From the NCBI GenBank assembly GCA_965364395.1, contig CBDTXE010000003.1, forward strand, positions 1 to 34,441: 34,441 nt of DNA, in the 5' to 3' direction. Shown in pieces: positions 1 through 34,441 of the stretch. The position numbers were made by a program, and so were the translations under genes. The notes under the pieces were generated by a model that did no database searches, was not told the origin of the DNA, and saw only the letters and a program-made list of their open reading frames with translations. Source of the stretch: an uncultured bacterium. Its GTDB lineage: Bacteria; Patescibacteriota; Saccharimonadia; UBA4664; SCTI01. Positions within the stretch are counted from its first letter, which is position 1; each line of letters opens with the position of its first letter.

Positions 1-597
1 TTTAAAATGCGTATACCCGGAAACAATGACTTCGCGCATATGCGCGAAGTCATAAGTCGGCGGTTCACTGGTAAGAACTGGGAGCAGTGGCCAAAGCCTG
101 ACCTAGTACTGATAGATGGGGGTAAGGGGCAGCTGGCCGCGGCATTGTCGGTAATGGAGGAGCTGGGCATCACCATACCGGCCATCGGCCTAGCCAAGCG
201 GGAAGAGGAGATCATCCGCCGCAAAGAGGGCGCAGCGCAGCTGGCTATCCCTGGCGGATTGACAGCACGTGACAGCCATCGCCTTTCGGCCACTGCCGAA
301 GCTGATGCCGGGGGCTACGACGTTATCAAGCTGCCGATGGACTCCCATGTTTTGCAGTTGCTGCAGCGGGTAAGGGATGAAGCGCACAGATTTGCCGTGA
401 CTTACCATAGCTTGCTAAGAGCCAAGCGCCAAACCGGATCGGTACTGGATTCTGTCCCAGGCGTGGGGCCGGCGACCCGCAAAAAGCTAATCAGGGCATT
501 TGGAAGCGTGGCCGGAATCAAAGCGGCATCAATAGAGGAGGTGGCGGGCATTGTGGGTACGGCGCGGGCTAAAGTCATTAGGGAGACCCTCATTTGA
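1..597 (+). CDS. uvrC: Excinuclease ABC subunit C, C-terminal part (5' end outside the window)
   Basis: Frame is open from base 1. Motifs NDFAHMREVISRRF, PDLVLIDGGKGQL, IGLAKREEEI, LQRVRDEAHRFA and the HhH motif VPGVGPATRKKL. Confidence 0.96.
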   Translation, partial: FKMRIPGNNDFAHMREVISRRFTGKNWEQWPKPDLVLIDGGKGQLAAALSVMEELGITIPAIGLAKREEEIIRRKEGAAQLAIPGGLTARDSHRLSATAEADAGGYDVIKLPMDSHVLQLLQRVRDEAHRFAVTYHSLLRAKRQTGSVLDSVPGVGPATRKKLIRAFGSVAGIKAASIEEVAGIVGTARAKVIRETLI

Positions 598-669
598 CCG
601 CGCGGACTGGAAGATTGCACAATTACCGACGCATATCTGGAAGCTACTATTGGATGGAGATGACATTGG

Positions 670-2391
670 TTGTGGTTGCAGTGGTGTCACCCCGTGATTG
701 AAGGCGGGGAAGTCCAAGACGTCGATTCATTTCGGGCGTCTGTTTCGCAGCGCCTAGTGGATTTGGAAGCGACAATCAATTCGCGCGGCGGCTCCGACCA
801 AATAGTTGCAGATGAGGTCAGGAAGCTGCGCCAAGCAGTAGCCGCATGGGTGCCACCCAGGGCTTCAAGTGAAGGAAACTCGGACCGATGGCAGTCTATT
901 CTTGAATCCGTAGTTTCAAATGCACCGCATTATATTCAGGTGCTTGATACCGAGTTATGCTACACCTACGTCAACCGAATCGCTCCTAATGTCAACCTTG
1001 TGGACTTCCTGGGCAAGCCGTATGGGCGGACTTTCAATCGCGATGAGCGCAAGCGGATTTACGCATTGCTGCGCCACACATTGAAATCCGGCGAAATAAC
1101 TGAGTATAAAGTAATGTCCACTTACGATGGAGCCAAGCATTGGTATAAAACTACGGCGGGTCCGATTCGCGAATTTGGAGAAATTACCGGTGTCATTCTG
1201 ATCACATTTGATATCACCACGGAGAAGTTGGCGCAGCAAGTGCTGGAACAGGAGAAGGTGGCGGCCGAGTCGGCGCGCCTGCGCGACCGCGCGCTGCTAA
1301 ACAGTATTGGTGAAGGACTGCTGGTAATTGATGAAGCCGGCCGGATCGCCAACATTAATCCTTCCGGTGCGGCGATGCTGGGTTATAGGAGAAAAGAGCT
1401 GATTGGCAAATGGTTTAATGCCGCGGTGGAGGCGCTTGATGAGCGTGGATTGTTGATAGACCCCTTGGAGCGGCCGGTGATGCGGGCTCTGACCAGTGGT
1501 AAGTCCGTGGCCGAGCATGCCTGGTACGTCCGTAAAGACGGGACCCGTTTTCCAGTATCACTGACCATCTCGCCGGTTGTCCATAACGGCAAGCCTATCG
1601 GCGCCATTGAGGTGTTTCGAGACACAACCGAGGAGCGCGAGCTTGATAATGCCAAAGAGGAGTTCGTTTCCTTGGCGTCGCACCAGCTGCGGACGCCGGC
1701 TACCGGGGTAAAGGCCTTTGTCTCAATGATGCTCGACGGCTACGGTGGATCATTAAGTGATGAGCAGCAGGAGTTTTTACAGAAGGTATACGATTCCAAT
1801 GAACGCCAACTGCAGGTCGTAAATGACATGCTGAACGTTGCCAGGGTGGACGCGGGGCGGATAGTCCCGGAAATGACCAGTACGGTAGTAAATCCAATTA
1901 TTTACGACGTGGTGGAGGAACAAAAAGCCACCATCAGGCAGCGGCGGCAAGAATTGGCAATTGAATTGCCTAATAGCCCAATTGAGGCGGTCCTTGATGG
2001 CAAGCTCCTGCGCATGGTAATGGAAAATTTGCTCAGCAATGCTTCAAAATACACCCCCGTGGGCGGCAACATTCGGGTGCGCATGGAGGCATTAAAAGGT
2101 ATGCTGCAAATCACCGTGTCCGATACAGGCGTAGGGATTGCCAAGTCCGATGTTTCCAAGCTGTTCCAGCGGTTTTCCAGGATTCCGAACCAATTTAGTG
2201 CGGCGCGCGGGGGCACTGGCCTTGGGCTGTACTTGGCAAACAACATCGTCAGGTTGCATGACGGGGAAATGGCGGTGGACTCAGAAGTAGGGAAAGGAAC
2301 CGAGTTTACGGTTACTATCCCCTTGAAGCCGCGCCCACGGCAGGTGCGTGCCGTCCACAGAGCCAAAGAAACGCCGGGAGGTAAAAAATGA
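670..2391 (+). CDS. Soluble PAS-PAS sensor histidine kinase (HisKA + HATPase_c); start codon uncertain (TTG 670 or GTG 694)
   Basis: Two PAS/PAC segments, H-box EFVSLASHQLRTPAT, N-box ENLLSNASKYT, G1 DTGVGI, G2 GGTGLGL. No hydrophobic TM stretch. Confidence 0.93.
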   Translation: MWLQWCHPVIEGGEVQDVDSFRASVSQRLVDLEATINSRGGSDQIVADEVRKLRQAVAAWVPPRASSEGNSDRWQSILESVVSNAPHYIQVLDTELCYTYVNRIAPNVNLVDFLGKPYGRTFNRDERKRIYALLRHTLKSGEITEYKVMSTYDGAKHWYKTTAGPIREFGEITGVILITFDITTEKLAQQVLEQEKVAAESARLRDRALLNSIGEGLLVIDEAGRIANINPSGAAMLGYRRKELIGKWFNAAVEALDERGLLIDPLERPVMRALTSGKSVAEHAWYVRKDGTRFPVSLTISPVVHNGKPIGAIEVFRDTTEERELDNAKEEFVSLASHQLRTPATGVKAFVSMMLDGYGGSLSDEQQEFLQKVYDSNERQLQVVNDMLNVARVDAGRIVPEMTSTVVNPIIYDVVEEQKATIRQRRQELAIELPNSPIEAVLDGKLLRMVMENLLSNASKYTPVGGNIRVRMEALKGMLQITVSDTGVGIAKSDVSKLFQRFSRIPNQFSAARGGTGLGLYLANNIVRLHDGEMAVDSEVGKGTEFTVTIPLKPRPRQVRAVHRAKETPGGKK

Positions 2392-3314
2392 CACCGCTTC
2401 GCCGAACCGCCTACGTGGTGCTTGGGACTCTGTCCTTCGTGTACATAGCCGTCACGCTGGCTCAGCCTGTCAGTCAAGCTACCAGCCAGTATGGCATTTC
2501 CGAAATGGCCGTACGTCTGCTGCAGTTGACCATCGTGGGACCAGTAACGGCCATCTGGTTTCTCGCCTTATATGGGTCGCTAGGGTTTAAGGCCTATGCG
2601 GCCAGCATCTCTGATAGTAGGGACGGCAACGCTTTGAACTACGTTGCCAACGGCTTGATTATCTTGATCGCAACGCTAGTGGCTTCTACGACGCTACAGG
2701 CTTTTATGCCGTGGATGCGACAGGATGGGCTGCAGGCTGGTTGGACGGTTATGGCCAATTACGTTGGGGCTTTTGGGCACTTGCTGGCTTTTGCGTCGAT
2801 CTACCACGGGTCCAACGGCCTGGCCAAGTTAGTTGCCTATAAATCCGTCCAAAAAGGAAAACTCATTGGGACGCTCGTGCTGGTGCCATTGGTAGGCCTG
2901 TACGCCTACACCATGTTTCATAATCCTGCTCGCAACAGCGCTCCCGTCGGAGAGAATGTGAGCTCATACTTTTTGTCAGACCCGATGCTGCTGCTAACCA
3001 TCGTGCTGCCATTTTCCATCACCTGGTTCATCGGCATGCTGGCCATAGTCAATATCAACGCCTACTACCGCCACTCTGAAGGTATTATCTACCGGAAATC
3101 GTTAGCCTACCTAACAAAGGGTTTGATCGCCGTTGTAGCGTCGTCGCTGGTAATCCAGATGATTTCGGCCATGGGTCCCGCACTCGCTAGCTGGGGGCTT
3201 TCCCAGGTCATCCTATTGCTCTACATATTGATCGTGATCTATTCGGCCGGCCATGTGCTGGTGCTTAAGGGAGCTCGAAGACTTGCCAGGATAGAAGAGG
3301 CCGGGGCGGTATGA
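2388..3314 (+). CDS. Uncharacterised integral membrane protein, about 8 TM helices, with a 4+4 internal duplication
   Basis: Eight hydrophobic segments. The halves repeat LTIVxP..xWF...AY...LxYxxxGLI...GH. ATGA overlap with the kinase stop. Confidence 0.85.
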   Translation: MTPLRRTAYVVLGTLSFVYIAVTLAQPVSQATSQYGISEMAVRLLQLTIVGPVTAIWFLALYGSLGFKAYAASISDSRDGNALNYVANGLIILIATLVASTTLQAFMPWMRQDGLQAGWTVMANYVGAFGHLLAFASIYHGSNGLAKLVAYKSVQKGKLIGTLVLVPLVGLYAYTMFHNPARNSAPVGENVSSYFLSDPMLLLTIVLPFSITWFIGMLAIVNINAYYRHSEGIIYRKSLAYLTKGLIAVVASSLVIQMISAMGPALASWGLSQVILLLYILIVIYSAGHVLVLKGARRLARIEEAGAV

Positions 3315-3544
3315 CGGTTAGGCTATATGATAATATAGTGTCGGTTATCGAGCCGTATCTTGGGCCGACGACCCAGCGGTTTGTCGATAGGCAAATCGTT
3401 TCACACTTACAAAAGCCCCCGCAAGAAATAACCGGCGAGGATTTAGCGCAGCTGACCGAGTGGATAAAGGTATCGCTGTCGATGCTGACCGACGACCGCC
3501 AGACGGTAGAAGAGTGTGTCAGCCGGCTAACCGGTTTGGTGTAA
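3311..3544 (+). CDS. Small helical hypothetical protein (77 aa) in the signalling operon
   Basis: ATGA overlap with the upstream gene, amphipathic helical pattern (YLGPTTQRFVDRQI), fills the operon gap. Confidence 0.8.
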   Translation: MTVRLYDNIVSVIEPYLGPTTQRFVDRQIVSHLQKPPQEITGEDLAQLTEWIKVSLSMLTDDRQTVEECVSRLTGLV

Positions 3545-3556
3545 GGAAGGGATGCC

Positions 3557-3931
3557 ATGTCTCGTATTCTGATTGTAGAAGATGACGCCATGCTGCAAAG
3601 CGCCTACGTGACGGTCCTCAAGGCGGAGGGCTATGAGGTGGCGGCCGCTTCAGACGGCCTGGAGGGACTGGCGGCCGCCAACGACTTGAAGCCGGATGCA
3701 ATTCTGTTGGACATGCTAATGCCTAACCTAAACGGGCTGGAATTTTTGCAGGCTTATCAAGCGCCACAAAAACATCCGCGGACCAAAATAGTGGTGTTCA
3801 GCAACATGTCTGTCCCTAGTGATGTGCGTAGCGCGATGTCCCTGGGCGCAACCAAGTATCTGACCAAGTCTAGTTTTACACCCAAAGAAATTGCTGAGAT
3901 CATTAAAGACGTATTGAAAACCGGAGAATAA
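3557..3931 (+). CDS. Stand-alone response regulator receiver (CheY-like)
   Basis: ILIVEDD, phospho-acceptor LLDMLMPNLNG, VVFSN, YLTK. Confidence 0.93.
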   Translation: MSRILIVEDDAMLQSAYVTVLKAEGYEVAAASDGLEGLAAANDLKPDAILLDMLMPNLNGLEFLQAYQAPQKHPRTKIVVFSNMSVPSDVRSAMSLGATKYLTKSSFTPKEIAEIIKDVLKTGE

Positions 3932-3933
3932 AG

Positions 3934-4302
3934 ATGCCCCAACTCGTATATGTAGTAGATGATGACACCGCTTTGCGCACTGCTTATGCAGCGGGACTGC
4001 ACAAGCTGGGGTATGACGTGGAAACCGCCACTGACGGGCTGGAAGCTAAGGCCCTCTTAGCCAAGGGCAAGCCGGTACTGTTCCTGCTGGACATGCTTAT
4101 GCCAAATATGGATGGCATATCCTTTCTTAAGGAATTGCGTGCCGATCCGGCAAACGATGACGTAAAGGTTGTCGTAGTAAGTAACATTGAATCGATCACT
4201 GAAGCCCAGGAGCTAGGTATCAGCCGCTATATGTCCAAATTGCAGTTTACTCCTGACGCGGTGGCAGCGGCAGTCGACTTGATAATCAAAGGCGAAGCAT
4301 AG
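3934..4302 (+). CDS. Second stand-alone response regulator receiver (CheY-like)
   Basis: VYVVDDD, LLDMLMPNMDG, VVVSN, YMSK. Confidence 0.92.
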   Translation: MPQLVYVVDDDTALRTAYAAGLHKLGYDVETATDGLEAKALLAKGKPVLFLLDMLMPNMDGISFLKELRADPANDDVKVVVVSNIESITEAQELGISRYMSKLQFTPDAVAAAVDLIIKGEA

Positions 4303-4334
4303 CCGTTTTGGCCGAACGCTGGTAACCTAGAGAT

Positions 4335-4703
4335 ATGATTCGCCGATTCATCCTGCGCTGGTTTATAAATTTTCTCGGACTATGGGCGGCGGCTAACCTG
4401 CTATCGGGCGTGGATTACGGCAACCACATCGCCGCGCTGGTATGGGCATCGCTGATATTTTCAATTGTTAATGCGCTGATTAGGCCATTGGTGATTGTAT
4501 TGGCACTGCCGGCGATTATCCTAACCCTTGGCCTGTTCATCCTTGTGGTGAACGCCCTCATGCTGTATCTTGTGACAGTTTTCTACGAACCATTCCAGGT
4601 GAGCTCGTTTGGGCAGGCGATATTGGCGGTAATCATCGTCTGGGTGGTAAACTATCTTTTCACATATGTTTTAGAAGGAGTGCGCCGTGAAAGCGCTGTT
4701 TAA
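4335..4703 (+). CDS. 4-TM phage-holin-family (YvlD-like) membrane protein
   Basis: Family motif VNALIRPLV..LALPAIILTLGLFILVVNALML. Confidence 0.88.
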   Translation: MIRRFILRWFINFLGLWAAANLLSGVDYGNHIAALVWASLIFSIVNALIRPLVIVLALPAIILTLGLFILVVNALMLYLVTVFYEPFQVSSFGQAILAVIIVWVVNYLFTYVLEGVRRESAV

Positions 4704-4908
4704 TTACATTACGGTAGCCGCCGCAATCGTCACAATTACCAGTATCTTGCTGCAGGCCCGCAGCTCCAGCCTAGGAGCCGGCTTTGGATCGGAAAGCAAT
4801 TTCTACCATAGCAAGCGCGGAGCCGAGCTGGTGCTTTATTACATTACTATCGGCGCGGCCGTGGTATTTGTGTTGGCCGTGGTGATGAGCATCCTGGCCA
4901 AGCGATAA
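4687..4908 (+). CDS. secG: Preprotein translocase subunit SecG
   Basis: Two TM helices joined by ILLQARSSSLGAGFGS...KRGAE, the typical SecG loop. Confidence 0.9.
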   Translation: MKALFNYITVAAAIVTITSILLQARSSSLGAGFGSESNFYHSKRGAELVLYYITIGAAVVFVLAVVMSILAKR

Positions 4909-4921
4909 GGAGGCACGGGCG

Positions 4922-6679
4922 GTGTTAACCTATTTGCGATTCAAGTGGCAACGGGTGTTGCGGCGGCATCATCGCGCGATTAAAAAAAACTGGCGCATGG
5001 CAGTCAGCCACGTCCGGACCAATGTTTGGGCAAAGTGGCGCCAGCTGACACTTATCCGGCGGTTTGCGATTATGTGGTGGGCAATTATGGCGTTGGCCGG
5101 CGTTGGCCTGTTTTTACAGGTACGGGGCATGGTGGCGGCCGGGGCGGTTCTTAGGCCGGTGGCGGGCGGCGTATACACTGAAGCCGTAGTAGGCGACGTT
5201 AAGACTGTGAATCCCATTCTACCCGACAACAGCGCCAGTGCTGACGCCACACGCCTGGTTTTTGACGGCTTGACGCGATTCTCGGCCGGCGGCAAGCTGT
5301 TACCGGGATTGGCGGAGAACTGGAGCGTCAGCGCCGACGGCAAAAGCTACACGTTTAAGCTTCGTAAAGGCGTAAAGTGGCACGATGGCGTACCTTTTAC
5401 TTCGCAGGACGTGGCTTTTACGCTGACGGCGATCCAAAATCCGGACACCAGGTCTCCGCTGGCTGCCAATTGGCAGGGCGTCCAAATTGCCACGCCGGAC
5501 GACCATACCGTCATTTTCACTCTTCCCAAGGCGTATACGCCGTTTGTTAACGCCACGACCGTAGGCATCCTGCCACGCCACCGGTTGGAAAACATCGAGC
5601 CCAGAGAAATGCGCGTGGCTACGTTTAACCAGCAGCCAGTGGGAACCGGCCCATTCCAGTTGAAAGATCTGGATCCGATGGACAAAGAAATCATCTTTAT
5701 CCGCAATGACGATTACTTTGGCGGCAAGCCGCTGCTAGAAGGCGTGGTGCTGCGCTGGTACGACGACTCCAAGGACGCGCTGGCGGCGTATGCGCGTCGG
5801 CAGGTCCAAGGCGTGGCGCGCCTGCAGCCTTCACAGCGAGAGGCCGCCATGGGCCTGGGCGGATTAAAAATCCACGAGGCGGGCTTGCCTGACCAGGTGG
5901 CAGTATTTTTTAACGTTGCCGAGGGCCTTTTGGCTGACAAGGCGGTTCGCACGGCTTTGGCCCAGGCGACTGACCGGCGGGGCATAGTGGACAAGGAATT
6001 TGGCGGCCAGGCCAGCGCCCTAGCGGTGCCTTTGGTTTATCCCGGGCTGGACTTGCAGGGCTCCAATAAAGGTCCCGCCTACAGTACTGATGCGGCCAAG
6101 ACCGCATTGCAATCGGCCGGCTGGGTAGAAGGCGAGGGTGGTATCCGGATTAAGGACGGCAAAAAACTGCAGTTTGAGATAGTGACCCAGTCTGACACGC
6201 CCTACGTTGGGGTTGCCAGGAGGCTGAAGGAGCAATGGAAGAAAGCTGGCGCCGAGGTGGTGGTGAGGGACGTTGATGCCACTGAGCTGCAGCAAAGCAA
6301 TATCCGGCCACGGCACTATGATGCACTGCTGTACGGTATTAATTCAGGCGCCGATCCGGACGTCTATGCATTTTGGCATTCCTCGCAAGTGAAAGACCCC
6401 GGCCTCAACTTGTCGGCATACGCCTCCAAGTCTGCCGACGTGGCGCTGGAAAGCGGAAGGACTCTGCGCGACACTGAAACGCGGTATGCCAAATACCGTA
6501 GCTTTGTGCAGGCGTGGAGCAGCGATGTCCCAGCCGTGATGCTGTATACGCCAACTTATCTTTACGCCGTTGACCGCGACGTGCATGGCGTGGACCTGCG
6601 GCGCCTAGTGACGCCCTCCGACCGCTTTGATAACATTGCCAGCTGGTCGGTGCGGGTAAAGGCCGTCCCGGCGCGCTAG
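4922..6679 (+). CDS. Family-5 (oligopeptide-type) ABC substrate-binding protein with N-terminal membrane anchor
   Basis: LAENWSVSADGKSYTFKLRKGVKWHDGVPFTSQDV, PVGTGPF, VRTALAQATDR. SD AGGAGG upstream. Confidence 0.92.
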   Translation: MLTYLRFKWQRVLRRHHRAIKKNWRMAVSHVRTNVWAKWRQLTLIRRFAIMWWAIMALAGVGLFLQVRGMVAAGAVLRPVAGGVYTEAVVGDVKTVNPILPDNSASADATRLVFDGLTRFSAGGKLLPGLAENWSVSADGKSYTFKLRKGVKWHDGVPFTSQDVAFTLTAIQNPDTRSPLAANWQGVQIATPDDHTVIFTLPKAYTPFVNATTVGILPRHRLENIEPREMRVATFNQQPVGTGPFQLKDLDPMDKEIIFIRNDDYFGGKPLLEGVVLRWYDDSKDALAAYARRQVQGVARLQPSQREAAMGLGGLKIHEAGLPDQVAVFFNVAEGLLADKAVRTALAQATDRRGIVDKEFGGQASALAVPLVYPGLDLQGSNKGPAYSTDAAKTALQSAGWVEGEGGIRIKDGKKLQFEIVTQSDTPYVGVARRLKEQWKKAGAEVVVRDVDATELQQSNIRPRHYDALLYGINSGADPDVYAFWHSSQVKDPGLNLSAYASKSADVALESGRTLRDTETRYAKYRSFVQAWSSDVPAVMLYTPTYLYAVDRDVHGVDLRRLVTPSDRFDNIASWSVRVKAVPAR

Positions 6680-6728
6680 CCAAATTGCAGCATTTCCGGT
6701 AATATTGGCTGCGTAGTTTCACACCCAT

Positions 6729-6814
6729 GGGCGAGTGGTGAAATGGTAGACACGCTAGTTTCAGGTACTAGTGACCGCAAGGTCGTGGAGGTTCAATTCC
6801 TCTCTCGCCCACCA
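6729..6814 (+). tRNA. tRNA-Leu(CAG)
   Basis: Acceptor GGGCGAG/CTCGCCC, anticodon arm CTAGT-TTCAGGT-ACTAG, long variable arm, T-loop TTCAATT, ends in ACCA. Confidence 0.96.
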
Positions 6815-6850
6815 AGGAATAATCCAATATATACGTGTTAAGCTGGTGGC

Positions 6851-8197
6851 ATGCACACCGGCCAGCCAACCATCCTGATTATCATCGGCGTAACCGGTGA
6901 CCTGTCCCGGCGAAAGCTGCTACCGGCGGTCGAGAAACTGGCCGCTGCCGGCGTTCTGCCAGAAGCAACCAAGGTAATAGGTGTTAGCCGGCGGGCTATA
7001 GATGTGGGTTCACTGGTGTCAGGCGGGAGTTTCTTGAACACGAACTTCATTCCTCACGCGATGGATCTGACTAGCCCAAGTGATTACCAGCAACTTAAGG
7101 CCTTGCTGCAAAAGCTAAGCATTGATCTTGGAGGCAAGGCTCAGCGGATCTTCTATTTGTCGGTACCGCCAAGCGTCACTTCAGGCATCATCCGGCTGCT
7201 TGGACAGTCGGGTATAGCCGGCGAGCCGCACACCAAGCTGCTCCTAGAGAAGCCGTTTGGGACTGACCTGTTGTCCGCCCAGGAGCTGGTTGAAGAGACG
7301 CATATGCATTTTGATGAGCAGCAGCTGTATCGAATAGACCATTACCTCGCCAAAGAAATGACCCAAAACCTGCTCGTGTTCCGTTCGGGTAACTCGCTTT
7401 TCAAGCGGACTTGGAACGGCCGCCATGTCGACCGTATAGAAATCCTAGTTAGCGAGAAGATAGGCATTGAAGGCCGTGCGGGATTCTATGAGTCCACGGG
7501 AGCTTTGCGCGATGTTATCCAAAGCCACGCCCTGCAATTGGCGGCACTGACATTAATGGAGTTGCCAAAGGCTGAGAACTGGGGAGAGGTGCCTGGCTTG
7601 CGGCTCAGGGCGCTGCGGCAGCTACGTCCGGTGCCGGCGTCAGAGGTGGCCGCCCGTGTCGTGCGTGGACAGTATGACGGCTACCGGCTCGAAGCGCAAA
7701 ACCCGGGCAGTGTGGTAGAAACGTTCGTATCATTGAAGTTGTTTTCCGCCGACCCAACCTGGGAGGGCGTCCCGATTATCTTGACCGCCGGCAAGGCGCT
7801 AAGCAAACAGACGACTGAGATCCGTTTGCATTATTCAAGGCAGGATGCGGGGGAGTCTAATCGACTGACAATCCGAATCCAGCCAAACGAGGGCGTTGAA
7901 ATCGACGTTTGGACCAAGCGCCCGGGATTTGACAGGGGTATACAAAAAATTCCCCTGAGGTTTTCATATGCTGAACATTTTACGTCGCTGCCGGATGCTT
8001 ATGAGAGAGTTTTGTTAGACGCTATCCGCACAGACCGGTCACTGTTTGCATTGAGCGACGAGGTCCTGGCTTCTTGGCGGCTACTGGCGCACGTCCAGGA
8101 TTCCTGGAATCGCGACGATGCCGGCATTGTGACCTATCGCACAGGCACTGAACCTGAGAAGATCGCGCCGGCTTTACGGGCGGACGAAGGATATTAA
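6851..8197 (+). CDS. zwf: Glucose-6-phosphate 1-dehydrogenase
   Basis: GVTGDLSRRKL (NADP binding), EKPFGTDL, RIDHYLAKE, GALRDVIQSH, AYERVLLD. Confidence 0.96.
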   Translation: MHTGQPTILIIIGVTGDLSRRKLLPAVEKLAAAGVLPEATKVIGVSRRAIDVGSLVSGGSFLNTNFIPHAMDLTSPSDYQQLKALLQKLSIDLGGKAQRIFYLSVPPSVTSGIIRLLGQSGIAGEPHTKLLLEKPFGTDLLSAQELVEETHMHFDEQQLYRIDHYLAKEMTQNLLVFRSGNSLFKRTWNGRHVDRIEILVSEKIGIEGRAGFYESTGALRDVIQSHALQLAALTLMELPKAENWGEVPGLRLRALRQLRPVPASEVAARVVRGQYDGYRLEAQNPGSVVETFVSLKLFSADPTWEGVPIILTAGKALSKQTTEIRLHYSRQDAGESNRLTIRIQPNEGVEIDVWTKRPGFDRGIQKIPLRFSYAEHFTSLPDAYERVLLDAIRTDRSLFALSDEVLASWRLLAHVQDSWNRDDAGIVTYRTGTEPEKIAPALRADEGY

Positions 8198-8280
8198 CAT
8201 AAGCTGTTAAACTTCCAATATTATCCGCTATAAACGTGCGGTAACGGCTAAATAAGCAGTTTTAAGGTATAATGTCATCT

Positions 8281-9837
8281 ATGCAACCCATTCCGCTTAC
8301 CCCGGACGCCCAGCGGCTTTCAGAATCACTTACCGACATCCCCCAACCAGAGACCCACGGCGAGACCGTCCACGTAGACGGCGTTGGCGGGCGCCTGATT
8401 TTTGCGTACGAGCAACTGCGCAACGCGGCCGAATATACTGAGCAGCATCTGCTCATGCGCCGGGCAGTTGAGCGGTTTTTGCAGCGCACAGTTGATTTTC
8501 GCCATGATAAGCCGATCGCCACCGAGCTGGTGATAGATTTGACACAGTCGCGATACCTGAAGAATGACACCGTAGCCGAGTCAACTATTGCCGGCATGGA
8601 CAATACGCTGGCGCGTTTTGCGCAGCTCTTCCGCGAGGCGTCCGCTTATGAGAAAGAGACGCATAAACTGCGCGAGTGGATTTTGCAGACGGCATCTGTC
8701 CATCTTGAGCAATACCTGGCGCCGCATAGCCACACCGGGGCGTTTGCCGATTTTGCCTACCGCCATTACCTGCAGTTGGTACAGGAACCTTCATTGACAG
8801 CCCATCTAGAGCCCCAGCGCTACCGCTTGGCTCTGTACGCGGCCACGCACCGGGCGATCATGAAGTCAGACATCGCCACCACCCGCGCATACGCTTTGTC
8901 CAGCCAGGTAATTGAAGGTCCGGACAACCATCCCGAGTATTTTGTCTATGTCTGCCGGATGCTTGACGAGGTCTACCAGGAGAAGTCCACCAACCGGCTG
9001 CTGAGGCTGATCAGCCAGTATGGCGCGCCCTTGCGTATTCTCCGCGAAATAGTCATAACCGATTCCTCGCTGCCCCAGCTGCTGCAAGACCGCAATCGGA
9101 CGCTGGAACGGGTACGCAGCGCCACCGAGCAGCAATACGCCTTGGTAGGCAAACGGCTCAAGCAGGGCATAATCCGCAGCGTACTGTTCATTGCCATCAC
9201 CAAAATATTACTCGGGGTTGGACTGGAAGTGCCATACGACATTGTCCGCCACGGCAAAATCATCTGGCCGCCGCTTATCCTCAATATCTTGTTCCCGCCG
9301 TTGTACATGGCTACCCTTGGTCTGGGTATCCGCAAGCCTCACCGGAAGAACATTACCCTGGTGGAGCAGGCCGTCGAAAAAATAATCTATCAGACGGGTG
9401 AGGCAATTCAGCCGTACCGCCTGCGCCGGCGGGTGCAGTCTTCCGCCATGACTAGTATGTTTGACGGCCTTTATGCCGTGACGGTGGTATTGTGGATAGC
9501 CTTGCTGGCCTGGCTGCTACATCAACTGCACTTCACCCTGGTTAGCGGCGTCATTTTCTTCATTTTCCTGTCCACTGTCAGTTTCTTTGGCTTCCGCTTG
9601 ACGCAGACCGCCCGCGAATATGAAATGCTGGAGGCGCGACGCGGCATCCTGGGTCTGGCGGGCGACTTCTTATACACACCGTTCATCCGATTTGGCCATT
9701 GGCTGTCGGATTCGTATTCGCGCCTGAATGTCGTCACGCGCATATTGGATATCTTCATTGAGATGCCCATGAAATCGCTGCTGCGCTTTATGCGCCAATG
9801 GGTTGGCTTCCTGCGCGACAAGCAGGAAGAACTTTAG
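8281..9837 (+). CDS. Uncharacterised membrane protein (large soluble N-domain plus about 4 TM helices)
   Basis: Long ORF with C-terminal TM segments. ATG 8281 is preferred over 8272 because TATAAT lies at 8268-8273. Confidence 0.85.
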   Translation: MQPIPLTPDAQRLSESLTDIPQPETHGETVHVDGVGGRLIFAYEQLRNAAEYTEQHLLMRRAVERFLQRTVDFRHDKPIATELVIDLTQSRYLKNDTVAESTIAGMDNTLARFAQLFREASAYEKETHKLREWILQTASVHLEQYLAPHSHTGAFADFAYRHYLQLVQEPSLTAHLEPQRYRLALYAATHRAIMKSDIATTRAYALSSQVIEGPDNHPEYFVYVCRMLDEVYQEKSTNRLLRLISQYGAPLRILREIVITDSSLPQLLQDRNRTLERVRSATEQQYALVGKRLKQGIIRSVLFIAITKILLGVGLEVPYDIVRHGKIIWPPLILNILFPPLYMATLGLGIRKPHRKNITLVEQAVEKIIYQTGEAIQPYRLRRRVQSSAMTSMFDGLYAVTVVLWIALLAWLLHQLHFTLVSGVIFFIFLSTVSFFGFRLTQTAREYEMLEARRGILGLAGDFLYTPFIRFGHWLSDSYSRLNVVTRILDIFIEMPMKSLLRFMRQWVGFLRDKQEEL

Positions 9838-10587
9838 TCAGACAATTTCGATGACCTTTGCCATGCCGTCCGTATAATAGCGGGCGCCAAAGGCGTTGCG
9901 GCGCTTGTCCGTGGGGAGAATTTCCGGATTGATACGGTGCGATTCGCCTAGCAGGTTGCCAACTTTAAGGAGTTCGGCCACGATGTAATCGCGCTCGGCG
10001 TCAAGGTCGGGGTCAATATGGTGATGGACAAAAGGCGGCATGGCATTGACGCGCATGCTGACGTCAAAACTGGCGGCGGCAATCCACATGCGCTTTCCGC
10101 CCGGCAGGGTGTGCTTTGTCCGCCAGATGCGGACATGATGGCGTTGCCGGAAACTATTAAGCTGGGTCAGCTTCTGAAAAGACATGTCCTGCGTACCGAT
10201 ACCGGTAAAAAAGGGCGTAAAAGGACCAGACTTATATGACCGGTTAAAAGTGGCGCTCAGGAAGCCGGCTGCCAGATGGAGCGGGGTTGTGGGGTGGGCT
10301 CCGTACCAACTGGCCTTTTCAAAAGAGTGCCTGATACCGCTTTCCGTGCCGATCAGAATAATATTGATGGGGTCGACGGCTTGCCCAAACATCGTTGTGC
10401 AGTATTTGGGCAACGTGTCGATGACTTCCCGGCTGATAGTTTGGTGGCTGGTCCGCCGGAAATCCCGGGGCTTATACAGCTTTTCAAGCGTCGTCATATG
10501 GAGCAGCGTGGATACTAGGCGCAATGAAGTCAGGGCGGCAAACCCAATTGTGATTCTCACCAGCCAGTTTTTGTACAGGCGCTTCAT
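9838..10587 (-). CDS. LssY C-terminal domain-like protein with N-terminal anchor
   Basis: DPINIILIG, QRHHVRIW, WIAAASFD, HHIDPDLDAERD, YYTDG. Confidence 0.85.
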   Translation of the reverse strand: MKRLYKNWLVRITIGFAALTSLRLVSTLLHMTTLEKLYKPRDFRRTSHQTISREVIDTLPKYCTTMFGQAVDPINIILIGTESGIRHSFEKASWYGAHPTTPLHLAAGFLSATFNRSYKSGPFTPFFTGIGTQDMSFQKLTQLNSFRQRHHVRIWRTKHTLPGGKRMWIAAASFDVSMRVNAMPPFVHHHIDPDLDAERDYIVAELLKVGNLLGESHRINPEILPTDKRRNAFGARYYTDGMAKVIEIV

Positions 10588-10665
10588 GCAATGTCTGCCC
10601 GGTATTATGACGGAAATGCCTGGCTTCTGCTAGCGGAGCGAAATTATCACTGTTATGCTTAGAGT

Positions 10666-12297
10666 ATGAAAACATCGCAAATCAAGGAACTGAGAAAGCA
10701 ATTATCTGGAATGGTCACCGATAACAAGGCGGCCAGGGAATACTTTTCAACGGACGGCAGCGTCTTCACGATTATGCCCAGCGCCGTCATCTATCCCAAA
10801 AATACCCGGGATGTCCAGGAGTCCGTTGCTTATGCCTATGAGGAGTCAGAGAAGCCCGGACGGCGGTTCAGCCTGGTGGCGCGCGGCAAGGGTACCGACC
10901 AAGCGGGCGCGGCCCTTGGCGATGGTGCCATGGTAGTGTTCCCGGCGCATATGAACCGGGTGACGCGCATGACCAAGGATACCGTTACGGTGCAACCCGG
11001 GATGCTGTTTGGCACCTTGCAGAAAATCCTCCATACGCATGGCCGGTTCTTGCCGCCATATCCGTCTTCCATTGAGTTCGCCACCATGGGCGGCGCCGTA
11101 GCCAACAATACTTGCGGTGAGAAGACCTATAAATATGGCTCAACGGCTGACTGGGTGCATAGCCTCAAGGTAGTACTGGACGACGGATCGCTCATCGAGA
11201 CCCGGCGGATTGGCGCCCGTGAACTGCACAAAAAGAAAGGCTTGATGACCCGTGAAGGCGACTTGTACCGGCAGATCGACGGGCTGATCCAGGACAACTC
11301 AGCGCTGATCCGAGAAACCCGCCCGCAAACCAGCAAGAACTCGGCCGGGTACCGGCTAGGGGCGATTAAGGGCCGCGACGGGTCGTTTGACCTCAGCCAA
11401 CTGTTCATCGGCTCTCAGGGTACCCTGGGCATGGTGACCGAGGCGACGTTTAAGACCGCGCCATACGAGCCCCGCACCACCCTGGTGGTGGGCTACTTTG
11501 ACAGCCTGGAGAAGGCCGGTGAGGCTGTGCTGAAACTGCAGAAGCTCGGGCCCAGCGCCATGGAGGTAGTGGACTACTACTTGCTCGATTTTCTCCGGAA
11601 AAACCAGCCGGAAACCATTGAGGGCTTGGTGCCGGATGAGCTTCCCAAGGTTGTGATTCTGATTGAATTTGATAACTCCTCGCATTTGCGCCAAAACATA
11701 CTTGGCCGCCGCGCCCAGGGCGTCTTAAAACGCTTAGCAACCAGCCAGCGGACATCAACAGACCATCACGAGCAGGAAGCCTTATGGAAGATCCGCCACT
11801 CGGCAGCCGCCGTAATTTGGATGAACAACGGGCCCAAGAAAGCGCTGCCAATTATTGAAGACGGCTGCGTGCCGGTAGCCAAGCTGCCGGAATTTCTGGA
11901 GGGCGTCTATAAGATCCTGCAAAAGCACAAGCTGGAAATAGCCGTTTGGGGGCACGCCGGAGACGCCAACTTCCATATGCAGCCGTTTTTGGATCTGAGC
12001 AAATCCACCGACCGCAAGAAGGTATTCCAGGTGATGGACGAGTTCTATAGCTTTGTCATGAAAATGGGCGGCATCACGGCGGGGCAGCACAACGATGGGC
12101 TGCTGCGCGCGCCCTACCTTGAGCGGCTGTATGGTAAAGAAATGTACTCATTATTCAAAGAGGTAAAGCAAACTTGTGACCCCCGCGGGATATTCAACCC
12201 CCGCATTAAGCTGGACGTCCATAAATCCGACTTAGAACCGCTCCTACGGCACGAGTACTCGATGAAGCACCTCTACGACCATATGCCCCGCACTTAG
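10666..12297 (+). CDS. FAD-binding oxidoreductase, GlcD/D-lactate dehydrogenase family
   Basis: ARGKGT, ATMGGAVANN, GSQGTLGMVTE, GHAGDANFH, QHNDGLLR, DPRGIFNP. Confidence 0.92.
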   Translation: MKTSQIKELRKQLSGMVTDNKAAREYFSTDGSVFTIMPSAVIYPKNTRDVQESVAYAYEESEKPGRRFSLVARGKGTDQAGAALGDGAMVVFPAHMNRVTRMTKDTVTVQPGMLFGTLQKILHTHGRFLPPYPSSIEFATMGGAVANNTCGEKTYKYGSTADWVHSLKVVLDDGSLIETRRIGARELHKKKGLMTREGDLYRQIDGLIQDNSALIRETRPQTSKNSAGYRLGAIKGRDGSFDLSQLFIGSQGTLGMVTEATFKTAPYEPRTTLVVGYFDSLEKAGEAVLKLQKLGPSAMEVVDYYLLDFLRKNQPETIEGLVPDELPKVVILIEFDNSSHLRQNILGRRAQGVLKRLATSQRTSTDHHEQEALWKIRHSAAAVIWMNNGPKKALPIIEDGCVPVAKLPEFLEGVYKILQKHKLEIAVWGHAGDANFHMQPFLDLSKSTDRKKVFQVMDEFYSFVMKMGGITAGQHNDGLLRAPYLERLYGKEMYSLFKEVKQTCDPRGIFNPRIKLDVHKSDLEPLLRHEYSMKHLYDHMPRT

Positions 12298-12396
12298 CTG
12301 GCGCGCATATCACACAAGTCATTGCAAAACCTGTCAAGTAATGGCATTATGGCGGTGATCACCCGATCGCACACCTGAAACCAAAGGGGACGTCCT

Positions 12397-12945
12397 ATGC
12401 TGCAAACGCTAGAGTCGTCCCTGACGTGGGCGGCCGAGCAAACCCCGGCGCCGCTGGTGCCGCTAGTCTTCCTGTTCGCGCTGTTCTGGGGCAGGCATTG
12501 GGCCGCCCTGGTGGCGGTGGTAGCCGGCATCTCAACGCTGGTCACGCTGGCCCTGGCTGCGCTGTACGGCGCGATGTTTGCGCTGGCCATCCTGTGGCGC
12601 GTCGGCCGCAGTCCGCGGATCCATGCGCGGTTGGCGGCGGCAGCCGAGTCACGGTTGATTAGCCGCCTGCGCATTGGCAGCCTGCCCGGCAGGATGTGCG
12701 CCATGTGCGCCGTCATACCGGTTCCCGGGGTCGGCGCACTGGCCGGCGTCTGGTTCATCTGGGACGCCCCAGCGCGGCAGCGTGCGCCAATGGTCGCCGC
12801 CTACAGCGCCGCATCCCTGGCTTCTTACGCCGGGTTCAGCCTGGCAATCCAGGCGGTGCTGGCGGATGCCATCTGGCTACTGCCGCTGGCAGTAATGATG
12901 GTGGCGGCTACCGTGGTGGTGCGTCGGCAAAGCCAGCAGGCCTAG
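12397..12945 (+). CDS. Hydrophobic GC-rich hypothetical membrane protein, weakly like the small multidrug-export family
   Basis: Several TM segments. VIPVPGVGALAG resembles the IPLPGTGAWTG motif. SD-like AAGGGG upstream and a terminator downstream. Confidence 0.6.
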   Translation: MLQTLESSLTWAAEQTPAPLVPLVFLFALFWGRHWAALVAVVAGISTLVTLALAALYGAMFALAILWRVGRSPRIHARLAAAAESRLISRLRIGSLPGRMCAMCAVIPVPGVGALAGVWFIWDAPARQRAPMVAAYSAASLASYAGFSLAIQAVLADAIWLLPLAVMMVAATVVVRRQSQQA

Positions 12946-12948
12946 AAA

Positions 12949-12977
12949 AAAGGCCCGGGAAGTACTTCCGGGCCTTT
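12949..12977. terminator. Intrinsic terminator-like hairpin
   Basis: AAAGGCCCGGGA...TTCCGGGCCTTT directly after the stop codon. Confidence 0.75.
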
Positions 12978-13025
12978 GCCACGCCAGCGCCAAAGCAATT
13001 TGCTAGAATAGGTAGGTCACATCGC

Positions 13026-13112
13026 GCGGACGTGGTGGAATGGTAGACACGCCAGCTTGAGGGGCTGGTGGCCGCTTAGGCCGTGGAGGTTCAAGTCCTC
13101 TCGTCCGCACCA
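13026..13112 (+). tRNA. tRNA-Leu(GAG)
   Basis: Acceptor GCGGACG/CGTCCGC, anticodon arm CCAGC-TTGAGGG-GCTGG, long variable arm, ends in ACCA. Confidence 0.96.
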
Positions 13113-13175
13113 GGAATAATTGCTTGTAAATACATTGAAGCGGCGGAGACATGCGTCCCCGCCGCCAAGTTCTCA

Positions 13176-13409
13176 TCAGCCCGACTGCAGTCGCCGGAAA
13201 GCGTGTTCGGCGGCTTCGCGTTTGGTGTCCTCGCGGATGGGCCGCAAGCCCGTGCGCTGGATGTCGTCCAGCGCCATCATGTACCCGGTGATGAATGGCT
13301 GCTTGGCGACGCCAGCATAAGCGTCCTCCAGGCGGCCGCCCAGCCAGCGGCGGATTGGACGCCTTTTGTGCGGCATAAGGTGTGGCTCCTTGCGGCGTAG
13401 TTGCTTCAC
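13176..13409 (-). CDS. Small basic hypothetical protein (77 aa)
   Basis: Fills the gap between the tRNA and the lipid kinase. Possible TGnTACTAA box 7 nt before GTG. GC hairpin at about 13140-13166 after the stop. Confidence 0.45.
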   Translation of the reverse strand: MKQLRRKEPHLMPHKRRPIRRWLGGRLEDAYAGVAKQPFITGYMMALDDIQRTGLRPIREDTKREAAEHAFRRLQSG

Positions 13410-13503
13410 AGTGCCCTTAGTATCAACCCACCTGCCTCATGGATCAAGTGCGCGCCATGGACGTTGAAAAAGCCGCCGATTCTTGGTATGGTTGGTGATT
13501 GCC

Positions 13504-14391
13504 ATGACTATCCAAAACATTGCCATCATCTATAACCCCAAGAGCAGCGGCCAGTCACCACGGATGGCGCAGGAGCTGTATGCCGGCATCCGCAGGCATT
13601 TGCCAGACGTGGGCGTGGAAGTAATGCCTACCAAGTACGCCGGGCACGCCGCCGACCTTGCCGAAATTGTCGGACAAACGCGTCCCGACGCAGTTATATT
13701 GTCGGTTGGCGGCGATGGCACGTACCACGAGGTCGTTAACGGCGCCATGCGGCTGGTTCCTAAGTACCGGCCGACATGCGTAGTTGTACCGGGCGGGAAC
13801 GCCAACGACCACCATCGCGCACTGGAGATTGAGCGCGACATCATCGAGCGCATAAAGCATCCGCATCCCAAGTACTTTGAAGTCCTTCGCATGGGTGTAA
13901 TGAACCCGATAGGCCAGGACATCGTGCGCTACGCCCACTCTTACGTAGGGTTTGGGATGAGCGGCCGGGTGGCCGAAGCGCTGAACCGCGAATCCAAAGG
14001 TGCGTTGTCGGAAAAGTTCATCGTGCTCCGCGAGATAATGCAGCCGCGCCACTTTGAAATCCTCGAGAACCGACGGATAAAACACTTGCATAATCTTCTC
14101 TGCACCAATGTTTCGGTAATGGCAAAGTACCTTACGGTTGGCCCGAATGAAAAAGTTGATGATGGCAAATTTACGGTCACGGAAACGCCGGCATTGTCAC
14201 GCATGCAGCTCTTAAAGCAGGTAGCCTTGTCTACGGCCGGCACGGTTCCTCCCGGAGCGGCGACAACAAAGCACTTCTTCATGCTGATGACGCCCGTTCA
14301 GTGCCAGCTGGACGGTGAAACCATTTGGCTGCCCGGTGGCTGTTCGGTAACTATCGCGCTTGAGCCAAAGGCCATTGCGACGCTTGGGTAG
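13504..14391 (+). CDS. Diacylglycerol/lipid kinase family protein (YegS/DAGK-like)
   Basis: IIYNPKSS, VGGDGTYHEVVNG, PGGNAND, QLDGE. Start at 13504 or 13483. Confidence 0.9.
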   Translation: MTIQNIAIIYNPKSSGQSPRMAQELYAGIRRHLPDVGVEVMPTKYAGHAADLAEIVGQTRPDAVILSVGGDGTYHEVVNGAMRLVPKYRPTCVVVPGGNANDHHRALEIERDIIERIKHPHPKYFEVLRMGVMNPIGQDIVRYAHSYVGFGMSGRVAEALNRESKGALSEKFIVLREIMQPRHFEILENRRIKHLHNLLCTNVSVMAKYLTVGPNEKVDDGKFTVTETPALSRMQLLKQVALSTAGTVPPGAATTKHFFMLMTPVQCQLDGETIWLPGGCSVTIALEPKAIATLG

Positions 14392-14395
14392 CCAG

Positions 14396-15715
14396 CTACT
14401 GACCTTCGTACCGGTGCGCGGGCGTTCGGCTAACCACATTGTCACGAAGCCAGTCAAATGCTGGTTTGCGAGTGTCTAGGTATCCGTTGACGGTTAGCCC
14501 CTGGTCCCAGCCGGTGTAGTCGCGGTAGTGGTGCCACGACCATCCGGTAACGGGAAGTGCTTTCAAGATTGGATCATTCTCCATGGCCGCAATCTTATTC
14601 TGGTAGGCAGCCAGCTGCCCCGACGTTCCCGCGCCGTCTTCACTGAACCATATTTCTTTAGCGTGGGCGCCGGTTGTACCGTCAAGGGCATCTATCCTCG
14701 CCACAATTTCCTTGACCCGGTTGAAGCACCAGCGGTCGGTTTGCGAGCAATTGGTACCACCATAAGGATGGATTGATAGCGCGTCGTAGTAGCCGCCGGA
14801 CGTGTAAAAATCAGCGGTACCCGGTACCCCTCCACCGCCCTGGGCCATGTCACGAATCCAATTGCCAGTCCCTTGGCCGCCTATGGCCGCGTCAAAGTAA
14901 GTGAGGTCAAACGACACCCCGATCTTCACCTTTTTGCCCCAGTCCGCTGCTTTGGTTTGGGTGTAGGCACTTTTGACAAGTGCGGCATATTTGGGCGCGG
15001 CGGCCAGTCCCATGTTGGCGCCGCCCATGTTTGAGCCGTAGGGTTCGTTGATCCATTCTATCCAGTCCACTTCTAGATTCCGCCCTGCGTAGGCCGCTCC
15101 CGGCTGTCCCGCCTGCCAGAATGTGCCGCCCCGGCCATAGCGTTCAACCATGCTTTTTGTGGAGGCTACTAATGATGCCGGCGAGTCATTGACCGTGCCG
15201 CCTAGTATTGGGAATACTTTGGCGCCCCGTTGCGATGCCTGGAGGAAGCTGGCGTCGGTGAGGTTGCGGTCTTCACGCATGTGCTTCATATTCATGCCCT
15301 TGGCGCCCTCGTAGGTGTTAGAGGTCAGGCCGCGATTGTAGTAATCGGTGGAATTGTATCCAAAGAAGTTGCCTGTCCAGCTCCATCGTATTTTGTCGCG
15401 CGAGAATCCGGTAGGCGGGACAGTATTGCGTCCAAAGTTGGATAGCAGGATACTCAGGTCAGTAATATCGACAGAGCCATTGCCGTTGATATCGGCGCTT
15501 CCGGGCTTGCTGAATTGTGACAGGAGGATGCTTAAATCAGTGATATCTACGCGGTTATCAGCGTTTACATCGCCGGGGAGTGTGGCAGCTTGGCTTTGGC
15601 CGACTGAGGGGAATAGTAAAAGTGAAACGCAGGCGGCGACGATGAGAATAGCAACCAACGCCGCCAGTTTGTAGCGTCGGTTTATGAAAGCATTACGTTT
15701 ATCGCTGCGGGACAT
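14396..15715 (-). CDS. Secreted/anchored protein with a dockerin domain and a clan GH-A glycoside hydrolase domain
   Basis: Signal/TM segment, duplicated GDVNADNRVDITDLSILL / ADINGNGSVDITDLSILL, acid-base motif WINEP, DALSIHPY, nucleophile motif IWFSEDG. Confidence 0.85.
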   Translation of the reverse strand: MSRSDKRNAFINRRYKLAALVAILIVAACVSLLLFPSVGQSQAATLPGDVNADNRVDITDLSILLSQFSKPGSADINGNGSVDITDLSILLSNFGRNTVPPTGFSRDKIRWSWTGNFFGYNSTDYYNRGLTSNTYEGAKGMNMKHMREDRNLTDASFLQASQRGAKVFPILGGTVNDSPASLVASTKSMVERYGRGGTFWQAGQPGAAYAGRNLEVDWIEWINEPYGSNMGGANMGLAAAPKYAALVKSAYTQTKAADWGKKVKIGVSFDLTYFDAAIGGQGTGNWIRDMAQGGGGVPGTADFYTSGGYYDALSIHPYGGTNCSQTDRWCFNRVKEIVARIDALDGTTGAHAKEIWFSEDGAGTSGQLAAYQNKIAAMENDPILKALPVTGWSWHHYRDYTGWDQGLTVNGYLDTRKPAFDWLRDNVVSRTPAHRYEGQ

Positions 15716-15808
15716 CTTAAAGCCATACTAGCATAAACTTGATGGCCCATGTGGGGCATGTTTAGTAGGCAGAACGCCCGCCAGCCCCAAAGGGCCAGCG
15801 GGCGGAAA

Positions 15809-16189
15809 TCAGCTGGCGAGCTCGCGGTCAAGCGCCGCGCCGGTTGCCTCGGCGAAAACCAGGAGCGGGTCGATGCGGAGACGCGCAAGGGGAGTTTCCC
15901 CGCCGTCCACGGGAGCGGCAGTAGCCCACGCAACGGCCTCGGCTTCTGAGAGCCCGCGCAAGGGCGCGGTTTCGCCGGACTGAAGCAGCATGCCAACCAT
16001 GGTGCAGGTGTCTTGCAGCAGCTGCTGGCGCCCGTGATCCAGGGAAGCGGCATTTTCCGTGCTCAGGCCAGAAGGAGGGCAGTCGTAAGCCTCCGCTAGG
16101 GTTTCCGCCGTGAAGCCGACATCCAGCAGGGCCTGGAGCCGTCGCTGGGGCGTTGCCGACGGATAGCAAACGGTGTGGTCAAATCCCAT
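15809..16189 (-). CDS. Hypothetical protein, possibly Xre/MbcA/ParS-like antitoxin
   Basis: N-terminal HTH-like segment (GFTAETLAEAYDCPPS) and C-terminal AVAWATAAPVDGGETPLARL. GGAAGG SD upstream. Confidence 0.55.
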   Translation of the reverse strand: MGFDHTVCYPSATPQRRLQALLDVGFTAETLAEAYDCPPSGLSTENAASLDHGRQQLLQDTCTMVGMLLQSGETAPLRGLSEAEAVAWATAAPVDGGETPLARLRIDPLLVFAEATGAALDRELAS

Positions 16190-16279
16190 CTAGTGCCTTC
16201 CGTATTTGCCAGGGTTTGCCCTGGCATGGTTTGCAGTGGCGGAAGAATTATATAATGAATTAGCGGCCGGTGGCTATTT

Positions 16280-16696
16280 TTATTGCAAAGCCCGGTGCAT
16301 ATGCCCGTCTTGGGATTTTACATACTCATATGATTGCCGAACGATTTGTTTTAGAACTGGAAGGTTGATACCACTAAGCCGCTTGATGTATACGCAGACC
16401 CGGCTGGTGGTGTGCATACCCAGGCTTGCCAGCAGTTCTGAGTGGCGTACTGTGCCGTCCATGAGATAGACGGTCAATTTGCCATTTCTTGGGTAAAAGC
16501 TAATAGCCGGGCTGTCCCCTTCGCGCCCGCTGTCGTACTTGTAGTGGTAGGTGTCAAAACCGATTGTGCCCACGTTATGCAGGTTGGGTTCGCAGCCTGT
16601 GATGCGCTGCATCATATCTATCAGTACACGGCTATCCGCGGCGGATTGTTCGTCCAGTGTGGCAATGTAGTCGTTGACTGATCTATTGCTTCCCAT
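16280..16696 (-). CDS. DUF1801 (YdhG-like) domain protein
   Basis: IGFDTYHYKYDSGREGD, FYPRNGKLTVY, LGMHTTSRVCVYIKRL. Start moved to ATG 16696, 6 nt after TGCTACAAT. Confidence 0.88.
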   Translation of the reverse strand: MGSNRSVNDYIATLDEQSAADSRVLIDMMQRITGCEPNLHNVGTIGFDTYHYKYDSGREGDSPAISFYPRNGKLTVYLMDGTVRHSELLASLGMHTTSRVCVYIKRLSGINLPVLKQIVRQSYEYVKSQDGHMHRALQ

Positions 16697-16758
16697 TGGC
16701 ATATTGTAGCAACAACAAACGAGGATTTGTGGAGAGTCTAGTTTGTTAGAATGGCTGC

Positions 16759-17139
16759 ATGGCAAACTACTCGGCAAAAAATGTTGACCAATACATAGAG
16801 GCGGCACCGGCGCAGTCCAGGCCTCACCTTATCAAGATAAGGCAGGCAGTGGAGTCGGCTATACCATCGATTGAACAAGAAATTGGGTATGGCAAACCGT
16901 ATTACAAGTATCGCGGCTGGGTGGCGGGGTTTGACGTTTACAAGAACCACGTCGGTTTTGAAGTTTGGGGCGGATTATCTAGTGATGATCGCAAGTCGCT
17001 AGAAGAAAAAGGCTACAAGACAGGCAGCGTCACTTTTCAAATTGGGTACACCCAAGAAGTGCCAGCGGCAATCATTCGCGGCCTAGTCAAAGCGCAAGTG
17101 AAGCGGAACGAAGAAAAGTTTGCGAAAAAGAAAAGCTAG
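16759..17139 (+). CDS. DUF1801 (YdhG-like) domain protein
   Basis: NVDQYI, IGYGKPYY, KNHVGF, YKTGSVTFQI. Confidence 0.88.
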   Translation: MANYSAKNVDQYIEAAPAQSRPHLIKIRQAVESAIPSIEQEIGYGKPYYKYRGWVAGFDVYKNHVGFEVWGGLSSDDRKSLEEKGYKTGSVTFQIGYTQEVPAAIIRGLVKAQVKRNEEKFAKKKS

Positions 17140-17150
17140 TCCCGGAGGCT

Positions 17151-17531
17151 TTATCCTTCAACTGCTACTTCAAAGCCCCCATACGCCATCTTCTTCATAT
17201 CAAATGGCATTGAAAAATCAGCATGCTCTCCGGCCTGATGCTCCATTTCAGCCATGACTTTTTTGTTTACTTCATCGCGGTGCTCTTTGGAGTTGAACAC
17301 GATAAAAGAAAACCACACGTTATCGTCGCTACTTGCATCGGCCATTTCAACAAAGTCACGTGATTTTTCGTCACCCATTTCCTGCTGCTTGAGGTCATCG
17401 CCTCTGCACTCAAAATACTGCAGAGCTCCGTGCTTCATCCAGGATTCGCGTCCGCCTTCTGCCATTTTCTGGTATTCGACTTCTTTTCCTTTGGGCACTA
17501 CCAGCACAAATCCGTCTACATACTTAGCCAT
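17151..17531 (-). CDS. DUF1428 (YbaA-like) protein
   Basis: MAKYVDGFVLVVP, WFSFIVFNSKEHRDEVNKKVM, MPFDMKKMAYGGF. SD AGGAG before ATG 17531. Confidence 0.9.
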   Translation of the reverse strand: MAKYVDGFVLVVPKGKEVEYQKMAEGGRESWMKHGALQYFECRGDDLKQQEMGDEKSRDFVEMADASSDDNVWFSFIVFNSKEHRDEVNKKVMAEMEHQAGEHADFSMPFDMKKMAYGGFEVAVEG

Positions 17532-17603
17532 TCTCGTTACTCCTTTATCTGGTATTGATATAACCCCAATAAGGGGCATGCGCCTACATTGAGACTCACA
17601 GTA

Positions 17604-18674
17604 CTATCCACCTTTACGATAGTTTTTATCTCGCACAACATGGTTAATGTGCTTCTGTAAATTTTTATCACTTTGTTTACGTTCAAATGCCAAATTGTCA
17701 TTAGCTTTTGCGTTTAAGAAGCGTAGTTCTTTTTGAAATTTGTGATATGAATCAAGCCTGCTTTTATCTAATGTCCCGGATTTTGTCGCATTCAACACCG
17801 CACAATTGGGCTCTCCGGTATGTGTGCAATCATTGAACTTGCAAGATCGAGACAACGCTTCAACATCACCAAATACTCCTGCGAGATCATCTTCCGTTCC
17901 CCAGAGTTGCAATTCCCGCAAGCCAGGGGTATCAATTACAAGCCCGCCACCGGGCAAGATGAACAGTTCCCTGTGGGTGGTCGTATGCCTTCCTTTGGAA
18001 TCAGCTTCGCGGATCGTCTGTGTTGTCTGCCTGTCCACCCCGAGCAGGGCGTTTATGATAGTGGACTTACCGACGCCTGATGAACCCAAGAATATCGCCG
18101 TGCTGCCGGGTTGGATGGCATCGGCGATGTCGTCAATGCCATCCCCCAGCGCAGCACTTGTAACAATAATCCTTGCGTTTAATGCATTTAGCTTACGTAC
18201 CTTTACTGCAATATCAATTGCTTCATCAGATTTATTTAGGACAAGAATCGGCTCAACGCCTTCACTGTGCAGCTGGAATAAATACCGCTGTAGACGCTCA
18301 GGGCTAAAGTCATCGTCCAGGGCTTGTACTAAAAATGCCATGTCAACATTTGCGGCCAACACCTGTTTTGCGAACTGTTCGCCCGGTAGCTTGCGCCCTA
18401 TTTCGCTCTTGCGCGGGAGAACCGCGTGTATGATTGCGCGCTGCTGGCCAAGCGGTTGGACTGCGACCCAGTCGCCGACCTTTGGCATCTCATGCGGCTT
18501 TGATAAGTACTCTAAGCGCCCCGATACTTCAGCGGTCAATTCTTCTGGCACAGCAATCTTATAGCTTGCACCATAATCCGCGATGACACGGCCAGGTGTG
18601 AAACGCGACAAGCCCGCTTCATCCCAAGACTGCTTCAGGGTATCGTTCCAGCCTAGTTTAATTAGCGATTTCAT
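17604..18674 (-). CDS. rsgA: Ribosome small subunit-dependent GTPase A (long form)
   Basis: VGDWV, LNKSD, GSSGVGKSTIIN, GRHTTTHREL, DTPGLRE, zinc site CKFNDCTHTGEPNC. Confidence 0.95.
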   Translation of the reverse strand: MKSLIKLGWNDTLKQSWDEAGLSRFTPGRVIADYGASYKIAVPEELTAEVSGRLEYLSKPHEMPKVGDWVAVQPLGQQRAIIHAVLPRKSEIGRKLPGEQFAKQVLAANVDMAFLVQALDDDFSPERLQRYLFQLHSEGVEPILVLNKSDEAIDIAVKVRKLNALNARIIVTSAALGDGIDDIADAIQPGSTAIFLGSSGVGKSTIINALLGVDRQTTQTIREADSKGRHTTTHRELFILPGGGLVIDTPGLRELQLWGTEDDLAGVFGDVEALSRSCKFNDCTHTGEPNCAVLNATKSGTLDKSRLDSYHKFQKELRFLNAKANDNLAFERKQSDKNLQKHINHVVRDKNYRKGG

Positions 18675-18723
18675 TAGCTATATCTTATCAGGACAGGTAA
18701 GCCCGCTTATGACCTAAACGGGC

Positions 18724-18746
18724 AAAAAAAGAGCACTGAGGTGCTC
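18724..18746 (-). terminator. Intrinsic terminator after the tRNA-Phe/tRNA-Gly pair
   Basis: Minus strand reads GAGCAC-CTCA-GTGCTC followed by T7. Confidence 0.8.
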
Positions 18747-18760
18747 AATAATAGCCATAT

Positions 18761-18836
18761 TGGTGCGGGTACAGGGACTCAAACCCTGGACCTCTTCCTT
18801 GGCAAGGAAGCGCTCTATCAACTGAGCTACACCCGC
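18761..18836 (-). tRNA. tRNA-Gly(GCC)
   Basis: Acceptor GCGGGTG/TACCCGC, anticodon arm CTTCC-TTGCCAA-GGAAG, ends in ACCA. Atypical A19, U56 and A73. Confidence 0.95.
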
Positions 18837-18842
18837 ATATAT

Positions 18843-18918
18843 TGGTGGCGAGACTCGGACTCGAACCGAGGACACGAGGCTCTTCAGGCCACTGCTCTAC
18901 CAACTGAGCTATCTCGCC
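18843..18918 (-). tRNA. tRNA-Phe(GAA)
   Basis: Acceptor GGCGAGA/TCTCGCC, anticodon loop CTGAAGA, T-loop TTCGAGT, ends in ACCA. Confidence 0.95.
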
Positions 18919-18984
18919 GCATGGCGCGACTCCACGATAATAGCCCATAGCCAAGGCATTTTCAATTCCCCCAGGTTACATCAA

Positions 18985-19013
18985 TTGACTACATAAGCGT
19001 TATAAGGTATAAT
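18985..19013 (+). promoter_or_regulatory. Near-consensus sigma70 promoter for the 19071 gene
   Basis: TTGACT-17 nt-TATAAT. Confidence 0.75.
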
Positions 19014-19070
19014 ATGCATATTCAAGCGTAAGCTTGTACCCCTTGAAATCTAATCTGACCGGGAGGTCAT

Positions 19071-19775
19071 GTGTCTAGCGAGTATCGGCTCAAGCCGGGG
19101 TCGGCCAAGGCCGACCGAAATATCGCCCGCGTGACCATGGGCATGGCGCCCAGCGTGGTCTTAGAGCATGGCTCGGACTGCGCCGAGCTGCTGAAGGACG
19201 TGCCGCTGCCGCCGCATGTACGGCTGGAGGGATTCTTCGACTACTACTCCCTCCGCCACGCCGACCTGAAGCCTTCGCTGCATCTGGCGCTGAGCATTCG
19301 CATGCTGGACGAGGTCGTCGACTACGCCTGGCATCGTGGACGGGCAAACCCAGGCCAGCAGTGCAAGGCCCGCGGCGATGTACATGAGCAGATTCAAAGC
19401 AGCTGCCGCGACTACGGCACCGCCGCGCCGCTGGTCTGCCGCGCGGTAGCCCAGGCTTACCGACATGATTCGGGTGACCCCGAGGTCCGCAAGTTCTGGC
19501 GCGGCGTCGGCCGGGTCTACGCCAAGGTTCTCGCCGTGGCGCTCCGCGAGCTGGCCCTCATCCAGAAGCTCGAGACCATCGAACTGGCCGGCCCGGCCGT
19601 CATGGGCTGCATCGGCTTTGCCGAGACGATGTTCTCCACAGACCTGCCGTTGCTTGGTCTCCTGGAAGGGCTGGACACCGAGCAACCGCTCGGGCACCTA
19701 CGGGTCGTGGGCTTCAGCCAGCAGGGCGCCTGGAAGCAAGTGGGCGACGCCCACCAAGCCGCCAAGGCCTTCTGA
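19071..19775 (+). CDS. Stand-alone large domain of a glucokinase-fold protein; truncated paralog of 19918..21015
   Basis: Colinear matches to the next gene (LKPG/LKLG, LPPH/LPPR, EVVDY/NVVDF, YGTAAPLVCRAV/HGSVAPLMTRAV). Has a GGGAGG SD, its own promoter and a terminator. Confidence 0.75.
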   Translation: MSSEYRLKPGSAKADRNIARVTMGMAPSVVLEHGSDCAELLKDVPLPPHVRLEGFFDYYSLRHADLKPSLHLALSIRMLDEVVDYAWHRGRANPGQQCKARGDVHEQIQSSCRDYGTAAPLVCRAVAQAYRHDSGDPEVRKFWRGVGRVYAKVLAVALRELALIQKLETIELAGPAVMGCIGFAETMFSTDLPLLGLLEGLDTEQPLGHLRVVGFSQQGAWKQVGDAHQAAKAF

Positions 19776-19786
19776 TCTCAAGGGAA

Positions 19787-19813
19787 GGGGCGCGACGCAA
19801 GACGTCGCGCCCC
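19787..19813. terminator. GC-rich hairpin between the two kinase-fold genes
   Basis: GGGGCGCGACG-CAAGA-CGTCGCGCCCC, a perfect 11-bp stem. Confidence 0.7.
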
Positions 19814-19917
19814 AAACCGCAATAATTGATTTGTAAGTAGATTAGTACATAATATCGCCAGAGGGTCCGGCATGGTCGGGCCTTTGCTTTATACAACCTG
19901 CTACAAGGGAGGCCGGC

Positions 19918-21015
19918 GTGCCGAGTGGTACTCTGAAGCACCAGGTGGTAACGGGTATGACGGGCGCCATTGACATTGGCGCCACCAAGATTCTTGGCGT
20001 TGCCCAGTATTCCGGCCGGAATCCGTCAACGTGGCGGGCGGCTACGGCTGACTTTCAATCTTTCCGCTCTGTGATCACCGCCTACGTTCTGGCCTGCGGC
20101 GGTGACGTCCCCGAGGCGCTAGTGGTGGATGTGGCCGGCCACCGCGAAGGCAACATCTACCGGCTGACTAACGCCGACTGGCCCAGCTTCCGCGTGGATG
20201 ACATTGAGGCCGAGTTTGGCTGCCAACTGGAGATCTATAACGACCTGCAGCTGGCGGTCATCGGGCTGACGCATGCCAACCTCGACCGGTTGCCGGTCCT
20301 CAAGCTGGGGCTGATGCCGGCGTCCGCTGCGCAGGTTGGCGTGGCCACGGATTCCACCGGCGTCAACGACGGCGTAGGTATGGGGTCCGGGGCGGCGCTG
20401 CCGCTGGCGCGCGAGTCCGGCTGGATGATGCCCGGACTGCCGCCGCGCACCGAGTTGTCCGAGTTGCTGGCATTTGTGGACCGCAGCTGCATGCGGGAGC
20501 TGCACCGGCGAGCCGGGTGGGAAGACCTGCTGGGCGGCAAGGTTGGCGTGGAAAACGTCGTGGACTTTTGTATGGAAGGCCGGGTTGACTCCGTCACCAC
20601 GTCCCCCGCGCTCAAGGCTTTTGTGGCGGACTACCGCCGCCAACACGGATCGGTGGCGCCGTTGATGACGCGGGCGGTCATGGGGCTGGAGGCCCAGCGG
20701 GCAGTCAGGGGACAAGTGCTTCGCCTGATGGCCGCCTGCTCTGACCTGCATTCCGCGGTGCTGGGCTGGTATCTCAAGAGCTGTATCGAGGGCAACCAGC
20801 TGTCCGAACTGGCCGTGCAGGGCAGTGTCCTGGCAGGCACTCCCGGGTATGCCCAGCACGTCGCCCGTCCCGGAGGGCCATTCATGCAGGCGCTGATGGC
20901 GCCTAGCCGCAAGGTCTCCGTGACGGAGCACTGCCGCATCCTGCTGGTTCCCAACTCGGTCAACTTGGCCGTCATCGGCGGACTGGCCATGGCTCGCGGG
21001 ATGGCAAGGTTGTAA
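19918..21015 (+). CDS. Diverged glucokinase (Glk/ASKHA) family sugar kinase
   Basis: AIDIGATK (phosphate-1 loop), VAG, LTNADW, IYNDLQ (catalytic Asp), STG, ESGW (normally ExGH), WEDLLGG. GGGAGG SD. Confidence 0.8.
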   Translation: MPSGTLKHQVVTGMTGAIDIGATKILGVAQYSGRNPSTWRAATADFQSFRSVITAYVLACGGDVPEALVVDVAGHREGNIYRLTNADWPSFRVDDIEAEFGCQLEIYNDLQLAVIGLTHANLDRLPVLKLGLMPASAAQVGVATDSTGVNDGVGMGSGAALPLARESGWMMPGLPPRTELSELLAFVDRSCMRELHRRAGWEDLLGGKVGVENVVDFCMEGRVDSVTTSPALKAFVADYRRQHGSVAPLMTRAVMGLEAQRAVRGQVLRLMAACSDLHSAVLGWYLKSCIEGNQLSELAVQGSVLAGTPGYAQHVARPGGPFMQALMAPSRKVSVTEHCRILLVPNSVNLAVIGGLAMARGMARL

Positions 21016-21023
21016 GAAGAGAG

Positions 21024-21050
21024 GCGCCCCGGCCGTTATGGCCGGGGCGT
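21024..21050. terminator. Hairpin between convergent genes
   Basis: CGCCCCGGCC-GTTAT-GGCCGGGGCG. Confidence 0.7.
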
Positions 21051-21061
21051 AATTGCGTCTG

Positions 21062-22159
21062 CTAACCGCAGGCGATAGCGGAGTTGCTGTAGTGGGGGGT
21101 GTCGGTAACCTCGCGGTCGACTTCCAGGAAAGGCGGCAATGACAGGTTGTCGGCGGGGTCGTCCAGCTCGAGTTCCAGCAGCCAGCAGGCGCGCGCAGCG
21201 GGTTCCATGACCTCGTCCAGCTCGTAATACCGGTTGGCGTCCACAAAGTAGTGCCGGCGTTTGACTACAGCTTGGCGGCCGTTGTCGCGGCACGCCATGA
21301 GGCGCTGGTACTGCTCCAACGTGATCGTTACTTCTTCCTCGGCCCGAACCAGGCCGCTACCCTGTTTGCGCGTCCAGGTGTACCAGGTTCTGTTACCCGA
21401 TGTCAGGCGGCGGATGCGCGACTGGCCACTAGAGGAGTCGTAAAGGTACGTCTGCCGGATGTCGGCGCAGCGGGATTTGGTTAGCGGGGGCAGGGAAAAG
21501 TCCGGCGGCCGGCGTAGCAGGAACCGCCGCTCAACTTCCGTGCCGGACATAAGCGCACTAAGCGCGCGGACGGCAGCGGCCTCCTTGTCGGCAAATATGC
21601 GGGTCGCGGGGATGATGCGCAATTTTGGATGGCCGACGCGGCAGTCCAGCAGCAGCTGGTCCAAATCCCGTGCGCCGGCGGCGTCCTCGCGCCGCGCCGG
21701 ATTGTTGCCGGTGGTGTATGAGCCATTGAAGGCGGCGCTGCGGAAGTGCAGAACCGCGTCTGACTGGTGCCGCAGATCTTCCTCGCGCCAGCCGTTCTGC
21801 CGCAGAAACTGCTGGAATTCGTCGGGAGGCAGGTAGGCCTGGCATTCTATGGGGCCCCGGTCCGCCAGAATGACCCAGTCATATTCAGGCATGAGCTTGG
21901 CCTGATGGACGGCCGCGTCTAGCACGCTGAACCACACCCGGTGCCAGACCGACTGGACGCCGATACGCCGCTGCGGGTTGCTGCCAGCCACCATGGCGCC
22001 GTAGTCAATGCCGGCCTCGTGCCATAGGGTGGCCATTTCTGGGAGCGCTATGACGCGGCGCGTGTCAGGCATTAGCGCGGCAGCCATCGCCTCCACGGCG
22101 CTGGTTTTTCCCGATCCCGGGCCACCCGTCAGCTCCACAACCATAATTTGCCCAGACAA
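21062..22159 (-). CDS. P-loop NMP-kinase-like (AAA_28-type) domain fused to a CYTH domain
   Basis: ELTGGPGSGKTS, ADRG, NNPARRED, then the CYTH signature EVERRFLL, QTYL, RIRR, KRRH, LELE. SD AGGAGGAG. Confidence 0.88.
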   Translation of the reverse strand: MSGQIMVVELTGGPGSGKTSAVEAMAAALMPDTRRVIALPEMATLWHEAGIDYGAMVAGSNPQRRIGVQSVWHRVWFSVLDAAVHQAKLMPEYDWVILADRGPIECQAYLPPDEFQQFLRQNGWREEDLRHQSDAVLHFRSAAFNGSYTTGNNPARREDAAGARDLDQLLLDCRVGHPKLRIIPATRIFADKEAAAVRALSALMSGTEVERRFLLRRPPDFSLPPLTKSRCADIRQTYLYDSSSGQSRIRRLTSGNRTWYTWTRKQGSGLVRAEEEVTITLEQYQRLMACRDNGRQAVVKRRHYFVDANRYYELDEVMEPAARACWLLELELDDPADNLSLPPFLEVDREVTDTPHYSNSAIACG

Positions 22160-22254
22160 CGCTCCTCCTTTATGTCAATGTTCTGCAACACCAGCATGAA
22201 GAGAACCGCCCAGGACTATCTAGGCTAAATAAATTGACTCAAATGGCTGTGGCG

Positions 22255-22680
22255 CTAGGCTTTGATGGGCTCTGCCGGGGAGACCTTGGCGGCGCAGTGG
22301 GCGCAGCGTCCGGCGGCACGGGGAATTTCACTGAGGCACTCGGGGCACGGGCGGGTAGTAGGCTCGGGCGTTTCCTCGCCGCGCTTGACTCGGTTCATTA
22401 GCGCATTCATGGGCTTGACGACGCCAAAGAAGATTACGGTTGCCAGTATCAAAAAGGCAATTAAGGCGTTAATGAAGCTGCCGTAATGGATGGCGCTGCC
22501 ATTAATTGTTAAGGCTAGGCTGGAAAAGTCAGGTACGCCGCCGACGGCGCCGATCAGCGGGGTGATGACATCCTTGACCAATGAGGTGACCAGTGCGCCA
22601 AAGGCGGCTCCGATGACGACACCGACTGCCAGGTCGACAACGTTGCCGCGCATCAAAAACTGCTTGAATTCTTTTAACAT
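22255..22680 (-). CDS. mscL: Large-conductance mechanosensitive channel with C-terminal Cys4 motif
   Basis: MLKEFKQFLMRGNVVDLAVGVVIGAAF, YGSFINALIAF, tail CPECLSEIPRAAGRCAHC. Confidence 0.96.
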   Translation of the reverse strand: MLKEFKQFLMRGNVVDLAVGVVIGAAFGALVTSLVKDVITPLIGAVGGVPDFSSLALTINGSAIHYGSFINALIAFLILATVIFFGVVKPMNALMNRVKRGEETPEPTTRPCPECLSEIPRAAGRCAHCAAKVSPAEPIKA

Positions 22681-22701
22681 GGAAATCCTAAAAATTATTG
22701 C

Positions 22702-22778
22702 TGGTGGGCGATGAGGGACTCGAACCCCCGACCCTCTCGGTGTAAACGAGATGCTCTAGCCAACTGAGCTAATCGCCC
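22702..22778 (-). tRNA. tRNA-Val(TAC)
   Basis: Acceptor GGGCGAT/ATCGCCC, anticodon arm TCTCG-TTTACAC-CGAGA, ends in ACCA. Confidence 0.96.
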
Positions 22779-22857
22779 GGAAACCACTGGATCATAACAG
22801 ATAACCCATGCTTTTTCAAACCTTGGAGAAGCCGTCACAAACCATTAGCATATTTGT

Positions 22858-23616
22858 ATGAAGTCACTTATCGGCATACCCTGCCGCCGGATGAACATGG
22901 GCTTGCCGCGCTGGTATTCAACGCAGCAGGGTGTTATTGACCGGATTACCGAATCTGTGACCGCTGGGGGCGGCGTTCCGCTGTTCATCCCTTTGCTGGA
23001 GAGCGCCCGTGACATACGGCAGCTTTACGATGTCTGCCACGGAATTCTGCTTGCGGGGGGAGCAGATATTGATCCTCTGTATTACGGTGAGGAGCCGGAA
23101 GAAAAGGCCAAGGGCGTGGACCCCGCGCAGGACCGGATTGAGATTGCCATGGTTCAATGGGCGCTGCATGATAACAAGCCATTGCTGGGGATATGCCGAG
23201 GAATGCAAATAATGAATGTCGCCATGGGCGGTACCCTGTATCAGGATATCGGCCGGCACATTGAGACCGATATCAACCACGGCCTATCCGGTGAAGGCTT
23301 TGAAGAGAAGCCGGCTTTATTGGTGCACAACGTCGCGGTGGTGCCTGGGTCGCGGCTGGACAAGGTGATGAAGCCTGGACATGTAATGGTTAATTCGCTG
23401 CACCACCAGGCAATCAAGGAGATTGCTTTTGATCTAAATGTCACCGCGCGTTCGCATGACGGCGTGATTGAGGCGGTGGAGCACCGGAACCAGCCATACA
23501 TGGTGGGGGTGCAATGGCACCCGGAAGTTATGGAAGACCCCAGCCAGACGCTCCTGTTTGCCGACTTCTGCCACCAGGCACGGGGCGTTGCCAAGAGCGC
23601 TAAGCTAGGCTTCTAG
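22858..23616 (+). CDS. Class I glutamine amidotransferase / peptidase C26 (PuuD-like)
   Basis: LLAGGADIDP, LGICRGMQ (Cys nucleophile), VNSLHHQ, GVQWHPE. Confidence 0.92.
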   Translation: MKSLIGIPCRRMNMGLPRWYSTQQGVIDRITESVTAGGGVPLFIPLLESARDIRQLYDVCHGILLAGGADIDPLYYGEEPEEKAKGVDPAQDRIEIAMVQWALHDNKPLLGICRGMQIMNVAMGGTLYQDIGRHIETDINHGLSGEGFEEKPALLVHNVAVVPGSRLDKVMKPGHVMVNSLHHQAIKEIAFDLNVTARSHDGVIEAVEHRNQPYMVGVQWHPEVMEDPSQTLLFADFCHQARGVAKSAKLGF

Positions 23617-24450
23617 TAGTCTTAGCTGCGCCTCGAGCCATTGGGGGATGACTTGGCGCTCACGCCAAACCCACGGAATACCCTTCACAGCCATGGCGAC
23701 CGCGCGCGGGTTTCTAACGCACGTACCGAAGGTTTTTCTTGCCACTACGGCGCCTGGTCGACGCAGCCAGACCGTCCAAAGGTCATTGCGCGCGCAGATA
23801 TGGTTTCGGTTGCTTTGCCGCCCGCTCATTGACGGATAATGGTGGGCTACCATTGAATCGACGTAAGCTAATTGCCAGCCATTATTAACCCAGTCAATGG
23901 CAAGCAAGCGTTCTTCGCCATAGGTTCCGTAGCGGCTGTGAAAGCCGCCGACGTCCAGGAAGGCAGTGCGCCGAACAACAACGCCGCAGGCGATGAAACC
24001 AAGCAGCGCCGGTCCGGGACCTGAGTGACGGGCGGGTAACGGACTGCCGGCCATCACTTGGTTATTGGGATCGGGCCGATGGTTGGGGCCGACAAATATT
24101 TGGGCCTGAGCCAATGCCAGTCTCGGGTGGGCGTCAAAGACCCGGCAGGCCGTACTGATGGTTCCGGGCAAAAACCATGAATCATCATCGCAGAACGCTA
24201 CCAGTCTTGTGGTCGCCAGCTTGACACCGATGTTGCGCGCCACTGCTCCTAAGTTCTGGCTAAGCCGAATACATCGAATCTGCGGAAACTGGCTGGAAAG
24301 CAGCTCCGGCGTTTCGTCGGTTGACGCGTTGTCGATTACAATCACAGCCGGCCGCTCGGGCAAAGACAGTAGGTTTGTTAGGGTGCGCGCAATATCGTCG
24401 CGGCGATTGCGCGTTACCACCACTATCGTAATAGTTTCCGGAGTCTCCAT
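23605..24450 (-). CDS. Glycosyltransferase family 2
   Basis: IVVVTRNR, VIDNASTD, ARNIG, FCDDDS, YGEE. Confidence 0.92.
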   Translation of the reverse strand: METPETITIVVVTRNRRDDIARTLTNLLSLPERPAVIVIDNASTDETPELLSSQFPQIRCIRLSQNLGAVARNIGVKLATTRLVAFCDDDSWFLPGTISTACRVFDAHPRLALAQAQIFVGPNHRPDPNNQVMAGSPLPARHSGPGPALLGFIACGVVVRRTAFLDVGGFHSRYGTYGEERLLAIDWVNNGWQLAYVDSMVAHHYPSMSGRQSNRNHICARNDLWTVWLRRPGAVVARKTFGTCVRNPRAVAMAVKGIPWVWRERQVIPQWLEAQLRLLEA

Positions 24451-24522
24451 GGAATTGTTACTTTGCCATATATCGTCAAGGCTGACAACTGTAAAGCGGA
24501 CATGTATACTTTAGGAAATCGG

Positions 24523-24596
24523 GGCACCTTGGCGGAGTGGTTACGCAGAGGTCTGCAAAACCTTTTACACCGGTTCAATTCCGGTAGGTGCCTCCA
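24523..24596 (+). tRNA. tRNA-Cys(GCA)
   Basis: Acceptor GGCACCT/AGGTGCC, anticodon loop CTGCAAA, U73 then CCA. Confidence 0.95.
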
Positions 24597-24600
24597 ATTT

Positions 24601-24685
24601 GGGAAAGTGGTGGAATCGGTATACACGGCGGACTTAAAATCCGCTGCCGCAAGGCTTGAGGGTTCGAGTCCCTCCTTTCCCACCA
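24601..24685 (+). tRNA. tRNA-Leu(TAA)
   Basis: Acceptor GGGAAAG/CTTTCCC, anticodon arm GCGGA-CTTAAAA-TCCGC, long variable arm, ends in ACCA. Confidence 0.96.
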
Positions 24686-24705
24686 GTTAGCAGCAATTAT
24701 AGTAA

Positions 24706-24734
24706 AGCCTCGGCAAAGAGGCTTTACCGAGGCT
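24706..24734. terminator. Hairpin between the tRNA pair and a convergent orphan gene
   Basis: AGCCTCGGCAAAG / CTTTACCGAGGCT inverted repeat. Confidence 0.7.
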
Positions 24735-24735
24735 G

Positions 24736-25164
24736 TCAGTCCAACACCTCATAGCGTCGGTTTGATGTGTCGCCCGTAATCCTGGCGTCTCCGGTCTCGC
24801 GTTCGCTGGACAGCCGCCAGTAGGCGGCATCTTCAGCCGATACCTCGTCAGGGGCGCGGACTTGCATGGTGCGCGTTCGAGTGTCGATGACTTTGACATG
24901 GAATTCGCGAGAGCGGACTTGGCGCTGGAGTGTGGCGTTCATTTTGTCGCCAGGAGCGAGGATGAACGTGTCCTCAACACCTTCAGGGCGCAAACCCTCG
25001 CGGTTGATGTTCTTCATGTCGTTCTTGCGGACACGGGTGCGAAACTCCAGTTTGCCGCCTTCGAGTTCGGTTCGACCGACGACTTCCGATTGCTCGAAGG
25101 GGTGGGTGTTGGGCAGGCAGACGTGGTCGCCAACCTGAACCGTCGCTGCTGCGTACCAACCCAT
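24736..25164 (-). CDS. Hypothetical beta-rich protein (142 aa)
   Basis: GGAGG SD before ATG 25164 (MGWYAAATVQVGDHV). GC3-rich codons. Confidence 0.7.
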   Translation of the reverse strand: MGWYAAATVQVGDHVCLPNTHPFEQSEVVGRTELEGGKLEFRTRVRKNDMKNINREGLRPEGVEDTFILAPGDKMNATLQRQVRSREFHVKVIDTRTRTMQVRAPDEVSAEDAAYWRLSSERETGDARITGDTSNRRYEVLD

Positions 25165-25330
25165 TGGCTTCCTCCGGTATTGCGGGGAGCGGGGACAGCA
25201 CTGTTTTAGCATTTGATTGTCCCAAAAGCAAATCCTTGCCTGGCCCAATTGATTTAAAAAATATGAAGTTGTATACATCTAAAAGTGCGCTTACGCGTAC
25301 GGTACCTGTTCATCAAGGTCAGGAGAGGCC

Positions 25331-25468
25331 TTGCGCATCAAAGAAATAGCCCTAGGGGTGGAGGCAGCGCTGTCTCTGAGCGGGCCCTACAAGAAGCGGC
25401 GCGAGGCCAGGGCCGCCCAGGTGCCAGTGCGGCCACCTCTGAAGCCCGGCAAGCGGAAGCCCTGCTGA
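25331..25468 (+). CDS. Small basic 45-aa ORF (MRIKEIALGVEAALSLSGPYKKRREARAAQVPVRPPLKPGKRKPC), absent from the ORF track
   Basis: AGGAG SD 5 nt before TTG. Stop TGA lies 1 nt before the ATG at 25470. Confidence 0.5.
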   Translation: MRIKEIALGVEAALSLSGPYKKRREARAAQVPVRPPLKPGKRKPC

Positions 25469-25469
25469 C

Positions 25470-26189
25470 ATGCGGCAACATCTTCTTTGCACGGTACTTG
25501 CCGCCGTCATTGGGTTGTTGGGCTGCGCAGCCAATGCGCATGCCTTTCCCGCCGATGCCCCCAACCATCGCCTGTTGCAGGAGCCGCCCGACCCGCATGT
25601 GCGGGATGAACAAGGCGACTTTGACGGCAAGCTGTCGTATCCGCAGATTCGGCAAGTGGGCCGCAAGACGCTCTACGTGTGGGGCAAGCAGCAGGAAGGT
25701 ACGCTGACCGTCTACGGGCCGTCGTTCCTGCGCTCGGTCCATGCGCGCCTCATGGGGGCGTTCCCCGGGAACATCTTCATCATCAAGTACGAGGCATCGG
25801 ACGTGACCGGTTCGCCGGGATATCGCATTGGTGCGCCCGGCCACCCCGACAGGTACCGGGTGGACAAGACCCGCGGATACGTGGACGGGTTCGTGGTCTG
25901 GAAGATCGAATCGATCATCGACCGTGTGGCACATCCAGGCCTGTTCCACTACCTGACGTGCGAAACCACGGTGGACGTATGGACGCAGCGGGAGGGGACA
26001 CCCGAGGAATCAATGTGGCACATCATCTACGACAAGGTTCGCCCCATCCGGGCACCAGTCTTCCGTAAGCCTCGTTGCCGACTGGAGCGCTCCGACCACA
26101 TCAAGGCGGTGACGCGCCGCCGGGTGAACCGCGGCGCAACATTGTCGGCGCTGAAGGCGTACGCCGAAGCCATTTCCAAGCACCCCTGA
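25470..26189 (+). CDS. Hypothetical secreted protein
   Basis: Signal peptide MRQHLLCTVLAAVIGLLGCAANAHA. GC3-rich codons. Followed by a hairpin. Confidence 0.75.
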   Translation: MRQHLLCTVLAAVIGLLGCAANAHAFPADAPNHRLLQEPPDPHVRDEQGDFDGKLSYPQIRQVGRKTLYVWGKQQEGTLTVYGPSFLRSVHARLMGAFPGNIFIIKYEASDVTGSPGYRIGAPGHPDRYRVDKTRGYVDGFVVWKIESIIDRVAHPGLFHYLTCETTVDVWTQREGTPEESMWHIIYDKVRPIRAPVFRKPRCRLERSDHIKAVTRRRVNRGATLSALKAYAEAISKHP

Positions 26190-26195
26190 GAGGGC

Positions 26196-26221
26196 GGCGG
26201 CCCAGGATTTTCTGGGCCGCC
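26196..26221. terminator. GC hairpin (GGCGGCCCAG...CTGGGCCGCC)
   Basis: 10-bp stem after the stop; nearly identical to the stem at 26807-26835. Confidence 0.65.
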
Positions 26222-26326
26222 AAGCGGTCTTTATTTAGCAGATTGTTTCATTGTCATGGCGGTGATATAACCGCACAAGCGGGCACGGCCCGTTTCATAC
26301 AAGTACCCGACTCCCAAGGAGGAGCC

Positions 26327-26782
26327 GTGTTTAAGGTCCTAGCGGCAGCTAGTCTCTGGGCTGCGTTAGCGGTGCCCAGTCCAGTGGCCGCCCAGCAGCC
26401 GCCGTCGCCTACCGGTCGCGCGCCGGAGATTGGCGCGTTGGCTGCCGGCAAACTCAAGCTCCGGGCGGAGGAAAAGCGCGCCCAGTCCGCGGCCAAGCGG
26501 TTTTGCAGGACCGTCAAGCCTCCATTTAGGCATTGCGATATGCGCCGGGCAGAAGCCCAGGAGCGGACCCGGCTTGGTTCCGAGAGCTATCGCTGGTCGC
26601 TGGTCATCACCGGCACTTGGCTGTGCGAGTCACAATGCTTGCGGAAGCTGCCCTTCTGGAAGACGGACTGGTTTGGCTTTGCGGATTTCCGGGTCTGGAT
26701 TAACAGCAAGGGCAAACGGAGATCCAAAACGAGCAATCGGAAGTGCTACCCGCCGGGAGTGTTTCCGCCGCAGACCTGCTGA
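26327..26782 (+). CDS. Hypothetical secreted, basic, Cys-rich protein (151 aa)
   Basis: AGGAGGAG SD before GTG 26327. Signal peptide MFKVLAAASLWAALAVPSPVAA. Six Cys in the mature part. Confidence 0.7.
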   Translation: MFKVLAAASLWAALAVPSPVAAQQPPSPTGRAPEIGALAAGKLKLRAEEKRAQSAAKRFCRTVKPPFRHCDMRRAEAQERTRLGSESYRWSLVITGTWLCESQCLRKLPFWKTDWFGFADFRVWINSKGKRRSKTSNRKCYPPGVFPPQTC

Positions 26783-26806
26783 GGCCGCGGACAGAGAGTG
26801 TGATTT

Positions 26807-26835
26807 GGCGGCCCGGAAACCATCCCCGGGCCGCC
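26807..26835. terminator. GC hairpin (GGCGGCCCGG...CCGGGCCGCC)
   Basis: 10-bp stem after the stop codon. Confidence 0.65.
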
Positions 26836-26895
26836 GCACCTACCAGCAGTTGCCAAAAAATGCTATTATGTAAGCCAAAATAAAGGATTTACCAC

Positions 26896-27450
26896 ATGGA
26901 GCTTTGGATTATTCTGGGGATCGTCGCCGTCGTTGCGCTTTTCCTTATTTTTGTTTACAACAGCCTGGTTACGGCCAAGCAGCGCGTGGAAGAAGCGTGG
27001 AGCGATATCAATATCCAGTTGAAGCGCCGATATGACCTGATTCCTAACCTCGTCAGTACCGTCCAAGGTTACGCCAGCCACGAGTCAAAGGTGTTTGACG
27101 AGGTGACGGCCGCCCGCACCGCCGCCATGGGAGCCAGTGGTATCCACGACAAGGCTGCGGCGGAAAACCAGCTGGCCGGAACCTTGAAGAGCCTGTTTGC
27201 AGTGTCAGAGGCGTACCCGGACCTGAAAGCCAATGAAAACTTCAAGCACTTGCAGGAAGAACTAGTTGATACGGAAGATAAGATCCAGGCGGCCCGCCGG
27301 TTCTACAATGGCAACGTCCGCGATTTCAACACCAAGTTGGGCGTTTTCCCAACCAACCTGGTGGCCGGACTGATGGGTTTTAAGGAACGGGAATTCTTTG
27401 AAGTGGAAAATCAGGCCGCGATTAACGAGCCGGTAGCCGTCAAGTTTTAA
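26896..27450 (+). CDS. lemA: LemA family protein
   Basis: N-terminal TM, YNSLV, QLKRRYDLIPNLV, EAYPDLKANENF, ARRFYN, FPTNLVA. Confidence 0.96.
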   Translation: MELWIILGIVAVVALFLIFVYNSLVTAKQRVEEAWSDINIQLKRRYDLIPNLVSTVQGYASHESKVFDEVTAARTAAMGASGIHDKAAAENQLAGTLKSLFAVSEAYPDLKANENFKHLQEELVDTEDKIQAARRFYNGNVRDFNTKLGVFPTNLVAGLMGFKEREFFEVENQAAINEPVAVKF

Positions 27451-27464
27451 ACGAGGTACGCGGG

Positions 27465-27950
27465 GTGGAAGAAGTACAGCGAGCGTACGCATGGCAGCAA
27501 GCCATCAAGCTCTCAATGGAGTTGGTGAGGATTTGCGAGGAGTTTATCCATGCAGAAAACAACGTTCTGGTTGGGCATCTCCGCCAGTCGGTGATTGACG
27601 TGCCCGCGACCATTGCGGTAGATCTGAAGTACGGGCGGATGGCCACAATGGAGCCGGTAATCCGATTGGCAACGCAACTGGAACTGGTCCATCGTATCTA
27701 CCCGGCAATTGATACCGGGGACGCACCGGAGCAGCTTGAGCAACTGATTGCACGCATGAGTTCCGACGGCTTCAGTGAGAGCGAGCCAGTGGAAGAGGAC
27801 TTTGAAGACGAGGAAGACGATGACATGCCCGGCCACGATGGACGGGTATATCCGGCTGGCGGCACAGTGGTGTCCAGGCATATGGACCAAATGTCGCGGC
27901 CGGCCCGGGTTATCAGCGTCTCCCCGCACGACCATAACCAGGACCAGTAA
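27465..27950 (+). CDS. Four-helix-bundle (23S rRNA IVP-like) protein with acidic tail
   Basis: AWQQAIKLSMELVRICEEF, HLRQSVIDVPATIA, LATQLELV. TAATG overlap with htpX. Confidence 0.7.
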   Translation: MEEVQRAYAWQQAIKLSMELVRICEEFIHAENNVLVGHLRQSVIDVPATIAVDLKYGRMATMEPVIRLATQLELVHRIYPAIDTGDAPEQLEQLIARMSSDGFSESEPVEEDFEDEEDDDMPGHDGRVYPAGGTVVSRHMDQMSRPARVISVSPHDHNQDQ

Positions 27951-28824
27951 TGTACACCGCGATTTCAAGCAACAAGATTAAAACCATCTTATTGTTAGCC
28001 GTATTTGTGGCCTTTGTGTCGTTGATGGGCTACGTGTTTGGGTGGGTGAGTAACCGGCCAGGCATATTTTTCTTTGTCGGAATCGGTTCGCTGCTCTATG
28101 CCCTGGTGACCTACTTCCTGTCGGCCAAAATCGCGCTGGGAATGTCCGGCGCTAAGCGCGTTGACCGCCACCAGGCACCGGAGCTGTACCGGCTGGTGGA
28201 AAATCTCAGCATCGCCGCCGGGCTGCCGATGCCGGCCGTATACGTTATTGCCGACCCGTCGCCCAACGCCTTTGCCACCGGGCGCAACCCCAAGAACGCC
28301 GCCGTGGCGGTGACTACCGGGCTGCTGGAGCGGCTGGAAAAGGATGAGCTGGAAGGCGTTCTGGCGCATGAGTTGGGGCACGTTGGCAATTACGACATCC
28401 GGCTGATGAGCGTGGTTACGGCGCTGGTTAGCATTGTGTCTTTCTTGAGCGATTTCTTTTTCCACTTCAGCTTCTTTGGCGGCGACGACGACAACCCTAA
28501 TCCGCTGGGGATGGTTATCGGCATAGTCATGGCACTGGTGGCGCCCTTGATCGCGGTGGTGATCCAGCTGGCTGTGTCTCGCCGGCGGGAATATTTGGCG
28601 GATGCCACGGCAGCCATGATTACGCGGTATCCGGAGGGGCTGGCGCGTGCCCTGGAAAAAATCTCTGAGGCGCCGCCAATGCACCGCGCTTCCTCAGCGA
28701 CTGCGCACCTCTATATCGCCAACCCGTTTGGTGGCGCCGGCGGCCTGATGATGCGCCTGTTTAGCACGCACCCGCCAATTGCGGACCGCGTTCAGCGCTT
28801 GCGCCAAATGGGAGGTTCCGTCTG

Positions 28825-28825
<1 letters not shown>
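27950..28825 (+). CDS. htpX: Zinc metalloprotease HtpX (M48)
   Basis: SPNAFATG, HELGH, SRRREYLAD, LARALEKI, FSTHPP. Confidence 0.96.
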
Positions 28826-31633
<2,808 letters not shown>

Positions 31634-31641
31634 AAGGGTTT

Positions 31642-31670
31642 GGGAGCCTTCACGCTAAGTGAAGGCTCCC
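31642..31670. terminator. Hairpin between convergent ligA and the small gene
   Basis: GGGAGCCTTCAC-GCTAA-GTGAAGGCTCCC, a perfect 12-bp stem. Confidence 0.75.
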
Positions 31671-31680
31671 GGGGGAGTAG

Positions 31681-31911
31681 TTAGGCGGCGAGGCCGTAGG
31701 CGGCTTCCCCCTGGCGGACGGCGTGGCCACTGGCCACCAGCGCCTCGCAGACGCGGGTCAGTTCCTGTTCGGTGTAGTACGCCAGGGCCGGCGTTTGCCG
31801 GAGGGAACCTACGCGCGTGGCACCGCCGGCGCGGCTGATGGCGGCGGCGACGGCCGGTCCGATGGCCCGGATGGCCAAGTCGGACAAAGGCAGTTGGGGG
31901 TAGGACTGCAT
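31681..31911 (-). CDS. Small hypothetical protein (76 aa), possibly winged-helix
   Basis: AGGAG SD. The C-terminus ELTRVCEALVASGHAVRQGEAAYGL resembles a wHTH helix and wing. Confidence 0.65.
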   Translation of the reverse strand: MQSYPQLPLSDLAIRAIGPAVAAAISRAGGATRVGSLRQTPALAYYTEQELTRVCEALVASGHAVRQGEAAYGLAA

Positions 31912-31937
31912 GGTGGCTCCTTGGTCTGGCGGGGCAT

Positions 31938-32032
31938 AAAAAAAGACCGCCGGTTGGCGGTTACTGGCTATGCGGCTTTGGCTTTATTGGACGCATCACA
32001 GAAAGCATAAGCGTTACGGATAGAAACGTCAA
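31938..32032 (-). promoter_or_regulatory. Putative attenuator: promoter, leaderless uORF MRPIKPKPHSQ (31996..31961) and intrinsic terminator
   Basis: TTGACG-17-TATGCT-7 nt-ATG. The stop codon overlaps the stem ACCGCC-AACC-GGCGGT, which is followed by C and T7. Confidence 0.6.
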
Positions 32033-32078
32033 TGACATTTGACCGCCAGCGCAAAAATCATTAACATGTTAACAATCT

Positions 32079-33008
32079 ATGGCCATAATTGAAGTTAACA
32101 ACCTGGTTAAGCACTACAAGAAAAGCGATACCAATGCCGTCGACAACATCTCCTTTAAGGTTAAGAAAGGAGAGTTATTTGCGTTTCTTGGGCCAAATGG
32201 CGCCGGTAAGACCACTACCATATCGATCCTGACAACTACGCTTAACAAGACCTCCGGTACCGTGAGGGTGGCTGGACACGACCTTGATAACGACGAAAAA
32301 GAGGTCCGGCGCAATATTGGAATCATTTTCCAGAATCCCAGTCTGGATAAGAACCTTAGCGGCGAGGAGAACATCCGCTTCCACGCCAGCCTGTACGGCG
32401 TATACCCTTTCCGCCCGTCTTACCGCATGATGCCCCAAAGCTACAAAGACAAGGTAGGTGCCTTGGCCGATGTCATGGACCTAGGTGAGGCCATCTATAA
32501 GCCGGTGCGCGACTACTCCGGCGGCATGAAGCGCAAGCTGGAGATCGTCCGCAGCCTGATCCATGAGCCCGACGTACTGTTTTTGGATGAGCCGACCACC
32601 GGGCTTGACCCGCTCAGTCGCCGCAACCTGTGGGACTACCTCAACAAAGTCCGCCAGGACCAAGGCACAACGGTGTTCCTGACCACCCATTACTTGGACG
32701 AGGCCGAGAACGCCGACCGGGTATGCATTATCAACGGCGGTAAGATTGTGAAGCTGGGCACGCCAGATGCCATCAAGCAAGAGTTGCTGCATGAGTACCT
32801 GGTTCTGGACGCCAAGGACCGGACAGCCCTACGACGGGAGCTGGACTCCGCCAAACTGGAATACGAAGGCGAAGGGCCGATGCGCATCCTGGTAAACGGC
32901 CACAACATCCAAAACATAATCAAAGGCATCAAGACTCCCTTAACGGCGGTGCGGACGCATGCCCCAACACTTGAAGAGGCCTATCTCAGTATCGTGGAGG
33001 GCGACTAA
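32079..33008 (+). CDS. ABC transporter ATP-binding protein (DrrA-like exporter)
   Basis: GPNGAGKTT, YSGGMKRK, LFLDEPTTGLD, TTHYLDEAE. Confidence 0.95.
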   Translation: MAIIEVNNLVKHYKKSDTNAVDNISFKVKKGELFAFLGPNGAGKTTTISILTTTLNKTSGTVRVAGHDLDNDEKEVRRNIGIIFQNPSLDKNLSGEENIRFHASLYGVYPFRPSYRMMPQSYKDKVGALADVMDLGEAIYKPVRDYSGGMKRKLEIVRSLIHEPDVLFLDEPTTGLDPLSRRNLWDYLNKVRQDQGTTVFLTTHYLDEAENADRVCIINGGKIVKLGTPDAIKQELLHEYLVLDAKDRTALRRELDSAKLEYEGEGPMRILVNGHNIQNIIKGIKTPLTAVRTHAPTLEEAYLSIVEGD

Positions 33009-33784
33009 TGTTAGCCAGTGCAATTCTGACTATCGCCTACCGCGACTTCATGAAGTTTGTCCGCGACCGGACGCGCGTGATGGGTAGCCTAATATTCCCG
33101 GCGGTCTTCATTGGGGTGCTGGGTGGGAGCTTGCAGGCGGGTTTGTCCGGATCGATCGGCTACAGCTTCATTACGTTTATTTTCCTGGGAATGCTGGCGC
33201 AGAACATGTTTTCGACGGCCGCCCAAGGGCTGGTGTCACTGGCCACCGAGCGCGATGAAAACTTCACCCAGGAGCTGTTTGTGGCACCGATCCCCAGGTG
33301 GTCGATTGTCCTGGGTAAGATTATTGGTGAGTCGTTTGCGGCTTTCATCCAGCTGTTTGGCATTACCCTGCTGGCGTGGCTGCTGGGAGCCGAGATTTTC
33401 CCAGACAAGCTGCTGCTCCTTGTGCCTGCGGCTTTGCTGGTGGGCCTCCTGGGTGGTGCCTTTGGCGTGCTAGTCATGGCCAATATCCGGACGCAGCAAG
33501 CGGCTTCCCAGCTTTTTACCTTTGTGCTTTTCCCGCAGTTCTTTATCGGCGGTGTGTTTACGCCCCTCAAGAGTCTCCCGCCGGTGTTGGATGCGCTATC
33601 GCACCTGGCGCCGATGCGCTACGGCGTGGACCTGATGCGCGGAATCTACTACGCGGGTACGCCTTCGTACGAGCCGGCGGTGGCCTACAGTCCGCTGGTC
33701 AACGTGGCGGTTATCGTATTTATGTTTACTGTCATGCTGGGGCTTGGCAGCTACCTGTTTGCCCGCAATGAGCGCAATCGGTAG
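33008..33784 (+). CDS. ABC-2 type transporter permease (DrrB-like)
   Basis: Six TM segments, ERDENFTQELFVAPIPRWSIVLGK, PMRYGVDLMR. Confidence 0.93.
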   Translation: MLASAILTIAYRDFMKFVRDRTRVMGSLIFPAVFIGVLGGSLQAGLSGSIGYSFITFIFLGMLAQNMFSTAAQGLVSLATERDENFTQELFVAPIPRWSIVLGKIIGESFAAFIQLFGITLLAWLLGAEIFPDKLLLLVPAALLVGLLGGAFGVLVMANIRTQQAASQLFTFVLFPQFFIGGVFTPLKSLPPVLDALSHLAPMRYGVDLMRGIYYAGTPSYEPAVAYSPLVNVAVIVFMFTVMLGLGSYLFARNERNR

Positions 33785-33827
33785 GCTTCTTTTGCCAAAT
33801 CCAAGCCATTATCGCTAAAATGTACGC

Positions 33828-34124
33828 ATGTCTGAGATAACTCCGCAGGAAGTCAGGCGCATCGCGCTACTGGCAAATATCGGTTTGACTGATGAGCAGG
33901 TCTCGCGGTTTGCTGGTGAGCTGGACCAAATTGTCGGCTTTGTGCAGCAGCTGCAGGAAGTAAACGTTGAAGGCGTACCTATCACCGACCAAGTTACCGG
34001 GCTGGTGGACGTCTGGCGCGACGACGTAGTGAAGCCCGGGCTGTCCCATGCGGACCTGGAGCTTAACGCGCCGGGCTGGCACGAGGGCCACTTTAAGGTG
34101 AAGCGGGTTCTGGGCGATGGTTGA
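33828..34124 (+). CDS. gatC: Asp/Glu-tRNA amidotransferase subunit C
   Basis: EVRRIALLANIGL, LQEVNVEGV, WRDDVV, NAP..HEGHFKVKRVL. Confidence 0.93.
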   Translation: MSEITPQEVRRIALLANIGLTDEQVSRFAGELDQIVGFVQQLQEVNVEGVPITDQVTGLVDVWRDDVVKPGLSHADLELNAPGWHEGHFKVKRVLGDG

Positions 34125-34320
34125 TCTGCGCCGCCCAATTGAAGAACTGGCGGCCGAGGTCCGTGGTGGCAATATAACTGCGCGGGAACTGGCCCAGGCC
34201 AGCTTGGATGCGATCGGCCGGCACCAAGATTACCACGCTATCTTGGAAACCAATGCAGCGGCGTTGAAACGCGCTGATGAAGTTGACGCCCAGGTGAAGC
34301 GCGGCGAGGGAGGTGGCAGG
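34117..34320 (+). CDS. gatA: 5' fragment of amidotransferase subunit A; similarity is lost at about 34320 (probable chimeric junction)
   Basis: Follows gatC. ITARELAQASLDAI...ALKRADEVD matches the GatA N-terminus, but the expected LxGvPxxxKD motif is absent in all three frames. Confidence 0.75.
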
Positions 34321-34366
34321 TGGGCGTGGTGCGTGGGGTGCCGTACGACCACATAGCCTGCGGACC

Positions 34367-34441
34367 GTGCTCATCCTGCTCCCACCTTCCGAGGGCAAGC
34401 ACTCCCCCAAGCGTGGCAAGCCGCTGGACCTGGACGCCCTG
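34367..34441 (+). CDS. yaaA: N-terminus of an actinobacterial-type YaaA (DUF328) protein, running off the window
   Basis: GTG-started MLILLPPSEGKHSPKRGKPLDLDAL with very GC3-rich codons. TAGCCT box 7 nt upstream. Confidence 0.7.
   Translation, partial: MLILLPPSEGKHSPKRGKPLDLDAL

Follow-up and report, generated by a model that had tools for sequence, protein, structure and literature searches.

A large-domain-only, catalytically dead glucokinase derivative encoded beside a full-length glucokinase-family protein in a member of the Patescibacteria

Dead paralogs that act as partners are already known in the ASKHA superfamily (e.g., TsaB and TbHK2). TsaB (YeaZ) is a truncated ASKHA paralog that keeps the dimer-interface lobe and binds its full-length catalytic paralog TsaD (PMC9654439), and TbHK2 of Trypanosoma brucei (PMC3195984) is a hexokinase paralog that is inactive alone in vitro and forms mixed oligomers with TbHK1. 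The group II ATP-dependent glucokinase of Escherichia coli (Glk; PDB 1q18/1sz2; PF02685) is described in PMC13133996 as having a small domain (residues 2-110 and 300-321) and a large domain (residues 111-299), with glucose contacts at Asn99, Asp100, His160 and Glu187 and with dimer contacts on the large domain (alpha4, alpha7, beta10 and the beta10-beta11 loop). A literature search of titles and abstract openings, mostly outside the subscription literature, revealed no description of a large-domain-only glucokinase. The sugar-kinase fold has also been reused without kinase activity in the regulators Mlc, Lmo0178 and MecR2, to which a DNA-binding domain has been added.

The window analyzed here, a stretch of 34,441 nucleotides representing contig C3 of a 1.25 Mb genome, belongs to the Patescibacteria, bacteria with small genomes whose regulation is little understood. 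Two plus-strand open reading frames with GTG starts, both recognized at the same positions in an earlier sequence-only reading of the window, form the subject of this study. The first, termed S (19071-19775, 234 aa), is characterized by sequence, fold model and coding pattern as a large-domain-only, catalytically dead glucokinase derivative, and the second, termed L (19918-21015, 365 aa), is identified by Pfam and by a residue map to E. coli Glk as a full-length glucokinase-family (PF02685) protein. Compared with the group II glucokinases, L is alike in Pfam score and motifs and differs by a Trp at the position of His160, whereas S lacks the small domain and its model matches residues 112-318 only. 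The proposed S/L pair resembles TsaB/TsaD in that, judging from the matched domain range, a truncated paralog retains the lobe that would carry the dimer interface. Unlike TsaB, which is the N-terminal lobe, S keeps the C-terminal lobe, and its binding is only proposed. TbHK2 is a full-length protein that shares 98% identity with TbHK1 and gains activity in the mixed oligomers (PMC3195984), whereas S is half a protein, at 22% identity, and lacks the catalytic residues. The ROK-fold regulators keep both kinase lobes, whereas S has one lobe and no added domain and belongs to the PF02685 branch.

The full-length neighbor L passes the Pfam Glucokinase model (E 2.8e-8; 33.6 bits against a cut-off of 22.1) and keeps D19-x-G-A-T (D19, G21, A22, T23), N85, N108-D109, E166 and E202, having equivalents of E. 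coli D9, G11, T13, N76, N99, D100, G138, E157 and E187. Trp169 occupies the position of His160, where full-length family members have Trp in 3 of 14 cases and His in 11 of 14, and the scores of L against the NCBIfam glucokinase equivalogs (15-21 bits) are far below the cut-offs (225-468). Because of this Trp and these low scores, glucose is unproven as the substrate of L. Judging from its residues, L probably has sugar-kinase activity, additional to that of a separate ROK kinase in the same genome, and may work as a dimer. Upstream of L lies a weaker promoter candidate (TTGATT-16-CATAAT, 19826-19853, plus strand; 9/12 matches, a strength that arises in shuffled sequence too), followed by a Shine-Dalgarno sequence (GGGAGG, 19907-19912, plus strand) 5 nt before the GTG. 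The two genes are flanked by tRNA-Phe and by a convergent AAA_28 gene, and a hairpin between L and the latter (21025-21049) has a pyrimidine-rich tail on the minus strand only. The S/L stretch is 62-66% GC, compared with about 55% in the surroundings.

The direct resemblance between S and L (BLASTP 25.4 bits, E 0.001, 22% identity across 144 columns) is marginal when taken alone, since the local score was reached by 8 of 5000 shuffles. A PF02685 search of 61 genomes found a full-length protein in genome G006, which belongs to the same family as the host, with matches to L (4.7e-33) and to S (1.3e-6); the local score between S and this relative is 107, compared with 32.5 +/- 4.7 for shuffles, and was reached by 0 of 1000. 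A family profile built from 11 full-length relatives, from which both S and L were left out, gives S a score of 27.2 bits (E 9e-11; the top of 3000 shuffles was 7.1), and hhalign of S residues 5-216 against the family gives a probability of 96 (E 3.5e-9). Because third sequences and profiles score S, with the direct S/L match being marginal, the homology of S to glucokinase is confirmed: S is remotely homologous to the large domain of its neighbor L, a Pfam-Glucokinase protein, as had been claimed from the sequence, and the deep divergence of the two proteins claimed at the same time holds as well. S is 28% identical to the G006 kinase versus 22% to L, and its best-kept parts are the helical core and a G-x-V-x-G-x-x-G-F-A segment.

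An accidental similarity of a protein not derived from glucokinase would agree with the lack of any significant Pfam or NCBIfam match to S, with a best PDB sequence match to cytochrome P450cam (E 3.5e-5), and with a fold model whose alignment was made of Glk relatives, which renders the fold match partly circular. The profiles lacking S and L and the hhalign result speak against it, however, as do a model that is confident across the helical core (pTM 0.75) and top fold matches that are glucokinases; given the G006 match, the profile and hhalign, accidental similarity is taken as already refuted at the level of sequence and carries next to no probability. The P450cam match is considered a chance hit, P450 being absent among the fold matches listed and both profile and fold favoring Glk. 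The Pfam ROK profile gives no match to S, and no N-terminal part has been added before the large domain.

Close relatives of S are scarce in the databases. A word-based protein search with S returned S alone, and one with L returned L alone (both are singletons at 90% identity); S stands alone both in a set of 5.8 billion proteins and among representatives at 50% identity. Another word-based protein search yielded 6 proteins and a 14-row alignment, and an ESM Atlas search with S returned unnamed clusters (0.87-0.90) and a ROK cluster (0.83), which are treated as leads only. When 1.84 billion protein representatives (50% identity) were searched with a large-domain alignment of S, L and the G006 protein, 19 were returned, comprising the 3 queries, 12 proteins of full length and 4 unusual proteins (P0012, P0017, P0019 and P0020). 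P0012 (221 aa, no Met, on a 979-bp contig) is probably an edge fragment and was excluded from the count of short forms.

The AlphaFold model of S (14-row alignment) has a mean pLDDT of 73.5 and a pTM of 0.75, and residues 1-234 align to E. coli Glk 112-318 (Z 13.3, rmsd 3.5, 196 aligned). Glucokinases rank top in a fold search with this model, and the ROK-fold regulators Mlc, Lmo0178 and MecR2 are among the matches; the fold match is partly circular because the alignment behind the model was drawn from the glucokinase family. The start of S lies ~12-13 residues past the position of the Asn-Asp motif, as the sequence-only reading had placed it, and corresponds to E. coli Glk residue 112; since this meets the published start of the large domain (residue 111), S starts at the domain border. 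An in-frame stop stands four codons 5' of the start and no small-domain remnant is present, which bears out the reported loss of the ATP loop and the catalytic Asp. S is without the ATP loop (phosphate-1 loop), Asn76 and Asn99-Asp100, and it cannot be a kinase by itself because the small domain, the ATP loop and the Asn-Asp motif are missing. The statement that S encodes the large domain only stands for the range 112-318 but needs amending at the end of the protein, where S retains the last C-terminal helix, which in E. coli Glk counts as small domain. No signal peptide or further domain is evident in the S sequence.

Within the retained lobe, the position of Glu187 is taken by His71, followed by S75-I-R-M, and the S-G-x-G glycines are lost. 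The region of Glu157-x-Gly-His160 has rival alignment registers at a pLDDT of about 60, one of which keeps an equivalent of His160 (His49 in HVRL) with Asp43 at Glu157. The matching blocks listed in the earlier reading are colinear in the global alignment, but one of them, PLPPHVRL, has a rival register against the family GHVRL. Residues 31-50 (pLDDT 58-61; two strands, versus three in the second short form described below) are the least certain part of the core, and these weak strands probably correspond to the dimer-contact beta10-beta11 of E. coli Glk. Taken as a whole, the model suggests that a large-domain range including the dimer-interface lobe matches that of E. coli Glk. The register with His49 and Asp43, together with the His found at the Glu187 position in both short forms, beside the phosphate pocket of E. 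coli Glk (PMC13133996), would suit a sugar- or phosphosugar-binding sensor that retains half of the substrate pocket. Such a role is nevertheless improbable, since Asn99 and Asp100 are gone and Glu187 is replaced (which affects three of the four residues that PMC13133996 names as glucose contacts), the cleft cannot close without the small domain, and the register around His160 is ambiguous. S closing on a sugar is unlikely.

S is preceded by candidate expression signals that agree with those described from the sequence. A sigma-70-type promoter candidate (TTGACT-17-TATAAT, 18985-19013, plus strand) matches the consensus at 11 of 12 positions, and TTGACN-16/18-TATAAT sites number 13 in the whole genome. 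The Shine-Dalgarno sequence GGGAGG (19061-19066) sits 4 nt 5' of the GTG and is spanned by a 5-bp mini-hairpin (19056-19069, plus strand), of which the loop and 3' arm consist of GGAGG and which shows paired changes between genomes (L046, L084, L032, L043, L057 and S). Stems of at least 4 bp over GGAGG occur in 6 of 15 Glk-like genes, which as kin are not independent, compared with 6 of 138 Shine-Dalgarno-bearing genes of this genome. CsrA was considered as a reason for the hairpin and set aside, no CsrA having been found in this genome. An out-of-frame ATG overlaps the GTG of S (19069-19071), 2 nt past the Shine-Dalgarno sequence, and opens a frame of ~21 codons. The terminator ascribed to S did not hold up: the element 3' of the gene is an 11-bp GC hairpin (19787-19813, plus strand; z -5.1 versus 200 shuffles) without a U-tract, was not called by the plus-strand terminator scan, and is likely a 3' end or stability element. 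The stretch at 19776-19815 and those 3' of L084, L088, L032, L029, L083, L085 and L087 mostly contain CAAG, purines, a GC-rich hairpin and a pyrimidine-rich stretch, again without a U-tract, and this arrangement may represent a kind of terminator used by this lineage; few such sites were found in this genome. A genome-wide cassette repeat is unsupported (18 matches versus 6-11 in shuffles, 5 of them after a gene).

The frame and codon pattern of S look maintained. GC at codon positions 1/2/3 is 0.72/0.44/0.83, the codon score is close to the genome median, the gap between GC3 and GC2 (0.39) was reached by 0 of 5000 shuffles, and the frame stays open in 86 of 20000 base shuffles. Identical four-fold sites number 20 of 43 between S and L (0.35 expected) and 14 of 35 between S and the G006 gene (0.32 expected), which is near saturation, and the S branch, at 5-6 changes per site, is the longest in the family, compared with about 0.6-1.6 for most relatives. 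Codon-position identities of S are no better than in a codon-shuffled control and so provide no direct measure of purifying selection; selection is suggested by the frame remaining open and colinear after so much change. These features bear on the reading of S as a relic, i.e., a truncated duplicate that is still expressed or has so far escaped deletion, has no specific function and is only weakly selected for remaining folded and harmless. The isolation of S among known proteins, its long branch, the result of the codon-position test, the existence of a damaged form in the family (P0019) and the 67 neighboring tandem paralog pairs in the host genome are all in its favor. We nonetheless regard a relic as rather unlikely, given 212 colinear residues free of stop or frameshift despite near-saturated silent sites, a codon score near the median with a GC3 of 0.83, a promoter near consensus, and two forms whose starts coincide, or nearly so, with one and the same domain border.

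The second of these forms was found in genome G038, of the same order as the host and of another family, by a profile lacking it (E 7e-9). It is a closed 244-aa open reading frame (L046; G038:C37 1408-2142, minus strand) that matches the large domain only, with its own GGAGG and 3' hairpin, a His at the Glu187 position as in S, and a model with the fold of a sugar-kinase lobe (pLDDT 78.5); it has no detectable similarity to S. The full-length kinase of the same genome (L084; G038:C17 8956-10023, plus strand) is on another contig; both genes lie <=340 bp from contig ends in an order that permits linkage, and the ends of the two contigs do not overlap. The short and full-length proteins share 22% identity, and the four-fold sites of the two genes have reached saturation (11 of 31 identical, 0.34 expected). 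The flanks of the two genes, however, align over ~90 nt on the 5' side (score 42) and 105 nt on the 3' side (score 105), compared with 34 and 39 for the best of 1034 control flanks, and exact matches to the flank pattern in G038 are confined to these two loci. Because the flanks match while silent sites are saturated, the shared expression signals have outlasted the divergence of the sequences. We infer that the G038 short form arose, independently of S, as a duplicate of the resident kinase gene that lost its small-domain codons behind a retained start. With this second form in addition to the frame, the profile and the model, the proposal that S is a maintained, dead, large-domain-only derivative is supported.

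Trees do not place S: AU tests reject neither a grouping with the G038 short form (p 0.58) nor one with L (p 0.63), and one quick tree sets S beside the other clade with weak support (rows L009, L016 and E. coli Glk were left out of one family tree, and two more rows were left out of the S + L test tree). The separate origin of S and the G038 form therefore rests on flanks and on profile scores, which on the two clades are 27.2 versus 2.2 bits for S and 32.5 versus 44.2 bits for the G038 form. No common sequence was found in the flanks of S and L. A 5' likeness of S to the G006 gene is unspecific, since scores of this height are also obtained with 15 of 1034 native upstream regions, and for this reason an internal deletion is not established for S.

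Across the order, a strong full-length match is present in only 6 of 53 genomes, and short forms occur in 2 of the 53, corresponding to 2 of the 6 with a strong full-length match, although very diverged ones could escape. Both genomes with a large-domain-only form thus also contain a full-length kinase. In these respects the S-type forms are unlike TsaB, being neither constant with the kinase nor recognizably similar to each other. More short forms may be missed, because the search of representatives missed the G038 form present in the collection. Samples of the class (401 genomes) and of the phylum (401 each) gave no further large-domain-only match, other matches covering the small-domain region only, and viral contigs gave no match. 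An adjacent pair of short and full-length genes was absent from 16 loci around other Glk-like genes, several of them cut by contig ends; with S also lacking close relatives, the idea of a two-gene module conserved as an adjacent pair was not upheld.

Glucokinase derivatives without catalytic function are thus found repeatedly in this lineage. G031 and G012, two genomes belonging to a single genus, encode motif-dead full-length Glk-like proteins (L043, G031 1381-2346, minus strand; L057, G012 1087-2073, plus strand) that, together with P0029, form a conserved family of 321-328 aa and a candidate pseudo-kinase family of its own. P0017 (298 aa) is another motif-dead form without catalytic motifs, and P0019 (193 aa) is a damaged form in which the small domain runs straight into the final part of the large domain, with an altered tail. 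A PF02685-type kinase was not found in G012 or G031, and since the motif-dead forms persist there regardless, dead Glk folds in this order need no kinase partner. This observation, along with P0017, is in line with S being a repurposed, partner-independent binder that uses the Glk large domain as a scaffold (as a homodimer, or for another protein of its own or of a host), its place beside L recording only its birth by duplication. The promoter candidate and hairpin that S has for itself, the lack of relationship between its flanks and those of L, and the preferential retention of the helical core and the glycine-containing segment also fit such a role. We consider it possible but doubtful, because both large-domain-only forms are in genomes with a full-length kinase, the G038 form retains the flanks of its kinase, and S has no evident signal peptide or other domain and no neighborhood suggesting another partner.

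Both short forms are likely to be non-catalytic binding proteins, and the kinase may be what they act on. The explanation tentatively preferred, although held at well under even confidence, is that S is a duplicate-derived, non-catalytic binding subunit of L. By analogy with the known dead partners, an old duplicate of an L-like kinase would have become S through loss of the small domain, S would be expressed as an intact large-domain protein that docks on L through the large-domain dimer surface, and by taking the place of a catalytic subunit it would damp or tune L. S as a partner of L is favored by the cut at the domain border, the co-occurrence with a kinase and the shared flanks in G038, although co-occurrence also follows from duplication alone. 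The same reading is weakened because S is closer to the G006 kinase than to L and shares no flanks with L, because the interface strands are the least ordered in the S core, and because dead forms exist without a detectable kinase. More broadly, and as a doubtful generalization, the order may repeatedly make half-kinases from accessory glucokinase-like duplicates, cut at the domain border and placed under own or shared signals; these would regulate the parent enzyme through its dimer surface or serve as decoys for a sugar kinase of the host.

A dead half-kinase has apparently arisen twice, each time in a genome that also has the full enzyme, which, if true, would mean regulators built from enzyme fragments and an undescribed, convergently evolved means by which epibiotic bacteria control the entry step of sugar use. 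S and L would constitute a two-protein system that is testable in E. coli without culturing the host. Should S have no effect on L, it would still be an example of a glucokinase lobe that persists as a protein by itself, which is of modest interest.

Several other features of the window were observed. The convergent gene beyond L (21062-22159, minus strand) has a high GC3 and its own Shine-Dalgarno sequence like S and L; its product, of 365 aa, carries an AAA_28 P-loop domain at the N-terminus and has a C-terminal half that we take to be CYTH-like. In a 439-aa protein encoded at 14396-15715 (minus strand), the N-terminus is signal-like and a dockerin type I domain is followed by a region that presumably resembles a glycoside hydrolase. 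Behind tRNA-Cys and tRNA-Leu, three open reading frames at 24736-26782 (180, 239 and 235 aa) have no Pfam match, and codon use is coding-like in the first two and not in the third. An RsgA-type GTPase gene (17604-18674, minus strand) in a low-GC stretch beside tRNA-Gly has a GC3 of 0.49, compared with a genome mean of 0.69, and was probably acquired recently.
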